Notes under the pieces: model-generated
Databases searched by the model: none
What the model was told of the DNA's origin: nothing
Seen by the model: the letters and a program-made list of their open reading frames with translations, nothing else
Origin: the human T2T-CHM13v2.0 reference genome, Homo sapiens
Reading direction: 5' to 3' (one strand)
Assembly (NCBI RefSeq): GCF_009914755.1
Contig: NC_060941.1
DNA: 64,000 nt
Shown: positions 1 through 64,000 of the stretch, in pieces
Numbering within the stretch: the first letter of the stretch is position 1
Layout of the letters: each line of letters opens with the position of its first letter
Program-made: the position numbers and the translations under genes

Positions 1-128
1 CTGACTAATTTTTGTATTTTTTGTAGAGGTGAGGTTTTGCTGTGTTACCCAGGCTGGACTTGAACTCCTGGCCTCAGCTCAGTCTTCCAAAGTGCTGCGA
101 TAACAGGCGTAAGCCTCCGCACCAGGCC
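1..128 (-). mobile_element. Alu fragment (left monomer)
   Basis: tttttgtatttt...caggcgtaagcctccgcaccaggcc. Confidence 0.85.
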
Positions 129-591
129 AGCTCAGTGAATTTTTATGCACATACACATACACATCTATACCTACCATTCAGATCAAGATATAACACATCT
201 CCAGCTCCCCTTCATGAATGCACCAGTTGATGAAAGTTCATTCATGCTCCTTCCTTGTCCATCCCCTGCTTCAGGAACCAGTATTCTGATTCATTTTGCC
301 TGTTCTTGAACTTCATAAAAGTGGAATCACATAGAATGTACTCTTGTGTCTGGCTTTCTTAGCTTATTGTTACAGCCAAGAGAGGTACCATACTGCTGAA
401 TGTATTATTAATTTCTTCTTTTTCATTGCTATGTAAATTTATTTGATAGACATTAGGGTTTTGCAGACATTTTGTTGCTACCTTTTATCATAATGTCTAC
501 AAAATACTTATGCTAACATCCAATTTAGTGGTAAACTATTGAATAATTTTCTTCTGAGTTTGAAAACAAGACAAAAATATCTACTACTGTC

Positions 592-902
592 TGAGTGCGG
601 GTGACTCATGCCTGTAATCCCAGCACTTCAAGAGGCTGAGACAGGTGGATTGCTTGAGCCCAGGAGTTCAAGATCAGCCTAGACAACATAGCAAAACCCT
701 GTCTCTGCAAAATAAATAAATAAATAAAATAGAAATTAGCCAGGTGTGTTGGAGTGCACCTGTAGTGCCAGCTACTCAGGAGGCTGAGGTGGGAGAATCA
801 CTCTTGCCTGGAGGTCAAGGCTGCAGTGAGACACAGTGGTGGCTCTGCACTCCAGCCTGTTGACAGAGCAAGACTCTGTCTCAAAAAAAAAAAAAAAAAA
901 AA
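592..902 (+). mobile_element. Alu (AluJ-like)
   Basis: Dimeric Alu with poly(A) tail. Confidence 0.9.
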
Positions 903-1099
903 TTCTACTATCAGCAGTTCTATTCAATACTTTACTAAGAGACCTGAGTTCTGGCCCTTACCCCTGCCTCTAACTACCTAGGGACCTTGAATAAGTCAAT
1001 TAACCACTCTGCTTCTTAGTTTCATCATCTTTGAAAATAACTAGATAATGCTTAAGATCCCTTCTGCATATCTAAGTTCCAAGTAAATGCACCTTTTTT

Positions 1100-2310
1100 A
1101 AAAAATGTGATACCACAACATGGATGAATCTTGAAAACATTATTCTAAGTGAAATAAGCCAGACACAAAAGGACTTTTTCCACTTACATAAGGTATCTAG
1201 CATAGTCAAATACACAGAGACAAGCTAGATCAACTAGGAGGAAAAAAGAGAGAAGACTCAAATAACTAAAATGAGAAATGAAACATTAGTACTAATTTTA
1301 CAGAAATCAAAAGATTATGACAGTGCTTTGAACAATCCTAAACCAACAAACTGGATAACCTAGATGAAACGGACAAATCCTAGAAATACATGCTACCAAG
1401 ATTGAATCATGAAGAAACCAGAAAATCTAAATAGACCTATAGTTTTAATAAGGAGATGGAATAAGTAATCAAAATAACTCCCAACAAATAAAAGCTCAGG
1501 GCCTTATGTCTTCATTGATGAATTCTACCAAACAATTGAAGGAGAATTAACACCAATCCTTCTCCAACTCTTCCAAAAAATTGAAGAGAAGGAAACACTT
1601 CCTAACTTATTGCATGGAGCCCTAATACCACAGACACAGGCATTACAAGAAAACTGCAGACCAATACCCCTGATGAATATTGACACAAAAGTTCTTAACA
1701 AAATATTAGCAAACTGGATTTAACATCATATTTAAAAGATTATATTGAAAGAATGATCCAGAGTAATTAGGCAAGAAAAAGAAATTAAAGGTATCTAAAT
1801 TGGGAAGTAAAAAGTAAAATTGTCTGTTCACAAATGGCATAATTGTATATGTAGAAAACCCCAAAGAGTCCACAAAAAAAACTGTTAGAATTAACAAAGG
1901 ATTTGGCAAAATTCCAGGACACAAAATAACACAGAAAAATCAGCTGCATTTCTATACACTAAAAATGAACAATTGGAAAAGAAAATTAAGAAAACAATTC
2001 CATTTACAATAGCACCAAAAAGAATAAAATACTTAGGAATTAACTGAGGGAGTGAAAGACTTATACACTGAAAACTACCAAAATATAGCTAAAAAATTAA
2101 AGAAGACACGATTAAATGAAAAGACATTCAGTGTCTTTTCACTGGATTGGAAGACTAATGCAGTTAAGATCAATGCAATTCCTATCAAAATCCCAAATGA
2201 TATTTTTTGTAGAAATAGAAAAATTTATTATAAAATTCATATGAAATCCCAAAGGACCCTGAATAGTCAAAACAACTCGAAAGAGCAGAACAAAGTTGCA
2301 GGTTTCACAG
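1100..2310 (+). mobile_element. Old L1 fragments (3'UTR piece plus degenerate ORF2)
   Basis: A-rich; remnants such as KDLYTENY and INAIPIKIP typical of L1 ORF2; many stops and frameshifts. Confidence 0.85.
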
Positions 2311-2324
2311 ACATTTTTTCCACC

Positions 2325-2510
2325 ACTGTGTGACCTTGGGCAAGTTACTGAATCTCTCTGTTCCCAAGTTTCCTCATCTGTAGATGAGGATAACAACATC
2401 ACCCACATCATAGGGCTTTTATGAATATCAAATGAATAAGGATATGGAAAATGCCTACAACACAGACTGAAACATAGTAAGTACTATATACAGAATAGCA
2501 GCTATTATTA
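2325..2510 (+). mobile_element. MIR
   Basis: tgtgaccttgggcaagttact...tttcctcatctgta core. Confidence 0.8.
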
Positions 2511-2511
2511 A

Positions 2512-5346
2512 TTTTTTATTAACATTACTCCCTGGATGGCTGGGGGAGCCTAGAGAATTTCTGCAGAGATATCTGGCTCCCTTGTAGGTGGTTTAGCCAA
2601 GTGGTACCCATTTCTGAGAAGCATATTTTTTCTAGAGTCAAGTCAAGACTTAGAGCCAAGTGCCAAGAAAGAAAATTAGCCAGAGGGCTGAATCACTTGA
2701 CTCACCTGGACAGGGAAAGCCCCACATCTGCTATGCTCAGACCTGCACAGGGTGCCGCAGAATGCACCAGTTTAATAAACTGGGGAAATTGGGGAGCTTG
2801 TTTCCTGTCCTTTGACTTGACTTTGGCAGCAAGGGGACAGCCCCAGCCCTTGCTTCCCAAAGCCAACTCATGCCCTTCCATTGACCACAAAAGAGCACAC
2901 TGTCCTAGAGACAAGACTGTTACTCACCACCGCTGCCATTCACCTGGCACCCTAAGAAGGAATCTGTGCCTTCCAAAAGACACACAGCTAAAAAGAATCA
3001 ATCACTGAGCTGTCCCCACAAGTGGAAACTTTCTCATTAAGAAGGCTGGAAGCAGGAGATGGAGTGTCTGCATTTAATTCTGTACCCTTTCCTTGTGGGA
3101 AGCATTGGTTGTCAATCCAGAGAAGCTGGAATCTTCCCTGGGAATCGCCGACAAGAGTGATAGGGGTCACTGTGATTCTAAACACTCCCTACAGGCATTT
3201 GCAATGCAGTTCTCACAGCTGGTTGCAAAAGTACCAGAAGAGAGAAGGCAAGAAAACAAGGTAATTGAATTCCCCGGCAAATGTGAATTAAGAAAAGTTG
3301 CCTTTGTATACAAGGTTAAACACTGGAACTGGGCCAGCTTGTCAGCTGGTTCAGGAGGGCAAGCCCAGGGCCAGGACATTTGCCTTTGAGCACAGGCCAC
3401 TTGTACAGGTCTGGCTGTTTGCCACCATCCCAGCAGGACCACATTCCAGGTGGAAATTGCCAAAATGTGCACACTGAGAATTTCCAACAGCTGAAGCTCC
3501 TCTTCAGGCCGTGAAGTCAGTGCTAGTCCTTGTGGCAACTCTAGCCAAGATCACCCTGGTTTTTTTACTTTCTCTCTTGAGAGCAGCACATAGAGGTAAA
3601 TACAGTATTGAGCAACTAGTGGAAATAGAAGGCATGGGGGTTTTCTGGTGGCTGACTCAAGCTGGCTTGTTTGTGTTACCTGTATCAGCCGTGACTCTCA
3701 AATCCATCTTTCTGAAACTCAAGTCATTGTGAGCAACCACCTCTCATCCCTGAACCAAAGTCAAAAATAAATGTGACATGGGATCAGGCGTGGACGCGGG
3801 AGCTTAATTATAAATTGACTGCTCTCCCGAGAAGAAACGTCACTGATTCGAGCTTTCATGATTTCATGGTGAGACCTAAACCATTTTTGCTTCTGCAAAA
3901 CCGCAGTCAAAGACATCTCTGAACAAGTTACCCCAAGTCTCTTACATGAGGATCTACGAAATCTAATTTTCCAGAAATGTAATGCCAAGTGAATGTTTGC
4001 TTCTCCAAACAAAAATGCTGCTTGTCAACAAGCAAACAAACAAAATGCTGATGCTGCTACTTCTTGGTTTTGTTCTTACTCTTCCTTGAAAATCAGGTGA
4101 TTAAATTTACATGGTCCACCATTTCTCTTTTTGCCTTGAGTGCTAGGAAGCTCAGAGTCAAATTTCATGCTCAAACTATTTGTCCACATTCCTGATAGAA
4201 TATTTCCCACTTTGCCATTATGAGGCTTCCAGTCTCTTTTTAAATGCTTCATGGTCACCGTATTTTAAGTTGTAAAACCCCTCATGTCCTTTTTAAATAA
4301 AGAGGCAGAATAAAATTAATTACTTAACTGGTTTAATCACTTAAACCTGACTTGGGGTTAAGCTCCAACCATGCTACTTAAAATAGAATTGAGCACCTAA
4401 TGCTCCTGAGACCTTGGTAACAGCTATTGTTCAGAAAGAATTGGCTCTGGGTAGGGTTTGGGTTACTGATTTGAATCTGTTTTCTTGGAACTAATTTGAA
4501 TTGATTGGTGAGGCTGAGGGACGGTCACTTCCTACACTCCTTTATTTGAAAGGATTATGTTTTTGTATTATAGCCAGGGAGGCAGGCAGGTGCAGTGACT
4601 CAAAATAATCTTCCTTGCTCTCAGCAAAGCACTTCACACGGCTACATACATCCATGTTCTTATCTTTCAGCCGAATTGTTACAACAAATACCAGCCCTGC
4701 AAAAATCTCAACAGAACAAAAGATCCCCAAGTCCTGGGAATTAAAAGAGATCCACTTATTAGAACAACTGTTCTCCTGCTTTGTTAACTAACAAAGCAGC
4801 AGAACAATTACAATACTTGGATTGCACTCAGGATTGGTTAAAACAGGTTTACACCTGGTTTATGAAATAAGTAAACATGGGTCGTGTTCACAATGTTATG
4901 TTAGGGCCCACTATTTGCAAAATCAATCAATTGCCATCTATTCAGTTAGAACCCTGGATTAGTTGGAATTGTGCAAGTTGCTGGTACCAAAATGGAGTCT
5001 CTTATGTCAAAACTCTAATAAAATGGAGTTGGGGGCATGAAAGAAGGAGCTCTCATATGCATATCTGTACCCTGTCTTATCACAAGAAATTCCTACACAC
5101 CCCACATGCCCCACTTGTCCCACATAGCATACATGCCCTGCATGTACCCTATAACAGCTTATCAGAAGAACTTTCTCAATATTGCAGTATTTTAGGTGAG
5201 CTGGCTACACCAGGACACTTAGCTGACAATGGCTGTCACCACCAATGAACAAATGCCAACTCTGTCATGAGCTTCTGTGATCTATGGACTTTGTTTCAAA
5301 GCAATTTATGTGGACTTCTTTTTGTCTTTCAAAGACTCTCCTTTGC
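2512..5346 (+). repeat. Left (donor) arm of ~2.83 kb near-perfect inverted repeat
   Basis: Reverse complement of 11300-14135; mirrored ORF pairs sum to 16647; I found 5 substitutions and 1 indel in the core plus 3 mismatches at the outer edge. Confidence 0.98.
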
Positions 5347-6660
5347 CCCAATACTCCTGGATATGTTTATGATCAATCATAGCCCACATATCCTGAGCTT
5401 GCAACCCCTCACTATTCGCAAATAAACACATTTGTTCTGGAGAGCCTATCCCTTTGAGTTTAATTTTAGGTTTATATACAATGATGTCAAAAGTGGAATC
5501 CAAAGCAAGCTTCACCTCAGACAGATTGGTGGCCCCCAGGACTATGTGCTGTACCCACCAAGCCACTTGCACGCCCCACTTCCATGAGTTGTCGCTTTGC
5601 CCTGGTCAGTCTCCTCTTGAATTTTGGTTGCTCCTGAATTTCGGTTAACTTTATTCAATATCTGGTTCTATAAAAGCCTAAAGGTCATCATCCTTCTGGT
5701 TTGACCTGCATGTCTGGCTTACAGTTTTGGTGAGTTAGATTTTTCTTATTTCTGAACATCTTCCAAGGGCAAAATAACATAATCAGGGGCACAGGTCAAC
5801 ACTGTTTTGGCTTTCTATCTACCAGGGCATACAGCTTATTAGGCCTGCCTCTGCAGGTGCCCGATCAAAAGGTTGGCAGCCCCCAAGAAAATGGCTGGAC
5901 AGAAATGTGGATTGCACCACATTTGTGGTGAGTATATTTATAAAGTTTTTCCTTTTGCTCTTGGGAAATTAATAAGAAGGAGAATGGAATCCCCAAATTC
6001 TAAAGCTTGAAGAGATAGTCCTTCTTTAGGGACTCCAGCTGACTACATGTTCAAACATTGTGGCCCTTTCTCATGCACATTTTTAAGCCAATAGGCAAAT
6101 TACAGCAAAGATAGTTTTAAAATATAATGGCTATCATCTAGAATGTTCCATATGAACAACAACACACTTTAAGAAGTACATTTAAAAATTAGGGCTCCCA
6201 AATTAGGCTATCTAGAGGTGTCTATTGATGTGCAGAAGCTTCTAAGAAGATTTCAAAATTTTTTATTGTCTCTTTAAAAAGACTTCTTACAGACAGCAAA
6301 TAAAAAATTTAAGTGACTAATTGGAAAAAAAAAAAAAAGGATACAAAGGAGTATAATGGCTAACATTAGAGACTCCCTTAGCAGATCCCTCATAGGAGCA
6401 TGCAGGCCCCACCCCACAATGTGGAAATAAAGGGAAAGAGTTCCTTCAAGGGAAATTCCAGCTTTGTCTAAAAATCTTCCCTTAGCAAGATTTTTAAAAG
6501 CTGAAATCAGAGCAAAGTTAAAGTTATTTAAACCCACCATAAATTCCTTTTCTCTGTAAATTCCTTTGATTCAGGAGAAAAACATTTACAAGAACTTGTT
6601 TAAATTATTTGTGCATTTGAAGCATTGTAAGAACTTCTTGTTTGTTTGGCCCTCTCTCTT
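4970..6660 (+). mobile_element. MER67-like ERV1 LTR (~4970-5480) followed by MER4-group internal remnant
   Basis: ctggtaccaaaatggagtc start, AATAAA ~5421, degenerate tRNA-Leu PBS tgatgtcaaaagtggaat at ~5482. Confidence 0.65.
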
Positions 6661-6681
6661 AAGCTAAAAAGGAACTATGTA

Positions 6682-8190
6682 CAATCATGGGTCACTTAAT
6701 GGCAGGGATATTGTATTCGTCCATTCTCACACTGATAATGAAGTTATACCCCAGACTGGGTAATTTATAAAGAAAAAGAGGCTTAATGAACTCACAGTTC
6801 CACATGGCTGGGGAGGCCTCACAGTCATAGCAGAAAGTGAAGGAGGAGCAAAGGCACATCTTACATGGCAGCAGGCAAGAGAGCATGTGCAGGGGAACTG
6901 CCCTTTATAAAACCATCAGATCTTGTGAGACTATTCACTATAAGGGGAACAGCATGGAAAAAACCTACCCCATGATTCAGTTACCTCCCACTGGTTTTCT
7001 CCCGCAACATGTGGGGCTTACGGGAGCTACAATTCAAGATGGGACTTGGGTGGGGACACAGCCAAACCATATCAGATATGTTCTGAGAAATGCATCATGA
7101 GGTGATTTCATTATTGTGCAAATATCATTGAGTGTACTTACATAAACCTAGATGGTATAGCCTACAGCATACCTTGGCTATATGGTACAGCCTATTGCTC
7201 CTAGGCTACAAACCTGTACAGCATGTGACTGTACTGAATACTGTAAGTAACTGTAACACAATGGTAAGCATTTGCATATCTAAACATAGAAAAGGCACAG
7301 TAAAAAAATACAGTACAAAAGTTTTTTTCAAAGGTATACCTGTAGAGGGCACGTACCATGAATGGAGCTTGCAGGACTGGAAGTTGCTCTGAGTGAATCG
7401 GTAGGTGAGTGGTGAGTGAAGATGAAGGCCTAGGACATTATTGTACACTACTGTAGATTTACTGTACATTTAGATGACACTAAATTCATTTAGAATTCCT
7501 TTCTTCAATAATAAATTAACCTTGGCTTACTATAACTTTTTTACTTTATAAACTTTTTAATTTTTAAAAAACTTTTTGACTCATAATAACACAGCTTAAA
7601 ACACAAATACATTGCACAGCTATACAAAAATATTTTGTCTCTATTCTTATAAGCTTTTCTTGTTAATTCTTGTTTTTTTTTTTACTTTTTAAACTGTTTT
7701 ATTAGAAACTAAGGCACACCACACATTAGCTTAGGCCTACACAGTGTCAGGATCATCAATATCACAACTGCCTTCCATCTCCACATCTTGTCCCACTGGA
7801 AGGTCTTTGGGGGAACAATGTGCATGGAGCTGTCATCTCCTGTGATAACATACCTTCCTCTGGAATACCTCCTGAAGGACCTGCCTGAGGCTATTTTATA
7901 GTTCACTTAAAAAAATAAGTACAAGGAGTATACTCTGAAATAACAGTAAAAAGTATATTGTCATATTCACATAGTCAATAAAAATGATAGTTATTTGTTT
8001 ACATATGTATAGGAAATACACAAACCAGTAACATAGTCATTGTATTATCATTATCAAGTATTATATACCTTACATAACTGTCTGTGAGATATTTTTGTAC
8101 AACTGCAGCACGGTAGGTTTGTCTACACCAGCATCACCACAAACATGAGTAATGCATTGCACTTGGATGCCAAGATGGCTATGACCACAC
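6682..8190 (+). mobile_element. Tigger3-type DNA transposon, interrupted by THE1
   Basis: caatcatg...gggatat|gttctgagaaatgc...cctagatggtatagcctac resembles Tigger3b. Confidence 0.8.
6712..7074 (-). mobile_element. THE1 (MaLR) solo LTR
   Basis: Ends ggggacacagccaaaccatatca; 5-bp TSD GATAT at 6707-6711 and 7075-7079. Confidence 0.92.
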
Positions 8191-8501
8191 CCAGACCTGC
8201 AACGCTGCAGGTATTAAGACCAGAGGTGTCTCCCTACTGATCCCAGCAAGTCCATTTGTGTGAAAACAGACAGGGAGCTGCCAGAAGTTCAAATGTAGGA
8301 TTTCAAGTGCCCAGCCAAGTCATTGGCTCCCAGAATACATAATGAAAACCAACAACAAACAAATCGAAACAGCTCAGAAGCAAAGCAAAGTGCTATTGGA
8401 AAAGCAGCACCAGTGCTTTTGTGAGATTCAGAGATATAATCCCTGCCACCTCCAAAAAGAAGCAATAAGAACAATTATGTAAGATTCTTTAGGGCAAGGA
8501 C

Positions 8502-9269
8502 TGAGATAGAGCAGGGACCCCTCATAGGAGCCTGTAGGCCCCTCCCTGCAACATGGAAATAAAGGAAAAGAGTTTCTTCAAGGGAAACTCCAGGCACCTA
8601 GCTAGCCCTGAGAAGAAAATGAGTGACCTGATCATTAAGAAGGTAATAGTAGCTTAAAACTATAACCAAGGAAGTTAGAGTCACAAGATGTTCCCTGTAG
8701 AACATTATATTTATCCCTTTATCCCTAACGATAACGTCTTAACATACGTTTCTCTGAGTTGTTTTTCAGGTACCTGGACCCCTACCAAATGGATCCACTA
8801 GCACACAGGCCTCAGATAAGGGGGAACTGCGGATTGAACTCTGACCACTCCTCTTTCTTCTGAAGTTCTTCCTGAGGGACCTGGAGGAAATCATACCCAC
8901 AAACCAGAGCTTACATTCTTTTCTACTGACCCCAAATTTTTAGACAAAGCTTTGCTTCCTTAACCAATTGCAAATCAGAAAATCTTTGAATCTTTGAATG
9001 CTTTGAGACATCCCCCCTTTTTAGGTCAAAGCAATATATAGCCTCCATGTATTAATATGTAGTTGTGCCTGTAACCTCTGCCTCCCTGCCTTAAAAAACC
9101 CTTAACAAGCCATCGGGGAAGCCAGGTCTTAAGCATGAGCTGCTGGATTCTCCTTGCTGGGCACTCGCAAATAAACATCCTCCTTTCTCCCACTGCAAAC
9201 CTTGGTGTAGATGTTTGGACTTACTGTGCCAGGTGAGTGGTCAGTGGATCCCAAGTGGATTCAGTAACA
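8502..9269 (+). mobile_element. 5' LTR of provirus
   Basis: tgagatagagcagggacccc...tcagtaaca; direct repeat of 21469-22234. Confidence 0.9.
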
Positions 9270-9275
9270 ATTAGT

Positions 9276-9293
9276 TGGCAACTACAAAGGGGC
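9276..9293 (+). other. Degenerate primer-binding site (tRNA-Arg type)
   Basis: tggcaactacaaaggggc vs recalled TGGCGACCACGAAGGGAC, 14/18, just after the 5'LTR. Confidence 0.65.
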
Positions 9294-10244
9294 GAAAGTC
9301 CCAACCGGTGGCCTTGCCCATGGCACACCAGCCCCTGGCTGCAGCCACCCTTGGACCCTGTCCGGCAGTTGGCTGAATTATTTTGCTCAGGGATGGATCC
9401 ATGCATTTTATGCTTGACCAGGTGTCATGGGCCATGGCATTTTTACTTTTGTAGCATTAAAAATAAGGCACTGGGCTTGGAAGATGTCCTTCGTAAGTGG
9501 TAGGTTTGTGGGCAACAGCCCCAAGGTATTTTTTTCTTTGGACACTGGGTTCTGCTTTGGCAGGACAACTGACTTTGCTTTGGCAAGGCCCTGGGCCCTG
9601 CTTTCTTAGAGTATTTGGTTTGATTGGGATACTCACTAGAGAGCTGAAGGGATCCAGAACTTGAGAAACCATATTTGGTTTTGACTTGCTGAAAACAGAC
9701 TTGCTTGAAACTCTATCTGAAGCCTGGCTGAGGCAGCAAGGTTTTCATCACCTATGGTTTTGTCATCTAAAATGGGAAACACAAGCTCTATTCTACCTTG
9801 CAGCCCATTAGGGTGTATTCTGCAGAACTGGGCCATTTTTAGCTTTCAGCCCATGAAAAAGAAAAAGTTTTTTTTTTTTTTAATTGTAGTACTGCTTGGC
9901 TGCAATATTCTTTAGACTCTGGAGGAAAATGGCCTGAAAAGGGGTCCTTTAAATTGGACTCCTAAATTCAAAAAATAATTTTAGAGATCTCTTTTTCTAA
10001 ACAGTTGATGGGAAAATCAAATTTTAAAAAGGAAATGCAATAGCGTCATGGCTAGCCTTAAGAATTCTCTTGACTAAATTAAAGAACAAAAATATAACCT
10101 AAAACAAAGTTAAAAAATATTGCAAGCTAAAAACTACATGACTTAGATCTTCTCCAGGAATAACAGCAAAGACCATTCCATACTGTAGTCTAGCAGCTAA
10201 AGTTCCACCATTTCACTACAGCAGCTTGGGTTCAGTCAGGGAAC

Positions 10245-10823
10245 TGAAACCACCTTTGCAAAAATTATATCAATGAGAAAATTATGACAGTGAAAGAGAT
10301 CTGATCTAACCCACCCTCCTCTTTCATTTCCTTTAATCATTCCTGGGTTTAGGCCTAGCTAACTTTGGAAGACACTTAGGTTATAGGCCTTCCCCAGAGT
10401 TCAACCACCTTTGTAAAGCTAATAAGAGACCCTCAGTCTAGGGGGAGGAGAGAAGCCCAAATTCTGCTAAGGCATAGACATAAATGACTGTCAGCCATTA
10501 TTCCAGGGGTCCTGCAAATAGCATCACTATTGTAGAACCTAAGATTGGCCTTTTTATATATCTTTTCAGGCTTTTTGCATGTCTTCTATCCATGGCTCCA
10601 CCTAGACCTGCCAACTCCATTCCTGTGGCCCCACCCAGAAGCAACTCAGCTCAAGAGCCTTTGAAAATCCCCTAACCTACTAGCCTGAGATGAGATTGAT
10701 TTGAGTGCTAACTCAATCTCCTGCATGGCATGGCCAGCCTCATGTCAATTAAACTCTTTCTTTGCTGCAATGCTGTGGTCTTTATTTGTGCAGTGGGCAG
10801 GAAGAACCCAATGGAAAATTACA
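10245..10823 (+). mobile_element. LTR8-family solo LTR nested in provirus
   Basis: tgaaaccacctttgcaaaaatta...gaagaacccaatggaaaattaca; TSD GAAC both sides. Confidence 0.85.
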
Positions 10824-11125
10824 GAACAAGTCTTATTGATTTGATATTCATGTGACTTTTGCAACTTACTGATTCTTTTCCTTTCCAGGAACCGCTTTTG
10901 ATTTCCTGCCCTCTTCCATCTTAGAGGCATATGGACTTTGGGGGTCTTCGTGTTTAGATTCTCAGCTGAGATTCTAGAGAATATGGCCAAACAGAAATGT
11001 GGCTTGTACTCCATTTGTAGCTAGCAAAATTTTTCTTTCTTTGAGCTGTCTTGAGGGTGATTCTGGATCTTGTGAGCACTGATTTTCACCTCTTCGGAGA
11101 CCTCATGCAACTCTTGGTTGAGTCA

Positions 11126-14100
11126 TGTTAAAAGAAAAACTTTAGCCGAATTAAATTTAAAGGAGTTTAATTGAGCAATGAATGATTCGCAAATTGGGCA
11201 GTCCCCAGAATCACACCAGATTCAAAGAGACTCCAGGGATGCCTCATGGTCAGAACAAATTCATAGACCAAAAAGGAGGGAAGTGACATACAGAAATTTG
11301 CAAAGGAGAGTCTTTGAAAGACAAAAGGAAGTCCACATAAATTGCTTTGAAACAAAGTCCATAGATCACAGAAGCTCATGACAAGAGTTGGCATTTGTTC
11401 ATTGGTGGTGACAGCCATTGCCAGCTAAGTGTCCTGGTGTAGCCAGCTCACCTAAAATACTGCAATATTGAGAAAGTTCTTCTGATAAGCTGTTATAGGG
11501 TACATGCAGGGCATGTATGCTATGTGGGACAAGTGGGGCATGTGGGGTGTGTAGGAATTTCTTGTGATAAGACAGGGTACAGATATGCATATGAGAGCTC
11601 CTTCTTTCATGCCCCCAACTCCATTTTATTAGAGTTTTGACATAAGAGACTCCATTTTGGTACCAGCAACTTGCACAATTCCAACTAATCCAGGGTTCTA
11701 ACTGAATAGATGGCAATTGATTGATTTTGCAAATAGTGGGCCCTAACATAACATTGTGAACACGACCCATGTTTACTTATTTCATAAACCAGGTGTAAAC
11801 CTGTTTTAACCAATCCTGAGTGCAATCCAAGTATTGTAATTGTTCTGCTGCTTTGTTAGTTAACAAAGCAGGAGAACAGTTGTTCTAATAAGTGGATCTC
11901 TTTTAATTCCCAGGACTTGGGGATCTTTTGTTCTGTTGAGATTTTTGCAGGGCTGGTATTTGTTGTAACAATTCGGCTGAAAGATAAGAACATGGATGTA
12001 TGTAGCCGTGTGAAGTGCTTTGCTGAGAGCAAGGAAGATTATTTTGAGTCACTGCACCTGCCTGCCTCCCTGGCTATAATACAAAAACATAATCCTTTCA
12101 AATAAAGGAGTGTAGGAAGTGACCGTCCCTCAGCCTCACCAATCAATTCAAATCAGTTCCAAGAAAACAGATTCAAATCAGTAACCCAAACCCTACCCAG
12201 AGCCAATTCTTTCTGAACAATAGCTGTTACCAAGGTCTCAGGAGCATTAGGCGCTCAATTCTATTTTAAGTAGCATGGTTGGAGCTTAACCCCAAGTCAG
12301 GTTTAAGTGATTAAACCAGTTAAGTAATTAATTTTATTCTGCCTCTTTATTTAAAAAGGACATGAGGGGTTTTACAACTTAAAATACGGTGACCATGAAG
12401 CATTTAAAAAGAGACTGGAAGCCTCATAATGGCAAAGTGGGAAATATTCTATCAGGAATGTGGACAAATAGTTTGAGCATGAAATTTGACTCTGAGCTTC
12501 CTAGCACTCAAGGCAAAAAGAGAAATGGTGGACCATGTAAATTTAATCACCTGATTTTCAAGGAAGAGTAAGAACAAAACCAAGAAGTAGCAGCATCAGC
12601 ATTTTGTTTGTTTGCTTGTTGACAAGCAGCATTTTTGTTTGGAGAAGCAAACATTCACTTGGCATTACATTTCTGGAAAATTAGATTTCGTAGATCCTCA
12701 TGTAAGAGACTTGGGGTAACTTGTTCAGAGATGTCTTTGACTGCGGTTTTGCAGAAGCAAAAATGGTTTAGGTCTCACCATGAAATCATGAAAGCTCGAA
12801 TCAGTGACGTTTCTTCTCGGGAGAGCAGTCAATTTATAATTAAGCTCCCGCGTCCACGCCTGATCCCATGTCACATTTATTTTTGACTTTGGTTCAGGGA
12901 TGAGAGGTGGTTGCTCACAATGACTTGAGTTTCAGAAAGATGGATTTGAGAGTCACGGCTGATACAGGTAACACAAACAAGCCAGCTTGAGTCAGCCACC
13001 AGAAAACCCCCATGCCTTCTATTTCCACTAGTTGCTCAATACTGTATTTACCTCTATGTGCTGCTCTCAAGAGAGAAAGTAAAAAAACCAGGGTGATCTT
13101 GGCTAGAGTTGCCACAAGGACTAGCACTGACTTCACGGCCTGAAGAGGAGCTTCAGCTGTTGGAAATTCTCAGTGTGCACATTTTGGCAATTTCCACCTG
13201 GAATGTGGTCCTGCTGGGATGGTGGCAAACAGCCAGACCTGTACAAGTGGCCTGTGCTCAAAGGCAAATGTCCTGGCCCTGGGCTTGCCCTCCTGAACCA
13301 GCTGACAAGCTGGCCCAGTTCCAGTGTTTAACCTTGTATACAAAGGCAACTTTTCTTAATTCACATTTGCCGGGGAATTCAATTACCTTGTTTTCTTGCC
13401 TTCTCTCTTCTGGTACTTTTGCAACCAGCTGTGAGAACTGCATTGCAAATGCCTGTAGGGAGTGTTTAGAATCACAGTGACCCCTATCACTCTTGTCGGC
13501 GATTCCCAGGGAAGATTCCAGCTTCTCTGGATTGACAACCAATGCTTCCCACAAGGAAAGGGTACAGAATTAAATGCAGACACTCCATCTCCTGCTTCCA
13601 GCCTTCTTAATGAGAAAGTTTCCACTTGTGGGGACAGCTCAGTGATTGATTCTTTTTAGCTGTGTGTCTTTTGGAAGGCACAGATTCCTTCTTAGGGTGC
13701 CAGGTGAATGGCAGCGGTGGTGAGTAACAGTCTTGTCTCTAGGACAGTGTGCTCTTTTGTGGTCAATGGAAGGGCATGAGCTGGCTTTGGGAAGCAAGGG
13801 CTGGGGCTGTCCCCTTGCTGCCAAAGTCAAGTCAAAGGACAGGAAACAAGCTCCCCAATTTCCCCAGTTTATTAAACTGGTGCATTCTGCGGCACCCTGT
13901 GCAGGTCTGAGCATAGCAGATGTGGGGCTTTCCCTGTCCAGGTGAGTCAAGTGATTCAGCCCTCTGGCTAATTTTCTTTCTTGGCACTTGGCTCTAAGTC
14001 TTGACTTGACTCTAGAAAAAATATGCTTCTCAGAAATGGGTACCACTTGGCTAAACCACCTACAAGGGAGCCAGATATCTCTGCAGAAATTCTCTAGGCT

Positions 14101-14387
14101 CCCCCAGCCATCCAGGTAGTAACATTAATAAAAAAACCTGTAACCTATTTTAATAGGCAGACAAGATTGAAAACCTAACTTAGGAATATGCACCTGTAAC
14201 AGTAGCTGAGTCTTGGCCAATCCCAACAGCCATACTGCAACCACTCAAGTGTTCAAACTGTGTTCAAATAAGGTAAACACCAACCTGTAACCAATCCAAC
14301 TGTTTTTTTACCTCATTCCCAATTTCCACAAGGACTCAAATAGAGAAGTACGGAGTCCTCTCAGACCATATTTAGTTTGCTTTAACA
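11126..14387 (-). mobile_element. MER57 LTR, split and internally rearranged (11126-11299 minus, ~14136-14326 plus, ~14327-14387 minus)
   Basis: TSD GTCA at 11122-11125 and 14388-14391; ends match recalled MER57 consensus TGTTAAAGCAAACTAAATATGG...TTTTCTTTTAACA. Confidence 0.85.
11300..14135 (-). repeat. Right (inserted) arm of the inverted repeat
   Basis: Reverse complement of 2512-5346; interrupts a MER57 LTR. Confidence 0.98.
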
Positions 14388-14573
14388 GTCATAACCCTGG
14401 TTAAGGCCTATTAGTTTCACAGGGAAGGCTATCTTTGGAAAAAATTTCAAAAACCAGAAATATCAGTGGTTCACCCCACTAAAATCTGGTAATAAGAGAT
14501 GTGAAATTTTTTTAAAAGAGCTTTATAATCAGAAGTCAACATAATTAAAACAGAATACAGAATTTAGGCTATT

Positions 14574-14575
<2 letters not shown>

Positions 14576-14620
<45 letters not shown>
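14576..14620. repeat. (TG)n microsatellite, ~22 units
   Basis: Direct. Confidence 0.98.
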
Positions 14621-14622
<2 letters not shown>

Positions 14623-15786
14623 TTTAAGACCTCTGTTCTCTCTCTATAAAAATTTCTCCATCAACTAAATTCATTTTGTCTTGAACTCCTGCTAGCCTTA
14701 TGCACTCCGTCTGTCTGTCTCTCCATTCACTTCTGTTGGCCCCTCCTTCCTCTTGCCATCCTTGATGCCACATGAGAGGACCAGAAAAATACGTTCTAAC
14801 AGCCTGAGATCCCTTAAGGAAAACAGAAAAGATGCCATGAACTACTCTTTTGAGAGGAACCTCTGTTTTTCCTCAGGGAATCCCAAGAGTTGTAAATATA
14901 CAGAGGCCTCGCCTCCCAGACCTAAAATTCTGTTCTCTTTTGTATTCTATTACCTTATCTGTTGGTTTTTGAGGTGCCAGAAATTACTCTATATTATGAA
15001 AAAAATTCCCTTATAAGATCCTGTGGTAAATTCCTGCAATTTTATGTTGCTTGATATCCATTTTTAGTTTTCCTGCAGCACAGCCTAAACTCCTTCTTAA
15101 AGTTGAATAAATTCTTGCTCTCTCTATCTTTTGAGACATGGATGGCTACACCTTGCTTCCACTGGGGCTCCATGATGACTTGAACCATGTGGGACAAATG
15201 GATTTTCATTCGTTCCACTTACAGCAACATAAATTGAATCCAGCTATCCTTTTAACTTTAGCCAGTCTCATGGCCAGAGTTTTAAAATCAAGACTGTAGT
15301 GTCTTTGTTTATGCCTGTTTGGATCTTTATTATGTGCATGTGTATGACCTTGTATGTTGCCTATGATACCAAATTGGCTTGTAAATAAAGGAGTACTTAT
15401 AAATTAAATGAATAAGTCCAAATGCTTTTCAGGTTCCCATGATTTTAATAATCTTTAGTAAATAAAGATAGTTTCGAAATTGTTGGTAAAACAAAATAAA
15501 AGTGTTTTCAGAATTTAATGTAGACATTTCTGCCCAGATCTATTGATCAGATACTGTCTCTGCTAGGTGTTTTAAGGTCATAAAACTATTGCTTCTGTAG
15601 TCCTTTCGATACTTGCTTCACTTGTCTATAAGCTTATGTATGTCTTTAGATTTGAGCCTTCGGGCCATGATGAGGCCTAGATCCAGGAAAAGTCCTTTGT
15701 CCTGGGGTCTACATCTGAAACATTAAAATTGCTTATTTCCTGTGCTTTTCATTGAAAATAAGGGTTATTAAGAATTAACATTGTAA

Positions 15787-16325
<539 letters not shown>

Positions 16326-17857
16326 TAAATTTTTGTCCTAAGGTAAAATGATAGGACAAAACTGAAGGTTTAAGCAAGTTGTAGAAAAAGATTTATGAAA
16401 GATTAATCATGTGAAAGGAGCTTTGTGTATGATCAAATTGACTAAAATTAAAAGGGGATGATTTAATTTTTTCAAAAATTAAACATTAATATGAAAAGCA
16501 CACTAATGCAGGGTCAGAGTCTGGGCCTCCATGTCAGAATGGCAAAGTTTTCTTGGAGCATTGAACTTCTCTTTAATAAACAATTATAAAAGGTTATAAA
16601 AGGGTAATAAAAATCTTACCTTGTGTGGTTAAAATTAACTGAAATTGGATGGATTTGTTTATAAGGTTTTATTAAAATTATCTTTAGCATTAATAATATG
16701 CTAATGAAAAGGTAAAACTTGGCTTTCTCTTTTAATAAGATTTTCATATAATATTAATAAGACATAATAACAGATTATGTTTACCCTTAGAATAAGCTCC
16801 AAAAATAAAACAAGCAAAAGAGAAAGAGACACATTCAGCTGGCATTATGCTGTCTTTATTAGGTCTTATGATTATTCGGAAAACTGAGTCTCCTCCCTAT
16901 GAAATAGTAAATTTTGCTTTTCAAAATCCTGGAATTATCACTTTGGCTAAATGAATGACTATTGCTTTATAGTTACCTGTGATCCTATTTTGTGATATCA
17001 AGTGTTTTAAACCTCTAATATCTGACAAACATTCCAAAATTAAATTTCAAATTCTTGATTCAGTCTTTTTGACCTCAAACTAATTTTTTTATATTAGGAC
17101 CCCTGGAAGTCCAGGAAAGACATATTGGGTTTACTTGGTATCTTAAAATCATACAGGAAACATTGTGAAATATAAAATGGTATTTAACTTTGTTTGGGTT
17201 GTATTTGCATAAATGTGTTATTAATATGTGTTCCAAAATTATATGAGATTCTTAAAATTCTGATGCCTTAATATGTTATCAGCAATGATTATAATTATTA
17301 TGTTAAATTCTTGTATGTCACAGACTCTTGTCAATTGCATCTTTAATCATAGCTTTTCCATGACTTGCTATCTATAACTTCTCAAAAAGTGATTTCTCCT
17401 TTGAAGAAGTTCATGGAAAGGATTCTAACAAATACTCTTGAATACAGGTTTCTGATAACTTTGGAAATGGTACCATTGACTAGGAAAAAACAAAAACAAA
17501 AACAAAGGAAAAACCTCCAGAACTCTAATTAAAAAGCTGATGTATTCATGAGGATTGCTAGCTCAACATCAAACAGAACAAGAGTTAATTATATGGAGCT
17601 AAACTAATAGATAACTGGAAGCATTTTTTTACTTTATTGTTTGAAACACTGCTGTTTTTTTTGTTTTATTTTCTTGAGTCAAGAAAACTTTTTCTTTTGA
17701 GCTATTTGTAGCTTTGAACAATTGATTAAAGTAAACTCTTGTAAGCAAAACTTCAAGCATGTTTCTCTCTACCTAATTTTTCCAAAATTTGGAAACCGTT
17801 AGTGAGTATTCTTAGTTTATAGCAATATAGTTATTTGCATAAGTTTAATAGGAATCT

Positions 17858-18276
<419 letters not shown>

Positions 18277-19578
18277 TTAATTTTGTAGAGCCAACAAAAA
18301 GTCCTTGGGAAAAACTGTCTGCACAATTCCCTCACAAAGTTTCTGACCCTGTGGTAAGTAAAGTATGTAACTTTCTGACAGCCCAAGAACCTCAGGATAT
18401 TTTGGGACCTCAAGAAGAGGGGAATTAATGCAATTCATACAGGTATCTGCAGGCACAGATAAATCCTTGACTTGGCTTTAGAGGCTTTTAAAAAGTCTAA
18501 TCTGATATTCCTTATGAAAAAATATTCCAGCAAAGCCAACTTTAAAAGAGCTTATATAGTCAATAACTATTTTCACTGCACATTATGCAAATAATCAGGC
18601 CAAAAATAAGAAGACTAAAACTTATTTTACAAATAAGTTGGTCCTGCTGTGGTTTGTCTTTGATAGAAATGGGGGATAGAGAGAGAAAAATTTCTTCCAT
18701 TTTCCTGACTTGGACTCAATGAAATTGCTACTACCTTTTTCTCGAGCTGAAATTCATGCCTTGTGATGTTTTGAGCCTAATATCTAGATGACCCAACTGA
18801 CTGCCCTCCAGACTGTAAGACAGCTGGTTTAAGGTCAGTTTCATCCTCGATGGACAGGACCATATGATGTGCTGTTGATGACTCATTCCTCAGTAAAATT
18901 AAGAAGAGTCAAACTGTAGATCCACTATTCCTGGGCAAACCTGGTTCCCCAAGAGTTTCCTAACCCTATCCATCAGAATGTGACAGAAAACAGGAACCAC
19001 ACCTTAAAAACATCACGGTCCTGGTCGTCTAAATTTGGAATGCTGGCACGCCCCGAAGACTGACTTCTGCAGGTGGACTAGTGAACCCTGACAGATCTCA
19101 CGTTGCTGTTCAGAAGACAGACGCCTAACAATAAACAATAAGAGATACAGACATAAACCATTCTTTGTCATCATTTATTTTGTCTATCAACTACTGGCTA
19201 AGCAGATTCTGTGTGCTGCCCTAGGGTCTTAATTACTTCAAGTGCTCATATTGAACCATAAACATGATTACCTTTTTGTTACGTTTCCCTGTGGACTTTG
19301 AGCCCCCTAGATTAAAAGGATAATTACGTAACTTGGATTTCTCGAACACTGGCAAAGACAAATAATCTGGAGATACGTTATCTGACCTGGCTAATAGACT
19401 AACAGTACAACAGTTCACTATATTGTCATAATCTGACAATTTATTATTTTAGTATTCTCCTCTTTTGGTTGCCTCATTATAAAGTCTGCTTTGATTTTGC
19501 CTCTTCAGATGAGCCCGGCCCTCAAATATACCTCCTTAGAGGCCTGCTCTCTGAACACATTGGAAGTCCCTATCTTAG

Positions 19579-20699
<1,121 letters not shown>

Positions 20700-20899
20700 T
20701 TAGCTCCCAGCAAATTAAACAACTCATTGGAACTAAATAGTCCACATACTCTGGGGATCCACAAACCCATATTTGCCTGAGTTCCAAAAAGATGGAGCTG
20801 ACTACTTCTTTGGGCAGATGTTGTTACCTTGGTGGGGAGTGGCATCCCATGAGCACACAATTAGAAATTTCTTCCTCACTTTCAAAATTCTTGCTGCTA

Positions 20900-21290
20900 A
20901 AACTGCATACAACAGCCACCCAGCCAAGAGGAATTAATTCATTGGCTCAGGTTGTTTTAGATAATAGGATAGTCTTAGATTGCATCTTAGCTGAATAGAG
21001 AAAAATATGTATAATTGCAAATACCATGTGCTGTACTTATATAAATGGATCTGGGCAGGTAGAAACTCATTAGAAAGAATTAGAGAACACGACATTTTGT
21101 TACAACAGGTCTCCCCAACTGTCCGCAAGGACTGGTTTTCTTTGTTTTCTTGGATTCCTCATGGAATACAGTCCATATTTTCTGGATTGCTAAAGTTAGG
21201 CATGTCCGTCTTGCTAATTTTGCTTATGCTTTCTATCGTAGCCAAATTAAAATGTTGTAATAAAGCAGTGATGAAAGCAAATAATATAAT
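20900..21290 (+). pseudogene. Retroviral env TM-subunit remnant
   Basis: INSLAQVVLDNRIVLDCILAE* (ISU-like), then in frame CIIANTMCCTYINGSGQVE (CX6CC), then frameshifted hydrophobic anchor IFSGLLKLGMSVLLILLMLSIV; just upstream of PPT and 3'LTR. Confidence 0.9.
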
Positions 21291-21468
21291 GATAATTCTG
21301 CACCATGGTGCCATGCCTGGGGCACGTGAATATCTTGAGCTACATGCTAGAAATTTATCTCCTCATTTCCTGGTCCCTAATCTTTGTCCCCATTCAGCAG
21401 AAAGTAGCCACAGCCGTCTGCGTTCCTGTACCCCCCAGGACTGAGAAGTGACAAAAGACAGGAGGAAT

Positions 21469-22234
21469 TGAGACCGAGCAGGACCCCTCTAAGGGTCCTG
21501 CAGGGATCTCCTCCCCACCCCCTCCAAAGCATGGAAATAAAGGAAAATCTTGAGTTCCTTCAAGGGAAATTCCAGGCACCTAGCTAGCTCTGAGAAGTAA
21601 ATGAGCAACTTGATAAGCAAGAAGGTAATAGTAGCTTAAAACCATAGCCAAGGAAGTTAGAGTCACAAGATGTTCCTTGTAGAATCTAAAGATAACTTCT
21701 TAACATATGTCCCTGAGTTGTTTTTCAGAAACCCCCACCAAATGGATCCACTGGAGCATAGACCTCAGATAAGGGGGAATTGAGGACTGAATTCTGACTG
21801 CCATTCTTAGTTCTAAAGTTCTTCCTGAGAATCCTGGAGGAAGCCATGCGAAAAAGCCAGGGCTAACATTTTTTTCAGCTGATCCTAAATTTTTAGACAA
21901 AGCTTTGCTTCCGTAGCCAACTGCAAATCAGAAAATCTTTGCATCTACCTATGACCTGTAAGCCCCTGGTTTGAGATGTCCCACCTTTTTAGATCAAACC
22001 AATGTGTAGTCTATGTGTATTGATTCACGAGTTTGCCTATAACCTCTGCCTTCTCATCTTTAAACCCCCTTACTTGCAAGCCATCGGGGAGGTCAGGTCT
22101 TAAGCATGAGCTGCCTGATTCCGCTTACTTGGTTCCCTGAAAATTAACACCCTCCTTTCTTCCACTGCAAACCTCAGTGTGAATGTTTGACTTTACTGCA
22201 CCAGGCAAGCGGACCCCACTTCAGTTCTGTAACA
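21469..22234 (+). mobile_element. 3' LTR of provirus
   Basis: Preceded by purine tract aaaagacaggaggaat; ends ctgtaaca|GGAC. Confidence 0.9.
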
Positions 22235-23119
22235 GGACTCTCTGTTTCACAACTATAACCCCATGCCTGGCACATACAAGGTGCTCAATGTTTGCTTGTT
22301 GACTGGCTGATTCATTGCATCTTACATGTTCTCTTTTTTAATATTCACAACGCTCTTCGATACAATAGGTGCCAGTAGGGGACATGCTGATGAGACAATT
22401 CAAGCACATGGTCAGAATAAGTTCTGGTTAATGTGGCAGCACAAGAGAAGAACACACTGTCTGATTCATTTGGAAATCAGGGATGGTGTTTAAGGAAGGG
22501 GAGCAAGGGACTATTGAATAACAGCAGCTGTTGAGTGTTATGTGCCTAACACTGGCTGGGCACATTGCCAGGTGGTTTATGCATATTGTCTGTAGCTCTC
22601 ACCACAACACTGCAAGGTGGATGTTTCCTCAGTTTACATTTGAGGAAAATGAGGCTCGAAGAGCCCAAATAACTTGTTTTAGACCAGTGGACTGAACTCT
22701 GTAAAACAGAATACCTGGAAAAAATATAGAAAGACAAAGTAGAAGACAAACTATCATATAGAAAGAAGTAGAATAAAGTTAAACCCCTAAACTTATGCAA
22801 TTACCACGGCCAAACACTGTTGGCAAGCAGCAAGGTGTAACAAATAGAATATAGATTCCGGAGTTGGACAAACTTGTATTTGAATCCCAGATTCACCATT
22901 TCCTCATTGTAAAATTCTGGGTAAGTCATTTAACTTTTTTAGCTTCAATGTTCTCATCCATAACGTGATAAGTACTTTAAGGGTAAGTATTAAATAAAAT
23001 GAGATGACTTGCATAATTATTGATACTCAATAAATGCTGTTTCCCTTTCTTAATCTGTCAGTCAAGGCAACAGAAGAGACAAAGAATTACGCAATTATTA
23101 TTATGTCTAAATATTGTTT

Positions 23120-23280
23120 TAATGGTTCTCAAAGTGTTGCCCCTGGGCCAGCAGCGTCACCTGGGAACTTGTTAGGCATGCAAATGACCAGGTTCCACCT
23201 CACACCGACTGTATCAGAGACCCTGGGGCTGGAACCCAGCAGTCTTTTTCCAGGAGCCCCCCAGGTGATGGTGTGTGCAC
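23120..23280. mobile_element. MER5-type hAT MITE
   Basis: tggttctcaaagtg...ttgagaacc terminal inverted repeats. Confidence 0.75.
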
Positions 23281-23417
23281 CAAAGCTTGAGAACCGTGGC
23301 TGTGGTTCATTATCCTCCTGGTCTCTGCAACACTGCAGTGGAGGGAACTGAGAAGCCGAGTAGGTTGGCAAGATCACAAGGTTATTCACTGGAGACATCA
23401 TTCAAATGCGGATCTCA

Positions 23418-23779
<362 letters not shown>

Positions 23780-24329
23780 AGAACACAGACTTTGTCATTT
23801 TTCTGTTGGAAATATGGAACTCTTTGTACCTCTGTGAGCCTCATTGGTGGAACTTAGAGACTCTCATAAGGCAGTCTCTCTGTTTATATGTCTTTTCCCT
23901 ACCTGAATCTACAATATAAGTACTCAATACATCTTCTGCTCACTCATTGTGAGGAAACATAGGGTAATATATATAAAAACATATTAAATAATCCTGAAAA
24001 AAGAATCATGCTCAAAGTAAATGCGCATATCTGTTATCAAGGAAACTCTCTTAATAGAGCCCCCCAGGTATCTTTCAAGGACTAGAGCAAGTTAGCAAGT
24101 TAGCACTTGCAGGTAAACAGCTGTGGAAGGAGAGTGATGCTGGGGCCTCAGTCATGTGCACCTGCCATAGGCTCAGTGTCATGGCCGTAAAAGCACAGCT
24201 TGATGTGTGCCCAAGCGAGGTGTTTGGCAGGTTGGGGTTGGGAGGAACTGCTATGGGCAAAATCACAAATATTGTCTCAGACAGCTGTGTGCAGGTAAAC
24301 TGGCTGTGGTGGGAACGGGGTACCCTGGT

Positions 24330-24570
24330 TGTTTTGTTTTGTTTTTTGAGACAGAGTCTTGCACTGTCGTTGAGGCTGGAGTGCAGTGGCGTGATCTCAG
24401 CTCACTACAACCTCTGCCTCTCGGGTTCAAGCGATTCTCCTGCCTTAGCCTCCTGAGTAGCTGAGATTACAGGCACGTGCCACCACACCCAACTAACTTT
24501 TGTATTTTTAGTAGAGACAGGATTTCACTATGTTGGTCAGGATGGTCTCGAACTCCTAACCTTGTGATCT
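24330..24570 (-). mobile_element. Alu (truncated)
   Basis: Antisense Alu. Confidence 0.88.
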
Positions 24571-26449
24571 GGGGTGCCCTGATTTGTAGCATTTATTGAT
24601 TTCCATGGTGAATACTCTCACTATGGGAGATTTCAAGCTACCAATGGTTTAACAATCTGCTTGCAAAGTTCCTGAATATTGAACAATCTGCTCTAGGGGT
24701 GCCAGTGTGGGCTGGCCTCAGAATACCCCTGTGGCATCAACTATCAGTGGGCCCGATTTTGACTAGCAGGTGGCACAGCAAAAGCCGTTTAACAATGCTG
24801 AGTGTTCTTCAATCTGCCTGTGTCCTGTTTAGTATCTATTGTCTTAAATATCTGGAAAATGCTAATGAAAATAAGAGGTAAGAAAAAAATCACTGAGGAA
24901 CTTTAAAAAAAAAATCAGTACCAAAGCTATACTTACAGATTCTGATTTAATTGGTGTTGGGTGGGACCTGGCATCAGCTCTTAAAGCCCCTCTCCCAGGT
25001 GATTCTAGTGTGTAGCCAGGGATAAATAATTGCAGATAATGTGGGTTAGCAAGGGGCAGGCCACCCCTAAACCTAGAGTCTATTGCCATAGTGCCCCATA
25101 CGAGAAAGAATGTGTTATCCCCACCTTGGATATCTTTTCCAGCTTTATTGAGGTTTACTTGACAAATACAAGTTGTACATATTTAAGATGTACGGTGTGA
25201 TGTTTTGATGTACGTATACATTGTGAAATGATTACCACTATGAAGCTAATTAACACATCCCTCACTTCACATAGTTACCCGTGTGTGTGTGTTTCCGGAG
25301 ATATATTCTCTCAGCAAATTTCATTATTATATTGTAATTATTCCAAAGCTGTTTTATGTATGTTTGACCTCCCCAAATAAGGGAAGCTCCTCAGGGACAG
25401 GGTCAGAGCCTCCTGTTAGAACATAGCAGGGTTGTGTGGATGGCGTGTCCTCAGTAGATGCTACATGCTCTGGGCTTATCTTCAAACACCTCGCCACACT
25501 GGAAGGATCACAGCCTTCTGTAGACATTACATGACAATCCTCAGAAGGAAAAGGGAGGACTGGGGACACCCCCACCATCACCAGACTGGGGACACAGAGG
25601 CTTCCCCATTAACAATAATAACTCAAAATGCCCTGAGCTGTGTCCCACATGCTCGTACTTCTGTGAGTTCCCTGGAGGTATTTCATGTATGCCTGTGCTT
25701 GAGTCCTCTCCTGCTGAACCCTGGTTTCTCTAGGGACTTGGCACAGAGCACCCCATGGCCACCAGATACCACCATCTTCCATCATATCCTGACCCTGGGG
25801 CCCTTGAAATAGCAAAGCTGCAGGGCTTTCTGGTGCAAAGTGGAAGAGAGGGGATCCCTGAACAGTCCACGGAAGCTGGGTAGGTGTGTGAATTTGAGTG
25901 AGAGGTCATCAGAGTCGCTGCCCTCTTTCCCTGCCTCAGTCATTCTGAAGGGCCCCTTCTTGTCCATTCATCAACCGTGGCTCCTTCTTTGCTTAGAATG
26001 AGTTCTCTGAGGGGAGGTTCCACCATTAATACAAATCAGGTCTGGAAAGCCATCCCATCGGTTTTCCAGACATGCCTGAGCCTTGGGTTGGATTCAAGCT
26101 GAGATCACCCCTCAAGTCACAGCAGATACACCAGTGGCAGCAGTCGGCACCTACAGGACAAGCAAGGTGCATCCAGAATCTAAAGATAAGGCTCCCCTGT
26201 CAGAGGAAAACCCATACAAGTGAACACTTCATAGATGAAACTGGCCATCTGTAGAAGTGATCTGCCTGATGAGGCAGAAAGGAAAGGGGAGAAAACTAAC
26301 ATTTTCTGAGCACAATTTTCTAGATTTTTTATATATTTTGGCACTGAGTGCTCACAATTCCCTTAGGTAGGTAAAATTATTCCCATTTTATAGATCAAGA
26401 AACAGAAATTCAAAGAGATCATGTGGCTGACTTTAATCTCAGGTATATT

Positions 26450-27570
26450 TGGTGCCACTGATCTATTTTCTGCCCCTCTAGGTTTGCCTTTTCTGGAATG
26501 TCAAATAAATGGAATCACACAGTATGTAGCCTATTACTTCTGTAGGTATTTTTGCTTCTTTCACTTAGCGGAAGGCATTTGAAAACAACCCATGTTTTTG
26601 TGTGTATCCATGGTCGATTTCTTTCTACCGCTAGGTAGTATTTCATTGTTTGGGTGTGCCACAGTTTGTTTATACATTCCTCAACTAACAGAGATTTGGG
26701 TAGCTTCCAGTTTGGGCAATTACAAGTAACTATAAACTATAACTATAGACTATAAATAACTATAAACATTCATGTACAGGTTTTGCATGACCATAGCTTT
26801 CATTTCTCCAGGAGTGAAATTGCTGGGCCATATGGTAGATGTATGCTAACTTTACAAGAAACTACCAAGTGGTTTGTAAAGTGTTTGTAGTCTTTTTGCA
26901 ATCCCACCAGAGATGTATAAGAGTGCTGGCTACTTTGCACCCTAGTTATCATTTGGTATTGTCAATATTTGTTATTTTAGGCATTCTAAGAGATGTATAG
27001 TGATATATCATAGTGGTTTTAACTTGCATTTTACTAATTACCAATGATGCTGAGCATCTTTTCATGTGCCTCTTGGTCATCCATATATCTTCTGTGGTGA
27101 AACATCTGTTCATGTCTTTTGCCCTTTTTTCCCTCAAAATTTTTTACTGTGTTAAAACACACATACCAAAAGATTTATCATCTTAATGTTTTTAAGTTTA
27201 CAGTTTAGTGGTTCTAAATATATTCATGATATTGTGAAACTATCCCCACTATCCATCTTCATAACTCTTTCCCTCTTGTGAAACTAAAGCTCTGCACCCG
27301 TTGAACAATAACTCCCCATTTCCCCATCCCCCTCGCCCCTGGCAGCCACCCTTCTACTGTCTCTGTGATTTTGACTACTCTAAGTATACCTCATATAAGT
27401 GGAATCGTACAGTATTTGTCTTTTGTGAGTGCTTTTGCCCTTTTTAAATGTGCTTGCTTTCTGATTGTTGGATTTTGAGAGCACTTTGTATATTCTAAGA
27501 CACATGTCATTTATCAGTTATGTAACTTGCAATTATTTATGTCTTTCCATTCTCAGAACAGTGTTTTGTT
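26450..27570 (-). mobile_element. Old L1M 3' fragments, nested
   Basis: Antisense L1 3'UTR/ORF2-end motifs (MKRCSASLVISKMQVKTTM). Confidence 0.8.
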
Positions 27571-27574
27571 TTAT

Positions 27575-27718
<144 letters not shown>

Positions 27719-28355
27719 TTCATTCCAGCCACGTGGCCCTTCTTGCTTCCTCTAATATGTCTATTACAGGTCTGCCTCAGGACCTTTGCACTTGCTATTG
27801 CCTCCATCTGAAATGCTCCTCCTCCAAATATCCTCATGACTCACTCCTCCATTCATTCTCTGTTAAATGTCACCTTACTTAAGAGACCCTCCCTGAAGAC
27901 TCTATTTAAATGGCTCCCCAGCTCCATCTTGCTCTGCTGCTCCACCTTGATTTATTTATTCTCATGGCGTATATCACAATCTGACATAACACGTATTTGC
28001 TCATTTTTATTTATTTATTAACTGTATATTCCTTCCCCCAACAACTATCAGAATGTCAAGCTGGAGCGAGCAGGAATTTTGTCTGTTTTATGCACTGATG
28101 TATCTCCAGTGCCTAGAACAGTGCCTGCACATACTGAACTCTTAATCAAGAGTCCTCGATCTTACTGAACAAACTCAAACAATTATTACAGCGTGCCTAC
28201 TAGGGACCGGGCACAGTGCTGGGCTTCGGAGATACAATGGAGAGAAAAACAGACATGGTCCCTGCCTTCATGGATCTCACAGTACAGCAAGAAAGACCAA
28301 TAGTAAGTCATCAGAGAAATAAAATGGGTAATAGTTCCTGGGCCTACAAGAAGTA

Positions 28356-28682
28356 CAGTCGGCCCTAAGTATCTGTAGGTTCCCCATCTGTGCATACAGC
28401 CAACTGTGGATAGAAAAATATTTTTTAAAATAAATAAATAACAATAAAAATAACAGTACAACAATAAAAATGTAAATAATAGAATATAACAACTATTTAT
28501 ATGGCATTGACATCATATGAAGTATTACAGGTAATCTACAGGTGATTTAAAGTACACAGAAGGATTGTGTACATTCTATGCAAATACTGTGCCATTTCAT
28601 ATAAGGGACTTGAGCATCCTAGGATTCTGGTATCCATGGGAGGTCCTGGAACCGGTCCTCTACGGATACCGAGGGACAACTG
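28356..28682. mobile_element. MER2 (Tigger-derived) inserted in an L2
   Basis: TA|cagtcggccct...gagggacaactg|TA. Confidence 0.85.
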
Positions 28683-29118
28683 TACACAGAGCTGGGGAGC
28701 TTGTAACTTAGTCATAAGGGACCTAGTCATGGAAGTGAGAGAAGGGCTCCCAGAGGAAATGGTGATTGAACTGAGAGCTGAAGAGTGAACAGTGGCTAAC
28801 CACGTGAGGAACAGGGAGAAAGGGACATCTAGCCATGTGGCATTTCATGTACAAAGACCCCATGCGTGGAAGGAGCTTAGCATGTTTGAAGAACTAAAAC
28901 ATGGTGAGATTGCCTAAGGGTGGTGAGTTGGGCAAGAGGGAGGCTGCAGTGGGGCTGGGGTGAAGGCAGGGCACTCTGGGGCTGGGGCAGGCAAGGTGGC
29001 GATGGCCAAGTAGGGACTGGCCTTTACCTTATGAGAAAAGGGAAGCCACTCAAGGGTGAGCTCACCTTTTTAACCACCCAGTGTATGTGGAACATAATAA
29101 ACACTCAATAAAACACTA

Positions 29119-29440
<322 letters not shown>

Positions 29441-30199
29441 AAAACACTTGTATGTTGAAAACACTCTTAGATGTTAGTGGCAGTGTAAACTGGTCCCATT
29501 TCTCTGTAGGGCAATTTCAGCACATCTTTCAAAATTACAAATGTGTATACATTTTCACTTAGCAATTCTGCTTATAAGAACTTATCCTACAGATGTTTGC
29601 CCATGTATGAAAAGACATTTGTACAGGGTTATTCACTGCTGTGTTGCTTATAATAGTAGAAGAATGTAAATAAACCAGCTGTCCCTTAATAGGAGATTAC
29701 TGAAAAAGTTGTGATATCTCTATGCAGTGGACTAATATGAACCATAAAAAAATGAAGACTTCTATGCATTGTTTTGAAAAGAACTCCACGATATATTAAG
29801 TTTTTAAAAATCAAAAAAGAGAGCACCAGAAGAAAAGATGTACAGTTTTTCTATACATACCATATCTCTGAAAGGAGGCATAAGAAACTGGTCTGTTACT
29901 TCCCTCTAGGGAGGGAAATCAGACAATTGGGACTGGGTTAGGAGATCCTTTTACTGAATTCTGAACCAGGCAAATATCTTACCTATTCTATATAACAAAA
30001 TAAATTTACATGATAGGAATTATGGATTAAATAAACTAATGAGTTAGAAAATTAATTTATCTTTTAAACAGCTTTCAGCCAAAACTCCCCTCTGCTATTC
30101 AGACAGAAAGGATTTAGGGAGTCCTGGCCCCTACCCCACTCTCTGATTCCTGACACAGCCCCCAAAGGGAATCCACCAACAGAGGGGCCTTTGGAAAGG

Positions 30200-30500
30200 G
30201 AGGTTGGATGAAAGTATTTGTTTTGGTCAATTGCATCATTTCCAGGAAAGGGCCTCCATTTTACCTTGAAATCAGGCTGTCTCAGGACCCCACAGAAACA
30301 CAGTTCGGGGACTTTCCCAAACTTGTTTAATTAGGCTTCTTGCTGAAAAGCTGCGCTGTGGGTCTCTAAAGCAGTAACTGGCCTCTAGAGATGCAATCAT
30401 CTCTCCACAGGGAACTCTCATGAAAAAGTCTGATACTCAGTGCTTTCCTGAATAAAAATAAGCATCCAAAAGTATTTGCAATATCAGGAAAAGCAGAACA
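30200..30500. promoter_or_regulatory. Candidate cytokine-responsive enhancer
   Basis: GGGACTTTCC 30308-30317, TTCCAGGAA 30240-30248, ATTGCATCA 30230-30238, TATTTGTTT ~30215, in apparently unique sequence. Confidence 0.45.
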
Positions 30501-31636
30501 AAGCGGGTAAGGCTGGAATGTCTTGAGCTTCTCAACTGCAATGACCAAAGAGTTGATCTGTGAGTTCTGATTAAATTCCAGTAAAAAGGGCACTTGACAG
30601 TGAGGGCCACTCAATTTCATCACCCTGGCTTGATGACAGAGGATGAAAGAGAGGCCAGGGGCTCACCTCCAGAAGGAGTTTCCTGTCCCTCTGGGTGGGG
30701 GAAGTAGGCTCCCGGTGCTGATGAAGGGAGGCTGCTGTGAGCTGTGCCCTGGAGTCCCCTCTAGGAAGTCTGAGGCACAGACCAGGAGAGAGGGCCTAGG
30801 AGGGACCAGTAAAGGACGAAGCAACAGAAAAGAGTGAGAATAAGTGAAGGATGGGAATCTTCAACCCGCAGCCTCTGTTTGTTCTATAAAGTGGTCATTT
30901 GTATAACAATTCTATGGAGGAAGGATTACTGCCCTCAGCCCCCACCCCCATTCTACTGATGAGGAAACTGAGGCTGAGACAAGTGTACTCGCTTGCCTAA
31001 GGTCTCACACCTCACTAGTGTCCAGGTCAGGATACGAGCCCAGGTCACTCTGATGCCAGGATCCCTTCTCTTGCTTCCAGGGCAACTTTAATATAATCAG
31101 AAGAACCCATGTTTGAGTCAACAATAAACATTTAGCTCTGAAGAAACTGTGCCATTTTCCTTTTAAATATTATATCTTAATATGCTATTGGTACAGGCGA
31201 ATAATTTCCACCGCAAAAACAAAGAAGATGAATTCCTCTTTTTTTCTTTCCTTCTCGCCTCTCCTATGAGCTGGAGGGGGAAACTCAAGTCCTTTTACCA
31301 GTTGACAAGACAAAAGAAAATACCCAAGATCCCCAGCATAGCCAGAGTTCCTCTTGGAGGCAGGATCAGACTGCTGCAGCCACTTGGGCCATTCTAGATG
31401 CCAAAAGCTTTCCTCAGGGACAACATTTGGAGTCAACACCAGTATATTTTCCTTGCTGGGGCTTTCTATAAACTGTGTCTTTCGCCTCACCTGAAGACAA
31501 AACTGGGGAAAACAACCTTACCTTAGCCATGCAGACTTGGATTAGACACAGCAAAGAACTTCCTGACAATGAGTGATGGATGTGGGATCAAAATATGGGT
31601 AATTAAGGAAGGACAGACTTGGAATAAGTTGGTTGG

Positions 31637-32000
31637 TGATATGGTTTGGCTGTGTCCCCACCCAAATCTCATCTTGAATTGTAGCTCCCATAATTCCCAC
31701 ATGTTGTGGGAGGGACCTGGTGGGAGATAACTGAATCATGGGGGCATTTTCTCCCATACTGTTCTCGTGGTAGTGAATAAGTCTCATGAGATCTGATGAT
31801 TTTGTAAGGGGTTTCCCCTTTCGCTTGGCTCTCACTTTCTCTCTTGTCTTCTGCTGCGTAAGACATGCTTTTCACCTTCCGCCATGATTATGAGACATCC
31901 CCAGCCACAAGGAACTGTGAGTCCATTAAACCTCTTTTTTGTTATAAATTACTCAGTCTTGGATATGTCTTTATTAGCAGCATGAGAACAGACTAATACA
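31637..32000 (+). mobile_element. THE1 solo LTR
   Basis: tgatatggtttggctgtgtcccc...gactaataca; TSD GTTGG. Confidence 0.93.
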
Positions 32001-32439
32001 GTTGGGAATGTGCCGTGCGTGTAGTCTAGACTTAGTGGATTGAGGTTGAGCTGATTTGTTGATTATCTCTCACCATCTCCTGCAAGCACCCTGCCATCTA
32101 GTCTGAGTCTCCTCCCAGGCCCACATTTAATTATACCTCTAGCTGACCCCACCATCTGAAATGCCTTCTCCTCAGGTGAGACAGGACTGCCTCAATCCTG
32201 TCTGCCTTTCAAGGTATAGCTCAATTTCCTGGGTCTGCTCGAAGCTTTCTCTGACCACTCCAGCCCATATCAATCTGCCCCTCGGAATTCTAGGTAGTCT
32301 GGGCCTTAGTCATGGTCATCTGGGTAGAGGGTAGCTGGTTCCTGGGAAGCCGGATGGGGGTGTTGTTATCAGAGAGAGAGGGAAAGGGCACGGGAGAGAA
32401 GAAGGAGTGACTATCATAGCTGTCTATCCTGAAACACAA

Positions 32440-32625
32440 GCTACATGATGATTGTCCACTCTGCCATGAGCCTGCCACACCAACCACATGACAGCTGTCC
32501 ACTATGCCATGAGCCTAGCTTGCCTAGCTTAGCTACAAGACAACTGTCCATGCTGCTGTGAGCATGCCACACTAGTCACATGACAACTGTCCGGTTTGCC
32601 TCGAGTCTGCCACATGCAATCATTT
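32440..32625. repeat. Degenerate ~43-bp tandem repeat, ~4 copies
   Basis: acatgacagctgtccactatgccatgagcctgccac-type units. Confidence 0.75.
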
Positions 32626-35122
32626 GACCCACATTTACCTTCCAGGTGGGCTCTTCTGGGAGGAGGGGTCCTGAAAGCACACATACATATTTGCCAACAA
32701 CATTTCCCAAACAATGTCAAATCACGAAGTTAGCACTCTGAGGCACACTCATGTTATGTTGGTTTGCAGCACAGCTAGCTTCTCTAGCATCCAATCACCC
32801 TGCTACAGTTATATGTTACCGCTTGAAAGATGCACTCGCATATAAGATTTCGTTTTATCCTCATAACAACTCCATAAAGCCCATCTTATAGATGAGAAAA
32901 CAGACTCAGGCAGAGTGGGTGGTTTGTGCCAGTTCACATGGCTAAAAGGCAGCAGAACTAGCACTAGAGTCCAACCTCTTCAGCCCTTGGCCAGGGCACT
33001 TTTCATGATACCATCCATGCTCATCCCCAACTCTGCCCCCACGAGGTGCACACAGAGTGGGCATTCCCTGTATTACCAATTGACAGGTGACCAGCTGGTC
33101 AATGTTGGTGCCAGTTAGAATTCCGACTTCTGACCATAACACAGAAATACTCCTACTCATTCACATATTGGTCTCGCATTAGTATTCTATTGTCCATATA
33201 CCCTATACGAGAGCATCAGATTCACCTCAATTATTTCCTGCAGTTCACACCAAAAGCAGAAGATGGACCAGCCCAGCACACCAGGCTCCGGGTGCCATGC
33301 ACCTTCTGCTATCTAAGCTGAGCCAAGAAACCCCAAACTGTCCATCTCTAGTCACTCGGCTGTCTTGGATGATTCCTGACCTGCCCTCCTTCAGGCTAAT
33401 CTCAGCCAGACCCCAAGAACTTGACTCCAAGTTTTTGCTAAAACAAGCTTGCCTCTGTTCTCTGGTCTCTCCAGCATCTGCCTCTTGGCTTTTCCAGATA
33501 GACTTTGGCTTGGTCTTGCTTCCTGGTACCAGAAAACAGGGTGCAATGGGTCTCTACATAAATTAATTAATGTTTTCAAGGTGCTTGGAACAGTGGCTGG
33601 CACATAGTAAACACAATATAAGTGTTTGCTATTGTTATACCTGCTTAGAATACTACATCCCAAACACTTAATCCAGGCTTCCCAATCCCTTGGTATAAAG
33701 TCCCAAACCATTGCACAGCTCTGGCTGAGCTCTCTGAGGTCATCGTCCATGACTCTCCTCCTTGTGCTCTGAAATACCTCGACTTCCTTTAGGTCCATGA
33801 AGATGCTACACCCTTTCCACCATAGAGCTTTGCCTTGCTGTTTTCTCCATTAAAATACTCTTCATTTCCTGACCCCATCCCGCTTCCATCCCCCTGCCCA
33901 AAAACACTCATCGTTCAATTCTTAGCTGGAATCTTACTTCCCCTGGGAGGTCTTCCCTGTGTCCATTCACCGCTCCACCCATCAAGATTAGGTTGGATCT
34001 CCATGTTACACTTTCCTATAGCATCCCTTAGTGATTATTCTAAATGGGCATATAGTTGCTTCTTTCATGTTTGTCTTCCCCCTGGACTGTAAGCCTCATG
34101 AGAACAGGAACCGTATTTAAAGATGCATTACTGTCTCCTCAGTGCCTGCCACAATGTTTAGAATGACTAGGGGCTCAAAAACATATTGAATTGTATTGAA
34201 CTGAATCAAGATGGAATGAAAAATGATAGTGGCATTGATGCCAATGAAAATAATGAACTTAAAGCTTACTGCGCTATTATTTATTTGCTAGATTTGTCAT
34301 GACCTGCTGAAAACCAGAACCTTGAATCCAATCAGTAATTAAAGGGTGAAGAATGGAGGAAACAAATTATAAAATCAATACTTCTTTGGGCAACAGCATC
34401 TTTAACTATTGCTACCATTTCATTCATTAAAGCTGAAAGGGAGAGATGAGGGTCCCGGTTATCAGGGATCAAATGACAACCAGCAAGTTACTCATCCCTG
34501 ATTGGTCAATCCAGAAGGCGCTGAACTTTGCCTTGTACACAAAGACATTGCCTGGCATTATCAGTGCTGCCATTTGAGGAGTGTTGAGATTATCTTCACC
34601 AACCCAAACAAATGTGAAACAATGCACAAGGAAAGTAAAGGGAACAACAGCTCACCCGCCTTTTCACAGTGATGGTTTCTGTCTTCCAGAGCCCAAGGTT
34701 CAACTCACTTCCAGTCAACAGGGACCCACCAAGTCCCTCTCTCTGCCTACAACTGTTCATTGAGTAACTTCTAATTTGGATGATGAGCACTTGAGGGCTC
34801 ACTCCACAACATCCATCAGTCCTGATTGTTCCTAGTAGTTTTTCCCACTGACAGCAGCATCATCTACTCTCTATGAGGTGCCCTCTGGGGTCTGACTCAG
34901 GCTGGATGACACAGCTGGGTGATTGATTATTTTGATGCAGACACACAACTTTCTGCAACTGTATTTCTGCCTTCTGCTTCCCAGAGCCAGAACCTTTCCC
35001 CTCAACTTTTTCTTTTTACTTCATCCACAGTGGTTGTGTAAGGGGTTTTAGCCACCCATAATTCTATCAGGCCACTCCAAAGCAACCTCATATAAATATG
35101 CAGTCCATAAAAAGCAATAAGA

Positions 35123-35423
35123 GGCCAGGCACAGTGGCTCACGCTGTAATCCTAGCACTTTGGGAGACCAAGGCTAGCAGATCACTTGAGGCCAGGAGTT
35201 CAAGACCAGCCTGGCCAACATGGCAAAACCCCATCTCTACTAAAAAAAACAAAAATTAGCTGGGTGTGGTGGGACACCTCTGTAGTCCCTGCTACTCAGG
35301 AGGCTGAGGCAGGAGAATCACTTGAACCCTCAAGGCGGAGGTTGCAGTGAACCAAGATCAGGCCACTGCACTCCAGCTTGGGCAACAGAGTAAGACTCTG
35401 TCTCAAAAAAATAAAAATAAAAA
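35123..35423 (+). mobile_element. Alu (AluS-like)
   Basis: TSD aaaaagcaata. Confidence 0.9.
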
Positions 35424-37040
35424 GCAATATGAGTGCTGCCCAAATGAACTTGCTGCTCCCCTTTCAACCTGACTGCTACTCCAAGTCCCTTCTATCAGGA
35501 GTCATATGTCAGCAGGCAAGTGACTCATCTCTGATTTGCCAATGCAGAGGGTGCTGAACTCTCTGCCCTGGGTACAAGGTATTACCTCGCACTATCAGTG
35601 ATGTCATTTCGGAACTGCTGAGAATGAACAGCCACCACCGCCCATAGTAGCCACCACCTGGCCAAAGAACCTGATTCATATGCAGCAAATTGACAGAGTG
35701 TTGGAATCACACAGACCCAGTGTCAATCCCAGCTGTACCACCTTATGTCCGTAAGAAACTGGGCCAGTCCTTCATTTCTCTGAGCCCCAGTGTCCTCATC
35801 AGAAAATGAAAACGACAGCACCTCTTCATGTGGTTGCTGCCAGAATTTGAGATAATATACACCAAGTACTCACCCAGCACCTGGCTCCATGTTAAGAGTA
35901 ATATCCACTAAACATATGTAGAAAAAGTGAGCATTAGATGAAACAAGTGCAAGGAATTTTGCACCAAGAGATGACAGAATTCTTAGGGAGAAATCCATGT
36001 GACCTGCAGATAGAGTTCAAGAAAGGCTTTGTAAGGGGTCAGCATTTGAGCAGAGCCTTGAAACAGGGGCGAGGCATTTGGCAGATGGACTGGGGGAGGA
36101 GGGCACGCCAGGCAGGGGAACAGCACAAGCAGATGCTAGGAATGGAGCCCAAAGCAGCCGTACCTATTTGGGCAGGTAACACAATGCAGCTGAAGCACAG
36201 TGGGCAGTGGGTGGGAGCCTCAGGACAGGAGGCTGGGGCCAAGAAGGAAATGGGTTGGAAGGGCCCTGCAGAGTCACTGCTAAGTTGTAGGGATGTACAA
36301 TATAGCCAGAGTCTTGTCAGCAAGGGTCATGTCAGGATAAATCAACTACAACAGCAATTAGATAATGGAAAAACGAATATCATATTTTCAAACTCCACCA
36401 TTTAAGGCTCTCTGGGCTGTTGGAGACCGTTACATCATCTGAGAGGTGGTTTCTTAATCAGAGAAGGAGGCAGCCCTGGAGGGAAATAATGCTGAGGCTG
36501 AGTTAGGCGAGCTGAGTCCTCTGGAGGCATGTTATACAGATGCGCCAAGGACACTGTGAAGTCCAGGTCTCATCAAGTCCTAGAGGCTTGGCTGCCAAGT
36601 CAGCCCCCAAAGTAAAGTCACAAGTCCTAAAAAAAACAACCTTGGAGATTCTCTCTATTCAACCCTTACTGTGTTCTTACCACACGTAAGACCTTGCTTT
36701 TGGCCTGAGAGGCACAAAGATGAACAGAGCATGGTCAGCCTCTGTCCCACAGGAACTTACAGTGCAGCCTCAGTGCCTGGCCCAGACTGGCACCCACAGT
36801 GACTGCCCGAAGACTGGCAAAGACCAGCACAGGCTGGGCAGGAGAGGCTGGGTGAGGCTCTCAAAAACCAGAAGCAGGGTGACTACACTCCAGGAGGGGG
36901 GCCATGGGCCCAAGTGCCTCCTCTCCACTGTCCTGATGCCTAGGGGCCTTTCCTCTGTTATTATACAGAGCCACGCTTCACTTTTACCCATGCTGGCGGC
37001 TGTCTATAACAATATATAAATACTGAGCTGTTTTTCATTA

Positions 37041-37366
<326 letters not shown>

Positions 37367-37975
37367 AATTGAACAAATCCAGAAAAATAGAAGGAAAAAT
37401 TACCCAGAATTTTAGCACCACTGTTTTGATGGCTCTCTCTTTAGTTTCTCTCTCTCTGCATAAGCAAGTTTGTTTTGATGTTTTATTTGTAAATAATCAC
37501 ACTGTATATTCAATTCAATTTTGTGTACTACCTTTTCTCAGGAGCATCTTGTCATAGACAGTTTTCTTTTTATTAAAAATTATTTTGAAATTATCAGTCT
37601 TACGAGCCTCATGACATTTTATCACACAGTTATATCGGAGTTCACGGGTCCTGTACGTTTGCTGCACTGAGAGCTGTGTAGTGTCCCATGGCGGGCACAG
37701 GTTTTGTGGTTAGGCAGACGCCCGTCCTCTCCAAATCCTATTCTGACACTTAGCTGTGTAGCTTTTAACAAGTTACGCCATCTCTCTGAGTCTCAGCTTT
37801 CTCATCCATAAGACAAAGATATCATAATCACTTTGCATGCTTTTTTTTTTTTTTGAGGATCAGAACTTAATACATGTAAAGCAACTAAATAAAGCAAATT
37901 AGATTACTAGAATTGACCAGTGTGTGTCTTAAACTGGAAGATACCAATTGGCCAAGACACAAATCTAAGCAATTA

Positions 37976-38850
37976 CAGTCAGCCCTCCATATCCACGGGT
38001 TCTCATCCGCAGATTCAATCAACCTCAGACTGAAAATATCTGGGGAAAAAATGGACGGTTGCATCTGTACTGAAGACATATGGGCTTTTTTCTTGTCATA
38101 ATTCCCTAAGCAATGCAGTATAACAATGACAGTTAACCCTTGAACAACACAGAGGTTAGAAGCACCAATACCCCATGCAGTGGAAAATCCACATGTAACT
38201 TTCAGCTCCCCAAAAACTTAACTAATAGTTTACTGTTGACCAGAAGCCTTACCAATAACAGAGACAGTCAACTAACACATTTTGTATGTTACATGTATCA
38301 CATACTGAATTCAAACAATACCGTGAGCTAGAGAAAAGAAAATGTTATTGACCCATTTATGCCTGAGGTTGCAATTTTTTGAATTTTTGCAATCAGACCT
38401 TGAGCAGTAGGATATAAATAACTCCCACATGCTTAGCATTCCAATAATGGAACACTGGGCATAAATAGTTAAGAAAATAAGGAAGAGAAAATACATTTCC
38501 TATTCACTGAGTGGAAGTGTATCATCACAAAGGTCTTCACCCTCACCATCTTCATGATGAGTGGGCTGAGGAAGAGGGGGAAGAAGAGGGATCTGTCCCA
38601 CTGTCTCAGGGGTGGCAGAGGCTGAAGAAATTCGTGTATAAGTGGACCTACACAGTTCCAGCATCAGCCGTATTTACATAGCATTTATATTGTTTCAGGT
38701 ATTATAAGTAATTTCAAGATGAGGTAAACTATACAGCAGGTTGTGCATAGGTCAAATGTAAATACTATGCCATTTTTAATAAGGGACTTGAGCACCTGTG
38801 GATTTTGGTATCTGTGGGGGCTACTGGAACCATGCCTCGGGGATGGCTGT
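37976..38850. mobile_element. MER2 containing a Tigger2-type element (~38131-38660)
   Basis: ta|cagtcagccctcc...ggggatggctg|ta; inner cagttaacccttgaacaacac start. Confidence 0.75.
38352..38468 (-). mobile_element. MER85 (piggyBac/PGBD3 MITE)
   Basis: cccatttatgcct...ggcataaatag TIRs, TT(G)A/TTAA target site, internal palindrome attccaataatggaac. Confidence 0.88.
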
Positions 38851-39196
38851 ACATATAATTTAGAGCCAAACACAGGCACAGGCACAAACAGGTTCTTTTG
38901 GAGTGAGAGCCCTGAAAAGAACCAATAGCACTTTCTAGGCAGCTATTCCAAGGGTAGTGGTGTAGGAGGAACCACCAGGCTTTGGAGCTAGACAGTGCTG
39001 GGTTTGAATCTCACATTTACCCTAGTATGTCATTGGGTGATTTGTTTAACCTCTGAGCCTCATTTTTTTTTAATCAGTGGAAATAATAAACTATGACTTT
39101 GTGAAGATTCAGTCGAATGAACTATGGCATGAAAAATGCTTGACACTGTGACCAGAACAGATGCTTAATGAATCCTCCCACCCCTCTCCTCCCTTA

Positions 39197-39837
<641 letters not shown>

Positions 39838-39889
39838 TCAGTTTTCAATTATAGTCTTTTACCAAAAAATCCTTTAAGAGGCTCTCTTG

Positions 39890-40112
39890 CTGGCATTCCT
39901 CTTCCCTCTCTTTCCTGCCTCTTGTCCCCTCCCTTATCCCCCTCCCTTTTCTTTCCTTCTCTTACCTCTCTTCTCCTCTCCCCTTCTCTCCTCCTTTGCC
40001 TTTCTCCTCTCTTTCCTTCCTCCCTTTTCTCTCTCCTCTCTCCCCAACTTCCTTACCACTGTTTAGTATTTCCCCTCTTGCACCCCCTTTTTCTTACATT
40101 CTCTTTTCTCTT
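39890..40112. repeat. CT-rich low-complexity tract
   Basis: ~220 bp of nearly pure pyrimidine. Confidence 0.9.
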
Positions 40113-41625
40113 CAAAAAGAGGTTCTTGAGAGGGCAGAGCCCCCAGACTCTCTATCAGCCAGGGTTTGGTGTGGAGAACAGAAACCACTCTAGGCATTTC
40201 AAGAAGGGGCTCACTCCAGGAAATTAGGTTCATAAAAACCCATCAGAAAGCTGGAGAAGCAATGGTCAGGGAAGCCACTGCTGGGCTTCAAGAGATCCGG
40301 AAGCCACTCCTGCTGTCTAGGCCAGGGGCCAGAGGAAACCATACCTGGTGATGACAGCTACCCAAATCACCAGGTGGGAGAGCCACATGGGATCCGGAGA
40401 GATGCCACATCTCCTGTCTGCCAAAGCCCACACCTCTGCCTGCTGATGCCGCCACCTCCCAAGTCTCACACAAGGGCCTCCTGAGAGGCCAGCCCAGGAG
40501 GAACTGCCCAGCAAGAGAGGGCAATAGGAGGGGACCCGGAGGGCATGACCAAGACTAAATCCTTGAGGATCAAGAGAAAGAGTACCCAAATACCAATCTC
40601 AAGCCCAGACAGCAAGAAACTCCAAGGTCTAGGGTGGAGATGACAGAGACTGGGAGCTCGGGCGAATGGCATAGGAATTAAGGGCACTGGCTTTTAATTC
40701 AACTCCAGTTCCCCTGCTCACCAGCTGTGCAAACTGCTTTACTTCTCTGGGCCTTAATTCCCTCATCTGCAAAGTGGGACTTATAATAGCACCTACTTCT
40801 CAGAGAAAATTGAAGTAAACAAAGCACTTAAGGCCCAGTGCCTGGCATGTAGTAAGCACTGAAAATACAGTAACATTGTACAAATCATTCCAAAGCACCT
40901 GTCCCACCTTCTCTTTGTCTCTACCATTAAGAGGAAATGATACAGAGGGGGGCTACCTGCTAACTTTTGTTTTCCTTGCAAAACCTGAAAAGGTAACATT
41001 TTCAAAAATCCATGTCTGCAGCAATGTCTGACCCTTCTTCATTTTGCTTCTGAAGGTAGAGTAAGTTGGGTGACTGCCCTCCCTTGGCCATGGAAAAAGC
41101 TAAGGCATAAAGGATCCAAAATCCTATTGATGATATTTGGAACATTTTCTTTTAATTATACAGTAAATTGACTTCTGGGGGCAGTGGACAAGCCTGTGAA
41201 TTTTAACACATGCAGAGATTCATGCAATCGCTGCCACAATCAGGACACAGACAGCCCCAAACACTCCCTTATGAAATCCCTCTATAGTCACCCCTGCCTT
41301 CACCTCCACCCCTAACCTCAGGCAACATGCTCTGTTCTCCAACATGGTAGTTTTGTCTTCATGAGACGGTCAAGAATGGCTCTATTATGTGTGTAACCTT
41401 TTGAGACTGGCCTCTTTCACTCGGCATAATGCCTTTGAGATTCATCCAAATTGGTTCAGGTATCAATAGTGAGTTTCTTTTGCTTGCTGAATTGTATTCC
41501 ATGTTTGTGCTGTCTGAAGAGAATATTCAAACATCCTTGATGCTGTTCCTTTGTGAAGCCCACTTTGGTGAAATTCAAAGCAATTGATTCAGAGTAGCAA
41601 AAGATGTATTCTAAAAGAATTTTTT

Positions 41626-41905
<280 letters not shown>

Positions 41906-42815
41906 AAAGTAACAATAATATTTAGCCATATGCTCAGCTCTAAAATATTTACTCTAGGAGAGGGTGACCCCCAGAAGCATATAACCTAATTGGGCTGTGC
42001 TTCCCCATTTGGGAGATAATCAAGGGAGAGGGGTGCAGGGAGCCGTCACTGGCATCTAGCCCCACTTGTTCCTCCTGCCCCTAGCAGGGTTCAGGGCTGC
42101 TTCATGTGGTCTACAGGCCAAATGGATCTTCAGCAACAGCCTCCAAAGCCAAACTCCATGCCTCCATCTGGTGGCCTTGGTCTCAGTAGCTGATACTCTC
42201 CTAGTCCCCACTTGAAGAGGGCTTGCCACAGCCCTGGGCTTCTTCACTGCCACGTGCGCAGTGCTCCCTCCGATTTCACTGGGATCGGCCCATTGATTCC
42301 TGTAGGCGCTGGCTTCTCCTGACATGACTCCGTGTCATTCACTGACAGAAGAAGGCCGTCTCCTGACCAGTTATAATTCTTTTATCAGAATCCAGCAGAA
42401 AGGGGTCTTGCTCTTACAGTGTATTATAACACCCTTGTTATTTAAAATCTTTTCCATGGCCAGGCACAGTGGCTCATACCTGTAAGCCTAAACTTGAACA
42501 ACCTAAACATGGACTATTACTTTAAGGGGTCAAATTGGAGGGATCGCTTGACAGGAGTTCGAGATCAACCTGGGCAACATAGCAAGACCTTGTTTCTACA
42601 AAAAAATATATTTTTTCCATGATTTTTTGCTTTCTTTCAGTCCCTGACCCAAAGATTTCCAAAAATATGTTCTCTTGGAATTGAGTCAAGGAACAATTTT
42701 AGTGTTACATCTCAATGTTTCTTCCAAAATTTCCCCTCCTTCAACTAGTGCCCAAAGACTGACTGACTAAAGAATCTTGTTTCTCTCTTCCCAAAATATG
42801 CGTTCCCAGATCATT

Positions 42816-43850
42816 GTGTATAGTGAATGGTCTCTAAAGATGACCACCATCAATGCCTCCCCTCATTTTATAACCATGCCACTCTTTCCATCAAGAGACA
42901 GACTCTATTTCCTCTCTCCTTGAATCTGGGCTAGTTCTGTGACCTGTTTTAACCAATAGAATGAGACAGAAGTTCCTCTCCATTCCTAGCCCTTATGAGA
43001 ATGATAGAGGCAGGAGGCAGAAAAATGCCTAGGCAGATAGGATGGGTCTCCGGGGAAACCCAACCTTCAAGAAGGAAACAGTCCCAGTAAATCCTCAAAC
43101 CGGATTGGGAACTGGCTTTCCCATTTGGCACACTTTCCTCTGATTGATCCCCATCCTTCACCTATTTACACATACCCACCCTTTCCTAATTGGTTTTCTA
43201 CACTATCGTGCCCACCTTTGAGTGGTGTTTTTGCTTTAACCTTTTTTGCACACTCACAAACCAATCAGCATGTACTCCCTATTCTGAGGCCATAAAAAGC
43301 CCCAGGCTCAGCCATATTGGGAACCCTCCTGCCTTCAGGTAGGGGAACCACCCCAGTGTCCCCTCCCTGCTAAAAGCTGTTTCATCACTCAGTAAAACTT
43401 CCCACCTTGCTCACTCTTCTTGTATCTGCATGCCTACTTCTTCCTGGTCATGAGACAAGAACCCAGACCTAGCTGAGCTAAGGAGCTGAAACTCCTGCAA
43501 CAAGGATGTGAAAAGGCCTAGGTTCTCATGCTCTCTAATGAAGCCAACCACCATACTGTAAGGAAACTTGGGCTAGACTTCTGAATGAGAAACCATGTGG
43601 AGAGAAAGAGGCCACACAGAGGAAGATCAAGGTGCCAGACATGTGAGTGAAGCCTTCCTGAACCTTCCAGCACAGCACAGCCACCATCCGTCTGCAGCAG
43701 ATCAGTGACTCAGCTGTCACTACATGGAAGAAAGAGCCAATCCAGTCAAGCCCTGGATTCATGTCCCCCAGAATCATGAGAAACAATAAGTCATTGATAT
43801 TTTATGCCACTAAATTTTGAGGTAACTTGTTACCCAGCAATAGATAACAG
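42816..43850 (+). mobile_element. MLT1 (MaLR) LTR interrupted by an ERV1 solo LTR (43002-43502, LTR9/MER61-related, tentative)
   Basis: MLT end ttacccagcaatagataac; inner tgatagaggcaggaggcag...ctgcaaca flanked by agaa/agga. Confidence 0.7.
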
Positions 43851-44212
43851 GAACCCTGGGAGACAAACCTCCAAGTGTTCAAGAAGCAGCTGTTGCCCTT
43901 GCTCCAGCATCTCAGCCCAGGGCCAACTATGTTTCAACTTGCCTCCGCGGCTCCCAGAAAACTTTAAGAATTTTCATGCAAATAGAATCCCTGAAAACTT
44001 CTCTCACATGCCCTGACATGCCAGCCCCCACATGTGACATAAAGATGTGACTCCTTTTTTCTCCCCTCAGATTTCTTTTCTCAATTGTGATGGAGATTTT
44101 AGGAAGATGTCAAAATGAGTTGGTTCTTCCTAATCAATGAAATAATGCACAAGGGGCAGTGGTCAGTCTGCAAGCCCAAACTGGCCCCAGACAACTGCCA
44201 GGGTAGGGAGAC

Positions 44213-44951
44213 TAAGAGCAGGGACCCCTCTTAGGGACCTGCAGGGATCCCCCAAGCGTGGAAATAGAGGAAAATCTTGAGTTCCTTCAAGGGAAATTCC
44301 AGGCAAGTAGCTAGCCCTGCAAAGTAAATGAGCATCTGGATAAGCCAGAAGGTGATAGTAGCTTAAAACAGTAGTGAAGGAAGTGAGAATCATGGGATGT
44401 TTGGTCCCCCTATAGAAACTAAAGATCACATCTTAACACATGTCCCTGTGTTGTTTGGCAGAAACCTGGACCTCCACCAAATGGATCCACTGGCTCAAAG
44501 ACGTCAGATAGGGAGGACTAAGGACCAAACTCTGACCACTGTTCTTCATCATTCTAAATTTCTTCCTGAGGGGCCTGGCAGAGGTCACGCCCCTGGGCCA
44601 GAACTAATATTCTGCTAATCCCAAAGTTTTAGACAAAACTTTGCCTCTTTAACCAATTGCAAATCAGAAAACCTTTGAATCCATCTGTGACTCCTGGCTA
44701 CCCCCTCCCTCCTGCTTTGAGATGGCCCTCCTTTTTAGGTCAAACTCATGTATGGCCCCCATGCACTGATTTATGACGTTGCCTGTAACCTCTGCCTTCT
44801 CACCTTTAAAAACCCTTGTCTGTAAGCCATGGAGGAGTTCAGGTATTAAGCATGAGCTGCCCCATTCTCCTTGCTTGGCACTCTGCAATCTTGATGCCAA
44901 GGTTGGACTTTATTGCACCAGGTGAGTGGATCCCAGTTTGGTCCAATAACA
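44213..44951 (+). mobile_element. Solo LTR of the same family as the 8502/21469 LTRs
   Basis: gagcagggacccctcttaggg...caataaca; TSD AGAC at 44209-44212 and 44952-44955. Confidence 0.88.
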
Positions 44952-45716
44952 AGACCATGTGCAGTTAACAAGCATGGCAGTTACATTTTATTGACCCGTG
45001 GCTGAGTGCCAGGCACTAGCTAAGCACATTATAGATATCATCTTATTGGGTTCTCACAACTTCCCTGAGAGACAGCTATCCTAACATTGAGTTAACAATG
45101 AGTTAACATTTGTCTTAACTCATTTTCTGGTTTGTGGGAATCATATATGAGCCAGAGGGAGACACCTCCGTCTAGTCCAGTCCTTCAGCCAAAAAAGATG
45201 CCCAGGAAAATTTTGTCTTTTAACCCTGTGCTTCCCAACCTGTTTCATGCCCTGGCACACATAAAAAGTGACAATAAATTTGGGGTACACTGAGACAAGG
45301 GGTTGAGGTGGAGGTTCCCAGTTGGAAAAATCCATTAAGCTGCTTATAATCCAAAATGCATTTTCCTAAATCCTTTTAAATCTCTTAGACCTCTGAGAGG
45401 GGGTGAGAATAAAAAAAATTTTTTTAACGTAATTTAGTGGAGATAGGCTATTGTCTCTTAGCACCTTAGGAAGAGCAGACTTCAACCTCCAGAAAGGGCC
45501 CAACCCAGGCCATGTTCATTCTTGAGATGCAACCTTGGACAAGTGACTTGGCCTCTCTTGGCTTGTTTCTCTCTGCAGAGGTGAGAACTCCCCCATAGGA
45601 TTATAAAGGCAGGAGATGAAGATGGCATCGGGATTGGTCCTCGGGCCAAGTAGAAAAACTCAACCTCAGATACCCCTGGAGACAAAGACAATTGTTTCTT
45701 TCAATAGAAACTACTC

Positions 45717-46030
<314 letters not shown>

Positions 46031-46139
46031 AATAAACTGGTCAAGGAGGAGGGAATTTTCTAGACATTAATGACGGTTTGGGTGGTACCTTCCAGATGCA
46101 TTGGAATTTATTTGGTTTTCTCCTGATATTTGCTTTCTT

Positions 46140-47010
46140 TTGCTTTTTAGCCATTTTATTGAGATATAATTCACATACCATCCAATTCACCCATTTGAAG
46201 TGCACAATTCACAGATTTTTAGTACAGTCACAGAGTTGTGCAACCACCACAACAATCTAATTTTAAAATGCTTTTATCACTCAAAGAGAAAAAAACCCCA
46301 TCGCTATTAGCAGTCATTCTCATTCCTCCCCACCCCTACCCCCAGCCGTCCCTAGCCCTTGGCTAATCTACTTTCTTTCTCCATAGATTTGCCTGTTATG
46401 GACATCTCATACAAATGGAATCATGCACTACATCTTTTGTCTTTTGTAACTGGCTTCTTTCACTTAGCATGATGTTTTTGAGGTTCACTCATGTTGCAGC
46501 ACACGTAATACTTCATTTCTTTCTCTTGCCAAACAATATTCCATTGTGTGGCTACACTACATTTTATTTATCCATTCTTTAGTGGAAGGACATTTGTACT
46601 GTTTCCTTTTTTGGTTTTTATGAATAAATCTATAAACTTTTGTGTAAAAGATTTTTGTGTGAACATGTTTTCATTTTCCTTGGGTATATACGTAGGAACA
46701 GACTTGCTAGGTTAATTAGTAACTCTATATTTAACATTTTAAGGAACTGCCAAACTATTTTCCAAAGTGGCCACACCACTTTACATTCCAACCAACAGTG
46801 GATGAGGGTTCCAGTTTCTCCACATCCTCACCAACACTTGTTATTATTTCTTTTTTATTATAGCCATTCTACTGGGTGTGAAGTGGTAACACATTGTGGT
46901 TTTGGTTTGTGTTTCCCTGATGGCTGAGAAGCATCTCTTCTGTGCATATTGGCCACTTGTATATCCTCTTTGGTGAAATGCCCGTTCAGGTCCTTTGCCT
47001 ATTTTGGCAT
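46140..47010 (-). mobile_element. L1M 3' end
   Basis: ttttattgagatataattcacatacc... antisense L1 tail. Confidence 0.85.
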
Positions 47011-47203
47011 TTGGTTTCCATGGCGTGTTTGCCCTTTTAATGGGAGTGTTAAGCTGGGAAGGTGGATAGTGCTTGATTAATGCTTGAGTTAACACGAGTG
47101 GATGAGAAGGGCTCCCTACATTTGGAGAAGCTTTTGTTTGGCTATGAAGGCCTGGGGTGTTTTCCGTGTTCCCTGTGCTCTCCCTCTGTTCGCTTTTAAG
47201 CCA

Positions 47204-47251
47204 GGGTTCTGACCCAGGTTGTGTTCTGACCCAGGTTGTGTTCTGACCCAG
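47204..47251. repeat. 18-bp tandem repeat (gttctgacccaggttgt-type), ~2.7 copies
   Basis: Direct. Confidence 0.85.
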
Positions 47252-47538
47252 CTAAGTATGCAAGGGAAAAAAATAGGGGCTTGTGCCAGAGATAGCATGA
47301 AGTCAACACTGCAGCAAAGATGAAGACAAGGATAGGATGTTTGTTTACCTCCAGGCCTGGAGGCTAAGGCTGGATTGGCAAGTTGCCCTCTTGGACAATT
47401 CCTCTTACCTTCTCTTACTCAAGAACTTTAAAGATTAGTCATGTTAATAGAAAGATGATGGTATCAGAAAAACATGCCAAGGAATTCACAGTTTCTCAGC
47501 CAGACTTGTTAGCAACAAAAGTTATAGGTAGTGGTGTA

Positions 47539-47540
<2 letters not shown>

Positions 47541-47578
<38 letters not shown>
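47541..47578. repeat. (TG)n microsatellite
   Basis: Direct. Confidence 0.98.
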
Positions 47579-47580
<2 letters not shown>

Positions 47581-48073
47581 CTCACGTCTATAAATAGGAA
47601 ACAACTTTTAGAAAAATAATACTTTAAAAGTTGAGACATGAAAGAAACTTCTGGATTACTGTGTGTAATCATAGCCGCCTAAAACTGATGGGGCCACCCA
47701 TTTCCAGAAGCCATACAGATCAATAAAAGAGCAAATTAAACCATTCATAACCCAGTCCAGATGGAGATATAGATGGGATTCTCCATAAATAGGAGGTGTT
47801 CAATGTTTGTTGAATTAAAGAATGAATGGGTAAATGAATGAATGGCACACTGCAGAGGAAATGGGCACGCCCTACCTTTGGGGCCCAACTGCAACCCATA
47901 CAGAGCCCTAGCACTTCTCACACTGCATAGTGTGTACGGGATTAAAGGTCTGTCTACCACTGGACAGTAAGTTCCGGAGGCAAGCACTGTGACGTATTCA
48001 TTCAACAAATGCTTGTGAAGCTCATGCTATGTGCCAGACACTGTGCTGGGTGCTGGCAGGACGAGAGTGGTGA

Positions 48074-48490
<417 letters not shown>

Positions 48491-50308
48491 TGCTCACCAG
48501 ATCTTTAAAGGAAATATTTGAAGCTGTTCCACTGAAAAACATTTTTTCATTTCTTCGGAGAGGCTCAAAAGCAATCTTGCAGCCTCTGAGCAGTTCATTA
48601 GCAGATTCCTTTAACCAGCTCCAACCCTGTACCCTGCTTCTGATTCGTTGTTGAAACCATGTGCCTTTCTGGGGTGACCTTGTGCCTGCCTGCTCCACAC
48701 GGTGCTCTTCACCCTGTAAGGCACTGTTCTAAAGCCTCTCAGCATCTCGAACTTCAGTCACCCACCCCAAGTTAACAAGTTTACTCCCTCAGGGCAAATC
48801 GGCCACAGCTATGGTTCCCCATCATCGCACAAAGGGTGCCTGTTTTGTTTGATTTGGATGCTCAAGTTAATCCCCACCCACTAGGGAGGCAAAATGGACA
48901 GGTTCATTTCAAGAGGATGGGAGGAAGGTTGGATTTCAGCACTTGGTAACTTTTACTTTGGGGGAAATCCTCTCTCTGCATCAAGACAAACTTCCTGGAG
49001 GAAGTGCCTGCCAACTGTGCAGTGAGGGCAAGTGTTCCCTCCTCCAAAGCAGCTCCCAACCATCGGCGGTAAGACTTAGCCAAGAAATACTCACCATCTC
49101 CCAGCCTTTCTCATTACTAGAAAGCAGTGAGAAACAAACAAATGAAAGACAGACATCACAGTTTGCCTGCGATCATCATTCTTTCCATTCAGCCAGCACT
49201 TAAGAGCTCACAGCCTGGGCAGCAGACACACAACTGGCCTGGAGGGTTCTGCAACGACTAATACCTGGTTCCTGGCTTCAACGGCTTCACTCTTTGGTGG
49301 AGGAGACAACTACATAAAGAGTTGATTACAAAATCGCCCCTTTGGAGAAGGTCCAAACTCCTTAGCAAGGCCTGCAGGGCTCTGCACGATTTGGTTCCCG
49401 TGGTGTATTCAAGCCTCATCCCCTCCACCTCCACCCCTATTTTCTCCACCCACCATGATGTCTCAACCACACCAAGCAGCATGTGAGTCCCTGAACAAGT
49501 GGTGCTCCTTGGCCTGAAATGCCCCTCCCCCAAGCTAGCAAAGATGCCTCTGTCCCCTTCTCTGACAGAGGTTTCCTCTCTGCAGCAGATCCCAACTGGA
49601 AAAAGGGAGATGCCTGAACCTTAATTCAAGTTTTGAAATTTTATTTTCCTGAGACTGGACATTTCACTTCATGCATTGAAACTGTTTTGTGACTTCAAAG
49701 TAGCCATAGCTTTGGGTTTTTAAAATTTAAGTCCAGCCAGAAATTTTTGAGGCTTTGTCTCAGTTTTCATCCAGGGACAGGGAGAACAGGAACCTCCAGA
49801 AAAAAAAAATACAAAGGAATTGTGAGAGAAAAAGATAAATCTATGTTATGATCACATCCTACGAGCCACAGTTGCTCAACCTCCAGGCAACCCACGTCTG
49901 TCTTTCCCTTAGACTGTGAGTCCCTTCCTGCGTGGAGGGAAGACTGTGCAGTAAATGGTCAATGAAGATGGGGTGGGCACAGGGGCGAGAAATGGAACTG
50001 CGTAGGGCGGGACAGGCTCTGCCCCAGGAAGCATGTGCTGGTGTAGGACTCAAGGCTAGCACTGCCCCAGGAGTCAGCCTCAGATATGCAGGGTCTTGCA
50101 AAGAAGGCCCTTGAGGGTTTTAACATCTGTCTTTTGCTACACAGATAAACCCAGAAACTTTATAATGCAAATGCACCCCAGAAAGGCAATGTGAGTCCAA
50201 AGGAGTATCTAAGTGTGGGCAACACGTGTCAAATCCTTTCCTGCTGACATTTTGCTTGTACAGTGGACACCAGGGAGAGCCGCAAGGACCCACCTAAAGA
50301 GAAGCATC

Positions 50309-50628
<320 letters not shown>

Positions 50629-51709
50629 AAGGAGAGAAGTGTCATCACCAGGTAAACCAAAGACAAGAGATGGAGGCCACATGGCTGACAGCCCATCTGT
50701 GTGCACTGCCGTAATCTCACCAGCCCATGGGATGTGCAACCTGTAGCAGTGAGAAAAGTGAGCCTGACAGGTTAACAAATCTGCCCCAAATCACACCACC
50801 ACTAAGTGACAGACTGGGATTCAAATTCAGGTGTCTGTATCTCCAGAGCCCCCTCCAGCAGGCCACACTGGCTGACTCTGGGTGAGACCTTCATCTCCTT
50901 CTTCCATTTGCTTGGAGGCTACTCTGTAAACCTTCAACTCTATGCATTTGAGAATTGAGAGGAGAAATGAAGGACCCATACGCATGGTCCACGCAGGGCT
51001 TGGAGTAGTGGAAGTCAGAGGGCAGGGTGGAAGGCAAGGCTGCTGCTGAGGATGGGAGGCTCTCCCAGGCTTCAACAGTGCCCCTGTGTGCACAGTGCTG
51101 TGTGCATCCTGCCTCCCCTACCGTGGGCCCCTGCATGACCGGGCTCACTACCCTCTGTGGCAGCACAGGGGCTGGGGGAGAGCAGCCAACACACTGTTCA
51201 CCCACCCCACCCCTTGCTGGCTCCCTCACAGGCCAGCCACATGCTGGAGCTAGGCAACCACTGTCTGACATGTGGCAAGTCAGCACAGCTGGACCAAGCA
51301 CCTACCTAGGAACTAAAGGTCATAGAACCACTCCAGGAGCTGGTCAAGAGCAAACGACACTAACTCTATCCTGAACCCTTGTCAGCCTTCAATCATTTCT
51401 CTCCTGTTGGGGAAACATCTGGGATACAGCTGCCCCCACTCCTATGATCACAATACAGCCCTGCCACCTGAGGAGGGGCCCCCAGCTCAACGGCAGGGGT
51501 GCAGACAGGGGCCTGGCTCAGCTTTGGCCCTAGCCTGAAACCCCTCAGCTTGCCCATACCCTGGTGGGGCAGATCTGACCTCATCAACTGTTGTCTAGCA
51601 GTGGGGCCAATCCCAGTCACCTTCTCTGAAGAATGACCCCTCCTGGGCAGCTTTGTCTGACTTGACTCTAGGTTCTCAACAGTAGATGACACTCAGGAAG
51701 GAGACAACG

Positions 51710-52870
51710 TATGCTTAGGGAACGTATGGTTTATCAGTTGAGAAGACACACGAGCTTCCACAAATTGATATATTTACTTCATTGCCAGCGGAGTACACTC
51801 GCATACATAGATATCTCTGAGTCACTTTAAGTCACATAACTGCAAGGATACAAACAAACACTAGTTCATCCCTGTGGCTGAGTGCCCTTGGGGAATACTC
51901 AGATCCCAGTGGGGCTTCTCTCTGCATCTTCTGGCCACTCTGGCCGTTCTCCCTGAGCCCACCCACCTTCTCCCCCTCCCTTCCATTCTTCCACGATGGT
52001 AGCAAAGCAGGGAAGTGCCAGTGGAAAGAGACTGCAGGTGCACAGAGGCTTGGACAGGCCAGAGTCCATGGCAGCTGCTTTGGCGTCTCTCCTTGGTTCA
52101 TGTGGTGGGCACTTCACCACTTCAAGGACACTGTCAACTCCCTGAAGGCAAGGCCCAGGGCTTTGACTTCCCTAGGCATGGAGAGACAGTAGTCAGGAAA
52201 AGCAGCTCCTTGGCAGACTGCTGGGTGTGTGACAACTGTGAGGGCTCAGGGGCTACAAGCAGGGACAGGGCAAGCTCGCAAACAAAAAACTGAGACCCGA
52301 TGCGGTGCATGCGGGGAGCAGAGCTGTGCAGGGCGCTGCAGGAGCAGAGGAGGGGGCGGGGCAGGACGGCTTCCTTGAAGGGAGCCCTTCAGGCACTGTC
52401 ATGTGCCACATCCTGTGTGAGGCACTTCACCTTCATCTTATTGCATCTGGGATTCAAATCCAGATCTGTCTGGTTCTAAAACCCACGTGCTTTCTTCTGT
52501 ACAGGTTGCTACCTGAGGGGACATCTGCTCTGGGACTCAGAGAATGATAAAGAGATCTCCAGAATAAATGAATCACTTTCAGAGAAAAGTAAAAGAACAA
52601 AAACACAAAAATAAAAAACACACAAAAGAAGCAAAAAAATACTACATTCTCCCCAAATTTCACATCGTAAGTGGCTGGAAGTGCAAACATAAAGGATGCT
52701 AGCAACATGGCCGCGGCAAGAGGAGCCTCTGGAGCAAGGTCAGCTTCTCCCCTGATTTCTGGCTTTCAGCCAACAAGGCCAATGGATCTTCCAAACCAGC
52801 TGCTGCTGCTGAGCTCCAGAAGAGGGGCCTCTCAACTTCCAGAGGCCAGGAAGGCTCACCCTCGGAGCTC
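51710..52870 (-). other. LYRM9: Probable LYRM9 3'UTR, end approximate
   Basis: Follows the stop codon; candidate non-canonical poly(A) signals AGTAAA (51773-51778) and GATAAA (51730-51735) with upstream TGTA motifs on the minus strand. Confidence 0.5.
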
Positions 52871-52888
52871 TCAGTTTTGTTTTTTATA
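52871..52888 (-). CDS. LYRM9: LYRM9 last coding exon (YKKQN*); total protein 42+31+5=78 aa
   Basis: acceptor TCTGTCTTGCAG|TATAAAAAACAAAACTGA. Confidence 0.9.
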   Translation of the reverse strand, partial: YKKQN

Positions 52889-53632
52889 CTGCAAGACAGA
52901 GAGATTCGAAGTGGAGGAGGGAAGCCAACAGGGGCAGGAGGACTCTGGAGAAATCTCAGGCCTCCATCATCTGGACCTCACCTGCCTCCTGCAGGGGCTT
53001 CTTGGAGGTGGTGAAACCCAAGCAGGAGGCACTGGGCAGCCAAATCTCTAGTTCATGCCTGGACTCCCTTTCTTCTTTAGTGAAAAAGGAAGCTGACAGG
53101 GCTGGGGAGGGAGGATAGTGATAACTCACTCTGGAGAGTGAGTTAGAAGGACAGGGAGGTATGGTCACACTCCAACTCTCTAGGTCCTTCTAATACCAGC
53201 ATCTAAGGGCCAAGACGCCAGTCTACATTCCTGACTCACTCCCTTCCTCCACCAAAACATACTGAATCTTTCCTCCATAATTCTGCCCCAGTGTGAATAC
53301 CCCCCAGAGACAGGGAGTCCCCCGCCAGGACAGCTTCCCTCTCTGCGGCATCACAGTGCCACCGCCGGCTCTGGCACTATAGCTTTCCCTCCTTCTTCCT
53401 GCTGCCCCCTCTCAGCTCGATCAGCACTGTTGGGCAGAAATTTGCCTTTAAGGATGAAGAGTGAGAGCCCCTCCCCACTTGCAGAATATAAATGCAACCA
53501 GAAGGGATTTGTCTTCACCTTTCAGCTTCTGGAGGAGGGAAGCAGCTGGCTGGTGGCCTCCTCCACAGGGACCATTCTCAACTGTGGGGCAGGAGTGGCC
53601 TCTAGTGGTCATGGGGATCACAGCCATCATCA

Positions 53633-53860
<228 letters not shown>

Positions 53861-54358
53861 TTATACCCAGCAGCTCTCTTCATCCTCCATAGACTGTTAT
53901 GATTATCCCACACAGAGATGAGGAAACAGAGGCTCACTTGCTGCTGAACAATAGCATTTGAATCCTAGTCTATGTGACTGCAAAGCATGTACTCCTGCCA
54001 CCAAGGTAGGTGCAAAAAGACTGGCCCCCAAGTTACTGCCAAATCAAGCTAGGCCCAAAGGCTATCAGGCAGTAGAGTCCAAGGGGAAACTTCCATCTCT
54101 CTTCCTCAGAAGACGCTGCTTTCCCCAGGGTGAGATCTCTGCATAGGCTTTACAGCAGGGAGGAAGAAGTAGGACTTCTCTCGGCCCAGTGCTAGGAGAG
54201 CTACACAGGGAAGGGAGGGGAGGTAGTAGATAGAGTGGCCTCAGGAAATCCACCCAGGCCCAGTGCAGAGCATGGGATACTGTTTGCTTTTGACCAGATA
54301 TTCATCCTTGAGAAGCAACCTAAGATTCAGGTTTTGCTTTTCAAAAAGAACTGGCACC

Positions 54359-54781
<423 letters not shown>

Positions 54782-55212
54782 CTAACTGCTCGTTCTCCAT
54801 GTTTCCACAGCCCTCTGTGGCTACCGCCACCTCTGATTTTTTTTTTTTTTTACTTTCCATATTATATGTGTATGAATTTTAGCTAACTTTCTATTTGGAA
54901 ATGATTTCTCACTTACAGAAAGTTGTGATAATAATACAAAGAATTTCCTACCAGAATCACTGACTGTTAACATTTTGCTACACTCGCTTTATCATTCTCT
55001 TTATATAAGTATGTATAAATTTTTTCAGAAGCATTTAAGAGTAAGTTGCAGACACGCTATCCTTACCCCTAAACATTCCCATGTGTAGTTCCTAATGACA
55101 AGGGCATTCTCTGACATAACCACAGTAATCAAATTCAGAAGACTCAACATTGATACAACTCTATAATCCATAGCCCATATTCCAATTTCATGCACTGCCC
55201 CAGTAATATTCA

Positions 55213-55450
55213 TTTTTTTTTTTGAGGCAGGGTCTCACTCTGTCACCCAGGTGAGAATGCAGTGGCACAATCACAGCTCATTGCAGCCTCGACCTCCGGG
55301 CTCAAGCAATCCTCCCACCTCATTGTTTGATTTTTCTGTAGAGACAAGGTCTTTCTATGTTGCCCAGGTTGGTCTTGAACTCCTGAGCTCAATCTGCCTG
55401 CCTTAGCTTCCCAAAATGCTGGGATTACAGACATGAGCCACCATGCCTGG
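55213..55450 (-). mobile_element. Alu (AluJ-like, internally deleted) within an old L1 fragment
   Basis: Antisense Alu. Confidence 0.85.
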
Positions 55451-55930
55451 TTCCCAATAATATTCTTTACAGCATTTTTTTTCTGGTCTAGGATCATACA
55501 TTACATTTAGTCACCATATCTCTTGAGTTCTCTAATCCAGAACATCAAAAATGTCAGCGTTGTGTTTCACGACACTGACATTTTTGATGAGTACAGGCCT
55601 ATTAGTTATGTGGTAGATGGCCTCTCGATTTGGTTTTACCTGATGTTTTCTCAGGATTAAATTCAAGTTGTGCACTGTTGGCAGGGATGCCTGCCTAAAT
55701 GATGTCGTGTCCCACAGTCTATTTTAATTACCCACTTAGCTGCCTCATGCATGCCCTAGCACAGCTGGTGTGCTGGGTGAGGCACCCTCTGTTTCCTGGA
55801 CAGAGAGGAGCTGGGCTGCCCAGCACTGGTTTCCTGTGGCTCTTCCCACACTGCCACCTCACCACCATCTCAGAGACTAGCTCTGTGCCCTGGCCTTGGC
55901 CTCTGACCTGCGCCCCTAAGCCTGCCATTA

Positions 55931-56152
<222 letters not shown>

Positions 56153-56787
56153 TCAGTACTCAGCCCTGACCCCCAGTTCCCAGTACTCTGGGAAGCAAGC
56201 TTGGTGCAGTGCAGAGGCCCCTCCTGTCCCATCCCATGGAGCCTGCACCTTGGGGTGGGGTGGGCATTCAGTTCAACAGAAGCTCTAGCCCAGAGCAGGC
56301 CCACAAGACCAAAGGTGAGTGTGGAGGGAGACTTACAGCCTCATCCCTGGCGTCTTCTTTCTGGAACTCAACTTCAAGTGGTGCATGAGTAGGTGTCCCT
56401 CACCGGCAGGGTAGGGTAGAAAAGCAGGAAGACCCTGAGGGGCAATCACTAGGAAACCAGCTCTGACATCAGCCATGGTCTGGCGAGGGCACCAAGCCAC
56501 AGAGGGGAGAATGCCTACAGGCCTGAGCCTTGAAATTCAAAGTGTGCTCCTGAACCAGCAAAACCCACAGCATCGGGAGCTCATCACAAATGTAGTCTTG
56601 GGCCCCACCCCAAAGACCCACCAGATCAAACCTGCATTTTAACAAGGATGCCAGGAGATTTGCAGGCACATTTTAAAGTCTGAGAAGCATGAATCTAGGG
56701 GGCTCTGCAGAGAAGTTGCTGGACAGAGTCACCACAGCGTGGGCACGTGATTTCATTTCACTATGAGTTATCATAAAAATCACAATG

Positions 56788-57094
<307 letters not shown>

Positions 57095-57229
57095 CTATTC
57101 ACTTTACATGTGATTAATGCACACATAAGAAAACCGGTCACAGAGAGGTCTGATAACTTGCCCAAGATCACACAGCTAATAAAGCTGGAGCTTGGATTTG
57201 AACTCTGGCAGTCTGGCTCCAGAGCCTTT

Positions 57230-57272
<43 letters not shown>

Positions 57273-58828
57273 TGTATTGAGGTATAGTTGATATATAATG
57301 AACTTCATATACTTAAAGTATATAATTTGATAAGTGCTGCCACAGGTACACACCGGAGAAGCCACCGTCATAATCAAGAGAGTTAACATATCTATCATCA
57401 CCAAAATTTACCGCATACCCTTTGTAATCCCTCCCTCCCGCCCTCCCGACGTCCCCATCCCCAGGCAACCGCTGCATTTTCCAGAGTTTTGTATAAATGG
57501 AATTATACAGCAAGCTCTCTTTTGTGTCTACAGAACCCACATTCTTCTCTGTATTAACACTCTCTCTAAAGAACCCACAACTCTAGCTTAACCTCTTCTT
57601 TTTTAAAGGAACTATGAGAGTATAGATTGTTTTAAATGGTAGGTTCTAGAACATATGGGCTTGCAAAGCTTTCATCAGGCTCCTGCCTGAACCTCTGCCA
57701 CAGCATCTGCCTGGTGTCCCAGTACCTAGCCTGTCACTCCAGTCTCCTCCACACTGACACCACGTGAGCTCTGGAATCAGTGTCCTGGGTGCATCCCAGT
57801 CAGCCACAGGAACTGCTCCCAGACCCCTCAAACCACCAAATGTGGCGCCTTTCAGTGCACATGCAGCTCCCTGGCCGTGGACTCCTTCCCATCTTCTCCG
57901 TGTGAGGAACCTTGTTCATCCTTCCAGGCTCAGCTTAGTGTCCTTCCTCCAGGAAGCCCTTCCTCACGGTCCCTCTCTGGAGACAGAGGTGCTCACCCTG
58001 TCCTCTGTGGGGCTGCAGTGCCCCGCTCATGGTGCTGCCAGGGACTCATCTGCTACCTCGCCTGTGGCTCTCCCTGGGCTGAGCGCCTGGCCCGCAGTGG
58101 GCTTCACTCACTGTTAACTAAACAGAATGAAGCTACTATCTCCTCTGTACAGAGATGCCCCTTATGTTCCAGATGAAGGAGCTAAAAGAGATCTAGTGAC
58201 TGGCCTTAGTTTTAAAGGAACATATAAGAAAAAAAAAAAAAACCCTCCCCTCACCTTGCAAAAAGAACCAGAAACTAAATCTATCAGATGCCCTTAAACT
58301 AAGAAGGGAAGCTTAGGAAGTAGCTGGTTCCAGAGGCTCCTTCATTCCATTTACATCCCATTATCTCCTCGGCAACAATAAATGTGTCTCCTCAGCTACG
58401 TTAGCCAATTCCTCCTGGTTCCCTGGATTCTTGCTCTGATGCTGGAGTGGATAGGTGGTTGTCTGACCCCCACCATCTATTCTCCCTTCTAGTAACAGCC
58501 CCAATGTGTGATCTGGGGTGCACCCCTCCCCAGGTCTTGGCCCAGAAGGTCTGAGTGGGACTATCAGAGCCCTGCATCCACATGGATATAAGGACTAGCT
58601 CACACACGGGCACGTGCCAAAAGCTAGTCCAACCAGAGTGCATCGCAACACCTCTGCAGAAGTGGCGTGAAAGGACTCTAGCTCCTTCCCACTAAACTTG
58701 ATGCTGGGAGGATTTGATCCTCTCTCAGTGAAGCCACCTTGCCTCCTCTAGAAGCCTGAGACCATAGCCACATAGCAGAAGGCAGAGCTGAGACCCTGAG
58801 AAAAAAACAAGCCCAAATAACGTATTTG

Positions 58829-59127
58829 GGCCAGGGGTGATGGCTCACGCCTGTAATCCCAGCACTTTGGCAGGCTGCGATGGGTGGATTGCTTGAAGCC
58901 AGGAGTTTGAGACCAACCTGAGCAACACAGGGAGACCCTGTCTCTACAAAAAATAAAAAATTAACTGGGCATGGTGGCATGCGCCTGTAGTCCCAGCTAC
59001 TCAAGAGGCTGTGATGGGAGGATCACTTCAGCCTCGACTGCAGTGAGCTGTGATCACACCACGGCACTCAGCCCGGATGACACAAAGTGAAACTCTGTCT
59101 CAAAAAAAAAAAAAAAAAAAAAAAAAA
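58829..59127 (+). mobile_element. Alu inserted in an MLT-type LTR (~58390-59260)
   Basis: Dimeric Alu; MLT motifs either side. Confidence 0.85.
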
Positions 59128-60032
59128 GAATTCATTTGGGCCCTAAAACCATCTACCTGAAGGAAGTCCTTCCCCTAGACTTCTCAATGATCTGGGCCAA
59201 TTAATCCCCTTTCACCAAAGCAGCTGGGGTTTGTTTTGTCACTTGTATCTCAAAGGGTACTAACTGATGGACAGATCCTCACAAATTCTTCCACAATGCA
59301 ATCTGATGACTCCAGCTGTAAGGCAGAGTCGGACAGGACAGGGCTTCTCAAGTTCCTCCTGCTATCAATCATGACCATGCCAGTCCGACTCACCACCCAG
59401 AAATCAGAGGGGAACCCGTTCAAGGGTGGCCAAGACCATCAGGAGCAACCACAGGAGACATACCACCAAAGTCCCAAACCTGATGGGTAGACTCCACTGG
59501 CAGGCTTCCCCAAACTATATAAAGTAGTAATCAAATATTGTAAAATGCTAGTCGCGGAACAGATGGTTACCATCTGCAGTCCTCAAAATTAACATTTGGA
59601 AAGAGCACAACTTTGTTTCATTACTTAAAAACTCAAGCAATACTTAGTAACCAACCCAGCAAGTATGGGCGGCAGATTATTTTCAGCTCAATTATAATAC
59701 TTAGTCATTCTCAGTAATAACTAGTAGAGAATACATGTGTGGGTCCACTTAGAAGAGCTAAACTAAAAATGTTTTAATTTAATTTAAAGCGTAGGTTTGC
59801 TATTATTTAAGGGGCAATGAACCTCACAGCATCATTGCTAAAACTGCAGTCAATGCCTCTGGGCCTGGCAACACTTGCCTCCCTTGCCCTGCCCTTTGGA
59901 CTTGATCTTGGCCTCTGCATCCTGGCTCCCTGCCTCTGTGATGGCTCCTCCATCTTCCCAGGCAACCAAACCAAAATCATCACAGTCAACCCAGGTTCCT
60001 CCTTCTCCTCAATCCCCATGCCACTGGTTTCT

Positions 60033-60343
60033 TTCTTTTCTTTTCTTTTTTTATTTTTTTTTTTTGAGACAGAGTTTCGCTCTTGTTGCCCAGGCTGGAG
60101 TGCAATGGCGCAATCTCGACCGCAACCTCCGCCTCCTGGGTTTAAGCAATTCTCCTGCCTCAGCCTCCTGAGTAGCTGGGATTACAGGTGCATGCCACCA
60201 CACCCAGCTAATTTTCGTATTTTTAGTAGAGATGGGGTTTCTCCCTGTTGGTCAGGCTGGTCTCAAACTCCCGACCTCAGGTGATCCACCCACCTTGGCC
60301 TCCCAAAGTGCTAGGATTACAGGCGTGAGCCACCACACCCGGC
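60033..60343 (-). mobile_element. Alu (AluS-like)
   Basis: 18-bp TSD cccatgccactggtttct. Confidence 0.93.
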
Positions 60344-61064
60344 CCCATGCCACTGGTTTCTAATTCCTATCAAATTCCACCTCTGAATGCCCCTCATATT
60401 TTTCCCTTCCTCTCTACTCCACTGCATACCCTTGGTTCAGACTCTCTCTGAGACAACTGCAACAGCCCCTAGCTGGTCTCCCTGTCTTCCAGTCCATTTT
60501 CTGCCATCCTTCTCTGCCCAACAGCCAGAGTGAATCTTTCTAAAACATAAATCTCAAAGTGTCCTGTCCTTCCTAAAACCCCTAATATCCACCCCTGCCC
60601 CCATCATTCATGGCAACTTTTCCCAAAATGTAGAACAAATACCTGAAATTACTTTAAGTAGTATACAGCCAGTATTTTTTATTGTAATGATTTTATATTT
60701 ATTTTCATGTGTAATGAGGGGGGAAAAACACGTTTTCATAGGTATTAATGGCCTAAAGCAGTTTTTTCAAATGCTCATAAAACTGATTTTTTATGTATCA
60801 AATTGAAATGTGGACCCGGCAAAAATCATGAGGGTCCTGAAGTGTGGAAAGCACTGGTCTACAGAATAAAATCCAGGCTCCTGTCCATGGCCTGCAAGGC
60901 CCCTCTCGATCTGGCCCCTACCTACCCCTCATCTGCACCTCTCACCACCCACAGCCTAGTCCAGGCAAACTGAGCCCTGTATGGCACACTCCACAACAGC
61001 CCATGCTGTGTTTGCCTGTTATGGTCTCAGCACTGGGGCAGAATGTCTGGCATGGAGTAGATGT

Positions 61065-61112
61065 ACTTACTCATTGGGGTTCTCCAGAGAAACAGAACCT
61101 ATAGGAGGGAGG

Positions 61113-61153
<41 letters not shown>

Positions 61154-61525
61154 AGAGAGAGACAGAGGTTTATTACCATGAACTGGCTCATGCAATTATG
61201 GAGATTGGCAAGTCCAAAATCTGCAGAGCCAATGTCCCAGTTCAAGCACAAAGGCTGGAAGCTGCTGTAGAACCAGGAAGAGCTGATGTCCCAGTTTGAA
61301 AGCCACAGGCAAGAGAATTCTCTTACTCAGGGGAGGCTTAGACTTTTCGTTTAAGGCCTTCAATGGATTGGAAAAGGCTCACCCATATTATAGAGGGCTG
61401 TGTGCTTTACTCCATCGAACAATTTAAATGTTAATCTCACCCGCATTGAAACACCCAGAATAATGTTTGACCAAATACCTGGGCCTCCTGTGGCCCAGCC
61501 AAGTTGACACATAAAATTAACTATC
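61065..61525. mobile_element. MLT2 (ERVL) LTR with internal (TG)n
   Basis: gggttctccagagaaacagaacc...ttgacacataaaattaac. Confidence 0.85.
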
Positions 61526-62592
61526 CTGGTAGACATTCAATTTCTATTTTGAACGAATCCTCCTACTTCTGCCTACAGTGCTCCTCTCTGCTTCCTGAAT
61601 ACCTCCTGCCTCTTCCACACTCAGCTCTGTGGTCTGGCATCTCCTCCTCAGTGCCACCATGCTCAGTGGGAGGCCTGTGGTTACCTTGAAACAGCCTTCA
61701 TCACCCCTCATTACTCTAGGTCAGGCCTCTAGTTCAGGCTCTTGCTGGGGTTGCTGGAAGGGTATCCACCTGCCCTCAGGCCCCACCAGCCATTCTCCAT
61801 ATGGTGGTCACAGTGATTTACCAACTTCCTGAATGAAAATCTTCACTGGATGTGAAACGATAGTGTGAATTATGAATTTTCTTGGGTTATAAGACCGATG
61901 TGGTTATGTGGGAGAATCACTTTACTCTCAGGAGACGCAGGCAGAAGGATTTAGAGGTGACATGTCATCAGGTCTGCAGCCTCCTTTCAAATAGTTCAGC
62001 AAAAGACAGCACAGAGAGAAGAGTGAGGAAGATGAAGAAATGCAGCAGAATGTTCAGATCACGTTTAGATGGTAGGCATTAAGGGTGAACACCATGCTGT
62101 TATTTTAACTTCCATATATTTGGAAAATTTTCCTAATAAAAAATCGCTTTAAAAACACACCTGGCAGGAAGTCACCCAGCTTTTCTCCCTACATGTGCTC
62201 CAAGTGGCAGGAAACTCACAAGTCCCCCATTTTCGCTCTGCTCAAGCTATTGGAAAGTCCCTCCAGTTCTGAGTTAAAATTCCCCGCTGTAAAGTTCTAC
62301 TCACTCCACAAAGAGCTCTACTCTTTGGGACAAAATCTTCCCTCACCTCCTCCCAAGCCCAGCTTTTCATTATTCACAGTCAACTATCCCAGCCCCTCCC
62401 TAGTCCCTTTTCCAATGTAAGCAGCGGGGAGGTGCTGTCGCCTCTCAAAGTGTCTCCGTCCCACTTGCCCTCCTCTCAACACACGTACCTTTATTTTTGA
62501 TACCACTCTTAAACCTGCTGTCCCATGGGAAAACAACAGTTTGGCCATGCTCTGACCAACTCCACAGGCAGTGGCCCTGTCACCTCCTTTGA

Positions 62593-62993
<401 letters not shown>

Positions 62994-63359
62994 CTCCATG
63001 AGCTGTTCTTAAGTCTCTTTCCCCATCTTTTATTTTATGAGGTCATTCCAGAGTCACAATCTGCCACCATCCTTAGGGGGGTCTGTTATATCAACTCAAT
63101 TCAACAAAATAAGAGCACAGAAACAGTCACACCCCAGGTAAACACAGGGTAAGGACAAAGAGAAAGACAGTAACCCTATATACTGTAAGCATCAGTCAAC
63201 TACGCCATGCCATTCAGAGCATCTAGCACCTGTACAACTCTGGACCCAGCCCTAGGACCACAGAGATGAACAGTCTGGTGTACCTAGCTCTCTGACCCAG
63301 AGCCTTCTGCAAAGCCGATGGCTCCCATCCAGGGAATGAGTAGGACATGCCAAGTTTGA

Positions 63360-63550
63360 GAGCTTTTCATGTTACCTCATTTAATCCTCACAACAATATT
63401 TTAAGGGAGGTATCATTAGTCCCATTTTATAGATGAGGAAACTGAGGCCCTGAGAGGTTAAGTAATTTGCCAAGAGCAACAAGGCTAGTATAGAGCAAGG
63501 CCCGGAATAGAACCTAGGTCTATTTGATTCCAAAGACTATGCCCTTATCT
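63360..63550 (-). mobile_element. MIR
   Basis: cccattttatagatgaggaaactgaggc core. Confidence 0.85.
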
Positions 63551-64000
63551 GCTTCGTGAATCTACCTGCTATGTCTGAGCCACTCATAAAAATACTGACC
63601 AGATCAGGGCTAAGGACCCCACAAAGAACTCTGGCAGGGTTCATGCATGACCAGGTTCAAGCACTTATAAAGGCACTTGACTGCACTATTATCCAGTACT
63701 CCTCAATCTTCTCTACAAAACCTTGCTCCATGCCTTTCTGAAACCCAAGGACATCGTCTGCAGCTTCCCCCTGCATATAGATGGAAAAAAAAAATCAAAA
63801 GAAAGAAAGAGTCACCAGGCTGACATCAATTACACAGATAAAGGAAAGGAGCAACTAAAGAAATGCTTAACAACAAAGCTCTTACCAAATCCAAAGGAGA
63901 ATATGACAGAATTTTTAAAAAGAGAAAATAAAGCTACAAAGGGAATTTCCTGGAAGCCAAGTGTTATCACTGGCACAGATGTTGAGAAGCAGGCCCACAG

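What the first reader, a model, noticed from the sequence alone, without database searches (positions are those of the whole stretch)
11126..14391. Complex template-switch event: distant inverted copy plus local 190-bp inversion inside one MER57 LTR
Seen, against the recalled MER57 consensus: the outer pieces (11126-11299, ~14327-14387) are minus strand with an intact GTCA TSD. The middle piece (~14136-14326) is plus strand and follows the 2.83 kb insert. The hexamer AATTTC occurs at both breaks (11293-11298 as gaaatt; 14321-14326), and there is TC microhomology at 14325-14326. The insert has no poly(A) or TSD of its own, so it is not a retrotransposition. Inference: a multi-switch FoSTeS/MMBIR or Pol-theta event created the inverted repeat.
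Basis: partly seen in the sequence, partly recalled or inferred. Interest (0 to 1): 0.7.

Follow-up and report, generated by a model that had tools for sequence, protein, structure and literature searches.

The report
Old inverted duplication upstream of NOS2
Upstream of the human NOS2 gene a 2.8-kb stretch occurs twice in opposite orientation, the second copy lying inside a broken retroviral-relic repeat; it likely arose in one DNA-repair accident, probably before humans and chimpanzees split, and is an ordinary kind of rearrangement that may let the 6 kb between the copies flip.

Summary
The anatomy is real. One solo LTR (11126-14387, GTCA target-site duplication) is cut in three: the outer pieces lie on one strand, the 191-bp middle on the other, dovetailing in 9 of 9 intact genomic copies. 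Between them sits a 2,836-bp inverted copy of 2512-5346 (99.7% identical); the left arm is the donor. Both LTR breakpoints are reused to within 6 and about 2 bp, so one event is very likely. The layout is more simply one same-strand copy plus one 3,027-bp flip. The TC microhomology is chance-level (P 0.17), and 2.8 kb is too long for Pol-theta. New here: arm differences crowd at the ends (P 0.0002-0.003) and seem to have arisen in both arms, pointing to an older event with later gene conversion. A putative 6.5-kb human-chimpanzee inversion (Feuk 2005) falls on the spacer, if my recalled coordinate conversion holds. The locus is absent from two recent human inversion tables. Verdict: new member of a known kind (local copy-and-paste rearrangement that made an inverted-repeat inversion substrate); no gene is hit. 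Interest 0.3.

The parts
2512..5346 (+). Donor arm (2,835 bp), mostly unique DNA; its last ~380 bp are part of an older repeat
   Evidence: the older repeat runs on across 5346 in 17 of 23 family copies
4970..5472 (+). Older LTR-like repeat, whole here, cut at 11300 in the copy; shows which arm is the donor (family name not determined)
   Evidence: (L013 aligns 4970-5472 on the left, stops at 11302 on the right)
5347..11299 (.). 5,953-bp spacer between the arms, largely repeats; candidate invertible segment; in pre-event orientation in this assembly
   Evidence: size; continuity with both sides; putative chimpanzee inversion, placement by recalled coordinates
11122..11125 (+). Left target-site duplication GTCA
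11126..11298 (-). 3' piece of the solo LTR (MER57-like, name recalled), 173 bp
   Evidence: 79-87% identical to 9 of 9 copies
11293..11298 (-). First copy of the duplicated hexamer at the left break; followed by one unexplained base at 11299
11300..14135 (-). Inverted copy of the donor arm (2,836 bp, 99.68% identical)
14136..14326 (+). Middle piece of the LTR, 191 bp, inverted relative to the outer pieces; ends in the second hexamer copy (14321-14326); start uncertain by 1-2 bases in an A run
14327..14387 (-). 5' piece of the LTR, 61 bp (63 with the shared TC at 14325-14326)
14388..14391 (+). Right target-site duplication GTCA

Best explanation
A 2,836-bp inverted copy of a nearby block and a flipped 191-bp piece lie inside one solo LTR; they likely arose together in one break-repair event with copying, and the two arms have likely been kept near-identical since by gene conversion. 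Shown: three junctions; both LTR breakpoints reused (6 bp duplicated at one, about 2 bp lost at the other); left arm is the donor; 0-2 bp of microhomology. Read on the minus strand, the middle piece runs head-to-tail into the copy, so the layout equals one same-strand copy plus one 3,027-bp flip. Inferred path: a break in the LTR; the free end invades DNA about 9 kb upstream without long homology and copies 2.8 kb; a second, staggered cut about 190 bp away frees the block, which is rejoined the wrong way round by near-blunt end joining. Inferred later history: the event is older than 0.3% divergence suggests (about 10 Myr from the arm ends, range 4-22), the arm interiors are homogenised by conversion, and crossovers in the arms can flip the 6-kb spacer, as the chimpanzee draft appears to show.
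For: Pieces dovetail in 9 of 9 intact copies; hexamer position single in natural copies; donor polarity in 17 of 23 loci; microhomology at chance level. Six of 9 arm differences lie within 122 bp of an end, P 0.0002-0.003 under the two stricter countings. Derived states seem to sit in both arms: 5319 donor-like in 22 of 23 copies, 5226 copy-like in 17 of 23. Feuk 2005 Table S1 lists a 6,466-bp, 98.92%-match human-chimpanzee inversion at Build 35 chr17:23,183,532-23,189,997, which a recalled offset places at window 5,776-12,241, covering 5,524 of 5,953 spacer bases. Single-event copy-and-paste clusters with tightly grouped breakpoints are described in PMC7025897 (passages).
Against: No ape or population sequence could be read, so age, fixation and flipping are indirect. 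Junction sequence cannot separate physical breaks from polymerase switches; a 6-mer (CCCAAT) shared by donor and target near the left break occurs in only 473 of 18,282 control 15-mers and leans a little towards microhomology-primed switching. Polarity of the 5262 indel is inconclusive by score (7 copy-like, 5 donor-like, 11 ties), and 7 of the 17 rows at 5226 are near-identical paralogues. The three outer-end differences cannot be polarised. The Feuk row is from a low-coverage draft; BAC sequence backed only 11 of 60 checkable rows of that list; its placement rests on recalled coordinates and it starts about 430 bp inside the spacer. No human inversion was found here in two recent tables.
Confidence: 0.55

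Rival explanations
1. Pure replicative path (FoSTeS/MMBIR), the first reader's view: the polymerase leaves at 11298, copies the donor backwards, copies the middle piece backwards, and returns just past it, with no second physical cut.
For: A 2.8-kb copy needs synthesis; in-place inversions by short template switches are described (PMC7954356, passages); small inversions with flanking indels are ascribed to FoSTeS/MMBIR (PMC6748972, passage); near-junction 6-mer similarity, about 2.6% by chance.
Against: Junction microhomologies are 0-2 bp, chance-level; the path must land twice within 6 and about 2 bp of earlier points, which two cuts explain directly.
Confidence: 0.27
2. The event is young and human-specific (about 1.6 Myr); the differences at the arm ends come from error-prone synthesis near the junctions, and the chimpanzee row is a draft artefact or misplaced.
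For: Whole-arm divergence 0.32%; locus absent from human inversion tables; many false positives in the Feuk list.
Against: Error-prone copying would put all derived bases in the new arm, yet 5226 looks derived in the donor; a 6.5-kb inverted alignment is not expected if chimpanzee had one arm only.
Confidence: 0.1
3. Two or more independent events: a small inversion and a later insertion at its edge, or a 9-kb tandem duplication later trimmed and flipped.
For: The insert-middle junction is of the head-to-tail type that a tandem duplication gives.
Against: Needs a second event to hit an earlier junction within 0-2 bp.
Confidence: 0.04
4. Pol-theta alone wrote the insert, or L1 machinery retro-copied it.
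For: One unexplained base at a junction; the insert ends in an A run.
Against: Pol-theta insertions are generally under 25 bp (PMC12426944); 6 of the 7 A are templated by the donor, and the insert has no direct TSD.
Confidence: 0.02
5. Assembly artefact: a false duplication in this assembly.
For: Arms are 99.7% identical, with a longest identical run of 1,528 bp.
Against: Nine differences with non-random placement; junctions fit the LTR to the base; the whole repeat spans 11.6 kb, within one long read (own knowledge of the assembly method).
Confidence: 0.02

Closest known systems
Local n-jumps / templated insertions (Li et al. 2020, PMC7025897; passages seen)
   Same: Several junctions in one locale, tightly grouped breakpoints, low copy gain, mix of inverted and non-inverted junctions, read as one copy-and-paste event.
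   Different: Those are somatic cancer events seen against a matched normal genome; this is a germline, probably old event read against repeat-family copies.
FoSTeS/MMBIR-type small human inversions with indels (Giner-Delgado 2019, PMC6748972; passage seen) and short template switches (Walker 2021, PMC7954356; passages seen)
   Same: In-place inversion of a short piece with a few bases gained or lost at the ends.
   Different: Here a 2.8-kb copy from 6-9 kb away is part of the event, and microhomology is not above chance.
Inverted-repeat-mediated recurrent inversions such as HsInv0114 (arms 2,734 bp) and HsInv0278 (arms about 2,800 bp) (PMC13629690 Table S1 part 1; PMC3961182 passages)
   Same: Arm length, high identity and spacer size are in the same range.
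   Different: No human polymorphism is listed for this locus in the tables searched; only a putative human-chimpanzee difference.
Arm-to-arm gene conversion in palindromes (Hallast 2013, PMC3723533; passages seen)
   Same: Arms kept more alike than their age predicts.
   Different: Those are 100-kb sex-chromosome palindromes with outgroup proof; here 2.8-kb autosomal arms, and conversion is inferred from 9 differences.
Pol-theta templated insertions (PMC12426944; passages seen)
   Same: Templated DNA at a junction with little microhomology.
   Different: About a hundredfold longer than the usual size.

Membership tests
Solo LTR of one multi-copy family (MER57-like, name recalled) | TG...CA ends with a short target-site duplication | tested here: met
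   TGTT start at 11126, AACA end at 14387, GTCA on both sides; flanks continuous with one GTCA in 4 of 6 loci
Solo LTR of one multi-copy family (MER57-like, name recalled) | Pieces are colinear parts of one ~430-bp unit | tested here: met
   9 of 9 intact copies, about 427-441 bp; 1,464 first-look candidates genome-wide
MER57 (named subfamily) | Best match to a Dfam/Repbase MER57 consensus | not testable with these tools
   No repeat library is held; PMC5753468 passages list the subfamilies but give no sequence
Single-event complex rearrangement (local n-jump) | Three or more junctions with tightly grouped, reused breakpoints and low copy gain | tested here: met
   Three junctions; 6-bp overlap and about 2-bp loss
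Single-event complex rearrangement (local n-jump) | No intermediate allele in outgroups or population | not testable with these tools
   No primate or pangenome sequence is held
FoSTeS/MMBIR product | Microhomology at junctions above chance | tested here: inconclusive
   0-2 bp exact, P 0.17-0.42; one near-junction 6-mer at about 2.6%
FoSTeS/MMBIR product | New point mutations confined to the newly made copy near junctions | tested here: inconclusive
   End-clustered, but 5226 looks derived in the donor, 5319 in the copy, 5262 unresolved
Pol-theta templated insertion | Short insert, generally under 25 bp | tested here: not met
   2,836 bp against PMC12426944
L1-mediated retro-copy | Untemplated poly(A) and direct TSD | tested here: not met
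   A run templated by donor; no direct duplication around the insert
IR-mediated (NAHR) inversion locus | Inverted arms over 90% identical flanking a spacer | tested here: met
IR-mediated (NAHR) inversion locus | Both orientations observed | tested here: inconclusive
   Putative chimpanzee inversion (placement recalled); not in the human tables searched

The most novel reading that the evidence does not exclude
A base-pair-resolved birth record of an autosomal inverted repeat that predates the human-chimpanzee split, is kept young-looking by arm-to-arm conversion, and still flips a 6-kb repeat-rich block 29-40 kb upstream of NOS2 as an uncatalogued human inversion polymorphism, missed because the arms are not among the hg38 inverted segmental duplications that were tested.
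Probability: 0.25. Interest if true: 0.5.

Novelty: new member of a known kind. Interest (0 to 1): 0.3.

Why it matters
It is a clean worked example of how an inversion-prone inverted repeat is born: nested repeats give the direction of copying and all three junctions. It warns that 99.7% identity need not mean a young, human-specific duplication. It also names a testable gap: an arm pair of the size that drives known recurrent inversions, beside NOS2, that is not among 612 candidates in a recent catalogue. No gene, RNA family or long ORF is involved, so no functional effect is shown.

Tried and rejected
A first impression that 2,752 bp were 100% identical was rounding; one search lists 9 differences. 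Separate insertion of the middle piece: rejected, it has no LTR ends or TSD and fits between the outer pieces. Retro-copy and Pol-theta alone: rejected. Rfam scan of 2000-15000: 0 matches. ORFs over 80 aa in 11126-14391: 3, longest 123 aa, not followed up. NF-kB-like motif duplicated in both arms: 28 matches in the window against 21.5 expected, 18 of 100 shuffles as high, so no signal. Older SINE crossing the donor's outer edge: weak hits stop near 2384, so not shown. Literature: no paper held all terms for 'inversion polymorphism + inverted repeats + LYRM9', 'NOS2 + LYRM9 + inversion', 'NOS2 + inverted duplication + upstream + primate', 'NOS2A + chr17 + Build 35'. None of the 20 chr17 rows of Table S1 of PMC10150506 lies at 28.77-28.78 Mb. 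PMC13629690 tables: no coordinate starting 2782 or 2783, and the one 2784 hit is a size in another locus; no matching sizes; hg38 place anchored on HsInv0374. The supplement of PMC12058530 was an unreadable scan and the great-ape Strand-seq inversion paper is not held; both may list this locus. No independent Build 35 anchor was found. Earlier scan findings were not available.

Full report
Observation. A self-comparison of the window finds one long inverted repeat, 2512-5346 against 11300-14135, 2,836 columns at 99.68%, with 8 substitutions and 1 gap. A genome search with the right arm returned only these two full-length places; its other hits cover the first ~380 bases or a 44-bp internal hairpin. 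The 191-bp piece at 14136-14326 belongs to a large family (1,464 first-look candidates, 40 scored). Against the 9 non-self copies fetched, 11126-11298 and 14325/7-14387 align on one strand and the middle on the other in 9 of 9, filling one unit of about 427-441 bp. GTCA flanks the element on both sides, and the two flanks are one continuous older repeat with a single GTCA in 4 of 6 loci examined; 2 were uninformative. So this is one LTR insertion, broken later. The family name MER57 is recalled, not tested.

Direction of copying. An older repeat spans 4970-5472 across the left arm's inner edge and stops at 11300-11302 in the right arm; 17 of 23 family copies align across 5346. The left arm is the donor. 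This assembly also keeps the spacer in its pre-event orientation, since the outer LTR pieces share a strand and a TSD.

Junctions. Left break: the hexamer at 11293-11298 recurs at 14321-14326, while natural copies hold that position once: 6 bp of target were duplicated; base 11299 fits neither side. Insert-middle junction: 1-2 shared bases in an A run, 6 of whose 7 A come from the donor. Right break: 2-bp TC shared, about 2 bp of LTR lost. Two or more shared bases occur at 16.7% of random junctions, and at one of three in 42%, so TC says nothing. A 6-mer shared by donor and target near the left break is rarer (473 of 18,282 control 15-mers) but is not used cleanly in the junction and was noticed after the fact.

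Mechanism. Read on the minus strand, the middle piece runs head-to-tail into the copy. The structure is therefore one same-strand copy of 2.8 kb added at a break, plus one flip of 3,027 bp. Each LTR breakpoint is used twice, within 6 and about 2 bp, which makes independent events unlikely (inference). I favour break repair with synthesis and a second staggered cut, closed by near-blunt end joining (0.55), over a pure three-switch polymerase path (0.27); the sequence cannot settle this. Both are single-event copy-and-paste of the kind called local n-jumps (PMC7025897, passages); small inversions with indels are ascribed to FoSTeS/MMBIR in PMC6748972 (one passage) and PMC7954356 (passages). Pol-theta insertions are generally under 25 bp (PMC12426944, passages).

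Age and later history. The 9 differences lie 12, 13, 19, 355, 953, 855, 122, 86 and 29 bp from the nearest arm end. Against uniform placement P is 0.0002-0.0004 with the adjacent pair counted once, 0.0015-0.0027 with all three outer-end differences counted once, and 0.011 by a KS test. The outer and inner 150 bp differ by 2.0% (0.7-4.4), the interior by 0.12%; the 150-bp cut was chosen after seeing the data. At 1e-9 per base per year (rate as used in 10.1101/501981, passages) that is about 10 Myr (4-22) for the ends against 1.6 Myr for the whole arm. Using 23 copies of the older repeat as outgroups, 5319 is donor-like in 22 of 23 (new arm derived); 5226 is copy-like in 17, donor-like in 4, tied in 2 (donor derived; 7 of the 17 are paralogues 97-99.7% identical to L034); 5262 is unresolved by score (7, 5, 11 ties), although by my reading 13 of 23 rows have the longer form and 8 the shorter, 7 of these the paralogues. 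My first notebook count of 21 of 23 for that site was too high. Mutation in both arms with a cleaner interior fits ageing plus gene conversion, as in Y palindromes (PMC3723533, passages), better than error-prone synthesis.

Is it known? No paper describing this locus was found. It is not among the 20 chr17 rows of the T2T inversion table of PMC10150506 (supplement rows), nor, by number search, among the 612 candidates of PMC13629690 (supplement searches and part 1, methods section). But Table S1 of Feuk et al. 2005 (PMC1270012; supplement passage; main-text passages) lists a putative human-chimpanzee inversion at Build 35 chr17:23,183,532-23,189,997, 6,466 bp, 98.92% match. I chose the search prefixes before seeing it. 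With a recalled Build 35 position for the NOS2 5' end it maps to window 5,776-12,241, covering 5,524 of 5,953 spacer bases and staying inside the repeat span for offset errors from -3.3 to +1.9 kb. If right, chimpanzee has both arms and the spacer has flipped. Against: the conversion is recalled and unanchored; the chimpanzee draft was low-coverage; 23 of 27 tested regions validated but BAC sequence backed only 11 of 60; I found no mention of this row in the main text and did not see Table 1. Supplements that I could not read (PMC12058530; the great-ape Strand-seq paper) may already list it.

Function. The repeat lies 28.6-40.2 kb upstream of NOS2 and 37.6 kb from LYRM9, outside the RefSeq elements in the task's table. 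No Rfam match, no ORF over 123 aa, no motif excess.

Verdict. Observation confirmed; interpretation partly supported. New member of a known kind, interest 0.3. The boldest reading not excluded is an uncatalogued human inversion polymorphism beside NOS2 on an old, converted repeat (probability 0.25, interest 0.5).

Noticed in passing
window 8502-9233, 21469-22205, 44215-44888: Three copies of another LTR-like repeat, 72-76% identical to each other; the first lies in the spacer.
   Followed up: no
window about 14246: The middle LTR piece lacks 10 bp that 5 of 5 displayed natural copies have; whether this belongs to the event is unknown.
   Followed up: no
window 11838-11881 and 4766-4809: A 44-bp imperfect hairpin inside each arm (self-match at 86%).
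   Followed up: no
window 2523-2524 and 14123-14124: The arms read CA and TG at the same place, as if a CpG had decayed independently in each; cannot be polarised.
   Followed up: partly
window 2612-2723 and 13924-14035: A GAS-like and an NF-kB-like motif about 100 bp apart are duplicated with the arm; NF-kB-like motif density in the window is at chance level.
   Followed up: partly
window 20403-20623: Three tandem copies with a 66-bp period, 90-94% identical, resembling an LTR12-type repeat (recalled).
   Followed up: no
L034, L035, L037-L041: Seven fetched copies of the older repeat are 97-99.7% identical paralogues, most near contig ends.
   Followed up: partly
window 14570-14620: A (TG)n microsatellite about 180 bp beyond the LTR's right end.
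   Followed up: no
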